DNA of 64,000 nucleotides from Lophium mytilinum. Lineage: Eukaryota. The translations under genes were made by a program, and so were the position numbers. This document shows, piece by piece, positions 1 through 64,000 of the stretch; position 1 is the first letter of the stretch; each line of letters opens with the position of its first letter. Under the pieces are notes generated by a model that worked only from the letters and a program-made list of their open reading frames with translations, was not told the origin of the DNA and did not search any database. The stretch is taken from contig MU004181.1 of NCBI GenBank assembly GCA_010093605.1, positions 1,550,001-1,614,000 of the forward strand, read 5' to 3'.

Positions 1-1635
1 CCAGAGATCGATCTCACAATTCTCGACGACGACACCTCCGTCGGCGGTGTCTGGAGCAAATCGCGACTTTATCCAGGATTGATCGCCGATAGCGCCAATG
101 GCTTGTTCGAATTCTCGGATGAAACTATGGTCACCGAGAAGCAACCCAAATACAAACTCATCCCGGGGTCTCAAATCCAATCATACTTGTGGCAATACGC
201 AAAGAAATGGGACTTAACACGTCGTATTCAGTCCGATTCAAAAGTAGTGAAGGCTGAGCGGATAGGGAGAGAAGGGAGCTACGAAGGCTGGCGCCTGTTC
301 ACGGCGAAGGGGGATGTTCTCGAATGCTCGAAACTGATTGTAGCAAGCGGGCTCTACTCAAAACCGTATACACCCGATATACCGGGGAAAGAGACATTCG
401 AAGGTCTGGTTCTGCACTCCAAAGAACTCGGAGTCTCCCACCAGAAGCTTGCGACTTCCGACGTCAAGTCCGTCATCGTAGTCGGCGGCCGAAAATCTGC
501 CATCGAAGCCGCAAACATCTGCTTCGCCGCTAAGAAACATGTGCACTGGATAGTTCGACCGTCGAATATAGGAGTTCCTTTCGTCGTGTCGGATCCTGAC
601 ATGAAGCCAAATCTGATGTCGGCAAATCAAGCGCGGATCTTCAGCGTTTGGTCTCCGTCTATTTTCAATACGGACGGGTTTTGGTACAGGTTTCTGCATA
701 GTGGGCGTTCGGCGGTAGGAAATCGCGTTTATGGAGGGTTCTGGAGGTTGATGAGCTGGGCCATCACGAAAGATGTGGGATACGAGAAAAGCGCCAACGG
801 GAAGATGGTTAAGCCTGGAGAGCCGAATGTGTTCCGCACCCTGGGTAGCACGAGCCTGTTGCAGAAAGGATCAAATACGTTCCTCGATGAGCTTCATTCT
901 GGAAAATATGTGACGGTGCATCGAGCGGGCTTAAGAAGTATGACGAGCAAAGGAGCTTTATTGGACAATGACGAGGTTCTTGAAGCGGACGCAGTGGTCT
1001 TTTGCACCGGATGGAGGCCAAGCACCGACTATTTCGGCGACCAGGACGCGTCGGATCTCGGACTTCCTGTAAACCCAGAAACAGAAGACCCAGAAGTGGC
1101 AAAATATTGGGCGCAACTGCTCGAAGAAGCTGATCAAGAGATGGTGAAAATATTTCCGCACATGGCGGAAGGCCCGCGGCCGGAGTTCGTGAAGGACGCA
1201 ACACAGTTCCGAATGTATCGGGAAATTTTATCTCCAAAGCTCCTAGCTCAAGAAGACCGCTCTATCGCATTCGCTGGATTCGTATCCAGCAGTCAAACAG
1301 CTTTCAATGCTGAAATTATGGCTCTATGGGTTGTAGCTTGGTTGGAAGGGCTCATGCCCAAGTCAAACCTTCCAACCGAATCAATGATGGATAAAGATGT
1401 CGCCAGGACGATCGCATGGATGGAAAGACGGTACAGATCTGGCGGCCGCGCTCCAGAGATTGTTTTCGAATCTCAGTCATATTTCGACGCATTGGTGGCG
1501 GATCTAGGGTTGGAAGTCAATAGGAAGAAAAAGGGCTTTCTTGGGAGCCTCAAAGAGTGGGTTGTACCTTATATGCCAGGCGACTACGCCGGCATCATAG
1601 AAGAATATATGAGGGGCGTGAAGGAGGAAAATTAA
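1..1635 (+). CDS. Flavin-containing monooxygenase (FMO-like), 5' end outside the window
   Basis: Frame is open from base 1 (PEIDLTILDDDTSVGGVWSKSRLYPGL). FMO fingerprint FEGLVLHSKEL, second Rossmann motif VVGGRKSA, and DAVVFCTGW. Confidence 0.85.
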   Translation, partial: PEIDLTILDDDTSVGGVWSKSRLYPGLIADSANGLFEFSDETMVTEKQPKYKLIPGSQIQSYLWQYAKKWDLTRRIQSDSKVVKAERIGREGSYEGWRLFTAKGDVLECSKLIVASGLYSKPYTPDIPGKETFEGLVLHSKELGVSHQKLATSDVKSVIVVGGRKSAIEAANICFAAKKHVHWIVRPSNIGVPFVVSDPDMKPNLMSANQARIFSVWSPSIFNTDGFWYRFLHSGRSAVGNRVYGGFWRLMSWAITKDVGYEKSANGKMVKPGEPNVFRTLGSTSLLQKGSNTFLDELHSGKYVTVHRAGLRSMTSKGALLDNDEVLEADAVVFCTGWRPSTDYFGDQDASDLGLPVNPETEDPEVAKYWAQLLEEADQEMVKIFPHMAEGPRPEFVKDATQFRMYREILSPKLLAQEDRSIAFAGFVSSSQTAFNAEIMALWVVAWLEGLMPKSNLPTESMMDKDVARTIAWMERRYRSGGRAPEIVFESQSYFDALVADLGLEVNRKKKGFLGSLKEWVVPYMPGDYAGIIEEYMRGVKEEN

Positions 1636-2400
1636 TTGGAACCGGGCATTGGTAAGGAATGCACGCGTATATTGCCCCTCGAATACTCTAGATGTAAGAT
1701 GGAAGAGGTAGAATGGGTCCAAACACACCAGTATCGAATGCGAAGACGGCAGGTCTGTCTTTAGTTGAAGTGTGTAACGAAAAAGACGAGCACAATCACA
1801 GATCGAGAGAGAGAGCGAAGGCGTTAATAAGAGATTATTTGTTTTAGATTGAAAGCATACATAGAATAAACAATAGGGGCTGATGTCCACGAGAGGTGCA
1901 CGCGGCTTTTCTACTTCGGATAAGATTGCACTGAGCGCAGGACTTGCCTTCGACGTACCGTTTGTTCTTAAGGTTATTACGACGAGCTGACTGTGTATAA
2001 GGCGCCATTAACGATGCAGCATGCGAAGCATCGAAAGGTGCCCCGGACTAGATTTTTTCGATGTGTTTGGTAGAATAACTGTTGAAGAATCTTAAAGCGA
2101 ATCAGATCTATAATCTAAGCCAGCTGGAGTTTCTGGGAAGAGCGAATTTCTAATTTTTGTAGACTTGTAAATGTTTGGATGCTCCGGGTGTAGAGTCAGG
2201 GGCGAGGGTGGGGATGCAGATAGTGATCACGTGGATAAGCAGCCTAGCTGCTTTGGTAGCTAGCGCATCGGAACATTTGTTCAAGCGATTTCCCGAACAC
2301 AACCGATTTTAGGATTTTGATGAAAGGTTCTCTTGACGACGACATCGCAGCGAAGCGCCCCTCACGAATAACGAACCATTCCAACCTCTAATCCGTCGCC

Positions 2401-3204
2401 ATGTCTAAGAGAGGGTACGTTGCAAAATGAACAGTCCCAGTCCCTTCGCGGCGCAGATCTAGCTAACTTTTGCGAAATATAGTCGCGGTGGTGCCTCTGG
2501 CAACAAGCTGAAGATGACTCTCGGTCTCCCTGTGTACGTCGAACACCCTCACTCCTCACCTCACCTCGAGGTTCTCCCGGAACCGACATCCCGTTCTGTG
2601 GAGCTTTGCAGTATATCGAATGGAACATCACGAGCGGGGCTGATTAGCATACAGCGGTGCCGTCATGAACTGCGCCGACAACTCAGGTGCCCGGAATCTC
2701 TACATCATCTCCGTCAAGGGAATTGGTGCTCGTCTCAATCGTCTGCCCGCTGCCGGTGTGGGTGACATGGTCATGGCCACAGTCAAGAAGGGAAAGCCGG
2801 AACTGAGGAAGAAGGTTATGCCCGCGGTCGTTGTTAGGCAGAGCAAGCCATGGCGGAGGGCCGACGGTGTGTTCTTGTACTTTGAGGACAACGCCGGTGT
2901 GGTGAGTTACTTCGATTACTCTCCAATAGATCGTAGAATGGCAGGGAATGGTGTGAGGCCGTACGCAGCGGAGGCAGCTAGTGGATTGTCAAATGGCGGG
3001 GAACCGCGTCTTCGAGAGCTATGCTGACTCAAGTTACTTAGATCGTCAACCCCAAGGGCGAGATGAAGGGATCAGCAATCACTGGACCGGTCGGAAAGGA
3101 AGCTGCGGAGCTGTGGCCTGTAAGTATACCTCTTAGCCACTCTTCGATTCCAAGCTAATACGGCATTTTAGCGTATTGCTAGCAACTCCGGTGTGGTGAT
3201 GTGA
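2401..3204 (+). CDS. RPL23: 60S ribosomal protein L23 (uL14), 5 exons
   Basis: Exons 2401-2414, 2483-2533, 2655-2901, 3042-3119, 3172-3204 with GT-AG introns give [40 protein letters not shown]...[14 protein letters not shown]. Confidence 0.97.
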
Positions 3205-3646
3205 GCGGGGTTTCTTATACTGGTACTTTCGGGGTTCTGGGGCTATGCGACATGCATTAGTGGCTGTGTTCATAGTGAACGTGCTACTGGCAACAATTCA
3301 AACATATGAATAACCCTATTGGAGCAAATTGTTGCATTGAACTCATACATGAGATTTGAGGAGGTGGGCCAGCGCCGTAAAACCAATGCCTGAAGCCAAG
3401 AATCTAGGATTCTGATCCTTCTAATGGCTTGTAAATTGAGACTCTGCCATGACAGATGCCGCCACATATTCAGCGGAGTTATAGATCTGAATGAAGGTAA
3501 AGAATCTGACTATATATAAAGGTTGTCTGAGAGTGATTGGTCGATGCGGGCCTAGCCAAGCCCGCGTCCCCTGAATCTGAAGTCCTATCCCGTAGCTGCC
3601 CTACATCAACTCCCACGCGCCGCACCTGTTCGACCGTGATGTCTCA

Positions 3647-5323
3647 ATGCGTTTTTCGTTGTTCCTGCTCCGGCTTGTCCGGCTTGTGCTACCTCTTTGT
3701 ATCATAGCAACGGTCTGGCTATACTTATACCCAATTTTCCACGGTTGCGCCTTTCCTATCCCTCCAACATCATGCGCGTCCAACACCTTCGATCCTTCAT
3801 CCTCCAGCCCTGCAGCGCCATTCAGGCTGCTCGCTCTCGGTGATCCCCAACTAGAGGGCGACTCTTCGCTCCCAGATGCCAACTCCCCGACGTTCCCTAG
3901 CATACGGCAGCTCCGCACAATACTCGAGGCACAAACACCGCTATCTGAGAAATGGAAGGAGGGTAGTGCCTGCGTGGTGAAGTTTTGGAAACATGACATT
4001 CTTCGCTTTCTTAAGGCAACCCGAAAGCGACTCGATTTATGGGGGAATGACTACTACCTCGCTCATATTTACCGCTCCCTCCAGGATCGCACTGAGCCTA
4101 CTCACGTCTCAGTTCTAGGCGACCTTCTAGGAAGTCAATGGATCGGGGATACTGAGTTTGAGCGCCGCGGGCGGAGATTTTGGAATCGCGTGTTTGAGGA
4201 CGCAGAACGCGTGCCGGATAGATTCATGGAGGACTCGCAATACGGACCTTGGATAGAAGAGCTGGGTCACGACGAAGCCTGGAATAAGAGGATCATAAAT
4301 ATTGCGGGCAATCACGATGTTGGATATGCCGGCGATTTGACGAAGCATAGAGTGGAGAGGTTCGAGAAGCTCTTTGGGAAAGTAAATTGGGAGGTGACTT
4401 TCACTCTGCGAAATCACACACAACCAACGGCATCCAAGCCGACCGCGGACCCAGAAAAGACGGAAGGCACTGAAAATGCTGGATTGGAGGGACCCATCTC
4501 TGAACCGCCAGCAATACGCATTATAGTCCTCAACTCGATGAATCTGGACACTTCGGCTATCTCTCCAGATCTTCAGAAATCGACATACGACTTCCTGAAT
4601 TCTGCTATATCAAACTCCCGCCCTGTTGAGGATCATACGACTGCAACGATTCTACTCACTCATATTCCTTTACATAAGGAAGCTGGAATCTGCAAGGATG
4701 CGCCGTTCTTTGACTTCTATACCTCTGGAGGCATTCGAGAACAAAACCATCTAAGCCCCTTCGCAAGTAAAGGAATTCTAGAAGGCATTTTCGGTCTCAG
4801 TGCTAATAAGCACGCTCCTGGAATGGGCCTGGGAAGGAAGGGAATTGTGATCAACGGCCACGACCACGAGGGCTGTGATGTGGTGCATTACTTGAAACGA
4901 TCCTCTGCGATAACTCCTGAAAGCGAGTCGGCTGAAGAACCCGAATCCAATTCAGAGGAGCCACAATGGAACGCTATGCGCACACCCAAAACAGCAGGCC
5001 GAGATCTCTCCGAGAACGGTACACCGAATATACGAGAAATAACTTTACGAAGTATGATGGGCGAGTTCGGGGGCTACGCTGGATTTCTGAGCGCTTGGTT
5101 CGACGAGAGTCTGGGCGAGCGTGGCGAGTGGACCTTGGAATATGCAAGCTGCACTTTGGGTGTTCAGCATTGGTGGTGGGCTGTCCATGTACTCGATCTC
5201 ATCGTGCTTGTAACAGCCGCTCTGGGGGTGATCATATGGACATGGGAGCAGATCTTAGCACCTGAAGTCAAGGCGCCGCCAAAGGATAAGAAAGTGGACA
5301 CCGATCAAGCGCAAAGGAATTAA
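3647..5323 (+). CDS. TED1: Ted1/PGAP5-like metallophosphoesterase (GPI remodelling)
   Basis: Metallophosphoesterase motifs GDPQ, GDLLGSQW, AGNHDVGY, HIPLH, NGHDH; N- and C-terminal hydrophobic segments; DLWGNDYYLAHIY block typical of Ted1. Confidence 0.85.
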   Translation: MRFSLFLLRLVRLVLPLCIIATVWLYLYPIFHGCAFPIPPTSCASNTFDPSSSSPAAPFRLLALGDPQLEGDSSLPDANSPTFPSIRQLRTILEAQTPLSEKWKEGSACVVKFWKHDILRFLKATRKRLDLWGNDYYLAHIYRSLQDRTEPTHVSVLGDLLGSQWIGDTEFERRGRRFWNRVFEDAERVPDRFMEDSQYGPWIEELGHDEAWNKRIINIAGNHDVGYAGDLTKHRVERFEKLFGKVNWEVTFTLRNHTQPTASKPTADPEKTEGTENAGLEGPISEPPAIRIIVLNSMNLDTSAISPDLQKSTYDFLNSAISNSRPVEDHTTATILLTHIPLHKEAGICKDAPFFDFYTSGGIREQNHLSPFASKGILEGIFGLSANKHAPGMGLGRKGIVINGHDHEGCDVVHYLKRSSAITPESESAEEPESNSEEPQWNAMRTPKTAGRDLSENGTPNIREITLRSMMGEFGGYAGFLSAWFDESLGERGEWTLEYASCTLGVQHWWWAVHVLDLIVLVTAALGVIIWTWEQILAPEVKAPPKDKKVDTDQAQRN

Positions 5324-5398
5324 CGATAGACGTGCATCGAATACATTACGTTCTATCAACTACGTTCTATGGATCCTCCTCAGCCATTTTCTCATTAT

Positions 5399-6341
5399 TC
5401 ACTTCTTCCTGCCAGTAGCAATCACAGCCTCCCCATGACACTCCACCTCACCCTCCGCCCCAAAGATCTCCGTCAACCGCTTCTCTATAACCCCAGTCAT
5501 CAGAGGCTTGCATCGTTCCCTATCCTCCTCACTCCAAAAGACATTCTGAACAACCGTCAACGGCATATGAAGAACCTTACCCGCAAACACCGCCGGCGTG
5601 CCGCATTTGAACGTCCTCTTCTCAATCACCGACTCCACATCCTCAAACCCCGCCGTGACCAGCGTCTCCTTCGTCCACTGCGGTTTCCACCAACTCCCCT
5701 TCATGATCGTCGCCATGAACTCCGCCTCGGTCGGGTTCCGCGGCGGCCCCGGCAGCGTCTCCAGCGCGTCTCGAACAAACTCCCGGTACCAGTCAATCGT
5801 GTGCCAGAACGCGAGACCGATGGTGCCGCCGGGGACGAGTACGCGGTGCAATTCAGACAGCGCGACGAGGGGGTCGGGCATATGGCCGATGCCAAATGTG
5901 CTGAAAGCGTGCGTGTAGGTTCCAGACGGTAATTTAGTGTCCTGGCCTCCGTCAGCCAATCAACCCTCTACTACTTACTCCTCGGGGGATTCAGTGAATC
6001 TTGCTCACCATCCCATCCATGATCTTCGCCTCTGTTCCGGTCCACCCCTGCTCCTTAACTCGGTTCTGTAGATACGATATCATGCCCTCGGACGTATCGC
6101 CACACGTAACTTTCATCGTTTTCTTCGCTTCGTCTTGGTCGCGCAGCAGGTCGTATAGCTGGGCCGCGACGACACCGGTGCCACACGCGAGGTCGAAGAC
6201 GGCGAGGGGGCTGCTGGTGTGGTTCTGGATGCCGGATTGCTCGAGTGCGGAGCGCGCGAAGGGGCCGGATGCTGCTTCGCCGAGGGCGTACATCTGGGCG
6301 ACCGAGGGGTCGGCCCAGCCTGCGTTGATGTTGGAGGACAT
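5399..6341 (-). CDS. Class I SAM-dependent methyltransferase, 2 exons
   Basis: Motif I VFDLACGTG and LHRVLVPGG. Intron 5942-6008 (GTGAGC...GCTGAC...CAG) joins the two ORFs in frame. Confidence 0.85.
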
Positions 6342-7215
6342 GGTGGGCGATTTTTGGAGCGGCGAAGACTATGCAAGTAGAGGGTTAGAGAGAAAGCACA
6401 AAGAATAGCAAGTTAAAATGGTGTTACTTGGGGGTATTATATAGGATTCATCCCGCCCCCAGAGCATGTCGTCTTACATCACTCAACCGTCTTTACGATC
6501 GGCACCGGCTTTAGCACCAGTCATGTCTTCGAGTTAGAGACAGAGGTGCGTTGATAATGTTGAGGTGTTTGGATTTAGTAGTTGGATTGGATTTGGTGCT
6601 GACATTGAAGCGCAGGAGCGTAAGCATCCTAGATAGCAGGGGCGGAAAGTCTCCGGGGCTAGGCCGAACGGAGACTTTTAGAGACTATCCATTATCCGTT
6701 TTCGTTCTGAGTATTGTGGTTTACATGCTGTGATACGTCTTCTCTACTCCGTGGGCTTCCGACTACAGCCTATAACCAATGCAAGCATAGCGTATAGGGT
6801 ATATGCGAGGCAGGTCTAACAAGGCCCGCTACCTTCACCATGTATATCTAAGCGAGGGTGGCACTCCACATCGTTTTAACTCAGCATCGCACAAACTAAG
6901 CCTTATCGAAATCAATGCATATTTTGGATTCCATTGGAAGTATTTACAAATCCTCTTCCATGTTTTACCAACAAACCTCCACCTGGAACTGTACAGTACA
7001 TCCAAGCGTCCCTAATTTTTGCAAGGCTAAGAAAGCGAAAAGGTTACTCCAAGGGTCTAGCGAATGCGACCGGGTATCCACGTAATGAAGCAGTTATAAA
7101 ATTCGTTAAGGTCGTTAAGCGTGCGAGCAGGTCATGATGTCGATGTCGTGGGAGCGAGTGTAGAAATGAGATGACGATGGTTGGTTGGATGATCAGCCAA
7201 TGATATGATCAGGAT

Positions 7216-8683
<1,468 letters not shown>

Positions 8684-10534
8684 ATTCGCGGTGGTCACCA
8701 GTAACACGGTGGGGTGGTGGTAAACGTGTGTGTGTTTGAAAGATGGTGTAGCAATGCCATTCACTGGCACTGGTAGTATAATAATAGATGGCTATGGATG
8801 AATGCGGCCGGCGAGCGTGTAACGAAGCTTGAGACGATGCAGATGGCCCGGGGCCCAGCTCATTTAAAGCCGCTCGCAGTCGAAGCCGTCACGAGAGGGC
8901 AAGAGCTCTCCACCATGGACAAGATCATCATCAACAGCTCCCAACTTTCTTGCCGGGTTCATGACGCTGGAAGAGCGCGTGGGCGCAGTTGTGCAGAATG
9001 CGCAGCCAGTGAAAAGAGAAAAGTACCGCCCCACCGTCTGACTTGCAGCGAACGGCAGGCGGCCTCTGACGCTATGCTGGCACAATTTGGGCGCGATGAG
9101 CATGGTGGTGAGCTCTCTTTGGGCGGTCCGCCGAAGCGGCACGGAGGAACAAGCACCAGGTGGACAAACAAACTGGTCCCCGAGCTTTGAAGCCAGCGTG
9201 CCAGAGACGCAGGGCTGACCTCGGCCCAGATGGTGGCAGTCAGGTACCGCACGCGGATTGGCTGTCCAGCAGCGCCCATGATGCATGGCTGGAGCCACGC
9301 CGTGTTGGGCGTCTCTTTGGCTTGCTGCCTATGTACTTTGGGCCATGATCGCCAGCCTCAGAAGCCGGGTCGAAGGTGGCCCTGATGCGGGGAAGCTCTG
9401 CGGCACGCCACACCGTCGTCCCTTGCGTGGTGAACCCGGTGACATATTGCGGGCGCTGTATCTTTGGTCGCATGAGGCTGCTCACCGACTTCGGCCCAAG
9501 AGCCAGCGTGCGCCGGACTCACATCGAAGTGGCAGTGACAGCCGTCTAACTTCCTAGCCAAATCCTCCGTGGACTATGAATATCTCCTTAGTAGAGCCAA
9601 GGTGGGCTGTGGAAGGCTAATTGTAGCTGTGCCCTGCAACCGGACTCCTTCGCGATAGCAGAGGCCGAGCCACAGTCAGCACCAAGTAAGGTAGCATTCA
9701 TCCATCTAACGAGCACCGCAGACTGGCATTTCCATGACAGCTGCCTGGTTATTGTGCCATGAGCCAAAATGACCTTGCCTTGCTACGGCTACATACGATC
9801 TCCTTCTACCGACCACACACCGGCTACCATCGCGCAGCCATGGCGTCACACCGCGAACATCATCGCCGCAAGCCCGGTAGATCCTCACCCTTCAGATTCA
9901 GCGCCCGCGATTCGGGCCTGACAGCAAATGGGGCAGGTCACACGCTCGAGACGATCGTGAGCCGGCTCTAGCAATACCATCCGTTGTAGGCAAGTATTTG
10001 TGGTTAGGTAATGACGGTGCGGGCAGCTTATAGTGCTGCACCTATTAGAGCGCCTATAGAGCGCGCCTCGCTGTCATTTACTCTAAATTATTGCCGGGGC
10101 TAAGCTACGGCGGCTGAAACACGGGTCTTTTCTGACTTGTCATCTGATGAGAATGACAGTCTGTAGTACTGCTTGTGCCGGTGGTGTGGTAGGACCGAGC
10201 TCAAGGACTTCACGATGCGGACCTCAGTTCTCTGACCTCATTTAGGAAGTGGCTGGCATCAGCTGAGCAGACAAGCTTTTACGTCTAGGATATGTGTTGG
10301 CATTACTTCGGAGGGTTTGGGCGTCACACAGCATCGCCAACAAGTCCGTGATGACATTGGAAACTCGTTGTGTGGAATCGAGTATGTTAGGTGCTATCGT
10401 CATAGAGTGTTGAGGCCGAGGTTAATTTATTGGACTTCGCCAACGAATATACACTCTCTTGTTCATCCGAGCTCACCGGTTGAAAGCATGCATCATGTCG
10501 TAAATACATATTCTCAGGCTCCGCGAACGCTTCG

Positions 10535-11607
10535 TCACGTGGTCGATGCCAACCCGGGCGACAGAGGTTTCCTCCCATAGACAACGTGCAGGTTGCAGTA
10601 CGAGTGCACTTGTCGGTTCTTCAGGTCTTTACGAACGCCTGCCAGATGGACTTGCGTAGCCTCATTACTCCAGCCCAACACCCGTGTAAACAGGGCGAGG
10701 GAGTATGCCTCAACTGCCAAGAGCAGCGAGCACAGGTTGTATCGACCAATTTCCTTCATTTTCGGGTCTTTAGGCCATGGAGACGATGGGACCTATGAGG
10801 TGAAGATGTCAGAAACAAATCACAGTATGCGGCTCAGAACAGGCATAGCAAAGTACACACCTTGTAAATGTCATCTGTTACATCCTCAAACCCAGCATCA
10901 ATCATCGTTTGCTTATGCGTCTCGGCAATGTTCATCGGTTTCTTGAACATCTCGCTCGCCTTGTGCAGATGGTCTATGTATTCGCAAAACGTAGGCGCCA
11001 GCTTCAGCGTATCGTCGTCCGACTTCAGCGTTACCTCGAACTCCTGCAGCTCGAGCCAACCCCCCGGCGTAAGGTGCTCGTACGCCTGTCGCATCAGCTT
11101 CGGCCAGTCGCTGATCGATCCGCCCAAGTCGCGAGTGTGGATGTAGTCGAACGGCTTGCTGTAGACCCACGGCGACTCCGCATTCTCGATTTGGAAGTGG
11201 AGGTTTGGCGGTACCCACGAGGGCTGGATGGGCGAGAGATCCGTTCCGAGGACTTCGGCATCGGAGTTGTCGTCCGCGAAGTCAATGGCCCAGATCCCAG
11301 TTCCTGTGCCGACGTCGATGACTCTCTGCGGGTTCTTGATGGGCGCGAGAAACAGCTTGCCGCCGAGTGTAAGGTTGCGAACGTGGTGGAGGAGGTCCTG
11401 CCGGTCTTGCTCAGCCTCGTCGTTTGGCAGCACGTATTCGCCCTCGCGGTAGCCGTGATATCTGCGACCGTTCTCGTACTTGTAGTTCTTGACGGCGGAT
11501 GCTAGGGAGGTGCTGTAACTCGACGTATCTGAGAAGCTGTCATCGACGCCCGAGTCATTGGAGTCGGCCTCCAGCAGCTGCGTGGGTGGGTTAGGGGCTG
11601 TCGCCAT
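10535..11607 (-). CDS. LaeA-like (Methyltransf_23-type) SAM-dependent methyltransferase, 2 exons
   Basis: YKYENGRRYH...YVLPNDEAEQDRQDLLHH, DVGTGTGIWAIDFAD, DLSPIQP, VYGRKP. Intron 10793-10860. Confidence 0.9.
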
Positions 11608-12401
11608 GGTGTCCTGTGGTATAGAGCTTGGGAAGATGAAGATGCCTCAGCGGCGGTAGGAACTCCGGCGGACATGGCGACTTCATATAGCTCACGCGAT
11701 TCTGTCTTCCACTAGGTAGGTAGGGCTGCAACGTGGCTGTGGGACTCCCGAGAACCTGGGTTGGTGCGGGAGCCAGGAATGTGACTTGTTTTGTAACTAT
11801 CCATTCTCGCCAAGAAAACAACTTGGCTTTGATATTGAGGACGCTATAAGTAACTTTGATATTCAGGTTAGATGTGTAGGCAGCAATCCAATTTAACATC
11901 AGGTAAATGTACGACGAGCTTTTGAAATAGTAACGAGGCAAGAGTGGTGTGGTAAGCCTAAAATAATCGTGCTATGGGCGCACAGGCGGGAGCTGCGGGA
12001 ACTAGAATATTGACAACGGCGCGAGCTGTCAAGCTTAAAAGAAACCATGGTTGGAGTATTGAGGCAGTCAGACCTTTGATCTTCTCTAGAGAACACAAAT
12101 TACCGTACTCAGCAGTCAAGTTAGTACCGTCTCATTATGATGGTACCTCTACAGGTCCGTTTCTTTCATGGTCCGGGTCACCCCTAGGCTCACCTCGCGT
12201 GGAGAACTAGATAAGAACCCCATGCACCAAGGCGGCACAGCGGGGCCCGACAAACCAAATCCGTAAAGGACGACTTGCAGGCGCCTGAAGCACGCCGCCT
12301 GAACCGTCATGCGGCCCGGTCCTTTCGAGGGATCGCGGCTGCTTGAAAACCGGGCAACATCGTCCGCTCAGCACTGTTCACTGTCGTACAACCACGTTCC
12401 G

Positions 12402-14340
12402 ATGTCTGTCTCGCCAGTAGCCATGCCTGCATGGTTGAAAAACACCGCGTTGTCGGGAAACCCAGGCGTTCTTGTTGGGGGCGCTTTTGTCTTATTGGTA
12501 GGCTGAACTTTTAAAGGCTCCCTGTGCACAGATTCGCTGGTTGAGCAAAAAGAGTCTTTCGACTTAGATTGGAGACACTATTGGCCTAGTAGCCAACTAG
12601 TCCAATGGCTAACGCTCATTACAGTTTTTGCTACATCGGGTGTACAAAGTAGTGTATAATCTATACCTAGCCCCACTGCGGAACTTCCCTGGACCAAAGC
12701 TGTGGGCCGTTTCGCGTCTTCCTTACGCATTCTCTGTCACGAGGGGACAACACCATGTGAGTGACATGGTTAGCCCGGTCATACCCCAAGGAAGCTTACT
12801 GACTCCGGCAGCTTGATATACTAGCATTACACAAGCGCTATGGCCCTGTGGTTCGAATCTCGCCCCATGAACTAGCCTTCAACTCTGCTCAAGCTTTCCG
12901 GGACATATATGGCTTCCGCCCTGGCCATCAAAGCTTCAAGAAGGATAGAACCCATTACGTCTACCCTCCGAACGGTGTCGACCATCTAGTTTCTGCTGTC
13001 GACGATGGTGTGCACGCAAGACACCGTAGGCTCCTTGCGAATGTCTTTAGTGAGCGAGAGTTGAGAGCACAGGAGCCTCTGATCCAGGGTTATGTGGACC
13101 TGCTGATCTCTAAGCTGCGTCTCCAGATTCAGGAAGGTAAAGGGGGCAGTGTTGACATAAAGAGCTGGCTCAACTACACCACTTTTGATATCACAGGCGA
13201 CTTAATGTTTGGAGAGTCCTTCGGCTGTCTACGAGACAGCAAACTGCACCCCTGGATATCCCTCATATTCGCGTCGATGAAGGCCCTTGCTTTCCTAGGC
13301 GCGGTCAATCAGTACCCTTCTCTCAGTGCCGTCCTCCAAAAGATGATACCTGCAAGTATCATTCAGAAGGGAGTCGACCATTTCAACCTCAGCGCGAGAA
13401 AAGTCGACCGACGCCTAGAGATGGGCGCTGAAAGACCAGACTTCATGTCTGCTATACTCAAGAATGGGTTCCGTGAAAAGCAGGGACAATATGCCGAAGA
13501 TGAGAAAATAATGACGAGAGCTGAGATCCACTCAAACGCCTTCATGTAGGTGGAGCCTGATACCGATTTTAATTGCTCATTCGTGCTGATATTAAACAAG
13601 CTTGATTGTTGCAGGTAGTGAGACATCGGCGACACTCTTGAGTGGTGCCATCTACTATCTCTGCAAGAATCCGGCAACGATGAATAAGGTTCTAGACGAG
13701 ATCAGAGGGGCATTTACAGCAGACAAGGAAATCGTGTTTTCGAAAGTCACGGCACTGTCATACCTCAACGCCGTGATTGAGGAATCGCTTCGAATCTATC
13801 CACCATTCGTGACCAGCCTTGCTCGGCTATCTCCTGTCGGCGGGGATACAGTCGATGGTCACTTCATTCCTGAGAATGTGAGTTGCATGCGTATATGCTC
13901 TTACTTAACCGAGCAAACTGACTAGTATGTAGACGACTGTGGCATGTCACCACTATGCGTCGTATCATTCTCCTTCGAATTTTGTATCTCCAGATGATTT
14001 CATCCCGGAGCGATGGCTCGATGCAGACTCGCGGTTCGCAGAAGACAAGAAGGACACTCTCCAAGCATTCAGTCTTGGGCCAAGGAATTGTATAGGAAAG
14101 AAGTGGGTACCTCCTCTGCAACGCTTCCCATCTTGAATGGTCCTTCGGTGAGAAGCTCATACTGATCTCTTGCACAGTCTGGCGTATGCTGAAATTCGCT
14201 TGATTCTATGCAAGGTCCTCTTCAACTTCGACATTACGCTTTGTCCCGAAAGCGGAAATTGGAAGGATCAGGAAGTCTACTTTCTTTGGGATAAGCCTCC
14301 TTTGATGGTGAGTTTGACAGAGAGGGCCGTATCAGTATAG
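12402..14340 (+). CDS. Cytochrome P450 (CYP65/Tri11-like), multi-exon
   Basis: N-terminal anchor, FPGPKLWA, VRISPHEL, AGSETS (I-helix), EESLR (ExxR), PERW and heme motif FSLGPRNCIG. Five GT-AG introns join the fragments; stop TAG 14338-14340. Confidence 0.92.
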
Positions 14341-14759
14341 CGCTATCGTTATCGGTGATACACTTGTTGCTTTCGGAATAGTAGATACGGGCTTTACGCC
14401 CAGAGCGTTCCCGGTCTTAAGAACTTGATAGATGGAGAGACAACAAATCGAACATGTGATCTACCAGCAGCTCAAAAGTGAAGTCTTACGCATTCCTGCA
14501 TCATATGCTCTGAAATCCGGGCTCATCCATCATGGCTGATTATTCTCGAAGCAGTTCAAGGTCATGCAGCCGTAAAGACGATGCCACTGGGTGAAACCGG
14601 CGGAGATAGAGTGTATAGCGAGGGTTGTAGAAGCTTCTCGGCGCTGGTGAAGCCGAGCTTCCAGTGGCGCACCACCACTCATCTTCGTCATCGTCCGCGC
14701 CTATAAACCACTACCATCCTCACCTCCAACGACACCCACCCCTATCGAGCTCAATCAAG

Positions 14760-16092
14760 ATGGCGTTCGTCCTACCGCGCACCTTCACCATCTCAGCGAC
14801 CCTGAAGCAGGCCCCAACAGCTTCTCGGTCTGCTTTCCGCGCCTTCCACAGCTCGCCACCAAAACCCTCAAACTTCTTCACATCTAGAACCTCAACCTTC
14901 TCCACTTCGAAACCTATTGCGCCCGCGCTCGCTAAATCACAAAATGTCTTCCGCGCTACCTTCAGGAGGACGTACATGCAGCAGGCCCCTCCTGTTGCGC
15001 AAACCGGGGACCTACGACAGCGTCTTCTATACGGTGCTGGCATCTTTGGCGGAACACTCCTCGCTATAAATCTGGTTTTCAATCGTGATTCCCGAGAGGA
15101 CGGTGGCATGCCCCCATTCGAGCGCAGCTATTTGAATGATACCTTCTTGCACACCGGCTTGGGAATCGGTATAATTGGCGTGGCCGCGCGAACGCTGCAC
15201 ATGAACGGGTGGAGCTACCGGCTCATGGCAATGAACCCGTGGGTGGTTTTGGGTGTTGGGCTCGTTGGTAGCATTGGCACGATGTATGGGACAATGGCTA
15301 CAAGTCCTACAAAGTGAGTATCTCCCCATCTACAAAAGCACGAAGGGCATGAAGTGGCACTCTAATCCCTAGCACGAGCCGCCGTGAGTGTGTGTGCACT
15401 TGTATGCCACTGCTTGGAGTACTTCAATACGGTTCCAAAAGCTTGAACGACATAGAATTGGGCTATGTGGAACCTCGATGAAGGACCCCAGGCAGTGGCA
15501 GACAGTCGTACACACGACTGCACGATAGAGAGTGCATGCTCAGTGTGCCACTATTTGCACGCTCAGCGTTATATACTACGGAACAAATGTATGCTAACAA
15601 CCACACAGCTACGTCCAAAAATACACCCTCTGGACCGGCTTCAACATCACCCAAGCCCTCCTCCTCTCGCCCCTCATGTTCTACAACCCCGCCATCCTCG
15701 CCCGCGCCGGTCTTTACACCGTCGGCATGATGGGCAGCATCGCCTTCGTCGGCGCCACGGCTAAGCAGGAAAAGTACCTCTACCTCGGCGGACCGCTCCT
15801 CGCCGGCGTAGCCATCGTCGCCCTCTCTGGCCTCGCGCCCATGGTCATCCCTGCCACCGCTGCCCGCACGCTTATGTGGACTGAAAATATATGGCTGTAC
15901 GGCGGTCTCGCTGTATTCGGAGGCTTCACGCTGTACGATGTGCAGAAGGTGTTGCACCATGCGCGGCTCGCGGAACGGGGTGTGATTGCTAAGGACCCAG
16001 TCAACGAGTCTGTCAGCCTTGAGCTGGACTTTATCAACATCTTCATCCGGATGGTCCAGATTCTAGCTATGCAGGGGAACAGGAGGAAGTAG
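14760..16092 (+). CDS. GHITM: Bax inhibitor-1 family protein, GHITM/MICS1-like, with mitochondrial presequence
   Basis: Arg/Ser/Thr-rich N-terminus without acidic residues; YLYLGGPL, LYDVQK, DPVNES...LDFINIFIR. Intron 15314-15608 (295 nt). Confidence 0.88.
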
Positions 16093-17655
16093 GCATTCGT
16101 GCCAAAATAGTGTCGTAGGGTGAAGGGTATGCAGAAGTGAAGCAAGCACTTATATCAGGAGGATAGTCTTTTTGGAGACGGCGTATGGAGCTGCAAATGT
16201 AACACCAACAATTGCCCTCGTTTGAGGAAACCCAACCTCTTTTCTTTACGTGCTCTCCGCTCTTAGTAGCATTTGAAATAATTCACAAAAAGAACACTCC
16301 AAAGCCCAACTTGCGCGTAAGATATGCAGTATACTCGCTTAATTCGATACGGCGTAGGAGTATCGTTCTTGAAGCCCCCACCTTCCAACTTCTATCAGTG
16401 AAGGCTCGACCTTCTGCTACATGAACATTCACCTTCGTCTCCTTGTATAATAGATCACGTACACCTTCCTCGCACCGCGTCAGGGCCTTCGAGCTATTTC
16501 TCACGATTGAAGAGGGCGGAAATGCATCTTTGTTGACAGTGCATGGGCTCTATAGCAATAGATCTCTGCGCAAGACCTTCGACGCTCAAAAGCGGCTATC
16601 GCCATGATTGGTGTGTCAATATATCACTGTGTAACATACAGTGGAAATACTCAAACTAGTCTTTAGCCACTAATCTATATCTGCTACGATAGGCAAGTTC
16701 CAATCCTACTCACGTGACACCACTGACACGAATAGCCCAGCTACTTAGTAGACAGTAATTTGAGCAGCAATCTCATATGCACTGCTTGGAACCTAACTTC
16801 CCGCCTAAACGTTTAAAAGACTACGAAGAAATATAGAGATTCCGACCACTGAGGAGGGGTTTTAGGTAAAATAGATTTGGTGCTCCATTATAAAAGGATC
16901 ACATCACTGACTCAATGGGACTGGGTGGAAATTGTGGCCACGTTATATCAACGAGAGTACGCTTAGGTGCCGCGTCGGAGGTTCGAGCGCGCAGAGTTCT
17001 CCTTTTTTGACACTTTGTTCTTTTTGGTCACGGTGATATTTCCCTATTCACCCACTAACTTCGGAATGTGTAGGACGCTGACCCTGCAGGGGTTATATTG
17101 TCATACCTCGGTGCTGTTAGTGTACTATTATTGCTTTATCCTTAGTGTCAATCAGCCTGATGGATGCCTGTCGACGCATGGTTAAAATTCCCATAGAGCC
17201 GCCGAAGCTAGTATGTCTTCAACATAGAGATGATTTCTTTGAGCGCCTCGGGGGTACTGCAAGCAGTAGTGAAAGGAGGTTCATACACTTCTAGCTCGTC
17301 ATTATACCATTACCACCAGACATATCACAACAAACAAAGATCAGAAGCCTGAGGGAAAGCAGTTACGCACTGCATGTATTTTACCTACGTCGTCGCAAGT
17401 CGTGGGTACTCATCATCCGCCAAACGCCTAAATAATCGCCGGGTTACAAGAACCTAGCTAGTTGTTTAAATATAACGCCACGCCCTTGGGTATCCATATC
17501 CATCGATTGATGCAAGCCGCTAGGAAATCAGTCGCAAAGCACGCGCGCTTGAAAAATCACTCGCCGGTGGCTTCCAAGACCATTTATTTCGTTCCGTTCG
17601 CTGTACGCCTCGAATTGCCGTAAAGAAACGCTGTGTTCTTCGTCTACCTGCCCCC

Positions 17656-20565
17656 TCACATGACTACGCACTTGAGAAGTTTCCGTCCTGGACTGGCGTC
17701 TTCTGTAGAAGGGTGAACGTGTTGCAGCCGGCTCTGGGCATGGCTCTGGACACGGCTCTGCAAGCGACTCTGGGCCCGCGGAGGCGCCGTCATAGGCTCG
17801 TTTTGTGAGTGAACTCCTGCATGTGGTACAGTAATTAGAGATGGCAGCATGGGCCGCCTCGTGTGCTGGCCTCCACTCGCGGCACTCAGACCATTGTTAT
17901 GGACACTTAAAGGCTCCGCAGATGCAACGCGTCTGGTCCCCCGTCGACTTAACCTCCGATCTAGCGACGCAAGTTGTTGCTGGGAGGGATGATGTCGCGC
18001 TGGCCTAGCATGTTCGCTAAGCATAGGGTTTGCGTCATTTCTCATGTTTGCTAGCGTTGGTAAATGGGAAGTCAAATGTGACGGACGTCGAGTTGGAGTA
18101 GCGGCTGATCGAGGGAAATACTCCTGCCCTGGGTTCGCAGATTGTGGAGAGGAAGGACTAGCGCGCGACCGGCTTCCTAGCGCAACTCGCGAGACAGGAG
18201 GGGATCGAGGTCCTGGATATGTGCTTGGGTGCACTAACGATGGCCGACGCTCTGGAACATTCAAAGAAGGAGTCTCCGTGGACGAGGCCATTAACACCGC
18301 ACTGGGTCCTATAGGGATAGCTCGAGAGGAGCTAGTCGGGGCCGGTCGTCCGGTTAGGGGAAGCACTGGTGGAGGAATCAATGGCTCGGTTGACATGGAG
18401 TCTGTAGGTGTTTGAGCCGGTTGAATGATTGAGGGCAAAGGTGGAACATTAGTTGGCATGGGAGGAGGTAGACGAAGAAGGGAGCCTATATTGGATCGAG
18501 GATCCACCGGATGTGTGAGACTGATACTAGCAGCTTCAGGTCCAGGAGGGTCCGCATTAGGAGTATATGGTGGAGGTGGCGGTACCCAGTTATCGGCATC
18601 GGACTCATGAGGCATCTCCCGCGTACCATCTGCCCTCCTATAATCCAGCGGCCGGAAAGGAAGGGCGCGAAGGTGCCTCCTATTGGCAGGAGAGACGGCT
18701 GCCACGGTTGCTGCCCGCTGAAGAGACATCTGAGATCGCGGCTGGGAGTGATCGTATGGGACCTCGAACGCGGCTTGGGCCTCGTCCCCGTCGAGCTCAT
18801 CGTCTTCGGCTTCATCTCTGGTAATGGTTGGCAGCGGAGGCATCCGCTCAGAGGCTGCTGCTTCTCGGCTGGCTGTTGTCTGGGATCTGCCGAGAGCCCT
18901 AGAGTTTCGAGCACTACGCGTAGCCGCCCGATCAACCGTTCGGCGTTGCGCGACTGTTCGGGTCCGGACGAGCTCGACCTCACGCTCGAATTCGATAGTC
19001 TCTTCGGGAAGCTTTTCTCCTGGTAGGAGAGTATCAAGATCGTATGTCGTCCTGATCGGGACAGGGTTATCTGTGATGCCCGTTTTGGACCGGTCGAAGT
19101 CCATGACCACTACGACGCCACTTGAGCTATGGGACAGGGGCCGCAGCTCTTCATCTCCGCCAAAAGTAATACCACGTGACACATTTCCTATTGCAATTAG
19201 CCGTTCAACATTGGGATTGTCCGGGATGGTTGTCCAACGCAAGGCAGCTATTTCTTGATGCATGGAGGCATCTCCCTGAAGCACAGGTATGCAAGCACAC
19301 GGTTCGAGTGGTGATTGTTCACTCCCATGCTCCGCGTTGAGCTTGTATGATGGGTCTTCTCCAATTGCGGACTCGGGAATGCGATAGAACCAAATGCTCG
19401 TTGTGTTCTGCTTCCTTAGAGCTATGGCGACATGATCCGCCTTCGGAGAAACTGCCGGCAGAGCATCATCCAGAAATTCAGCACGTGTCCACCGCTGCTC
19501 TTCCGGGAGGAAATCTTTTTGTTCTGTGAATGTCAAATCTGCCAAGTCGAAAATGCCCCAGGAGCCCTCTGTTGCATCAAAGGCAAACATTTCGTTGATC
19601 TGGCCGGTGGACGTATCGGGGAGGAGACTCGCCTGGCGAGCAACTTTGATCTTTTCAGGGAACAGTATCTGTGTGGTCCATGCCTTGTCTACCTCTTGTT
19701 GAATTGGCAATCCTTCTTCGGTGAATGGCCCATCGAAAGCGCCGTGCACGGTGAAGATGGTGGACGTGCCTGACTGCCGGGCAAATGTGGTTGCCAGAAG
19801 GGTCCTTCCGTCGTCCGAGAATTGCAAGGTATCCATCCGCGGGGATGAAACATATCTTTTGTTCGCCTCCGTTGCGTTCGGTGCCAAAGACATGACCTCA
19901 ATTCCGAATTCATTTCCAGTGGCCAGTACGAAGCCTTCAGGGGTCAGAGCTATAGACTTAGAGTCGTACTCCAGCAGGATGGTCCTCTCTTTCACAATCG
20001 GCTGATCTCCTTCGCTAGGGAGTCGGTACACGTCTACTTTGCTAGGAGTAGAGAGCACAGCGAGCAATGTTCCATCGTCCAATATATCCAGGGCCACCGG
20101 CTTCCTCCGTACCTCGAGTATGCGTGTGAACAGTCGCGGCAGCTGGGTAGCATTAATTAGCCAAATGTTGGTGGCTCCGTATATGGCGATGAGCGATCCT
20201 TTACGAGAGACAGAGAAGCCAAACGACTCGGGTAGGGCAGACGACGAGGCGGTGCTGGAGATGAGGTCCAAGATGGTGGTTTTGGGGCTGGAATGGCCCT
20301 GGCGCAGCTTTGCGGGTTGTTCGTCGTCGGTCATGGCCGATGTGCGTGCGGTCGAGTTCGCCGACAGCTCAGAGGAGGAGAGGGAGGTGTCGACGGTAGT
20401 GTCGAGGGGTACGTCGAGGTCGTCGGTCGAGAGCGCAACAGAGGACGAGGAGCCGTCGTGATGGACGACGCTGGGGACGTCTTCACTGCGCTCCTCATCT
20501 CTCCCAGCGTCTGGCACGGTGGGAATGCGGACATGCAGGGAGGCCAGGGAGGCTTTTCGGTCCAT
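17656..20565 (-). CDS. Fungal beta-propeller (WD40-like) protein with Pro/Ser-rich tail, PPxY motif and C-terminal CaaX
   Basis: 969-aa single ORF with blade-like repeats (ILDDGTLLAV, LTPEGFVLATG, FSDDGRTLLAT, VSPKADHVAI), PPPPPY, and terminal KCVVM*. Confidence 0.75.
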   Translation of the reverse strand: MDRKASLASLHVRIPTVPDAGRDEERSEDVPSVVHHDGSSSSVALSTDDLDVPLDTTVDTSLSSSELSANSTARTSAMTDDEQPAKLRQGHSSPKTTILDLISSTASSSALPESFGFSVSRKGSLIAIYGATNIWLINATQLPRLFTRILEVRRKPVALDILDDGTLLAVLSTPSKVDVYRLPSEGDQPIVKERTILLEYDSKSIALTPEGFVLATGNEFGIEVMSLAPNATEANKRYVSSPRMDTLQFSDDGRTLLATTFARQSGTSTIFTVHGAFDGPFTEEGLPIQQEVDKAWTTQILFPEKIKVARQASLLPDTSTGQINEMFAFDATEGSWGIFDLADLTFTEQKDFLPEEQRWTRAEFLDDALPAVSPKADHVAIALRKQNTTSIWFYRIPESAIGEDPSYKLNAEHGSEQSPLEPCACIPVLQGDASMHQEIAALRWTTIPDNPNVERLIAIGNVSRGITFGGDEELRPLSHSSSGVVVVMDFDRSKTGITDNPVPIRTTYDLDTLLPGEKLPEETIEFEREVELVRTRTVAQRRTVDRAATRSARNSRALGRSQTTASREAAASERMPPLPTITRDEAEDDELDGDEAQAAFEVPYDHSQPRSQMSLQRAATVAAVSPANRRHLRALPFRPLDYRRADGTREMPHESDADNWVPPPPPYTPNADPPGPEAASISLTHPVDPRSNIGSLLRLPPPMPTNVPPLPSIIQPAQTPTDSMSTEPLIPPPVLPLTGRPAPTSSSRAIPIGPSAVLMASSTETPSLNVPERRPSLVHPSTYPGPRSPPVSRVALGSRSRASPSSPQSANPGQEYFPRSAATPTRRPSHLTSHLPTLANMRNDANPMLSEHARPARHHPSQQQLASLDRRLSRRGTRRVASAEPLSVHNNGLSAASGGQHTRRPMLPSLITVPHAGVHSQNEPMTAPPRAQSRLQSRVQSHAQSRLQHVHPSTEDASPGRKLLKCVVM

Positions 20566-22915
20566 CTCACTGCGGCGTCAGTAGCATCAAGATCGACGCG
20601 GAGGGGCAGGCGGAGGTGTGAATGACGACGCCGGCCAGCATTGCTTCGGGCTGAGGTTTCGATCGAGATGCAGTACGACGAGAGGCTACACGATCATGGG
20701 CGATAGCGGGCGCGTCGTGCATGCTCTCCTGGTTATGGTAATGGTTGTCAGTCGTCGGCAAGGCCCAGCTTTAGCCTTTCTTCGAAAACAGGGGCCTGAC
20801 GAGTTCTGAGCTTGTTTAGGTTTTTATATATAGATTCGTCACGTGGGGCCAGCTAACTCCACAATACCTACATAGCAACACGCCCGTGGTATGGCCGGGT
20901 GTTTCGACGCGTCCCTCTTTACCTTGTTCCATCTCGCACTCGAGGGGCACAGCGACCCCTTTCTCTAAGGCACCTCTCAGCGTACTTCAGTCCCCAGCCC
21001 TCCCCACAATCTTCGGCCATGCATGGATGTTACCGCCGTCATCTTCGCGGTTAGGCAGGGTGCGGGGCTGTGAACGCTCCCGCTCTCGATCAAGTCACAT
21101 GTATCAGCCTATCCAGGCCTTTCAATCAGCGACCCAACCCTCAAGCGGCGAAGGGCCTATGACAGCGGCCGTGGGTCGAGGGTGTGCAGCTGCGGCTTAT
21201 GTTCTCTTCATCCAATCTAAATGTACGGCCTCATTAGCTTGGCCTCATCCATCATTCTACTCGATCCGCGCCGCATCTATGCCTGCATCACATGCCTACT
21301 GTCGAGGCGCAGTGCGGCCCTGATATAACGCTGCATCTCCGAGGGTGGGCATACGCGCCGCTCTATCGTATTAACAAAACACGCTGCTCCATTCTTGAAA
21401 TGGGAAGGTGGATTGATAAGAGAAGGCGATTGCGTGTGCCTATGATGTGGCAGTGTTTTGATCTTCCGGAGTAGGAACGCGAACATCCCCTACTCAGTTG
21501 TCGTACTTTCCAATCGGTGTAAATTCGAAAATGCTAAAGCAAACAGGATTACAGGTATAAGTTCATCTCATTACTAGTTTCCAAACCTGTGTATTCATAA
21601 CAGAGGTTGCCACCGTCATAGAGTTGATTTCCGTATTCAGACTCTTTACTAACTCACCCAGCATCTTCTACCTTTGCTTTACGCGGAGATACCTCTTCGC
21701 CCTTTTTTATTTGCAAAGTTTTACAGATCTAACAGCATAAAACAGTTTCTGTTAAACACGGTGTAGACGCAGTGCCCAAATGTGCGGCATTTTATTCCCT
21801 TCCCGGTTTTTTGCAAATAACAACGGTTGCAATCATCCTGTTTATTCGAGTCTTTGGGACCCAAATAATAGAACTTATGCATGTGTCGCCTCGCTTGTCC
21901 AAATGCGCCTTACGCCGAGGTAACCCTTTGGGTCATTTATGTGCAAATTTCAACGAATTCAACCGCATATATCTGTTATTCAACACAGCGTGAATGCGAT
22001 GTGCCGCCTCCTCTACGTGCTTTTCACGCCGCAGTGCCTTATAACCCATTATATGCATCGTCCTACATGTTTTATTCGACATATTATGGACTTGTTACGT
22101 CACGTCTGCTAGTCAACTTTCACGTTGAGTGTCAACTCTTTGCCCGGTTCATATACATGTTCCCACGGATCTAACCGCGTAGATGGTTTCCGTTAGACGC
22201 AGCGGGGACGCGGTGTACTGTCGCCTAGTTAATGTTTCTTACATAAACGAGAGCCTTCAAATCAGGGTCATAGAACTAGGTTAGAAAAGAGACGCTGAAG
22301 CACCTCTTCCAGAAACTACATCACTTAGTTGTGAAAAGTAACAGAATTGACCGCATCGAACAAGGTTTGTGATATGTGGCGTATACGTTGCGTGACACTT
22401 GTTGTAGTCGCTCTTTGTCCCAAAAGTCGCACGAATGGATATCACATGCATTTTATAATGGTTTTGACGTATCTGATATGACTTCGAAGCACCCCTGGGC
22501 CCACAATCACAAACAAAATTCTATAAGAGGAGACGGAGACTTAATCTCTAGGCTTAGAATTCAGCGATGATGCAACAGAGTCTAAATCACACGTGTTGCA
22601 AAAGGACAATGAAGGGCTCTACTCGTAGTTCCCTAGATCACACTCGGTGCTCCAGACTCCTCACACTTTTGCTCTCCAAGGTTTGCTGTAATGGAGCGTG
22701 AGCGACGCTGGGAAGGGTTTGATCGCCACTGCGTAGTGTTTGCAAGATCAAATGAAAGGTAGTAAAGCACACTTTATTTGCTAGGCTAGTAGGCATGAGA
22801 TATTTAAAGGGATTTATGATGAAGTAGCTATAAAGCTAGTCGTCATCTGGATGAGCTGAGTCTTACAATTTGCCCAATTTCTCACGAAAGAGGAAGATAT
22901 CATCCTGAACCAACC

Positions 22916-24712
22916 ATGGCCGCCCGTAGGTCAGCGGCTGGCCCGTCCAAAGCGGTAACCTTCGACACAAGGCTCAGAAGGCGTCGTGAGCGATACGACT
23001 GCTATTGCGCGCTCTGTGGCGGCCCTTTCTACTGGGAAGACTTAATTGTCGACAGCGACGGCTCTCCTGCCAAGCCAGGGGATTACTACTGGTTTGCGCT
23101 TCTAGACCGCATGCTCATCACGCTTCGGAATCCTAATGTCCTCGCTTGGCTCAAGGATTTGAGGCTGGTAACTCGTAGTGAAGATGCTCTTGGGGAGAAG
23201 AAGTAAGTGGGAACTTTCAGAGAGATTTTCCTTTGGGGAGAACTCTACCTGCTGAGAATCAGTAGGTGCTACCTGTCGGGTATCGGCCAGCTTGATGAAG
23301 GCAATAATGAGGACGTAATGTGCACAGTGCCAGCCAGGGATGATCCTAATGTGTCAGCCTCAAGTGGACAGCAGTCTCAGAACTGTCCTGCTCTACATAG
23401 CCGCATGTGAGTGTCGTTGTAATTTCGCCCATCGAGTCTTTAGTGATGTGCTGTTGTCAGGTATCACGATTCCGGAGACTTAAAGCATAAGATAGTCAAC
23501 CTTCAACTTGAGCACACTCACAGAACAGGAGAATCGAACCGGAATGTAAAGCCAATTCTGGGGGATATCGAGGTTCTCCGGTTTCCGTACCCTATTCACG
23601 ATCGATGTCTCCAGATACTGAATAGAGTGTTGTGCCATGGTCTCAGGCTGCCCAAGAGAAAGACCCTGGAATTCGATCTTGACCTGGACCTGGTTCATCA
23701 CATAATGATTCAACATACCGACATCATCGAGCACCCTGAACGATTCTGCCTTGGCTTCGACTTGCTCGAGCTTGAAAAGGTTTCTCGGCGTGCGTTCTTT
23801 GAGTGTCATGTCGGACTTGAGGTTTGTTAAACCCGCGCCTCCTAGTCGGACGCTGTTGTGTTCAAGGTATACTGATTTCGAACAGCCTTACCTATCAGAT
23901 CCTCTCCAAATCCCATCGATGAACTCGTTCTTGGCGAATCTACCCCTTCTTCCAGTTGGGGTAGCCGAGGAACCTATAGCTAAACCAGCGGCGCTGTCTA
24001 ACGAGGTAGCAACACCCAAGCCCCTAGGGGCTCTTCCCGTAGAGGTTCTATTGACGATCTTTTGTCTTGTTCCTGTCGAGTCAACGATCGCCTTCTGTCT
24101 AGCTTCGCGTACCTGTTGGGACATTTGCCAGACGAACAAACACTGGCTCCATCGACTTCTTTTCCAGATGCCTTGGGTTTGGGAGTTCAAAGACGCGAAT
24201 AAGCTTAGAGTAGAGCAGAACGAAGGCCACCTTCTGGATCGTGTCGACTGGCAGGGGGTTTATAGGATTATGCGCACCCATAGCTTCTTGCCTATTCCAT
24301 TCGATGACTCTCCCTGTTACCATACTGTGAAGGTTCCCCGCCACGCACGTTTGGACGATCGTGCTTTACCTTACAGTGATGGTTGGGACGACAGATGGTT
24401 ACGTACGACCTTCCAAGGGGACGATGAGGTTATGCAGAGAATAGCTCTAGAGCTTCGGGAAATCCGAGTGTGAGTGGCGCAAACCGACTTGTTTCCTGTT
24501 CGCTCTAGACTATTCTGACCTCACCCAGGAAACACACCGCTACAAAGCAGAGAAAGGGATTCGATAGGGGTTTGATCGGTCTTTCGAACAGACGAAGGAT
24601 CTGGCAGATTGCAGAAGAGTTTGTGGAGCCGTATCGTGCGCTGCAGATGCCGGAGGCCGTGAACGAGGACGAGGAGGAGAGGAGGATCGAGTTGGGCTTG
24701 AACAGGACCTAA
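22916..24712 (+). CDS. F-box domain protein of the fungal 'CxxCG...GLxNRRRIW' type, 5 exons
   Basis: YDCYCALCGGPF; FPYPIHDRC; F-box LGALPVEVLLTIFCLV; MPWVWE; DWQGVY; GLSNRRRIW. Four GT-AG introns give a continuous frame to TAA 24710-24712. Confidence 0.75.
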
Positions 24713-25782
24713 AGTGACAACTAAATGAGTGTTATCCTGGTGTGCCATCAGTACCATCTGCGCAAACTGCGTGTTGACCTTGCATACTTACCTTGGTAGA
24801 AGGCTCAGTATGAAGGGGCGCTGTTGACCTGCCTCTCCGCGTTTTGTTCAAACTGTGTCAGCCCACTGTCGAAGTCAGGAGTACCTACCTGGAGGAATCT
24901 GTCACTCGAGCAAATGACTGTCCAGAGATCTAAGCTGGGTCAGGGTACGTCGGTGTCGTCGTGCGCGTCTCTGGCGATGGTACTGGGACGGAACAGGATC
25001 CGCTCAGGCTTGCTTCTTGGCGTATGATGGGACGTGATGACAGAAGGAGTCTGCAGTAAGAGTGAGGCTGTACACTGGAAGCAGCCAAGTCACCAGCTAG
25101 ACGCCCTCAGGAGTACACCGAGCGTCCCCGAGCGTTTGTAATCCTGTGGCTCAGGGATCTCCCTCCAAGCCGGGTGCGTCACTGTCCGGAAAATAGGAGG
25201 CAAGCCAGATCGAGCGTATATTGCTTCTTGTGACCATCTGCTGATCTGTGTAGCCTTTTGCCGTGTTGAAGCGCCATTCGTGATTTAGAATAGGCGTCAC
25301 TTAAGCCGCAGACAGCTGGGGAGATTCGTCGTAGGTTCTGGCGATGGCGTGATGAGCCGCTTGCATGATGCCGGTCACAGGAGGCTGGGGACGATTATGG
25401 TTGTAGGTGGCGGTTCAGATAGGCGCTGTAGGCGGGTGCTGATGCTCTGGGCTGCACGGTGCTAATTTTACGGAACGGCGCCAACAGGAGGACACAGTGG
25501 TCTTTTCAAGTATTGTTGCAATGGCTTTTACATTCGAGTAGTCTCTCATTGAGGGTCGGCATGGTCAGTGTGTCTCGTATTGGACCCTATCTTGCCATCT
25601 ACAGCTGCTGCAACTGACAACCCAGCTGCTTTGTTGTAGGGTGTGGCAGGCACTCTAGGAGAAGGCCTGGCGCGGTCTTAACGAGAAGTCAGAAACAGGC
25701 AAAGCCCAAAAGCTGTTGCGTGCTATTGCCAATGGTGCCAGTCTGCATCAGAATGCCATCGAGAGACACAGAATAAAGTCGT

Positions 25783-26772
25783 TTATTCATCGACCTCTTC
25801 GTCATCGGTTCCCACACCATCAGTGTGTCCGCGAGTACTCCTTTCGCCGGCGTTACGTTCCACTTTCTTCCCCTTTCTAGTGCCGCCTCCGTGACCTTTC
25901 GTCTTGTCGTTCTTCTCGGTCAGCAGAGCCTTGAGGAAGTTGTTCTCCATCTCAAGTTGCGACACTTTCGACTCGAGTTCGGCAGCTCTATCTGCCTTTT
26001 CTTGCGCCATACGCTCCAACTCCATTTCACGGTGCTTCTTTTTGGCGCGGAAGCGAGCGCTGGCGGCCGTGTTGCGGAGACGTTTAGCTTCCTCGGAAGC
26101 ACGGGACGCGTCGTCGAGCGGGTGGGCCAGGTTGGGATCAGAGGGCAGAATAGGGTTGCGCCATTTGGTGGTCATCTGATCATAATCGGGCGAAATTGGC
26201 GGAGGAGAAGATGGCGACGGAGACATTGGCACGGCGTAGTTGCTCATGCCCGCCGACGGGAGCGTGGAGAGCTGCGGCTGGCGCGGTTGGTGGGAGGACT
26301 GAGCCATGTCGGCGGGAGCGACATGGAACTGGGAGAAATCTGTGGGTTGCAATGTTAGCTCGGGCGGTAGTTATAAAGACAGCCGGATCAGATGGTTATC
26401 GGTGAGGGTGACTGGGCAAGGGATGAATAGGCAACGCTGCATGCACGAGGGCCGGGCCCCGGCGCATCGCCGTCGTTCCCAACCAGCACCACCATCGGTG
26501 GAACCAGGGACGAAGCTCTAGTGCAGCCGCAGACGATTGGCCTATTCAAAAGCCTGTAAAACAAGATAACAAAAGGGGAGCTTGCTCGAATATAGTTTTC
26601 GGAGGAAGTCCTGGCGTACAGTACCATCTGTAAGTTGCCTTTCAGGGAAGGCCTCGAAGGGAGCATTTTGACGCCTCGTGTGCTCGTCACGGGCGGGCTG
26701 GTATGGCAGTGGAGGAGGAGGGCCCGGGATGCCGTCCGGGTCGTAGTTGTAGTACTCGTTGTTGCTGAACAT
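25783..26772 (-). CDS. bZIP transcription factor, Cys-3/MetR-like basic region, 2 exons
   Basis: EEAKRLRNTAASARFRAKKKHRE plus leucine zipper. Probable intron 26340-26624 (GTACTG...GCTAAC...CAG). The N-terminus does not resemble canonical MetR as I recall it, so it may be a paralog. Confidence 0.8.
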
Positions 26773-28310
26773 GGTGAACAGCCAACTCGTCTAGGGTGCA
26801 CAATGGACTGGCACTTGGCGGAGCGCAGAATCAGGGCACCGAGCCACTTTTGAAGGTGGACGTGTTGATGGTGGAGGAAGAATCTGGTGATAAGAACGGG
26901 CGTGCAGCCAAGTGTCTAGCTTGCAGCTCCGCTCACGCCGGATCAAGTCCGCCTTCGAAGAACGCATGGGTGGGTCCAGTGGCATCTCGCCAATTTTGAG
27001 GCGCTTTCTATAATGACCAGGATCGGAGACATGCTTGCAACGAATCGACGTGAAGAAGTTGCAAGCTTCGTAATTCAGCGGACGACGTTTGCTTTTCCCT
27101 ACCCGCCCTCCCCGCTCTCCCCAGCGTCGACGGTATCCCCCGAGGCTGGGGGAACGAAGCAGCACGCAAGTCATGTGCCTTGATCTGGGTTGCCTGCATG
27201 ATCAACACCCCAGACTCTAATGTCTCGCCTCGTAACACAGCGTGGGTGCCGAAGGGGGAACCCCACGGCGTCAGTGCCGCACTGCGGCAGCAAACCGCCG
27301 AGTTGAAGACGAAATGGTGGCGTCCTGGCTGCCACGTGGACTCGCTATCTGAACAATTCAAGTGTTGTGCATGGGGAGCCTGCCAACCGGTCTACTGCAC
27401 TCGTGCTGCCCCAAACCGGCCAGGCTAGGTGTTGCAAGAACCCGCTGAGCAGTGGACCGCAACCCGCGCTCGAAGAACTGTGAGACCGCCGCAAGCCGAA
27501 TTCTCTCTTTCCTGGACGGGAGGCCCCTCGGCCCGGTCCATCTTACGCTCTAAATGTAACCTTGGCCCGCCATGGGGGCAAATCCGCTGCATCGATGTAT
27601 GTAAAAACGTGGGCTGGGCTTGCTCAACACGTAAAACTCCAGCTCGGTCCCGCTGCAACTTCCCACGCTGGCCGAGCTAGCAGGGCCTCCTCGGCTTGCC
27701 GCAAGGGTGCAGGCAGTGAGGCAGCTCACCGGCTGGCAGCCCAGCGGTCGCGCCATTTGATCGTCTCGCAACAAACAGAACGGCCGAAGGAAAGTGTTTA
27801 GAACGACAGGTCAGTGGGCACAAAGAGGCAGACTACGGCAGCGGCAGCTAAGAGCATAGCTCCGATGATGCCATGGTACGGCCTTGATAGGGCTTCGACG
27901 GCCCTCAAGCACGCCATATGCAGGGTGTTTGTAGCAATTCGGTTGGCGAGTGATGCAACACGAAGCCCGCCGAGCTGGGATGAGGCGTGTGCGGAGGCTG
28001 CACGGCAGGCCGTGACAAAGAAAGCTTGCTCGTGCTAGGAGGGCTGGAGCCCCTTCGGCCTAATTGAAGCTGGTGTTGATCTGATGCCTGCGCCGCCCTG
28101 GCCGGAACTGACGTCCTGACGTTCAGACGAAAAGCCACTAGCCCGCGTGCAGTTAGCGCTACCGTTTGGTATGGCGGCTACGCAGACGCCGTATATCTGG
28201 CCACGATCGCGGCCAACCACCTGGGCTCCAATGCCACCAATGCCTGCATGTGCTCATGTTCATGCGCTTTGACTTGCTGCATTGCGTCTATGGCGTCCAA
28301 TGTTCTGTCC

Positions 28311-28615
28311 GCAAGCAATTGATAAGCTCTCCTTTGACCTCACTCTTAGTATCTATGTCCGGGCGGCATTGGCCTCGGACGCAGAGGGAGAAGGGGAATA
28401 AGTCGAACATGGACGCGACTATGTTAGGTCGTAGGTGCTTGCGGGATTGCATTCAGCCTTTATCGACAAACAATCAATAAGCTCTCCTTTGACCTTATTC
28501 ATGGCATCTATGTCCAGGCGGCCTTACCCCCGGATGCAGAAGGTTAAGGGGAACAGGTCGGACGTGGACGCGAATATACTAGGTCGGAGGTACCTGCGAA
28601 CAGCATTCTTAGCTC
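28311..28615. repeat. Diverged tandem duplication, 155-bp period, 2 copies
   Basis: ATAAGCTCTCCTTTGACC occurs at 28322 and 28477. Hand alignment of 132 nt is ungapped with 28 differences. Confidence 0.9.
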
Positions 28616-28696
28616 TATGTATGGCCTCGAGCCTATGAAAGGAGAAACAACACAGCACTGCGCAGCCTCGCCTCGCCTCGCTGCCAACCGCTAGTG

Positions 28697-29917
28697 TCAG
28701 TCTCTCGGTAGTCGAGAGCTCGACGCCAAACGGAGCACACTGTATCTCTTGTTCAGCTCTTCGGGACATCGAAACTCGACATGAAATGGAACATCCGTCA
28801 TTGTCTCATCTGGCTCAGGAGTCCCTTCTTGGAACCTCAACCGCCTGCAGTCCGAATATCTAGTGAAATTATCGAATAGCGACGGGATCTGGTTGGCCAT
28901 GGCTCGATCCTGCGAGCCTGTCTGTTTCTCCATCGCGAGCTGGATCTTGTAGGCCGAATCCCTCTGCAACGCATGCTCTTTCTCATTCACGTCCTTCCAC
29001 TCATCAGATGGGAAGTTCGGGGTGAACCTTTGAACTGCATTGTCCTTTCCCAACCATGCCTGGAGGGAATTGTCTCGGATGTAGTTTTTTGACTCCGGGT
29101 TGGCAGGATCCTGAATGCACCACTGCTGCCAGAAAATGGAGGGCCCTTCGTGAAGAATATACCACGTCATCCAGGAGTTTCCTCGCCGCAAAAGTCGCTG
29201 TCCATCTATACCATGGCCCCAGTCGAAGATCCACGGAATATAGTCTTCGATGTTATTAGTAGACAGAGACATCCGAAAGACCGACGACAAGAGTAAGAAC
29301 ATCAGCTTATAGTCCTTAGCAGAGCTCTCCGTCAAAGATGCGATGTATACCAGTCGTCTCTCCAGCGCTTGGCGTTCGCGAGCTTCTGCAAGTGCATATC
29401 TAGATCGCGTAAGACTAAACAATGCCAAGCCCAGCTCTTTCGTTGATAGTCCGAGGGCGCCCGGCTTGAGTTTGTAAACTTCTTGAGAGATAGCTGACAG
29501 CTTCTGTAGCACACGCCATCCATTCGCAACTCTTGCCCGCAAGTCATCTCCCCATGGATCTTCAGCCGGTATGCCATATCTCGTGTTTCCCCAATCGTGC
29601 GCAAATCTGTGCCGGTCAACTAGAATTGCGGCCAGTTGTTGTGGGATCAATTGTTTGAGCCATGCAAATGTGTATTTTCCATCCACCGGACGATTCAGGA
29701 GGCGTATTGCGTTGGGGAGGGTTCGACGCGCTACGGCTGGGCCGATCGTTGTGATATAGGCGAGTATGATGGCCCAAATTCTGCGATTTGTGAGACGGAG
29801 GTAGAAGAGGTCGTCGATTTGACATTGCGAGATGATCAGAATGACCACGTCGTCAGGGAGCCGGTCCAGACCGGAAGGGCCAGATTTGGGGGCAGTTCGG
29901 ACCCATGATGATACCAT
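28697..29917 (-). CDS. Hypothetical protein with N-terminal F-box-like motif
   Basis: 406-aa ORF containing LDRLPDDVVILIISQCQIDDLFYLRLTNRRIWAII. Confidence 0.7.
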   Translation of the reverse strand: MVSSWVRTAPKSGPSGLDRLPDDVVILIISQCQIDDLFYLRLTNRRIWAIILAYITTIGPAVARRTLPNAIRLLNRPVDGKYTFAWLKQLIPQQLAAILVDRHRFAHDWGNTRYGIPAEDPWGDDLRARVANGWRVLQKLSAISQEVYKLKPGALGLSTKELGLALFSLTRSRYALAEARERQALERRLVYIASLTESSAKDYKLMFLLLSSVFRMSLSTNNIEDYIPWIFDWGHGIDGQRLLRRGNSWMTWYILHEGPSIFWQQWCIQDPANPESKNYIRDNSLQAWLGKDNAVQRFTPNFPSDEWKDVNEKEHALQRDSAYKIQLAMEKQTGSQDRAMANQIPSLFDNFTRYSDCRRLRFQEGTPEPDETMTDVPFHVEFRCPEELNKRYSVLRLASSSRLPRD

Positions 29918-30318
29918 TGTCCCTGCGTCTTGTCATGAAGCGTAGCAGCTGGGGGGACGGCGCAACGGCTGGGAGAGGAAAAAAGGGGTCTTTTAGTGAT
30001 TGGATGCTGGCAGTCCGGCAGTACTCCGAGGATATTCGAATTACCAAGGCGCTATCGATAAGATCGATCAAGGGTCCGCTGGAGCAGGGGCTACCCTGCA
30101 GGGCTGCCTCACCACCAAACGCACGTCACTCGGGCATTTCGGTGAATGTCACGATCAAGCGCTCCAGTTCACACACTTTCACCCCTCACGTGACCTTTTA
30201 CTTGTTCTTATATTAGCATTGGGAACAACTATTCAGTGGCCCTGCTCGCGTTTCTCCCCCACCTCCAGCCTACAGTACCCTCTTTCACTGGACAGCACAC
30301 GACCCCGCCAATATCGCC

Positions 30319-31640
30319 ATGAGGCTCCTCAAGCAACAGATCGACAAAAAGAATGGTTCGGGCTTTGCAGTGCTTCTCCCAGAGGAGCCAGAGGATATGG
30401 TATACACCAGCTCTCCAGCGATCCTTCACATGGACTCCAATACTGACATCATCCAAAGTGGCACGCCTACAACCTCATTCAGCCCAACGACTTCCTCCGC
30501 GCTCGCGCAATGCGCCGGATAACCAAAGAATCCGAGTCCGGGTCCGTCACTTCGGTGCGTGTGCCTATCGACCTGACAATCATGGTCAGCTCGACCGACT
30601 TCGACGTCGGCTCCGGCCAGCTGCATGTTGCCGGTAAGGTGTCCGCCGAAAACGAGCACGTCAAGCTGGGGAGCTTCCATACCCTGGACTTGGAGCTGCA
30701 GCGGAAATTCACACTGGAGAAGGCAGATGGGTGGGATAGCGTGGCCATCGAGATGCTCAAGGAGGCCGTAGACACGAGTAAGAGAGCACAGGTTTACGCT
30801 GTGGTGATGCAAGAGGGGCTAGCCAACGTGTGTTTGATCACCGAGCATCAGACTATACTACGGCAGAAAGTGGAGGTGGCGATACCTAGGAAACGAAAGG
30901 GGGGTATCGATGGTCATGACAAGGTACGTCTAACACATATTTCTGCCTGAAAGACTTAGACTAACGGAATTCTTTATTAGGGTCTCGACAGATTCTTTAC
31001 TACTCTTCTGCGAACGCTTTTAAACCACATCGACCTCCCATCCCAAACGCCACCATACACACCAGTTCTGCTCGCCTCGCCGGGCTTTCTCGCATCCGCC
31101 TTTCAAACATATATCAAGACCACCGCAACCGCAACAACTAACAAGCCGCTTCTTGCCCTCCTACCTTCTATTCTCATCGCACACTCCTCTTCAGGCCACC
31201 AGCACGCATTGACAGAAGTCCTGTCATCGCCTGCCGTACTAGCAAAACTAGCAGATACGAAGTACGCGCGCGAAACAGCACTCATGGACAAATTCTTCGA
31301 GCTCCTAAGAAAAGACGACGGTAGGGCATGGTATGGACCGAAAGAAGTAGAACAAGCGGTTGAAAAGGGGGCTGTGGGCCGCGGAGGCGGTGTCTTACTG
31401 ATATCGAATGCTTTGTTTAGAGCGCAGAACGTGGCGGAGAGAAAGCGATGGGTGAGTCTTGTTGATCGCGTCAAGGACGTTGAGGGCGGCGAGGTTCGCG
31501 TACTGAGCTCATTGCACGAAAGCGGGAAGAGGTTGGAAAGCTTGGGGAACGTGGCTGCTATCTTGACATTTCCACTAGAGGATCTTGACGAAGATGATGA
31601 AGAGGATGGAGGCAGAGCGGAAGGTGAAATGGAATTTTAG
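30319..31640 (+). CDS. DOM34: Pelota/Dom34 ribosome rescue factor, 3 exons
   Basis: PEEPEDM|WHAYNLI, HVKLGSFHTLDLE, VVMQEGLANVCLIT, LLASPGF, AWYGPKEV, HESGKRL...VAAILTFP. Confidence 0.95.
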
Positions 31641-31989
31641 AGAATCATGTTGTTGATGTGATATCCAACTAGTTATTCAACCAATCTTATGTGTATCAAG
31701 GCGAAAAGGAGCTATGTACCAAGACCTGTGTCCAACTCTCTCCCCAGTTAGCTACCAGGAAGGGAGCTACGGATATCAGAGGGCAGTAGCGAACCTCGGA
31801 GGAAAGCACATCCATAGTTGTGACATGCCCACTCCGTCTATTCTCGAGGCCATGTGTTAGTTTGCGTTCCTTGAAATATGGTGTCCAAGACCACTCACCT
31901 CTTGCAGTCTCGAGTCCTGTTCACTGACGGTTCCACCTCCACAGAAGACCTCGAGCTCTATCCAATGCCAGAGATCTACATCCAGGCTT

Positions 31990-33693
31990 TCAACCAAACT
32001 GTGTGGAGAAAGACTCATCATCATCTAAGAACGAGAAAACGTCCTGAGTTGAGATTCCCAGTTCTTTGAGCGATGGGTCTAGTCGAGTGTGCTCGGGCTT
32101 GTAGAGCGACGAAGAACGGCCTTGACGAGGGGCTGGACCTGTCTTGCCCTGGTGGTTAGCGGCCGATAGAGCATGCCGAGGAGGAGGCGGCATTGAAAAT
32201 GTAACGCCGTAGCTCTCCTCGCGGGAAGGTTCCTTCTTCGGGAGAATCTTGTTGTCCTGGGACCTGAGTTCCTCCAAGTCTTCGGCGGAGAAATCGAGAT
32301 CCTGGGTGCAAAAGCTGAAACCAAAGCTCATCTTAGGTGAGTTCATGGGTGAGACTGTCGTGTCTGCGGACAATTCTCGCGCGATTTGCGTGCCGCTGGT
32401 CAGGAAGTCATCCCAACAATCCATGTCAACCGCGAGATTCGAGTCTCTGGGGGTGGAAGAAGGTAGTGATTTGGAGGTTCGCGGAGCTGGCTTTTTGAAC
32501 ACGTCCGCCTGTTTTGGGGTATTATAAACACTCTTCAGAGCAATATCTTCGAGAGAGCGTTCAACTTCATGCGCTGCTGTAAGGAGTGATTGCGTCTTGG
32601 TAGGCGAAGAGTCCGTAATCACCTTGACAGGGAACTGCGTCCGAGTGTAGGTAAATTGAGCATCGTTCTTGTAACGCGCTGCAAACGGTATCCGAGTGAG
32701 GAATGTCTTCCTTCCCTGTAGATGCCCATCTACATATATGCCGTCCAGTCGCTCCTTCTTGATCTCAACAATCCGCACATGACTGCCCCTAGACAATTGG
32801 CAACTAGAGTCTAAGCCTCGCAGCAGGGCAACAGTACAACCAACTTTTAACCGAAGCCTATGCAAAGGTAGTTCTGGATGTTTCAGCTTGTAAAGCAGTG
32901 CAGGGTTGGGGTCCCATTTGACTTTGTTGGTAGATGCATCTTCCGACAGCAGTTCAACCAACGGTCCCGGGAGCGCTTCAAACAGGCGTTCGATCGTCTT
33001 GTCTATTGGACCGTGCAAACGGACAAACAAAGCCTCATCTGGTGGACGGGGTGTACTAGTTCGCGGTGTCTGCAGAATAGCTCCCGCCGAAGAAGGTCGA
33101 GGCATGCTCGCATTTAACTTAGGCTCCTGGACAAAATCCATGAGGGTCTGATCATCTAAATCCCAAGGTTCTGGAGCTGTTTGTTTCTCGGCCTTTGATA
33201 GGGCTTTATCTTTTGTTGTTTCTAGTTTCCTAAAGCTGGTTGAGTTCAAGGGCTGCTCCTGGGGCTTCACGTCGAAATCTAAATCCTCATCCACGTCCCA
33301 CGGCTCGTTCTCAGATTCATCCATTAGCGCCTCGATTGTGTCGATTTCGACTTCCTTCTTCTCCGGAGCGGCTAATCTTCCGCACCGCAAAAAGGTCTCC
33401 ATTCCCGTCTTCAACCTCTTCTGCGTGTGACTGTATCCGGCTAGTTGGGTCGCCTTTCCTATTCCAAGTCGTTTTCTTGCTTGTCGCTCTTTCTCGTCTT
33501 TCTCTGCTTTTTTTGCTTTCGCTAATTTCTTTCGGGTCTCTAGTTCTTTGAGTCGGTCTGCCCGTTCTAGCTCAATTGCAGCACGCTCGATCTGTCTAAG
33601 TTCGCGATCCGAGAGCCGTGGGCCATTTTTCTTGAAATCGGCTTTGACCTGTTTCGCTGTCTGGGGGCGAACACGACCTGAAAGGACTGCCAT
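31990..33693 (-). CDS. Hypothetical protein: basic coiled-coil N-terminus, isolated Pif1/Helitron-type helicase 2B segment, disordered TQ-rich C-terminus
   Basis: 567-aa intact ORF; aa ~222-359 contain LPLHRLRLKVGCTVALLRGL...RIP...RTQFPV. Confidence 0.75.
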   Translation of the reverse strand: MAVLSGRVRPQTAKQVKADFKKNGPRLSDRELRQIERAAIELERADRLKELETRKKLAKAKKAEKDEKERQARKRLGIGKATQLAGYSHTQKRLKTGMETFLRCGRLAAPEKKEVEIDTIEALMDESENEPWDVDEDLDFDVKPQEQPLNSTSFRKLETTKDKALSKAEKQTAPEPWDLDDQTLMDFVQEPKLNASMPRPSSAGAILQTPRTSTPRPPDEALFVRLHGPIDKTIERLFEALPGPLVELLSEDASTNKVKWDPNPALLYKLKHPELPLHRLRLKVGCTVALLRGLDSSCQLSRGSHVRIVEIKKERLDGIYVDGHLQGRKTFLTRIPFAARYKNDAQFTYTRTQFPVKVITDSSPTKTQSLLTAAHEVERSLEDIALKSVYNTPKQADVFKKPAPRTSKSLPSSTPRDSNLAVDMDCWDDFLTSGTQIARELSADTTVSPMNSPKMSFGFSFCTQDLDFSAEDLEELRSQDNKILPKKEPSREESYGVTFSMPPPPRHALSAANHQGKTGPAPRQGRSSSLYKPEHTRLDPSLKELGISTQDVFSFLDDDESFSTQFG

Positions 33694-33966
33694 TGATGCA
33701 AATTTCTAGCACAGCATCATGAATGATGTAATTCGAATAGACGCTGTAGCGAAAAGGTGCGCTGTTGATGGAACTGTTACGTTGAGCGGTGGTGTGGATG
33801 AAACTTGTCGCGGAGTGCCTAGGCAACGGCTTCCCAACTGCAGAATACGCGAAAGTGTTGCGCCTTCACGTGACCTTGGGAAGAGCTCTGCCTAATCAAT
33901 TCACCTTGTTCCTCACCTCAACACCATCGCCATCTAAACATCGAGTCACCGGGAAATACAGCTCAG

Positions 33967-34896
33967 ATGGCTACAGATTCACAGCTCATTCCCCAGAAGC
34001 AGTATCGAAAGTCCTTTATTCCTCTTGAATCAAATCCGGACGTATTCACAGAGCTCATCCACGAACTCGGAGTGTCTTCCACTCTATGCTTCCAAGATGT
34101 GCTTTCACTTGACGATGAAGAGCTATTAGCATTTGTGCCTCGCCCTGCACTTGCGCTGGTTCTCGTGTTCCCGAGTTCAAGCACCTACGAAACACATGTA
34201 GCGGCGGACGAGGCTGCGCGACCGGACTATACTGGTAGTAGCGATGACGAAGATGTGAATTGGTTTAAGCAGACCATATATAATGCCTGTGGGCTTTATG
34301 GCATCCTGCATGCCGTTTGCAATGGGAAGGCACGTGAGCATATAGGTATGTGTGTTTCTTGGGATGCTTTAATGATAGACACCGGACAAGACCAGCCCAA
34401 GAGCCCTAACGGCTCAGTTCAATTGCTGCCAACCCCTGATTACGCATCTAAAGTGTGCCTACAATATGAGAATTGTAGTTTTAGAAACCCTCATCGAGGC
34501 CATAGGTCTAACATCATGATAGCACTCAACTCGACGCTTTCGGATCTACTGGCGAAAGGCTTGCTACTTGAGCCAGAGGCCCGAGCCAGAGTCCTAGAGG
34601 ACAGCGCGGAGCTAGAATCTGCATACAGGGTAGTCGCGCAGAAGGGAGACACAGAGCCACCCGAGAACCCGGAGGAAGTAGTGGACTTTCATTATGTCTG
34701 CTTTGTCAAGTCGCACAAGAACAACCATCTCTATGAGCTGGACGGGGACAAGAAGGGGCCAATTGATCGGGGTGCTATTGATGAGGACCAGGACATGCTT
34801 TCACAAGGAGGCTTGGAGCTGATACGGGAGTTCGTTGACCGCGAAAACGGCGGAAACATAAACTTCAGTCTCATGGCCTTGGTACCCGCAGGGTAG
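33967..34896 (+). CDS. YUH1: Ubiquitin C-terminal hydrolase (UCH-L3/Yuh1 family, peptidase C12)
   Basis: FIPLESNPDVF, KQTIYNACG (catalytic Cys), FHYVCFV, LYELDG. Intron 34346-34522. Confidence 0.9.
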   Translation: MATDSQLIPQKQYRKSFIPLESNPDVFTELIHELGVSSTLCFQDVLSLDDEELLAFVPRPALALVLVFPSSSTYETHVAADEAARPDYTGSSDDEDVNWFKQTIYNACGLYGILHAVCNGKAREHIGMCVSWDALMIDTGQDQPKSPNGSVQLLPTPDYASKVCLQYENCSFRNPHRGHRSNIMIALNSTLSDLLAKGLLLEPEARARVLEDSAELESAYRVVAQKGDTEPPENPEEVVDFHYVCFVKSHKNNHLYELDGDKKGPIDRGAIDEDQDMLSQGGLELIREFVDRENGGNINFSLMALVPAG

Positions 34897-35784
34897 GGTC
34901 CGAGCTGTTTAGGACAGACAGGAAGGGACATGCATGTAGGTGCGCTTGGAGTCACACTCTTTGTAGATTTCTCCAAAGAGCAAGAAGTGTGAACTATGAA
35001 GGACCGTAATTTGTCTTGCAACATGTGCACATGTGCCACGAGGGCACGAGGAAGCGGCCATACAACCTGACCCTCCACAAGACGCGGAGAACGAGGCTGC
35101 TCTTCGATGAAGAACTTGTAGGTGCGGTCTCCCTGAGAAGGAAGTGGCGCGCTTGTGCGATTGCGTAGGAGTAGAGGACGACTAGAAGTACGAGAGATGC
35201 CGCTTTCAATTTCATGGAAAGCAGTAGCTGATATGGTTCTGCCTGAATAGAAATCACAAAGTGCATTCCGTGGCCTCTTTGTATTGAGTTATGGATTGCT
35301 TGTTGCCAGTTTGTTGAAGCTGTGGCCAGGTGAAGAAATTCTTAAATCCCAAGCCCTCAAGCTTAGGCGGTCATTCTCTTCCAGCCTAGCGTGTTTTTCT
35401 GCCCTTATGTAATCACTCTTCGAATCTCCTCGTACAGCTTAGTGAAAGAATGGAAAAGGTTCTACTCGCAGTATTGGTTGCAAACTTGGATGTGACAGAT
35501 AGACTGAAAGAAGACTGTGCCCATGATCCGCGTATTCAAGGACCAGTTTCAGAGGCGCATTTACCGGAAACCTGCGTTGATGTAAGGTGAATGTGAAGTA
35601 TTGCGCCAAGCCACTAACCAATCTGGCGCTAGTGGCCCAGCCTGATCTGCCTCACCTCGCAACTCCTCGAGCTGCGACAGACCTGCAACCTTCCTTCCAT
35701 CTCGCAACTCATCGCGCTCTTCACTCACCTCCGCTCGCGCTTTGCTGTCTGCAATCAACCTCGTCGCTACGTCACGTCGCCAGC

Positions 35785-37286
35785 ATGGGCAAGAAAAAGC
35801 GCAGCCACCCCGATCTCCAAGAGAAGCTGGAACGTCCATGGTGCTACTACTGTGAGCGCGATTTCGACGACCTCAAGATCTTGATTTCCCACCAAAAGGC
35901 TAAGCACTTCAAGTGCGAGCGATGCGGCCGTAGACTCAACACGGCTGGAGGTACATGCTTCTCTGTTGGCCTTGACTTCCCTCCCTATCGCGTCGCGTCG
36001 GACGTCGCTAACAATATCATCAGGACTGGCCGTTCACTTGAATCAGGTCCATAAGGAAACCCTCACGAGCGTCGAAAATGCGCTGCCCAATCGCGCTGGC
36101 CTCGATGTCGAGATATTCGGGATGGAGGGCATTCCCGAAGACGTTGTCAACGCCCATCAGATGAGTGTGACGACACAGCACTACAATGATATCCAGAACC
36201 GTGCAGTTGCGACTGGAAACCACCCAGGCGGCGGAGGTGGCTTTTCGAATGGCAATGCACCCAAGAAGCCGAAAATCGAGGCCGCGTCGGACCTGAAGAA
36301 GCGGCTGGCTGAATTCAAAGCGCGGAAGGCGGCGCTGGAAGCCGGAGGAGGCACAAGCAGCGGAGATGTGACTCCGATGAGCGCAGGACAAGGAACACTG
36401 AGCCCTGCTGTAGGCCACAGCCCCGCTGGATTCGTGAGTAGGCCTACAGCTCTTGGATATGAAGCTAAGCGTTCTCTAGCCGCCTGCAGGCTCACCTCCA
36501 TATGGAGCACCTCCACAGCATTTCTCGGGCCCGCCAGGTGCGCACGCGAGCCCTCAGCCGGCGTACTCTCCGCCGTACGGTCAGCAACAGTTCTCGCAGC
36601 CACCTCTGCAACATGGCTTCCCGCCACAACCCCACTACGCTCCACAGGTATCGTTTCCACCCCAGACTGGCTTTGCCCCTTCTCCAGTTCAGCATTTTGG
36701 TGGGAGCCCATACGGGCCCCCTGGGCCGCAGCCGTTTCCACCTGGTGGTCCGCCTGCTGGTCCGTACCAGCCACAGTATCAAGGCGGGCCACCTCGTCAA
36801 TTCGGTGCTGCGTCGCCGATGGTCGATTTCAACGGTGGGCCGCCGCGTTATGCATCTCCTACTAACGGCATGTCCCATCGACAGGGTAGCCTACCGGCTC
36901 CACCTGGCCTGCCTCAGAAACCAGTGTCGAACGTACCACACGTCAATTCGTACCAGCTTCAGCAGATGCACCAAGGACAGCCTCCACTTTCTCAAGGTGC
37001 ACCCGGCGCTCTTGGCCTTGCAGGCAGTGCGTTTGACGAATCTGTGGATGAACTCATCTCCGCTGCCGCCAAAAATGCTGAAGAAACCTCGAAAACTACG
37101 CTGCTGGACACAGAGAAGAAAGCAAAGAAGGACAAGGTCATCAAACTCATATACAACGACGAAACGGTCAGTCCCGAGGAGAAAATGGCAGCATTGCCCA
37201 GGTACGCATTCACCTTAGATCACGAAGATGTCATCGTACAAGATGCCGTCGAAGGTGCTCTCACGGGAACAGTGGATGCGCAGTAG
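35785..37286 (+). CDS. ZNF207/BuGZ-like zinc-finger protein, 3 exons
   Basis: MGKKKR...[34 protein letters not shown]...[18 protein letters not shown]; Pro/Gln/Gly-rich middle; C-terminal [20 protein letters not shown]. Confidence 0.88.
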
Positions 37287-39340
37287 GGCAAACGATGCTT
37301 CGAGAAGCTTTGATGTGCTACTTCAAGAACTCCGGATATTCAGACGAACCTGCTCGAGCCTTCTCCAGCTACGGATTTGACGGATCGTCGACATACACCT
37401 CTCCTGGACATGACGGCATTTCGTTCAACCAGTTAAGTGCGGGACTTACTGAGCATCGCTGGGTTGGAGAGGTTGTTGATAATTTGCAGGTGGGATGAAA
37501 GCGGTTGGCGACTATCGTGGTGGCGATCGAAACGGACCCACTCTGGGACTTAGTCGGGGTAAGTGAATTTGCGACTTTTTCTTTTCTGCACCAGATGTTT
37601 CATGTTCAGGCGGGTTTATTGCGGCTCCACTCACTTCCCTGGAGAGTTGTTGGAATGGTGGCTGTTTGGACTGATGGAGTGCTGGATTGATGGTTAGCGG
37701 GTAATTGGCAGCGAGCTTTCACAGGACCTGTGACAGGCTTGCAACTGGCAACTTCAAGCACAGCAGTGCATTTACTCCTCAGACCCTGTAAGTCTAAACG
37801 ACGGTTGGTCTTCCTTTATGGATTCTTTGCTCTCCTTCTCCCTTGAACCTACCTGAAGAAGCTATTGTAAGTCGTGAAGTCATTACTCGGTTGTGAATAG
37901 GCTTGGCCATTACCGTGCCGTCCTCGGTAGGAAGGTCGTATTCGCTAAGTCAGATGGACAAGCTTGAATTTTGTATGTGCCCTTCGTCAATCCCCGAATA
38001 CCGATCGCTATACCTCAGCCTTCCAAGCTGGCTGACTGAAGGTTCATAATCCTGAAATTTGTTTTTCTACGCGGAATACGACAGTGCATGTTGTTCACCC
38101 TGACCTCTTAGTCCTATGATCAAGACAGCAACTTTGACCCAGCCTTCTGATCTCCCCCATATTGCGCCGCGTTGGACTGCGGTTGGGTCATGATGACCAC
38201 GATAGCCTTCGCAACTGATAAACATCTTTCATGCCCACCCCTTACCGGCCTCATCGCTTTTATATCATATCCATAGTTGGGTTTGTGACCATAGCTCCAG
38301 CCTCAAGCTTATTTCTTGTGCCACATGGCGCCATTAAGATCCGTCGTGGTCATAAACCGCACGCGAAGTGCAACTCGTTGCCACTTGCTAATGTATCCTC
38401 GTGTTCTTGCACGAGAGTAAGTCGCTCAATCTGGCAAAGGCCAAGGGCCCATAAGATTCACCGGAAGCTATCTATATGCCTATACAATGCAATGGCTAGA
38501 GAGATATTCGGCATAAGTCATCAATTCAAGACCAATTCGCCATGAGATCACATCACTGCCTTGAGCTGTGAAATTGACCTGAAGTCTAACTGAACATCTT
38601 CACAAAAACCATCGTATATTCCCGGGGTTCTATTTGCCTAAAGCATGACCGGAGTAACACTCAATCCGTCGTGGTCAGATCAGGCTCCCCCGTTTCAGGT
38701 GGCCTACAATGCTATCAGCTTTTGTCAACATAGTACTTCTTCGATCTTGTGTAATATAATTAGGGACCTCAAGCGGTGTCAGGCAAGCGTATAGAGAAGC
38801 CTAAAGGGAGTGTGTTGCTCAAGTATTTCGCTGCATTTCTTGCACCTTGAAGCTTTCTATTACCATTCACTCACGATATCGATAATGTAGAGCCAAATGC
38901 GATAGGTCAAGGGATATTTGTCGTTCCAGTAGGTCTTCCCCAGTACCTAGGTACGTACGTAGCCTTTTGACCCCGCCTGCGGCAACGGGCATGCAGCACA
39001 TCCGCGGATCCCGAAAAGCTTAGCATAAATGATGCTAGTCGACGTCACGCTTACCTACGAAAACAACGGCACACCAAGGCAGAATCACTATCGTTACCAG
39101 TCATCTACCGGGAATATCCAAGGGTCTAAATTTATAACTTGGAAGCCAATTGAGTCTATATACTCCGTAGACGTTCCCTTTCTACCAATGGAGCTGTTCC
39201 TTAGCTCCGATCCGTCACTTCCTCCCTTCTCATCTCTCGCTTACCTCTACTTGACTATTCTCATTTCTTCTGCTCTCATAGCGTTTGACGCTTTCGGATT
39301 AAGGACAGAAGCGAGGAGGAACAAGGCGAATTCGGCAAAG

Positions 39341-40994
39341 ATGGAGTTTGATAAGGTGGGTGCATTCATATAATGCGAACAACTCCGGATATTTTACTAT
39401 GTGCCGTGAGTAAATACTGACGAATATCTGGCCTACAGATTGCAATGATTGGGTGCGGCAGTATGGGAGGCGGCATGTCCCTCCTGTTCGCCGAAAACGG
39501 GTTAGAAGTCAGTATATCAGATCCGTCCGAGGAGACCATGGACAAAGTTCTCAAACGGGCGGAAGAGGAGGGATTGGGCGGCAGACTGAAGAAATTCAAA
39601 GGTAACATTCCATAATGCTTCAATTCAACCATTAGATCCTAATGGTTGCCCCAGGCGGAGACTACAAATCCCTCTGTGCCTCCCTCAGCTCGCCCAAGCT
39701 CCTCGTCTTCAGCCTCCCCCACGGCGACGTTGGCGACAAGGTCCTCGAAGGTCTAACACCATACCTAACATCCAACGACATCATCCTCGACTGTGGCAAC
39801 GAACACTTCGCCAATACCGAGCGTCGACAGCACAAATGCCGCTCGACCGGCATCCACTATCTCGGCATCGGCGTCAGCGGCGGTTACCAGGCCGCCCGTC
39901 AAGGCCCCTCGATGTGTCCCGGCGGCGACGAAGAAGCCCTCCGCACCGTTATGCCCCTTCTTGAGCGTGTCGCGGCAAAAGACAAGAACGGCCGAAGCTG
40001 CGTCGGTGCCGTAGGGAAAGGCGGGTCGGGCCACTACGTCAAGACCGTCCACAACGGCATCGAGCACGGCATGATGAGCGCCATATCCGAAGCGTGGGGC
40101 GTGATGCGCGCCATGGGCATGGGCATCGAGGAGATCGGAAACGTGCTTAAGAAGTGGAACGAGGAGGGAGAGTTCAGGGGTACGTTCCTCATCGCCATTG
40201 GCGCGGATCTGGCCCACAAGCGCGACGAGAAGAAGGAGCTTGTCCTACCGACTGTTGCGGATAAGGTCGTGCAGGATATCACAGGTGAAGAGGGGACCGG
40301 GATCTGGTCGAATACAGAGGCGATTGAGCTGCATGTGCCCGCGCCGACGCTGAATGTAGCGCATGCGTTCCGATTGGCGTCGGCGTATCTGGGGGGGAGG
40401 GAGAAGGCGAAGAAGGTTGCGGGGGGTGGGTGGCCGCCGAGGAAGCTGGAGTTTGGGAAGGGACAGAAAGAGGCGTTTGTGGAGGATCTGAGGAAGGCGA
40501 CGTTTGCGACGTGTTTGGCGAGCTATATCCAGGGGTTGACTGACATCGATGCCGCCAACAAAAAGCACGGGTGGGAGATTGACTATGCCGCTGTATTGCA
40601 GATCTGGAAGGCTGGGTGCATCATCCAAGCCGACTATATCTCGGAAGAACTTCTCGCGCCTGTTCTTAACTCTGGGAATCCGAAGTCTTTAAACCTCCTG
40701 TTCAACGACCGCGTGGTCAGAGATATTCGGAATAGCATGGACAATCTACGAAAAGTGGTAGCGAAGGGGGTGGAAACGGATCAGGTTATTCCGACACTGA
40801 GTGCGAGCTTGGAGTACTTCAAAATTGCGACAGGGACGAATCTGCCGACGAGCTTTTACGAGGCGGAGCTGGATTACTTTGGGGCGCATATGTTTGATAA
40901 GAAAGGGGAAGAAGGGATTGGTGGACCCACGGAAGGGAAACATCATTTTGAATGGAAGCCAGCGAGAACTAAGGACGGACAGGAGGAACGATGA
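39341..40994 (+). CDS. 6-phosphogluconate dehydrogenase, non-canonical paralog, 3 exons
   Basis: MEFDK|IAMIGCGSMG; ILDCGNEH; GVSGG; GSGHYVKTVHNGIEHG; IWKAGCII; DYFGAH. Confidence 0.9.
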
Positions 40995-41157
40995 GGGGAA
41001 TTGGGATGGGATAAACGACAGACACCACTTCACCAAAAATCAATGGTCAATCTCGACAGATGTCTAAAAAAACGCGAAAGACAAGCGTTATGTACTTCTT
41101 GTATTCAAACCAGCGCTTAGATCAAATAGACGGACGAGAGGCTCCTAGACGTCTCAT

Positions 41158-42767
41158 CTAGTCCTCGTATCCCTCATCGTTTCCCTCCTCCTCCTCATCC
41201 TCGTCATACTCCTCGCTCTGCTCGTCCGAGCTATCGTTCCCCATTCCGCTCTGAGCCCATTCTTCACTCTCGGTCAGGGCAGAGCTCTCACTCAACCATC
41301 GACTCCCATCTAGACCAAGTTGGGTTTCAGACTCCACCATTGACGTCGAAGCCGCAACCCCCTTCTCCAGCTCATCGGCCTCCGGGACCGGATCCACCTC
41401 TCTCAACTCCTCCTCTTCCTCTCCATCCGCGGCGAATCCAACACTCTTTCCATTCCCACCACTCGAGCCCCTGGAGCCCGTTCGTTCCTCTAGCACATCT
41501 CCATTCCAGGGCTTGCACTCCTTAACCACTTGTCCGCACCTCAGGCACGTCCAGCCCTCGCCCTCTTCATTTGCCACCCGCTGCGCCAGACACGCGAAGC
41601 AGTAGACGCACCCGCACGGCACCGCCTCATACGGATTCGTGATATCTGTCGCTGCGGAACCCACCACACCGCCGCCGCCGGCACTCGCAGCCATGATATC
41701 GGCTTCATTCGCATTGATCGGGTTCTGGTCTCTATAGCAGATAGCGCAGGTGCGCTGGGGGAGGAATCCCAGTTCGCCGCCAGCTTTCTCAGCATCAGGG
41801 TCAGAGGAGGACGAGGGACTTCGGCCAATGGCTGACAGGAAAAGCAATTTTGCTTTCCTGAATCCACGGGAGAGGATGCGACGCCAGCGGGATATCCCGA
41901 CCAAGGGCAGTAGGAAGAGTAAGAACTCGGTGAAGGCGTGCCATACAAGTTGGCGATTGAGGTACTCGAATGACACTTCGCGGGATGTGGCGTGCGATGC
42001 CGGTGTTAATCGCAAACGTAGGAGACGGTCGAGTATTGTGCGGTACCGGCCGTTTGTGAGGAAGACGAGGAAGGATATTAAGCTCGCAGCGTCGTGGGCC
42101 GAGTTTGTGAGCTCAGTTATCCGGGTTAGGAGCCGGAATTGCGGTGTGGATTCGTGGGTGTAGTCCTCGGAAAGGGCGAGGAGGTGCTCTTCCCACTTCG
42201 TCCAGGCGTATCGGCCGCCAACGCTGGTGAGTCCGTAGACGACTTTCTGCCATGGCTTGGGGGGCGGGCGTGAGGGGAGGTTCGACCGTGCATCAGAGTA
42301 GCGTAGGCCTTGCAGCAGAGCACCGTAGGAGGCGTCGTGGTCCCATATGGAGAGTTTAAAGAGGAGGGCGCGGAGGGTGAGGAGGATTTCAGAGGAGTAG
42401 GTGTCTGTAATATGGGACTGAGCCGGTCAGCAATAGGTCACATAACGGCTGGACTCGATATACGTACACCCAGATACTTCAGGCCTTCTCCAACCTGACC
42501 CTTCAGCAGTTCCAGAAGCTCGTCGTCGAGGAGTTCAGCATCCACTTGGCCGACCCTAAATGCCGGTCTTGTCCCCTCTCGTCCACTGATAGCATCCCAT
42601 ACACTTAGCCCCGCGTTTCCCAACCTGTTGAAAGGATATGGTAGGCGTGCTACCGTCGAGGCGTTGGCAGCATTCTGAGCAGCGGCGCGTGCTCTGGCGT
42701 CCGAGTCGCGTTGGGCGCGGCGGGCGGCAATGCGTTCCTGAGCGGCGAAGAAGTCGGCGGAGGGCAT
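41158..42767 (-). CDS. PEX2: Peroxin-2 RING E3 ligase, 2 exons
   Basis: FRVGQVDAELLDDEL; SYGALLQGLRY; VSFEYLNRQLVWHAFTEFLLFLLP; RING CAIC...PCGCVYCFAC...CLRC. Confidence 0.93.
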
Positions 42768-43334
42768 CTGGGGCGCATTTGTGACAGTAAGGGCGAGGTG
42801 ACGGGGCGACGGCGAGGGATATGGGCGTGAAGAGATGGACTGATGATTGTCGATATCCTGGCGGTGCGACCAGGCCGAGGTAAAGCAGGGAGCTTGTGGT
42901 GGAGAGTCGTGAATTCGGGGTAGCCCAGATATAAAAGTATACAACAGCACAAGTGTGTTCTATCTCTCTATGATGGTGAAGAGTGCATTGCTTTGGGTCA
43001 AGCTAGAAACGCTGCATTTTAAATTATGGCGTTGTTGTGGTTCGCGGACCAAACCACGCTTTGGCACGTGAAGGCACTCAGCCCTATCTTCAAGTGTGGC
43101 GCGTGCGGCGTTAGACGTGGCGGGGCAATATCTGAAACACTCCCGGCCTCAACTCACCTCCCCGTCAACATCGAAAGCTGCCCCACCTTCACCATAATAT
43201 TTGCTCGTCAAAAGAGACGTCTGTCCAGCTTCTGTGCTTGCCATGTCCACAACATCCGCTGTGGCCGCGATCCTCGACTCTTGCTGGCTTGGACCCCTCT
43301 ATTCCGAGGCCTAAATCCCCCCACGTAGACAACC

Positions 43335-46300
43335 ATGGAGGTTGAGGGCCTCATTGAGGTCCCGGGCGAGGCCAACCCGCTGACCGAAGGGATCCTCTTC
43401 CTGATGCTGAAATCAGCTGCTTCTAATAACCCTCAGCAAATCCAGACGGGCACTAAACAGCTACAGACATGGGAGACCAAGAAAGGATTCTATCCGCTGT
43501 TGCAGGTATGCTTCTCTATGGACCAGTGATAAATTAGCGTACTAACTAGCGTCTAGACTGTGTTCATGGATAGCTATTTGCCCAAGGACATCCGATATCT
43601 GGCCATCATCCAGCTCAAGATCGGAATCGATAAATATTGGCGCAAATCAGCTTCCAAGTACGGATGCGAACCCCCAAATATGCTCCCCTAAACTAACAAT
43701 CTCAAGTGCGATATCCAAAGAAGACAAGGCTGTCATACGAACACGCCTCCTCCAAAGCGGCATCAACGAGGCAGACCAGCGTTTAGCTCTGCAAAATGCA
43801 TTGGTCGTTGCAAAAATCGCGAGATTCGAGTACCCTAATGAGTGGTGCGTATTCATTCTGTCCTGAACTTCCATTTCTGACTTCTCTTCAGGCCAGATGC
43901 TATCACGAGCATTATACAGATTCTCCGCTCCGCTTCCCTTCCTGGCGCAAACCGACTCTACCTACCACGAGCGCTCCTTATCCTACTCCACATCATCAAA
44001 GAGCTATCCACTGGGCGCTTGATGAGAACACGAGCAAGTCTGCAGTCCGTGACGCCTGAGATCTTCTCAGTCCTTGGCCAGGTCTACGTTCAGAAAGTAC
44101 AGAGATGGCAGGCGTTTCTACGAGACGGAGGAGATGATGAGGGCGGTGCCCTAGAAGATATTGAGCACAGCCTGCTCGCTCTCAAGCTCATCCGCCGTAT
44201 ACTAATCACAGGCTACGAGTTTCCCAACAGAGACTCGGATGTCCCTGAGTTCTGGAGCGTCATCCGCGCTCAATTTGGTGACTTTTTGACTATCGCGACA
44301 CACGAAAACTCACCCCTGTCACCAGACGTCCAACAGCTAGTAGAGAAACATCTTATGCAGCTATCTAAGCTGCATCTACAGATGGCGCAGCTTCATCCAC
44401 AAGCTTTTGTGCTTCTTCCAGACACACTCAACCTGGTCCGCGATTACTGGAGCCTTATTTCCAAATTAGGAGAGACATATGGCTCTAAATCGCCGGACGT
44501 GAGTAAGATTGGGACGGACGGCGACGAGCAAGATGAGGCCCCTTTGCTTGAGCGCCTCGCTTTGAAAGGGCTTCTGCTCATCCGGGCTTGCCTGAAAATG
44601 GTCTTCTATCCGGCTCAAGTGTTCAGATACAAGCACCCCCAAGAAAAGGAGGAGAGAACGCATGCCATACAGTACGTGAAAACGGAGCTCTTCACCGAAG
44701 AGCTTGTGAGAGACATGATGTCTGTAATCGTCTCTCGATACTTCGTGTTTCGTCCCAGTGATCTACGAATGTGGGAAGAGGAGCCAGATGAGTGGGAAAA
44801 GATGGAGGAAGGAGGAGAGGACTACGAGTTCTCGATAAGGCCATGCTCGGAGAAACTCTTCTTAGACTTGGCCAAAAATTTCAAAGATATACTCATTCAA
44901 CCACTCCTACAGGTCTTCTACTCTGTGGCTAGTGAGTTCGCACTCACAACCACTAAGACAGTCAGTTACTAACTTGTTCATAGCTCCTGACAATGAGGAC
45001 ATCCTCTTCAAAGACTCCGTCTACACCGCTGTTGGTCTTGCAGCAGACGTGTTACACGACCAATTAGATTTCGATGCCTTCATATCCTCGACGCTGATTC
45101 CAGAGATTCAGAAGCAAAAACCAGGCTACAACATCCTCCGTCGACGAATTTCGATACTCATCGGCCACTGGATCTCTATCAAAGTCTCTGATCAGAACAA
45201 GCCCCTGGTCTATCAAATAATCCAGCATCTACTAGACAAGAGCGACCCCCTCAATGACCAAGTGGTTCGCGTCACTGCTGGCAGGCAGCTCAAGAACATT
45301 GCCGATGAGTGGGAATTCAAAGCAGTCAACTTCCTCCCCTACGCCCCAGATACACTGAGTCGGTTGATGGCCTTGATAACAGAGGTCGAGCTTCCCGAAA
45401 CAAAGATGGCCCTACTCAATACAATCAGCAGCATAGTGGAACGTCTAGAACATAACGTAAGCCAAAACATAGATGCTATCTTCCTGATAACTAATTCAAG
45501 ATAGATCACACCGTATGCTGATAACATCATCTCCTTGTTGCCCCCACTGTGGGAGCAATCTGGCGCAGAACATCTCATGAAGCAAGCCATCCTGACCATG
45601 CTCTGCCGCCTCACGAACGCCATGAAGGCCGACTCGCGCAAGTACCACTCATCTTTCCTTCCCATAATCCGCAACGCGATCGATCCGAGTTCCGATACCC
45701 AAGTCTATCTCCTGGAAGACGCCCTTGATCTCTGGTCTTCTATTCTTGCCCAAACGCCATCTGCTCCAGAGCCGACCCCGCCTGAGCTTTTAGAACTCCT
45801 CCCACACCTGTTGCCTCTCTACAGCCAAGGCACAGACATTCTCCGGAAAGTCCTCGAGATCACCGAGGCATATCTTCTCCTCGCGCCAGCTTCCGTTCTG
45901 GCGGACTCCTTCCGGAGACCTCTCCTGACCGAGCTCACCTCCCTACTCGGTAGCCTAAAACCCGACGCCAACGGCACCGTCACGCATCTCATGGAACTCT
46001 TCGTCCGCGGCGCAGACGGCTTCGGCGGCGAAAACGCGGTCCAATTCCTCGTCGGCGACATCATAAGCTCCGGCTTCTTCGCCAAAGTCATGGAAGGCCT
46101 GAACGGAGCCTGGCACGCGCACCAATCCCACGGCCCCAACCGACAGGTCCCCGATCATGCCGTCGACGGCGTTGTGGAGACAGACTATCTCTCCGTCCTC
46201 GCTCGCATCGGACTCGCATCCCCTCGCGTCCTCGTCGAGGCCGTGGCTACGGTCGGCGGCGGGCTGGAGCCCACGTTGAACTGGCTGCTGGAGGAGTGGT

Positions 46301-46807
46301 TCAGCCACGTCGAGAACATGGGCGATCCGCCGAACCGGAAACTAACCTGCTTGACACTGACGCGACTGCTAGAGACGGGGCAGCCGTGGATTCTGGGACG
46401 ACTGCAGAGCTTGATGGCTGTGTGGACGGATGTTGTGCGGGAGTTGACGGACGAGGATGAGGATAAGTCGAAAGAGTATGTTGCTCCCCTTTTTCCAAAC
46501 TATTTTTCCGCATCAGAGCCTTCCTTTCGAAACATCTTCGCTAACCACTGTAACTAGCTTCCTCCTCTGGGACGACCAACCCGCCGCCAACACCCTCCCA
46601 ACCGACCCCGAAGCCCCCGAGGACGTGCGCCGCCGCAACCTGATCTACTCGGACCCCGTGCATCGCATCAACCTAATCTCGTTCCTGCGAGAACACTTGC
46701 AGGCGGCTATCGAGGCAGCGGGAGGGATGCAGCAGTTCCAGCACGAGTGGTTGGAGCGCGTGGATAGGGACGTCGTCAAGGGCTTCGGCGAGCTGGGCAT
46801 CTTGTAG
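43335..46807 (+). CDS. KAP120: Importin-11/Kap120 karyopherin, multi-exon
   Basis: IBN_N-type RYLAIIQLKIGIDKYWRK; WEEEPDEW...IRPCSEKLF; ILRRRISILIGHW; YLLEDALDLW; DPVHRINL. Confidence 0.88.
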
Positions 46808-47026
46808 GTTTTGATGGCGAAAGGGAGCAAGGTTGCAGGTTAGATAACGGACTTGCGACAAGTTTGTAGCCTGGGTACCATACCTTCTACGGACGAACGG
46901 TGTGGTGGTGGAGAGCTAGGTAATGCAGTGCGACCGAAACCGAAACCCAGCAGCTTCAAATGCAATGCTGGAATTCCATATCCGGATATACCTTTTGTTG
47001 ACCAGCGTGAGCGGTTACGGTGCTTG

Positions 47027-47260
47027 ATAAGAACTTTGCATGACTGGAGATGTTGCTAACCTGCCCCACCCCCCGCCTGCCGCACAGGATTCCTTTTCGC
47101 TGTCCTCAAGTCAAGACCAGGCTGAGTGCCATAACTGGCAACCGACAAAAGTGTTTCCGTAGGGCGGCGCGGGAGAAAAGCCATGGTTGGTGAAGTCGCC
47201 AAGCCACTTTTGGTAGGTTTGGTAATACCCGAGCACTCCTGATGTGCGAGTTTTTCTTAT
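47027..47260 (+). ncRNA. Candidate structured RNA (unidentified; 3' UTR element or independent ncRNA)
   Basis: Nested complementary segments with G-U pairs mostly on the + strand, followed by a T-rich tract. No family motif recognised. Confidence 0.3.
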
Positions 47261-47842
47261 GTTTGTTTGTTTGATATCTTTTGTGAACTAGAAAGGGGTT
47301 AGATTTGAAAAAAAAAATTGAAATTCAGCGTTGCTGCCAATTCGGTAGCGAGCGCCCGTTAGTGGTGGTTTCGCATCCGTGAAGTAACTCAAGCTTGGCA
47401 TGTCATGAGCTTTAAGGGTGTGAATCACGTGCATATCTAAGAGACAACCCTATGTGGTGGTGAGAGGGGAAATGAAGACAATGTCAAGAGCAAAGGCACA
47501 TGAACGGAATAGGTGAAATTTGGATTGAGAGCTAGAGGAATTTGAAGTTGCGATTGCGGGTATATGAAGCTATCTGATGGAGCTCTGGCAGTGTAGGGAA
47601 GTGGATGAAGAGGGTATCAAAAGCGTGAGCGTGTTGTTTAGGTGCATTTACGAATCAGATGTCAGGCCATCGCGGCTGCCGATGTACCGGGTCATGCGAG
47701 ACATTAAGAGGATTGGAGGGGAGCGCGAACGCGGACAGTAAAGATTCAAGCCCAGGGCGGTAAATCAGAACGTGAAAAGGTGTATAGATGGTAATAGGAT
47801 TTAGACGATTGGATGACGCGGCTGGTGGGCCAGCTGTAAACA

Positions 47843-50701
47843 TTAGCTCCCTTGCCTAGTTTGGTTCCCTTGGAAAAGAAATCCCGGATATTCCTGGAAG
47901 TAGCTAGACGGCACTTGAGTCCCTTCGCTGACCGTAGCACTTGTTCCTGGCGCTTGATTCTGGTTGCTAAACATGTGGCCAAAATCCTGCTGCATTTCCC
48001 GAGGGTCCATGAATTGGGCCTGGACGTCGAACACGGGACTCGTGGCACCAAAAGGCCGCGGATGGAGACCTGGCGATTCAAACGGCGTAGTGAACTGCGG
48101 AAACTCAAATCCAGGCTGCACGTAGCCAGCATGACTCTGCATTTCGAAGAGCGGGTCCGGGAACAGGTTTTCAATGCCGCCAGCATTGGTGATCATATCT
48201 TGAAAGATGTTTTCGGCGGCACTAGCTGCCTCCTCTTCTTGCTCCACACCCAGCATGTCAGCAACGGTCATGTCGAGCTGCGGCGCTAGGTTCTGTACAA
48301 CAGCAACGATGAGCCTGTACCCGCGGTAGGCGAGCGGGTCATTCATGCCCATTGCCTTGAGCCATCGGATGAGTTTTTGGAGGTGCTGCAGAATATCTTT
48401 CTTTTCTCCTGCACCGGGGGCGTGGTGAGTGCGGTGGTATAGCTCCAAGAGGAAAATGGTGACTGCTTGCATCATGTTGTGAACGACAAACCACCAAGGG
48501 CCGTTTTTGTACGGGAAGGTGGGATCGACGTGTTTAGGGAAGAGATTGGCAATCTGCTTGGCTGCTAGAATGCACAGAGATGCAGCGTATTGGTTGAACT
48601 TGTCCGACTGCTCGGTTTGATCCAGAATGCGGATATCGAGTCGACAGACACAAGGGCGAGTGATGATTATGAAGGCACTCCAGTACATCAGCGTCAATAT
48701 GCGAGTCTCGCGCTGGAATTCGGCTCCAACCCTGAATGGATCAGCGGTGAAAGGTTGCGGCAGGTTCTTGGCCCAATGGTCGAGCTCGTCTTTTAGATGC
48801 TTCATGGTGTTTTGCGTGTCCTCCCAGGACTTGGTTACAGTGTTCGCCGAGTAGAGATGTCTTACGGCCTTGTGGGTGATAACGGACACCTGCGTCGTTG
48901 CGCGGAAGAAGATACCTGCGGGGTGTGAGTTGACTTCGGGCATATATATCAGGAAGTACTAACTTTTCGGATGCGCCTGTGCGGTCAGTGTTGAGTGTGG
49001 GCTCCCTATGCTATGTTGATCGAACCATTGCTGCAGTAGTTCCATTCCGTCGTCGTCGTCCATTGCGCTCTCATCAAGAGGTACTGGAAGGAAGATAGAG
49101 CAGTCTTCATCTGCGATCACGCTCGGACGGCCGGAAATGGTGCATATCAGGCGTTCTAAAGTATAGAGAGACCACCAAACCCGAACTCTGGCTTCCTTTA
49201 TCCTAACATCTGTGACAGGGTCTTCGTTTCGTACGTGTAAACCGAGGGTGTAAGCAAGGCGAACAGTGAGACCTAAATATTAGTTAAGTAGTGAACCGAG
49301 TAATTTTGATTCTTTCGAATAGCATAGAGTCTTTAGACTGACCCATAGTGTTAGAAGCTCTACACGGCCATTAGTACGAGTGATTTAGTCTGCGAATCCA
49401 GTCACATACCTCGATACCTGTCCGATTGAGAAGAGGTAAAAGCTAAGTAAGCCCAAGATTCGAACGCGTTCCAGGTCTGGATGAGCGATGAATGTGCTTT
49501 CAGTAATACCAAGTTTGCGAGCCTTGGTACTATACCTCAAATGGTCATGCTCGCCGACATGAAGGTCGCCATTCGCCAGATAGGAGAACTTGGCGCCAAT
49601 TGCAAATACCAGATTGAGCGTGGCCAGCATCTTGAATGAGTTTCGGTTCTGTTGGGCTGACTCGCTGAAGATAGAGTTGAAGTCCAAGTCGATTTCGTTT
49701 CTCGAAAGGATTGGGAAGGATTGATGAACAGTGCTCATATAACAGTAATAGAGATGCTTGGCCAAGTGTGGCGCGGGCAGGTAAAAAGGGTCCTCAACAG
49801 ATATGTCAACAGACTCATCGTCCATGAAGTAGGTCGACTGGCTGATTGATTCTTGGGCATCGTCAGAATACGCACTACGACGCAAGCGTCCAGCTGTGAC
49901 TCTCGCTGCAGAAGATGCGTCATCGTCGCCTGGAGGACCGAAGGTGTGGGGAATTTGAGTACTGAGTCCTTTGTCTTTTAGGTCAATTTGTAGTTTGAGG
50001 CGCCGAATCCACTGGATTACCGATGACTTGCCAATGAAACCAGTGGCTCTTGATTTTGTATCACGTATTAAATCTTCTTCTAGTACGTCTAAAGACTCGT
50101 TTGAGCCTGCATCAGCGGTTATCATGGATTCTCCACGCTTGTCATCATTCACCAGTCTCGAGAGAGCATTTGTGTCAGTCGTCGGAGGTGATAGCTTTGC
50201 TCTTTTGTTAGGCGGTGAAGATGTCTGAAGCTGTTCTTCGGCCTCGGCATCCTGGAGCAAATTAGCCCGCTACCGGGATCTCAGAGAGGATAAGCAATCG
50301 TACATCAAGAATAGCTTGGATTCGCTCTTGATCATGAGAGCTCTGACGAGCCCTCAGGTCTTCTAAAAGACTAAGAGCCCCTTCTAGCCGACTCGTGGCA
50401 CTGGTATTTGATCAGTCTACATCAGTCAAGAGGCGCGAGAGGAGACGAACACATGCAACTTGTCTCTGCGAGGTGGCGGATATTTGCAGAGGATGTCCAA
50501 CTTAGTGCAGTACACGCACTTGGGCAAGTCGCCGCTGCATTTGACCTTCCTCCTGCGGCAATTGATACACGCAAGTTCGGTACGAGATCGATCGCCTTGG
50601 GAGGTTTTGCTTGCAGCACCCCCGCTGCTAGAAGATTTGGGGGCAAGGAGACGAGGGATCGCAATCTTTCCGTGCGACAGCGGATTATGGGGGTGAGACA
50701 T
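47843..50701 (-). CDS. Zn(II)2Cys6 transcription factor with fungal-specific TF domain, multi-exon
   Basis: ACINCRRRKVKCSGDLPKCVYCTKLDILC; TVHQSFPIL; LGLHVRNED...RVRVWWSLYTLE. Includes a 17-nt micro-exon 49343-49359 and a probable 48-nt intron 48916-48963. Confidence 0.88.
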
Positions 50702-52466
50702 GGTGCGGTTTTGAGTAGAGTCCCGATGAATAGCCGGCATATAGAGAAAGCGCCTGAATACGTTGTAATCGCGGTTAAGATGACTCGGTACGGCCGACGT
50801 AGATGGCTGACGGTTCGTGACTGAGACAGAGGGTTGACGTGGACAGACGTTCCAGTCAAAGCAAGAAGAAGAAGTTGAACCAGAGTAGTGGGGAGAAATG
50901 AAGGGTGGTGCAATATAGTCCCCTTTACCGCCTCATGCACTATCTCTTCATTCAGATGCCTCTACGGGCACGGCTTGCTCAGGGGCACGTCGAGTGCGGA
51001 CGTGGATGTGGCACGGATTGCAGTCGAATTATGCTACTCGTGAGGGAGCAGGCATCGAAGTGCGGTTTCCAGGATTGCAGAGGGGCGTTTCTGTGGCAGC
51101 GATCGCGAACTCAGGGCGGGATGGAGACGATGAATGGCGTGAACAGTGGCGACCTTGACACACTGAGGCTTGTGGAGAGAACGGGCCGACGTCTCAGCTT
51201 CGGCAGCGGCTGGCACAGTCAGAGCCTGAGCGGATCGTCCTTCAATGGGCTTAGTTGGGCGGCGATGCAAAGGCTGGAGCATGGCAGGCGCGGCGTAGGC
51301 AGGCCATGTAGGATGGGAAGTTGGTGCTGGGACGCAGTACTAGGGGCACATAGTGTACCCTATGGCAATGCCACTTCGAGTGCTCACGCTCACCTGATAT
51401 GAAGATGCATTTGTAAAGCGTCTGGTCTGTCTGGATGCAGTCTGACAGCTTCTCGGTCAAGGGATGTGAGTTTGGTTGGTAATAGGCTTGAATGTTGGCA
51501 GAGATGCAGCATGGGCGCAGTGTCTGGGCATAGTAGCTTAGGACGAGGCACCGGTTGGCTGCCAGGTGCCCACTACAACGCACAGCCGTCTATATGTATT
51601 TTGTCGTCGTCGCGAGGTCTGGTCGGACTTGATTCCGGCACCGCGGGCTAGAAGACTCGTAGCTCGGTTGAGGAGAACAACGGCCAATCCGTCGACAAGG
51701 CTGAGGAGGCGGCTTTGTTGTCTCCCGGGTTGCAAAGGTGCATCGAAGGCTCCTTGAAATGTCGAATATCAAGTTTTCTACAGTTTAGGGAGCCCTCGAC
51801 GCATCTTCCCAGGCCCGTTTCAGAGTGTCCACTGGCCACGTTGCCAAGAGTATACAAAGCCAGGCTTGAAAGTGGACTGTGGCATCGTACTGGTAGGAAT
51901 TATTCCAGTACCAGACACTTAACTAGATGCGGTTAACTGCTGCGCTTGATATAGAATACTGAAGTGTGACCATCCAAGCCCACTGCTCTACTCGGGCAGC
52001 GTACGTCAAGTGGGACATACCGTGCAAACATCCACAACTGCCGTAAAACCAAATAGACTGATGCTTGCGAACCTATTTTCGAATGGAAACCCAGCTTGAT
52101 GTGAGCAGAGTTGAAAGGCGGAAGATGCAGAGTTGATGATGATCCTGGCCAGGGGAACTCGGCGCTTTTCATCGTCATGCCACCCGTGCATTTACCTGCA
52201 CTGGGCCGAGGCACCTCCCCGCCGTTTACTCCACCATGAGGCTCCAGAAGAAATGCTCCACGCATGACCTCGAACCACCATCTGTTGCTTCAGCCGAAGT
52301 TACTGCTCTCACCCCACGTCTGCAGCGGCTCTCGCTGGTAGGCCAGAGCTATCCGGGTGTGCGCGTGTCCGAGAAGTATGCTTGTCCGAGATCACGGAGC
52401 TTACCCAGGTATAATTTATTCTGACTCACATCAGTCTTCTTCTACACAACCTCGACCTTTTGTAGT

Positions 52467-52536
52467 ACTCCTATACATCCTCCTAGATCCAATCGACCAC
52501 TCCTATACATCCTCCTTAAATCTAATCGACCACTCC
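52467..52536. repeat. Short tandem duplication (32-33 nt, ~2 copies) just upstream of the CAB2 ATG
   Basis: ACTCCTATACATCCTCCTAGATCCAATCGACC followed by ACTCCTATACATCCTCCTTAAATCTAATCGACC. Confidence 0.85.
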
Positions 52537-52554
52537 CCGCCCCAAGGCGTTGCA

Positions 52555-53694
52555 ATGGACGCCCAAAGCCCCGCCGAGGGCGCCGAAAGCTACTACTTCA
52601 CGCACAACCCACCCCCAAAGTCCCTCCAATCCAACGTCACCCTCGCGCGCGAATTCATCCACCGCCACGCCGAAGAAGGCCGGCGCGTCGTGCTCGTCAC
52701 CTCGGGCGGGACCACGGTGCCGCTCGAGACGCAAACGGTGCGCTACATCGACAACTTCTCCGCTGGCACGCGCGGCGCGACCTCCGCCGAGTACTTCCTC
52801 GAGGAAGGCTACGCCGTCATCTTCCTGCACCGCCAGTTCTCGCTGCTGCCCTACTCGCGCCACTACTCGCACAACACGCGCAGCTTCCTCGACTTCATGA
52901 AGGAGGACAACGGCCGCGTCGTCGTCGACGAGCAGCACCAACAGGAGATGCTGCGCGTGCTGCGCCAGTACGAGGCCGCCCAGCGCGACAATAAATTGCT
53001 GATCCTGAGCTTCGTCACCATCACCGAGTACGTGTGGGAGCTGCGCGAGGTGGCCAAGCTCATGCGCCCGCTGGGGCCGAACGCCCTGTTCTACCTCGCG
53101 GCTGCCGTTTCCGACTTCTTCGTCCCCCACGACCGCATGGTTGAGCATAAGATTCAGTCGACGGAGAAGTTCAATGCGGATAGTAGTGCCAACACAACTC
53201 CTGGCGGGAAACTGCCCGCGGCACGCACCGAGGGGCGCAGTCTGATCATCGATCTGGAGCCCGTGCCCAAGTTCCTCAAGCAGCTGGTGGACGGCTGGGC
53301 GCCCGAGGGCATGATTGTGAGCTTCAAGCTGGAGACGGACCCGTCAATCCTCGTCAAGAAGGCGCAGTATTCGCTCGAGAGATACGCTCATCACTTGGTC
53401 ATTGGTAATCTGCTCATGACCCGGAAGTGGGAAGTCGTCTTTGTGTCAGAGATGGATGGCGAGAAATGGATACGTGTTCCTCGCAATCGGCGCACGAGGA
53501 GTATATCCGGCATTGAAGCGCTGATTGGCAAAGCAGCAGCGGCAGCAGCCGCAAAGGGACACTCTGCAGAGTCGCCTACGCTAACAGCAGAGGTTCTAGA
53601 AGGCGATCCAGCACAGGAGATCGAGTCTCTCATTATCCCAGCGGTCGCCGAGATGCACACCAAGATGATAGCCAAGGCGTCGAAGAAGAATTAA
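52555..53694 (+). CDS. CAB2: Phosphopantothenate-cysteine ligase (CoA biosynthesis)
   Basis: [14 protein letters not shown]...[43 protein letters not shown]. Confidence 0.95.
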
Positions 53695-54277
53695 AAGCAG
53701 ACAGCTCACTCCACTTCGGCATATATGGCGTCCACCCAACTGGTCTGGTCCTAAGACGTGGCTTGGTCATTTGAGTCTGCCATTTCCACAGTGCCTGGCC
53801 AGAAGTCTATCCATGCGCTCACCATCTTTTGAGGTGCTTTGACAGACTATAGAACTTCCGATGACGTTAAAATGGCTTAAAGACTGAATCAGAGAGGTTT
53901 CACACACGCACAGTGGGCCTAATTGGGTGCTTTAGCAAGTTATTACAGCTCTGGAAGAGTTCAACAGACGATATACCCAAACTTGTGTCCTAGTACTGTA
54001 CTATGTAGACTCAGGATCCTCAGGTTGGTCTTATAGCATTGGTTTATGCAGAATGCAAGACATGCGATGTGCTGGTCACTTTCGCAGCCGGAGCTTCTGC
54101 TGGTTGATTCTGATATCAGAATCAGGAGACGCGCAGTAAAGCCGCCGTTTCGGCCAGCCTGTGCGATTCTGTAGGCCGTCCTGAGACCCTTAGCAACCAC
54201 ACCAAGTTGCTCCCTTAGAGTAGATAGATTCAAAAGCATCGTTGCTGTGACGGTAGCAGGACCGACCGGCGACCCGC

Positions 54278-56142
54278 TCAACCGTCATCGCCGTCGCTCT
54301 CTTCCTCATCCGCAGAACTCCTTTCTAGATCCCCCAAACCATCCTCGCTGCTATGGCTCTCTTCTCCCTCTTCCATAACCTCATCCTTGCCGCCGCGAAC
54401 CACCTTTTCCTTAGTATCACCCTCCTCATCGTCGGTAATTTCCTCGCTGTCGGCCATAACCTCATCGTCGTCACTACTTTCCTCCTCCTGATCACTCCCA
54501 TCTGTACCCGCCGCTGCATGGCCTTTTGGTTTTGCGAACAATCTCGCTCTTCTCCTTGCTTTTCTTGCCTCTCTCTTCGCTTCCAAATCCACCCAACTCC
54601 TCCTTTCCTGCTTCAGTTGTGTGATCTGCCCAAACGTAACCTTCTGTATCTCTTGCAACTTTTTGAACCTAACCTTCAACTCCTCGAGCTGCTCATTTGC
54701 AGTATGCGCAGCCTCTTCGCCGGGCGGCGCAAGCGGCAGGAAGTCCACAGACTTTGACGATGTGTGTTGCGACCCGCCATCCCAAGCCGCCAGCTCCGCC
54801 AGACCTTCATCCATCAACTCGTCGGGGAACGATGAATGTGTGAGCGCCTTTTCAAACAAGCTCAGCCCAGCCACTCCTCTCTCTGCCGTTGTGGCAGATA
54901 TAGTCGACGTATTCAGCCGGCCGGTCAATTGCACATTCATCGTATATAGTGCTGGTACGACCCCGACTGCACGGTCTCCATTTCCGGCTTCCGGCCTAGG
55001 TTTCACCACCGCTGGGATCTTGAACTTGGTTTCTTTTGTCTCTGGCCACCCTGTCGGCTCCAAGAAGCTTAGGTTGGTAACCGCGCCTGGCAGATTGCCA
55101 AGTGTCGAGGAGTATGCGCCCTTTGCGACATCCCAGGATGCAATCTTCCCGCTCTCATGGCCTGAAATCAGAGCAGTGCCGTCCCAATTCAATGAGATGG
55201 ACAGTGCAGGACCGAGGTTTTGGCTTGTGGCGTTGAAACGGGTACGTGGAGGAGGTTGAAGCGGACGATGAGCGTGCGTAGGATCGTGGAGGATGTTAGT
55301 AGCAGACGCAGATGCTACGGCATCTCCGGCGAAGAAGTCGATGGTCTGGATGCTGCCGTCTGCGTATGCGGCATGGACGGCGCGGTCTGCGGGGTCGAGA
55401 ACGAGCGCTTGTGGTGTGGCTTCTAGCAGATATGTCCGTAGCAGCGTTCCTGTCTGGTAGTTCCATACTATGGCAGAGTTGTCGGACGAGGCTGAGACGG
55501 CGATATTGGCGGAGCTGGTGCTGTGGCCAACTGCGAGGGCTGTGACGGGGCCGCGGTGGATAGAGAGTGTGTGTAGTGGTGCGCGAGAGGTATCTGGGGC
55601 GAAGGAGAGGAGGGCTGGTAGCGACCACACGTGGATCTGTGAGTCGGGAGAGCCGGAGAGGAAGAAATTGGAGGTTGGATCGACAGCGAGGCTTGTTACG
55701 CGCTGGAGATGCGATGGTGGTGTTGATACGAGTCGGCTGGTGCATATCTACTCATAAATTAATACATATGCCCTTGAACATGTACAGCTCATGGCGATAG
55801 TACCTCCCAAACTAATATCCTTCCCCCTTCTGTTCCGAGCAACAGCACGCTGTCCTCCGCTGCGAGCGCTAGACTGTGTATGCGCTCTTGAAACGGCACC
55901 AACAATTCCTGGTTCCCCTTCTCCCGGCTATATACGTGTACCACCGCCTTGTCTGCTTGCGCAGCAAATATGTGTGTTGCGCTCACGGCAATGCAGTTTC
56001 GTGGGGCGGCGCTCTTCTTGAAAGCTGCACGCTGGGCGGCCATGGGCTGGAACTCATGGACGAAGATGCCCACGTCTCTCGTGACGCCCGTATTCGGCCT
56101 CGAGGGGGCTGCAATCGCAGCAACAAACTGTTCGGTGAGCAT
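54278..56142 (-). CDS. IPI3: Pre-rRNA processing WD40 protein Ipi3 (WDR18), 2 exons
   Basis: FAAQADKAVVHVYSREKGNQE, GTEGGRILVWE, WD repeats, coiled coil and acidic tail. Intron 55748-55803. Confidence 0.88.
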
Positions 56143-56323
56143 GGCCGCGGTTGGTGTGGGATGGGTAGAGCTCCGGGAGCTGCTGCGAAAGTTCAGACGG
56201 GAAATAATTTTTGGAGAGTCCGAGCTCAGCCCTACAGAACGCCGACGTCAGCCTTGCCTTAAACCTGTGACTCCATCGCTCACACCACGCCCATTTGCAT
56301 CTCCGACAACCTATAAACACTTC

Positions 56324-57286
56324 ATGCCACCCAATGGCCGCATAAACCAACTCCTGCATCACCTCCTCCGCCGAAAATCTCCACAAACCTCACCCCTCCA
56401 CCTCCTTCACGCCCCCTCCATCATGGGCTCCGCGCCGCCCTCCCCCACCAAGCCTCTCAAAATCCTGATGCTCCACGGCTTCACGCAATCCGGCCCCTCC
56501 TTCCGCGCCAAAACGCGCGCGCTCGAAAAGAACCTCCAAAAAGCCTTCCCGGCCGGCGTCTCCCTCGTCTACCCCACCGCGCCGCTCCGCCTCGCCGCCG
56601 CCGACATCCCCTTCACACTCCCCTCCGCCGCCGACACACCCGCCGGTCAGGAGCCCGAACAACCCGACGCGTGGGCCTGGTGGCGGCGCAAGGGCGACCG
56701 CGAACCGTACACGTACGAGGGCATCGAGCAGGGCCTCGACACCATCGCCGACGTGCTGAAGCGCGAGGGCCCGTTCGATGGAGTGATTGGGTTTTCGCAG
56801 GGCGGCGCGATGAGCGCTATGGTCGCGTCGCTGCTGGAGCCCGGGCGGCGGGAGGCATTTGAGAAGCTGTATAAAGAGGGTTGTATGCGGTACCCGGAGA
56901 GCTTTGAGGCGGATACGGGGTTCATCACTGAGACGGTCCATCCGCCGTTGAAGTTTGCGGTTAGTTATTCGGGGTTTGCGGCGAGGGGGGTAGAGAGCTA
57001 TCGGGGGTTTTATGAGCCGAAGATTGCAACGCCGATGCTGCATTTTCTGGGGACGTTAGACGCGGTGGTGGAGGAGGCGAGGAGTTTGGCGTTGGTGGAG
57101 AGGTGTGAGAAGAGTGAGGGACGGGTGGTGTATCATCCAGGAGGCCATTTCTTGCCGAGTAGTCAGAAGGCATACGTGGCAGCGCTGGTGGGATTCATCA
57201 AGGAGGTAATAGCGGAAGTGGCGGCTGGAGAGAAAGGCACAGCGGGCAAAGAGGAGAGTGTTGAAGATATGGATGTGCCATTTTGA
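56324..57286 (+). CDS. FSH1/OVCA2-family serine hydrolase (alternative starts 56324 and 56423)
   Basis: LKILMLHGFTQSG, GPFDGVIGFSQG (nucleophile), GTLDAVV, HPGGH. Confidence 0.9.
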   Translation: MPPNGRINQLLHHLLRRKSPQTSPLHLLHAPSIMGSAPPSPTKPLKILMLHGFTQSGPSFRAKTRALEKNLQKAFPAGVSLVYPTAPLRLAAADIPFTLPSAADTPAGQEPEQPDAWAWWRRKGDREPYTYEGIEQGLDTIADVLKREGPFDGVIGFSQGGAMSAMVASLLEPGRREAFEKLYKEGCMRYPESFEADTGFITETVHPPLKFAVSYSGFAARGVESYRGFYEPKIATPMLHFLGTLDAVVEEARSLALVERCEKSEGRVVYHPGGHFLPSSQKAYVAALVGFIKEVIAEVAAGEKGTAGKEESVEDMDVPF

Positions 57287-57472
57287 GGTCATCACAAGAG
57301 GCGGGATTGCTTTTGCGTTTGCATGAAACACCATTAGAATAGAAGGCGTTGAGGCATAGACGTCTATATTACAACGCGCCAAAGAGCGCGGAGCCAAGAT
57401 GATATAGAAGGCTCGCATGATCTAGACTTATTAGCAACCATGAACAGTCCGAGTTCCCTGTCAGTCGTCCAC

Positions 57473-59152
57473 TTAGTGCGCCTTGCCCGTCTTCGATTTC
57501 TCAACCTTCTTTGGCTGGATACGGGCCATCATCTCCTCCTTGGTGATGAGGTGGTCGATCCTCTCCAACAAACCCAGCAGGCTCTTCATGTTGCCGCTCC
57601 ACTCGTTCAACACATCGTCGGCGTCCCTGGGCTTCGCAAAATTGACAATGCGTGCTGGCCGGTCGATCTTGGCGTAGATGGTCTTCGCGGTCACAAGTTC
57701 GCTGATGTACTTCTCTGTCTCGTCCTCTTTGAGATCCAGAAGCTGTGTCAGGCGTGGTATTTGAATCCGGGTGTAGTACTTGGCCACAACACGGACATTG
57801 TGCTCAATGACACGCTTCCGAAGATCGTCCCATCGCTTGAACGCCTGTGGGTCATCCGGGTCTTTCTCATCGTCGAAGACATCGGTGCTGCAGAGGTGGC
57901 TACCAAATTGCTTGGCGACCATCGGCCATCTCATCAACTCAGGGACTGTGTACAGCTTGACCAATTGAGCGTCTTCGGGTATTTGAGTGTTTCGTGAATC
58001 GCGGTGAATGCGGTGGAGGAGATCGGATTGCTCGTTGTCGTAGGGGGCGAGGATGACGTAGTAGATCACTCGTTGAAGGACCTAATACTCAATCAGTAGA
58101 CGTCAAGAACACTTTGATGGTTCAACTTACCGCTCGTAATTGCTCGGGATTCTCCTCCACGGCCTCAGTATCGAGAACCTGCCGGTAATGCTTGCAGACA
58201 TCCAAGTACTTCTCCTCATGTTTGGCCAGTAGGATCTGCTGCTCATAGTACTTCAGCTTGAGGTCCGTAACATCGTCTTCCGGCTCCACAGGAGGGTCAT
58301 CCGCGCTTCTCTTCTTCTCCGCCTCCTCCCGCGCCTTCTGGTCCTTCTCCAACTGCTCTGGGGTCTTCTTCGGCCTCCGTGTAAAGTATTTGGTGCCGAT
58401 CTTCCGGCTCAAGATGCCGGCCTGTGTCCAGTCGCCCTTCTCTATGCAAAGAGACACCTGCTGCAAGATGAACTCGGTCTTCTCCCGACGTGACATCGAT
58501 CCAAACGTCTCAACCTGGAGTTCGCACAAAATATCGGTAGCGGCATTGATATCGCCTTGCTCCTTCTTAATGTTGGACAGAATGCGGGTTATTTGCGCTC
58601 GCTCGACTTCGACGAAGATCTAATAGCCATATTAATCATCAGAACCTTGCGTAAACTAGGAATTTGCCTACCTTGCCCTCCGTCACCGTCCGCAGCGTCT
58701 CGATGACGGTCAACTTCGTCTCCAAATTCGGCACATCGTCTAGGAAACCCATCACCACCTGCACCATCTTCGTGATTGCCTGCTTGAGCTGTCCATGTTT
58801 CTTGGACAGCAGCAGCACTTGCTCGTTCAGCAGACTCCAGTCCCCAGTTTCTTTTGCTGTTGTGACTATGGCGACGATGACGCGAGATGTAGAGGCAAGA
58901 TCGGATGCCTGGATGTTGTTAATACGGGACCGGAGGACTTGGAGGTGGCGGGGGACGTACTTGTCGCGTTTGCTTCTCTAGTAACAAGAGCTTCTCGATA
59001 GCGGCCTGGACATTGCTCTGCATTCCGTCAGCTGGAGGCTCTATAAGTTCACCTCTGACACGAACCTTCGCAAGCTCTTGTGCCTCTGGCAACACTTTGT
59101 CCGTCTCTTTCGAGAAATCCTTGTCGGCCTTGAGCACCGGTCCGTCGGACAT
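57473..59152 (-). CDS. RPN5: 26S proteasome lid subunit Rpn5 (PSMD12), multi-exon
   Basis: LLLEKQTRQ, LSKKHGQLKQAITKMVQ, ELQVETFGSM, PCI-domain RVIEHNVRVVAKYY, AKIDRPA, HLITKEEM. Confidence 0.95.
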
Positions 59153-60108
59153 GATGATAGTTGGTGCGCTTTCGTTGGCGCTATCTCGAAATCAAGGGTT
59201 CTGAGTAGCGGAGGGTGGTGGGCGGCTGAATATTGGAGGTGAGGGCGTGGAGGTAGGTCGTTGATGAGGCTCCAATGGTTCAACGTAGCTGTGTCCTCTG
59301 CACGTGACGAAAATATCGCCAAGCGAAATCGGACCGACTTCCATCTCAACTTCATCTCATCCACTCTCACGTATGTCGACACCAGCACAGGTAAGTTCCG
59401 CAAGATTATATAGTTAGTAAGCCAGACATGTTCTTCTATTCTCAATCAAATTCTTCGTCACTCTAGATCTTGTCAGCTGTCTAGCTATCTGTTATGTGAC
59501 GTTGCTATGTAGACCTAGACTTCCCGGAACAATCTCAAGACGAGCAATTCGTGCTCCATTTCGCCTACACGAGGAAAGACAATTGGTATGTCAGTAAGTA
59601 TATGGTGAAATAATGCTCTACGCGTCTTCTCTGGTTATCGTGTCCAATGCACTACAGAGATCGTATCGTGTTCTCACTATTCTAGTCTCCTTGGCCTTTC
59701 TCTACTATCTGAAGCCTAAGTCGCAAAATCCTACTCGACTTGTCCTAGCGAACTTCGAGCTTGCACACATACATAATATCATAGACGCAATGGGGGAACT
59801 AGGGCAACAGCTGGCACCAACGTCGCGCAGTACGCTGCCTACCTACCACATGACAATGCGCACGGACCTATTTGTGAACTAGGAGTGATCTTGGCGTATC
59901 TGAGAATCTTCTAGACTGTCTGCAAGAAACCTTTCCTTGACGCGTATGATTCTCTTGAAGTACTTTCAAAACAGCCGGAGAGCTTGGAGTTTGATCTACA
60001 ACACATCCAACACCAACGGCAATCACTATATTTGGCTGCACAGAAGTGCATTCACCTGCAGTCCTAGTGTCACAGATTATGCTGTCTATCCCCTCCGCGA
60101 TCTAAATC

Positions 60109-61629
60109 ATGCCTTTCTTTCTGAGCAGCAACTTTTCCGAACGATCACCGACTCCACCTCTTCCAACAATCGGAATAGGAGACACAGAAATGCCGGGAGA
60201 CTCCAGTCATGTCCATGATCCAGAGCCAGAAGAAGGCATTCCGGCTCTAGCGAACTGGACGCGCGCCGTCAACGGCCAGGCTCAGAAGCATGGCCCTACG
60301 CATAACGCCATCAAGTACCTTGTTGCTGAACAAGCAGGATTTCGAAATGCTTGGGCCTTGGGTATCGCGCCGCCTCCATGTAAGTTTAGATGCGCTTCTC
60401 CACTTAGCAGCCGTGCTAACAAAACCGACACAGCTATCAATGTCCCGCCCCATATAGTCCAGCGGACGCCCGGTTTCTTCGAGGAACAGGATATCTCGTC
60501 CATGACCCCGCAGCCTTTTGTAACTCCGGCGATGCAACGCCTAGCATCTCATGCTCTGTATACTGGAAATGTGACAACGCCGGGAAGCACTACGGAAGCT
60601 ATAAAGACTGTCCATGTCAAGTTCGTGCTACAACAGATCGGTACCAAGAGAAGGTTTGTGCTTGTAGAGGAAGAAGTTGATGAAACTTTTGAACCCTTCG
60701 AAACTCCCGTCAGGAACACCAACGGTGAACCTATGGAGGGCGGTGACAGTGTTTCTACAGTCAGCAAGTGTGGTATCTACAAGGAAATCCCTCCTGACAC
60801 TATCAATGTCCAATTGTTGGGAGGTTTGGAGATAACCGCAGAGGAGCTTCTCACTGTAAGTGTCTTTTCCAAGACCCTCAGATTGCGTGTAGTAAACGCG
60901 AATGGCTAACACCACTAGTTCTTTCCTTTGCATACGGGCTGGCACTACGGTATCAATCGCCTAATCCAGAATGGCTGGAAATTCGATGCCATCTCTAAGT
61001 TCATCGTTAGTACAACAGCGCCGCTATAGTAGCTTCAAACTAACTTCATGCAGAACTGGGCAAGAAACCTTCAACCCTCGGTAGGCCGGGGTCGCCTTCC
61101 AGCTGCAATCGAGATGCAAATCATTCGCTCAGATGACCGTATACATAATGGCCGGAAATTTGGGAGAGTGGCGCCACGTCCCGAAGGCAGGATCGATGAT
61201 CTGACCATGACCCACTGGGAGTTGCCCCGTCGTAGGGGCTACAGATTACAGGACTACCTTCTACAAGACATCATCAAAGGTGTTGCTCACTTCCCTACTG
61301 GCGAAGGCCGGCGAGAACTCACGATGGCGATGGAGTACGCCAGAGAAAATCCAGACGAACTCTCAACGACGGTGTTGGGTAAACGCCTTATGGTCAGCGA
61401 CATCCCAGTGCTCATCTACAAGCACGGATTTTCCAGCCGGGTCACGCCGATAAGCGTGGGAACCGAACCACACGATCATCCGGACTTTCGCGCGGCCGAG
61501 AGATACCGCGACAAGATAGATAAGCACGACAGACTGGCGAAGCAATATCTCGAGGTTATTGCTCCTGATAATACACCTTCCAGGACGCCATCCAAGAGAA
61601 AAGAGAGGAAAACCTACGAAGAACTTTGA
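60109..61629 (+). CDS. Hypothetical fungal protein, multi-exon (start uncertain)
   Basis: ORF pieces join through canonical introns (60380-60433, ~60856-60918, ~61005-61053) to give ...LEITAEELLT|FFPLHTGWHYGINRLIQNGWKFDAISKFI|NWAR... Confidence 0.65.
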
Positions 61630-62525
61630 GACGGGCTTCACACAATTAACAATATCAAGGCCCCGGGACGAAGGCGTGTGTATGATACGTTTGGAGGGCT
61701 TTGTACTAATTCCGGGCTAATCCGAAGGGTGTTTCTGACAGGCCTGATACCTCACAAGGTCACTTCAGTGGATGGCAGATGAGTGTACACACAGATTGAT
61801 GTCTAACGATAAACACATCCTGAACGGCGAGGGGGGGCGTTCACGTGTTCGAGGTAGGTTCACCGGTTTTGTTTGATGTGCGGCACTATCATTTGCAAAA
61901 TGCACTGTAGCTTCCAGTAGGGCGATCCCATTAAGGTAATGGGCTATTGAATAAATTTACTTGCTTTTCAAAACCATACCCACAGAAACTACTTGCACAA
62001 TGCCACCGGTTCTAGAAAACTACGACCTAAGTATGTACAACGAGGTATACAAATTCCTTCCCGAGTTATACATTGGTTACAGCCAATAAAAGTGGCACGT
62101 AAGTATGCAACATTGACAATAGCATGAGAACGTCTAAAGTGCTCGTGAAGTGCAGGAGTTCATACTGGGCATAGACGATTGTAGACAACGGTAAGTTTTG
62201 GAAGGACATAAGCCATAGGTTACGGATTAGTCTTATCTCTCATACGGCGCCACTTCCGTCGACGATAACTCGCCAAGGTATCTTGTCCATTATCTGCTGA
62301 CGCTCAATCGAAAGAGCCTCTGCTTCAAAAATATCGCCGTTTCTTACAATTTTCCACAATACGAAGCATCTCAGGAGAACGCGGCTAGTGAGGGCTATAG
62401 GATTCTTGCCCTACCAAGACTTCGATATCCAACGCCCTCTCCGCATCGCATTCGCCTCTTCTCTTTGCAAAATCCCTTCTCATACAGCTCATCCCCAGGC
62501 CTCCTCATCCGCTTAGTGAAACCTC

Positions 62526-63235
62526 CTACCCTCGTCTCCCCATAGGAGTCTCATGAAACGCACTACCAGGAGTCCCATATCTCCTCCGGCTCCCAGGTGT
62601 TCCCGACACCCCGCTCCTGCTCCCAGGCGTTCCCGACACGCCCCTCCCGCGCCCACCCTCACCACTCCTCACCGCGGTAATCTTTCCCCCAGGGCCTATA
62701 ACCCACGGCGCGCTGGAGAGAGCATACGGTGACAGTCCCTCTCGTATCATCTCATGAAACACCTGAAAGAGCTTCGTATCATAGAATTCGCCGCGATGGT
62801 CAACTACCCCCCATATCTTGTTAGCCCACCATATTCAACTCTCTTTAGATGCTTTCTGATGATGCACGAGACTCACGCTTCGCTTGTACAACCTGCACGT
62901 TATAGTCCGGCACAAAGCCCCACCGCACCGGGCGCTGCGCCGTCGGCTCCGTCATCACGTCCATACCGTTGGCTTTGTAGGTCGTGACGACGTCGGCGAA
63001 GAAGGCGTCGAAGCGGGGGTGGAGTTTGAATACGTAGCGGTCCCTTTGGTTTGGTTGGATTAGCGACGTGAAGAGGTGAGCTAGGTTTGGGGGAGGGGAA
63101 GTGGGCGTACCAGTTTCCGCGCCTGGAACTGGCGACGATGGTCCAAGTGATATCCTGCTGTGCGGGAGGAAGAGCAGAGGCGAGTTGGGGCGGGCCGAGA
63201 GCTTTCCATTTCTCTTTGTAGGAGATGCGGGCCAT
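62526..63235 (-). CDS. Small hypothetical protein, 3 exons, C-terminal GVSGTPGSR repeats
   Basis: Two canonical introns (GTACGC...GCTAAT...AAG; GTGAGT...GCTAAC...TAG) give a continuous frame: ...RRGNW|DRYVFKLHP...QAK|LDHRGEFYDTK... Confidence 0.6.
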
Positions 63236-63581
63236 ATTTTGGGATGACTAGTGAGGTTGGCGGTGGTTGTGTAGGAGAGGCCTAGTAAAGAAGCGTAGTA
63301 GTATGGAGGTTGGACCGTGGTGTTGAGTAGTTTTTTTTTTGGCTAGGTGGTGAATTGCAATTTCTCTTTTTTACATCGCGACGTCACCGTCTATCACCGG
63401 ATCTTGTCAGAATTTTCAAAAGACAACCTCGAAGAGCGAAAGCAAAGCACTAACTCGATACTTACGACTAGCCAAGTACGCTCAGTAGCCAACTTACTAA
63501 CCTACCGCCTGTTAAGGATCTCCGACACCCGTCTGATCCATCTCGTCCAATACTGAACATACTCCGCCATCCATCTTCCAA

Positions 63582-64000
63582 TCACACTGCAGTCGTCGCC
63601 CTCCTCGCCGTAAACGCCCTCACCGCTTCCGCCATCCGACTGCCTTCCCCGCGTCTCCACCTCCTCCCCTTACCGCGCTCGATCGTGACGTTCGGGCTCA
63701 GTACCACAGCCACGCCGCCATGGGCCTTGGAAACTGGCGTTGTGTGCTCCTCGCTGTTGACCATTACCCCTCCAATAAGTGCTTCCTCTTCATCGCGAAC
63801 AGAAGCGGATCCCCCCAGCTCCAACTCTCGCGTAATGGCTCTCATTCCACCTTGTCTTCCCTGGAACGGATCAGACGCGCTCTCATGCTGCGACTCCGCC
63901 GCATCTATGAACAGCTCAGTGCCAATCTCAACGCCACCAACAGTAATGGAGTGCCCATGGGAGAAGGAATCAGAGCGTGAGGACGAGGTAGAGTCCCATG
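63582..64000 (-). CDS. 3' end of a hypothetical gene extending beyond the window
   Basis: Frame is open from 63998 (WDSTSSSRSDSF...GGMRAITRELEL...) to TGA at 63582. Confidence 0.45.
   Translation of the reverse strand, partial: WDSTSSSRSDSFSHGHSITVGGVEIGTELFIDAAESQHESASDPFQGRQGGMRAITRELELGGSASVRDEEEALIGGVMVNSEEHTTPVSKAHGGVAVVLSPNVTIERGKGRRWRRGEGSRMAEAVRAFTARRATTAV

Follow-up and report, generated by a model that had tools for sequence, protein, structure and literature searches.

Why does an apparently ordinary gene of Lophium mytilinum carry, within an unbroken reading frame, a stretch that resembles one part of a Helitron helicase, and what could such a stretch be doing there? The question was raised by a first-pass annotation of the window, i.e. 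the whole 64-kb stretch of DNA analysed here, which considered the stretch a piece of transposon co-opted by the host and proposed to check this by HMM and structure searches, a search for orthologues without the insert in other lineages, ortholog synteny and dN/dS. The best explanation of our results as a whole would be a domesticated fragment of a Helitron helicase serving as a non-catalytic binding module, a reading to which we assign a probability of approximately 0.78. The Helitron origin and the domestication of the segment, taken on their own, are highly probable.

A helicase fragment in a single-exon host gene

The reading frame of the host gene lies in one exon on the minus strand (31990–33693) and encodes 567 aa before the stop codon; its product (P0001) has 109 homologues at E ≤ 1e-3. 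A 3527-nt contig of run X1, from which three introns are gone, covers the whole ORF without differences, and four GT..AG-type joints are counted in and around the neighbours. Its joint 31837>31899, which reads CT..AC on the plus strand, marks a 61-nt GT..AG intron of the minus strand past the stop codon (31838–31898), in the 3′ UTR of the host gene. Run X1 is labelled ‘RNA?’ as a guess and was used only for what its spliced contigs bridge, not for expression level; in these terms the segment is transcribed within the host mRNA.

The annotation had placed the ORF between DOM34 and YUH1, and its neighbours bear this out. The convergent neighbour (30247–31640, plus strand; introns 30399–30457 and 30922–30978) matches Pfam eRF1_1, eRF1_2 and eRF1_3 and has an eRF1-type fold; from these domains and the earlier label we take it to be Dom34/Pelota-like. 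The divergent neighbour (33967–34896, plus strand; intron 34342–34518) is a ubiquitin C-terminal hydrolase of the UCH/YUH1 type (Peptidase_C12, 199 bits). The intron joints of both neighbours were likewise read from run X1 contigs. Among the 20 long ORFs of the window that were tested, 11 match a Pfam family, none of these 11 being a transposon family, and the segment is present in a single copy in the window and once per contig in the loci compared. Internal stops are absent from the window ORF and from 23 of the 24 insert-bearing loci, the exception being L022, a short contig with three in-frame stops within the segment. The description of the gene as intact and not transposon-like is supported.

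The segment itself extends over aa 223–358 (FVRLHGP...FPVKV; 32620–33027, minus strand) and corresponds to the helicase stretch that starts just past motif IV, runs via the SH3-like 2B domain and stops just before motif V. The aa 222–359 given originally convert exactly to 32617–33030 of the minus-strand ORF, and all the strings quoted with them occur in the translation. Pfam PF21530 (Pif1_2B_dom) matches aa 267–310 (E 9.7e-7) with 28.9 bits, its curated cut-off being 23.9. Apart from this match, P0001 has a single Pfam row at E ≤ 10, a sub-threshold DUF4681; a precomputed PF21530 mark is present on many of the orthologues. With phmmer against PDB chains, the Helitron transposase Helraiser (7lcc_A) was found at E 2.8e-5, aa 229–359 aligning onto residues 1289–1421, the other four rows having E ≥ 0.32, and the profile of the family scored Helraiser at 45.8 bits (E 4e-11). 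Since PF21530 exceeds its cut-off and Helraiser is recovered by both phmmer and profile, the match lies well beyond chance.

Structure comparison leads to the same fold. One of five domain-only AF2 models was confident (pLDDT 75.0, compared with 39.5–48.8 for the other four), and this predicted model has the SH3-like beta fold including the connecting strands. The best Foldseek match is again Helraiser (E 7.2e-9, 26% identity); 29 matches have E ≤ 0.001, those listed being Helraiser and Pif1 chains. VIA gives Z 10.2–13.7 to 28 Pif1/Helraiser entries, the next tier being Z ≤ 6.8. Identification of a Helitron/Pif1 2B-type segment is thus supported by Pfam, by sequence and by structure searches.

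The remainder of a helicase is missing. Similarity to Helitron helicases ends at FPVKV, just ahead of motif V and where the annotation had put it. No match to PIF1 (PF05970), AAA_30, UvrD_C or Helitron_like_N was obtained in P0001 with Pfam at E ≤ 10, nor does the protein contain the Walker A string G..G.GK[ST]; a P-loop-like AANHQGKT was taken as chance because it lies in a non-conserved disordered stretch. Neither P0001 nor any of the 20 long ORFs tested in the window has Helitron_like_N (PF14214), and the motor part of P0206 has no match in the window outside 32560–32907. As judged from its sequence, P0001 is without a helicase motor and a Rep domain, in agreement with the earlier statement that neither Walker A/B nor HUH Rep motifs are visible. 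Because domains 1A and 2A are absent, the piece would be unable to hydrolyse ATP or unwind DNA.

The surrounding host sequence (all coordinates on the minus strand) has a layout of its own. The N-terminal basic helical region (aa 8–105; 33379–33672), ancestral host sequence that includes ATQLAGYSHTQ (aa 81–91), is predicted by AF2 to form helices at 13–26, 29–76 and 80–103 with pLDDT up to 93; its median net charge is +11 (118 members), its mean pairwise identity 58%, and it is common to the relatives without insert. It is followed by an acidic disordered linker (aa 106–222; 33028–33378; pLDDT <50, median net charge −19, mean pairwise identity 30%) in which lie the Trp-acidic motifs EPWDVD (aa 130–135; 33289–33306) and EPWDLD (aa 175–180; 33154–33171). 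Beyond the segment, the family alignment delimits a conserved host motif block (aa 420–480; 32254–32436), CWDDFLTSGTQIARELS plus CTQDLDFSAEDLEEL, with CWDDF at aa 426–430 and with W427, F430, T435, Q436, I437, R439 and L473 invariant; insert-less relatives carry this block too. A proline motif MPPPP (aa 501–505; 32179–32193) corresponds to LMPPPP in the consensus of the wider, insert-less host family. The C-terminal motif (aa 540–567; 31993–32076), GISTQDVFSFLDDDE...STQFG, has a mean pairwise identity of 52% in the family alignment; S548, T549 and Q550 are nearly invariant, and the insert-less version reads FGLSTQ.L.D..DD.

All the short motifs listed by the annotation (EPWDVD, EPWDLD, CWDDF, SGTQ, CTQD, STQD, STQF) were found in the translation. 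P0001 contains eight TQ compared with 1.76 expected from composition, and one SQ compared with 2.07. SQ/TQ cluster domains of ATM/ATR (Mec1/Tel1) substrates have at least three S/T-Q per 100 residues, a density reached here by TQ 435, TQ 463 and SQ 478, which sit within 44 residues. Hardly any variation, if any, is seen across the family in the TQ at 82, 435 and 549 or in Q91 and Q464. A possible resemblance of DLDFSAEDLEEL to acidic RPA70N-binding motifs such as that of ATRIP was considered but not adopted; readings of the motifs as a PIP-box, an MDC1-type TQXF or FHA ligands were dropped for mismatched spacing, judged by eye. The TQ and Trp-acidic motifs are a property of the older host gene and not of the insert.

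Constraint on the segment and its possible role

The segment is the best-conserved region of the protein, with a mean pairwise identity of 61% compared with 19–30% for the linkers that flank it, and 24 of its positions do not vary among 20 divergent members. Its dN/dS is low, 0.03–0.11 in nine distant pairs, values obtained with NG86 at dS of 1.16–1.48 and hence near saturation (dS >1); in eight of these nine pairs its dN is the lowest of four regions. In the near-identical trio L001/L003/L012 the dN/dS of the segment is 0.28–0.42, no lower than that of other regions. These figures point to purifying selection on the transposon-derived part over a long time, and a segment kept for so long under strong purifying selection probably serves the host now.

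What the service might be can be proposed from the layout of the protein. The segment, whose median pI is 9.6, would be a folded basic binding module inside a scaffold of short linear motifs. In the mechanism we prefer, it would keep the protein attached to DNA where single strand meets duplex, in the manner of the 2B domain of Pif1, or else to a partner protein, and other factors would meanwhile be recruited by the older TQ and acidic motifs. DNA-junction binding in particular is a tentative and rather doubtful element of this proposal. The putative DNA-damage or replication scaffold of the annotation is a notion suggested by the resemblance of the motifs. A more specific version, according to which the host protein would be a genome-maintenance adaptor phospho-regulated through its TQ motifs, and the capture of 2B would have added recognition of junctions or of a factor engaged by Helitron helicases, seems to us unlikely; if true, a fungal replication-stress or repair pathway particular to Pleosporales and related groups would have acquired a DNA-handling surface of transposon origin.

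Another role, which we consider clearly unlikely, would be that of a Helitron antagonist, a decoy or dominant-negative 2B titrating a factor or a DNA intermediate of rolling-circle transposition. Defence-type conflict usually entails fast or positive evolution, and the dN/dS of 0.03–0.11 and short branches of the segment, indicative of strong purifying selection, fit poorly with it. A transposase-derived segment without catalysis would suit such a function, Helitrons are reported in fungi (PMC5148889, PMC4289320) and Helitron-like contigs came up in the metagenome scan that also recovered the family; however, the segment is only 26–42% identical to present-day Helitron pieces, and the host protein in which it sits is older, with its other motifs in place before the segment.

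Origin of the segment and its probable gain by the host gene

A 2B segment could also derive from the fungus's own cellular Pif1/Rrm3, through partial duplication or exon shuffling. The fold matches Pif1 as well as it does Helraiser: in VIA, Helraiser gives the longest alignment (131/140) and the highest identity (25%), but by score alone its Z of 12.4 ties with those of bacterial and human Pif1 (Z up to 13.7). The PF21530 model likewise spans both groups. Sequence scores, in contrast, separate them, the family profile that detects Helraiser at 45.8 bits retrieving no human, yeast, Candida or bacterial Pif1 chain at E ≤ 10. As a control, the 2B segment of a Rep-bearing Helitron behaves alike, with 87.8 bits for Helraiser compared with 21.3 for human PIF1 and 14.3 for ScPif1. 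The nearest neighbours are of the Helitron type as well. When family patterns were run against metagenome contigs, the four non-family loci retrieved were all Helitron-like, and three of them (L029–L031) carry Helitron_like_N, PIF1 and Pif1_2B in one orientation. Identity of the segment to the Helitron-type fragment P0214 is 32% over 136 aa for P0001 and up to 42% for Pleosporales-type loci, and the strings LPPHRLRLK.G and R.QFP are common to the segment and two Rep-bearing Helitron loci.

In a tree of segments only, the 34 family members form one clade against six Helitron segments (SH-aLRT 100); branch lengths have a median of 0.11 over all 40 rows and range from 0 to 0.9 for the six Helitron segments. 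Leads from the Protein Atlas were Pif1_2B fragments at 0.89 and, for an insert-less member, ‘hypothetical protein, Ascomycota’; a search for longer or fused relatives with aa 222–362 returned none, which is weak evidence. The trees being of family and Helitron sequences, the choice between a Helitron and a cellular origin is based on score gaps against PDB chains and on nearest neighbours rather than on a joint tree. On these grounds a cellular Pif1 source is very unlikely, and the preference of the annotation for a Helitron-type segment is borne out by the sequence scores.

The history of the host gene can be followed in relatives with and without the segment. More than 100 insert-bearing orthologues were found, and the 25 named ones are Dothideomycetes; they include Cenococcum, which was checked, and the other 24 are presumably Pleosporales. 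The wider family without the segment shares the N-terminal basic helix, the Trp-acidic motifs, the TQ motifs and MPPPP. Its named members, Tothia fuscella and Verruconis gallopava (both Venturiales) and Alectoria fallacina (Lecanoromycetes), provide the orthologues without insert that had been suggested as a check. Among 266 sequences, 122 have the N-terminus and 2B and 123 the N-terminus without 2B; 86 of these 123 also have the WDDF/TQ block and represent complete insert-less relatives. Where the insert is present, a median of 329 aa separates the N-terminus from the block; where it is absent, the median is 115.5 aa. With the segment HMM, no remnant was detected in the insert-less proteins at E ≤ 1e-3. 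None of the 11 tested matches a Pfam family (one sub-threshold MFAP1 row apart), and no relative of the insert-less family was detected in the PDB at E ≤ 10. This ascomycete family is uncharacterised, and its proteins are mostly disordered.

A convergent DOM34 neighbour is found in the window, in five insert-bearing loci (L001, L003, L010, L012, L014) and in two insert-less ones (L025, L026), so that, by this neighbour, same-locus orthologues without the insert exist, as expected of a host–transposon fusion. The adjacency to DOM34 is missing in 11 insert-bearing loci with at least 1.5 kb of 3′ flank, and that to YUH1 occurs in none of the comparison loci. Sequence comparison indicates that the host gene predates the insert.

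When host sequence only was used for a tree (177 columns, 85 rows) and the Alectoria clade, i.e. one named lecanoromycete and an unnamed sister, served as root, the 43 insert-bearing rows came out as one clade inside a grade of 40 insert-less rows, with support that is good, if not starred (UFBoot 92, SH-aLRT 86). A single change suffices in 92% of 200 bootstrap trees. An initial FastTree that needed five changes had been computed from 447 mostly disordered, poorly aligned columns and was replaced by host trees of 177–179 columns; the short models P0125, P0126 and P0142 were left out of the later trees. The trees fit a single gain.

The reverse, a segment that was ancestral and has been lost from the insert-less forms (Venturiales, the lecanoromycete and others), appears most unlikely. 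Change counts on an unrooted tree do not separate gain from loss, and four short gene models near Pleosporales members (P0124, P0125, P0126, P0142) are without all or most of the segment, P0125 being P0058 minus aa 182–467 with a clean gap. For these models, genuine loss or alternative isoforms may be the explanation instead of faulty annotation, so that loss or skipping of the segment may occur. Nevertheless, the nesting of the insert-bearing clade within an insert-less grade, on the tree rooted with the lecanoromycete clade, would require many independent losses, the insert-less proteins retain no remnant detectable with the segment HMM at E ≤ 1e-3, and wherever it is present the segment is the most constrained part. 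That it is a tolerated, functionless relic, in frame by chance in a disordered linker tolerant of large length changes, is hardly credible in view of its 61% identity between flanks of 19–30%, its lowest dN in eight of nine distant pairs, its integrity in 23 of 24 loci and the window, and its 24 invariant positions in 20 members.

We therefore return to domestication of a Helitron fragment, which would have proceeded as follows. In the ancestor of a dothideomycete lineage that comprises Pleosporales, Cenococcum and L. mytilinum, and outside which the sampled Venturiales fall, approximately 410 bp of Helitron helicase coding sequence would have joined the reading frame. From its extent, after motif IV to before motif V, the captured piece would be the SH3-like 2B domain plus two connecting strands, and it would have landed in the disordered linker. 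From then on it would have passed down vertically, and no other part of the protein is as conserved. Insert-less positional orthologues, single-gain trees, low dN/dS and a spliced contig over the ORF all argue for the co-option that had been proposed.

Comparison with known systems

Among transposon proteins, DDE and piggyBac transposases are well-known cases of domestication. Our literature searches found no case of a domesticated Helitron protein; the papers returned were Drosophila papers whose titles and abstracts deal with something other than domesticated Helitron proteins, the phrase ‘domesticated Helitron’ there probably referring to cis-regulatory reuse. PF21530 was not mentioned in the literature searched, and no paper was found on the host family or on six ortholog locus tags. 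If true, our reading would describe protein-level domestication of a part of a Helitron, of which these searches returned no printed case. It would be an unusually clean case, as both the gene ‘before’ (insert-less, with the same neighbour) and the gene ‘after’ survive; the captured piece would be a defined sub-domain with a known structure, and the constraint would span a lineage rich in orders, to which major crop pathogens belong. As a natural experiment, the protein would also show what is left for a helicase 2B domain to do in the absence of its motor. The label ‘ATP-dependent DNA helicase PIF1-like’, borne by proteins of this family, would be wrong as to activity and calls for caution in annotation.

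The translocation-signal domain of the TraI relaxase, which acts by protein recognition, offers a possible analogy. It is a 2B-like helicase sub-domain with a weak fold match to the segment (4l0j, Z 5.9), and the entry title credits it with mediating conjugative transfer through type IV secretion systems, which is a task distinct from unwinding. Unlike the segment, it is bacterial and still lies within a full relaxase–helicase, and the two have no detectable sequence relation.

Fungal host–transposon fusion genes represent the same kind of event, a transposon-derived domain kept in a conserved host gene (PMC10799480). Oggenfuss and Croll 2024 (PMC10799480) name PIF1 and Helitron_like_N among the transposon-derived Pfams in such fusions, and the helicase families among their transposon-related Pfams include these two, Helicase_C and DEAD. 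P0001 differs in matching none of these four and PF21530 only, and its orthogroup could stand in the supplementary tables of that paper.

With Pif1 the segment shares the fold of the 2B domain (PF21530), with Z 10.2–13.7 to Pif1 of Thermus, Deferribacter, Bacteroides, human, yeast and Candida. In Pif1 this domain is described as facing the incoming duplex and shifting upon DNA binding (PMC4824106, PMC8053095). The segment differs in standing without the motor that 2B regulates there, and in having no similarity to solved Pif1 chains detectable with the family profile at E ≤ 10.

The closest counterpart is the Helitron RepHel protein Helraiser (7lcc), onto residues 1289–1421 of which aa 229–359 can be laid with a matching fold. 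Compared with Helraiser, P0001 is without Rep/HUH, domains 1A and 2A, Walker A/B and motifs V–VI. Compared with a Helitron, its gene may be single-copy in what looks like a conserved housekeeping neighbourhood, and it has the helicase piece fused to unrelated host sequence.

Identity of the 2B segment

The host gene lies on the minus strand at 31990–33693 and encodes a protein of 567 residues, P0001, whose translation contains all the strings quoted in the first-pass annotation. The Helitron/Pif1-type 2B segment proposed there at 32617–33030 corresponds exactly to residues 222–359 and was recovered by database searches. PF21530 (Pif1 2B domain) matches residues 267–310 with 28.9 bits (curated cut-off 23.9; E 9.7e-7) and is the sole Pfam family above its curated cut-off in P0001. 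A search of all PDB chain sequences gave one significant match, to Helraiser, the bat Helitron transposase (7lcc_A; E 2.8e-5, residues 229–359 of P0001 against 1289–1421). The lack of a helicase motor and Rep was likewise confirmed, as no such Pfam family was detected in P0001 at E≤10. The peptide AANHQGKT (residues 511–518, about 32140–32163, minus strand) agrees with [AG]....GK[ST], a loose pattern for P-loops; this is taken as a chance resemblance, the site being disordered and showing 19% identity in the family.

An AlphaFold2 model of P0001, built on an alignment of 20 family members, contains long helices over residues 13–103 and a beta-rich domain over about 232–358 (block pLDDT 74–85, with two dips), the remainder being disordered. 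In the structure search that had been suggested as a check, Foldseek with the full model returned 29 matches at E≤0.001, with Helraiser at the top (E 7.2e-9, 26% identity over 131 columns) and Pif1 chains of bacteria, human, yeast and Candida ranked below it. The domain-only segment model (pLDDT 75, pTM 0.70; just 39.5–48.8 pLDDT for the other four models) gave VIA Z-scores of 10.2–13.7 against 28 Pif1/Helraiser entries. Helraiser (Z 12.4) had the longest alignment (131/140) and the top identity (25%); the next tier comprised TraI (Z up to 6.8), RecD2 (5.8) and SH3/KOW folds (about 5). The predicted structure thus shows a Pif1-type 2B fold, and comparison of modelled folds fails to separate Helitron from cellular Pif1.

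Searched against PDB chains, the family profile finds Helraiser at E 4e-11 (45.8 bits); no chain of Pif1 is among its matches at E≤10. The same segment of the Rep-bearing Helitron L029, used for calibration, scores 87.8 bits with Helraiser, 21.3 with human PIF1 and 14.3 with yeast Pif1. Sequence scores thus do separate Helitron from cellular Pif1, the latter represented by solved PDB chains. Both its fold and its Pfam family place the segment with Pif1 2B; it is neither a helicase nor a Helitron, nor a cellular Pif1.

When metagenome contigs were scanned for peptide patterns taken from the family itself, 33 loci were recovered, four of them with segment-only matches. In three of these four (L029–L031), Helitron_like_N, PIF1 and Pif1_2B all lie in the same orientation, so these loci are Helitrons. 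Their Rep and helicase coding regions (L029:3754–8880, L030:1–3561, L031:3–3029) are distributed across several reading frames or ORFs, representing either decayed elements or intron-containing genes. The exhaustive search also retrieved P0214, a Helitron-type fragment 32% identical to P0001 over 136 residues with two gaps, and up to 42% identical to Pleosporales-type loci; similarity to P0001 stops where P0214 goes on into AFAMTINKAQG, which is motif V. Alignment of the segment with two Helitron loci revealed invariant D, L..L, P.HRLR, G, R and R.Q.P positions. Since F.RLHGP aligns by eye with the motif-IV region of the Helitron helicase, we infer that the captured piece would begin at motif IV and end immediately ahead of motif V. 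Another protein, P0206 (753 aa), contains two copies of a Helitron-type PIF1 and 2B piece followed by a Kunitz/BPTI domain; it is likely to be a chimeric model drawn across Helitron copies.

Host family and origin of the insert

A word-indexed search detected 109 homologs of P0001 at E≤1e-3, several annotated as 'ATP-dependent DNA helicase PIF1-like'. The named homologs come from Cenococcum geophilum and 24 other species, which we take to be Pleosporales. In the 20 aligned members, the N-terminal region is helical and basic, with GLATQL.GYSHTQ..GME.FL at its end; they also share Trp-acidic motifs, a 2B-like block (F.RLHGP...R.QFP.RV), D.WDDFL.SGTQIARELS, STQDLDFS..DLEE and the C-terminal FG.STQD..SFFDDD. 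On average, pairs of members are 58% identical in the N-terminus and 61% in the 2B block, against 19–30% in the linkers. In 118 members, median net charge is +11 for the N-terminus, −19 for the linker and +6 for the 2B block, the pI of which is 9.6.

Exhaustive profile searching gave 2549 proteins at E≤1e-3; among the best 150 of these, below the full-length family, were many proteins of 300–670 residues with the N-terminal region and later motifs but without 2B. Region HMMs classed 266 sequences: 122 with N-terminus and 2B, 123 with N-terminus and no 2B, and 12 with 2B only. The last are family fragments or N-terminally shorter models, together with the Helitron pieces P0206 and P0214; P0002, the closest homolog, is among the 12. 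The downstream WDDF/TQ block is also present in 86 of the 123. As to another suggested check, insert-less members do occur outside the insert-bearing group; those with names come from Tothia fuscella and Verruconis gallopava (Venturiales) and Alectoria fallacina (Lecanoromycetes). A median of 329 residues separates the N-terminus from the WDDF block when the insert is there, and 115.5 when it is missing. Of 11 insert-less proteins examined, none matched a Pfam family at threshold, and the insert-less profile had no PDB match.

Both neighbours named in the first-pass annotation were identified. An eRF1-fold gene (Pfam eRF1_1/2/3), called DOM34 and presumably Dom34/Pelota, lies tail-to-tail with the host gene, and YUH1 matches the Peptidase_C12 ubiquitin hydrolase family. 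Of 20 long window ORFs tested, 11 matched Pfam families, all ordinary cellular and none of transposons. A 973-aa open frame at 17656–20577 (minus strand) matches the uncharacterised family DUF7165 (190 bits). The same tail-to-tail position of DOM34 is found at five insert-bearing loci (L001, L003, L010, L012, L014) and beside two complete insert-less ORFs, L025 (360 aa, DOM34 56 bp past the stop) and L026 (432 aa), which supports orthology of the two kinds of gene. DOM34 is absent from 11 loci that bear the insert and have 3′ flanks of 1.5 kb or more, and YUH1 is in none of the loci; synteny is therefore just partly kept. The host gene predates the insert.

A first FastTree phylogeny (447 columns, mostly disordered sequence) needed five state changes, three of them being short gene models placed within groups of closely related Pleosporales. 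P0124, P0125, P0126 and P0142, short models near Pleosporales members, are missing most or all of the segment; P0125 equals P0058 minus residues 182–467, a clean gap. They could be mis-spliced models or annotation artefacts, isoforms or real deletions, and P0125, P0126 and P0142 were left out of later trees. In a host-only tree (177 well-aligned columns excluding the segment, 85 rows, careful IQ-TREE search, rooted on the Alectoria clade; a quick version was unrooted), all 43 rows with the insert fall together in a single nested clade (UFBoot 92, SH-aLRT 86), and a single change suffices in 92% of 200 bootstrap trees. The segment tree groups 34 family segments in one clade against six Helitron segments (SH-aLRT 100). 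As it keeps the internal order of the host tree (P0107, then the window and Cenococcum-like rows, then Pleosporales-like rows), it fits one capture followed by vertical descent.

Constraint and transcription

The ORF is uninterrupted in the window and in 23 of 24 insert-bearing loci. The remaining one, L022 (1.8-kb metagenome contig, 1001–1765), has three stops in frame inside a 12-codon stretch of the 2B segment; this copy, which also changes frame after the N-terminus, is either decayed or from a poor contig. Segment dS lay between 0.02 and 1.5 in 12 of 276 locus pairs, duplicates being L007=L008=L017 and L015=L016. For nine pairs the proposed dN/dS analysis gave 0.03–0.11 at dS 1.16–1.48, values that are rough because dS above 1 is near saturation. 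Segment dN (0.039–0.096) was the lowest of four regions in eight of the nine; the exception is L005–L006 (N-terminus 0.107 versus segment 0.158). The near-identical trio L001/L003/L012 gave a segment dN/dS of 0.28–0.42, from few changes. Strong purifying selection counts against the suggestion that the segment is a Helitron antagonist, which is disfavoured.

Sequencing run X1 is labelled 'RNA?' as a guess only. Its 3527-nt contig spans 30247–33950, skipping two GT..AG introns of DOM34; a 61-nt GT..AG intron at 31838–31898 (minus strand), past the host gene's stop, is skipped in this contig, which includes the whole host ORF with no joint and no difference. The contig must derive from spliced RNA and is uninformative on level, ends and strand. 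As it runs through both genes, the convergent DOM34 and host-gene transcripts probably overlap at their 3′ ends. A second X1 contig skips a 177-nt in-frame intron of YUH1 (34342–34518, plus strand), through which the 309-aa ORF reads straight; the true YUH1 protein is consequently about 59 residues shorter.

Possible function and known fusions

The segment, a helicase sub-domain lacking the motor, is folded and basic and lies within a disordered protein otherwise conserved as short motifs. Its Helitron-derived, catalytically dead and domesticated nature is well supported. According to two studies of Pif1 structures (PMC4824106, PMC8053095), the 2B domain faces the incoming duplex and moves on DNA binding, and its SH3-type surface could, as the authors suggest, bind proteins. 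The segment may be a binding module for DNA junctions or protein, joined to a motif scaffold. An MPPPP motif at 32179–32193 (minus strand, residues 501–505) looks like a typical proline-rich ligand, and LMPPPP is kept across the wider insert-less host family; its binding by the acquired SH3-like module would be speculation.

P0001 has eight TQ sites versus 1.76 expected. Those at 82, 435 and 549, as well as Q at 91 and 464, are conserved in the alignment, and insert-less relatives carry the same TQ motifs. This pattern is compatible with checkpoint-kinase regulation, as a resemblance and not as evidence; the cellular role proposed in the first-pass annotation, a DNA-damage or replication scaffold, similarly draws on motif resemblance.

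Among the publications retrieved by our phrase searches, none dealt with PF21530, the host family or the locus tags of that family, and none described a Helitron domesticated at the protein level. The event is a host–TE fusion of the type for which Oggenfuss and Croll (PMC10799480) screened; the helicase Pfam families named in the available extract of their paper do not include PF21530, the family of the segment.
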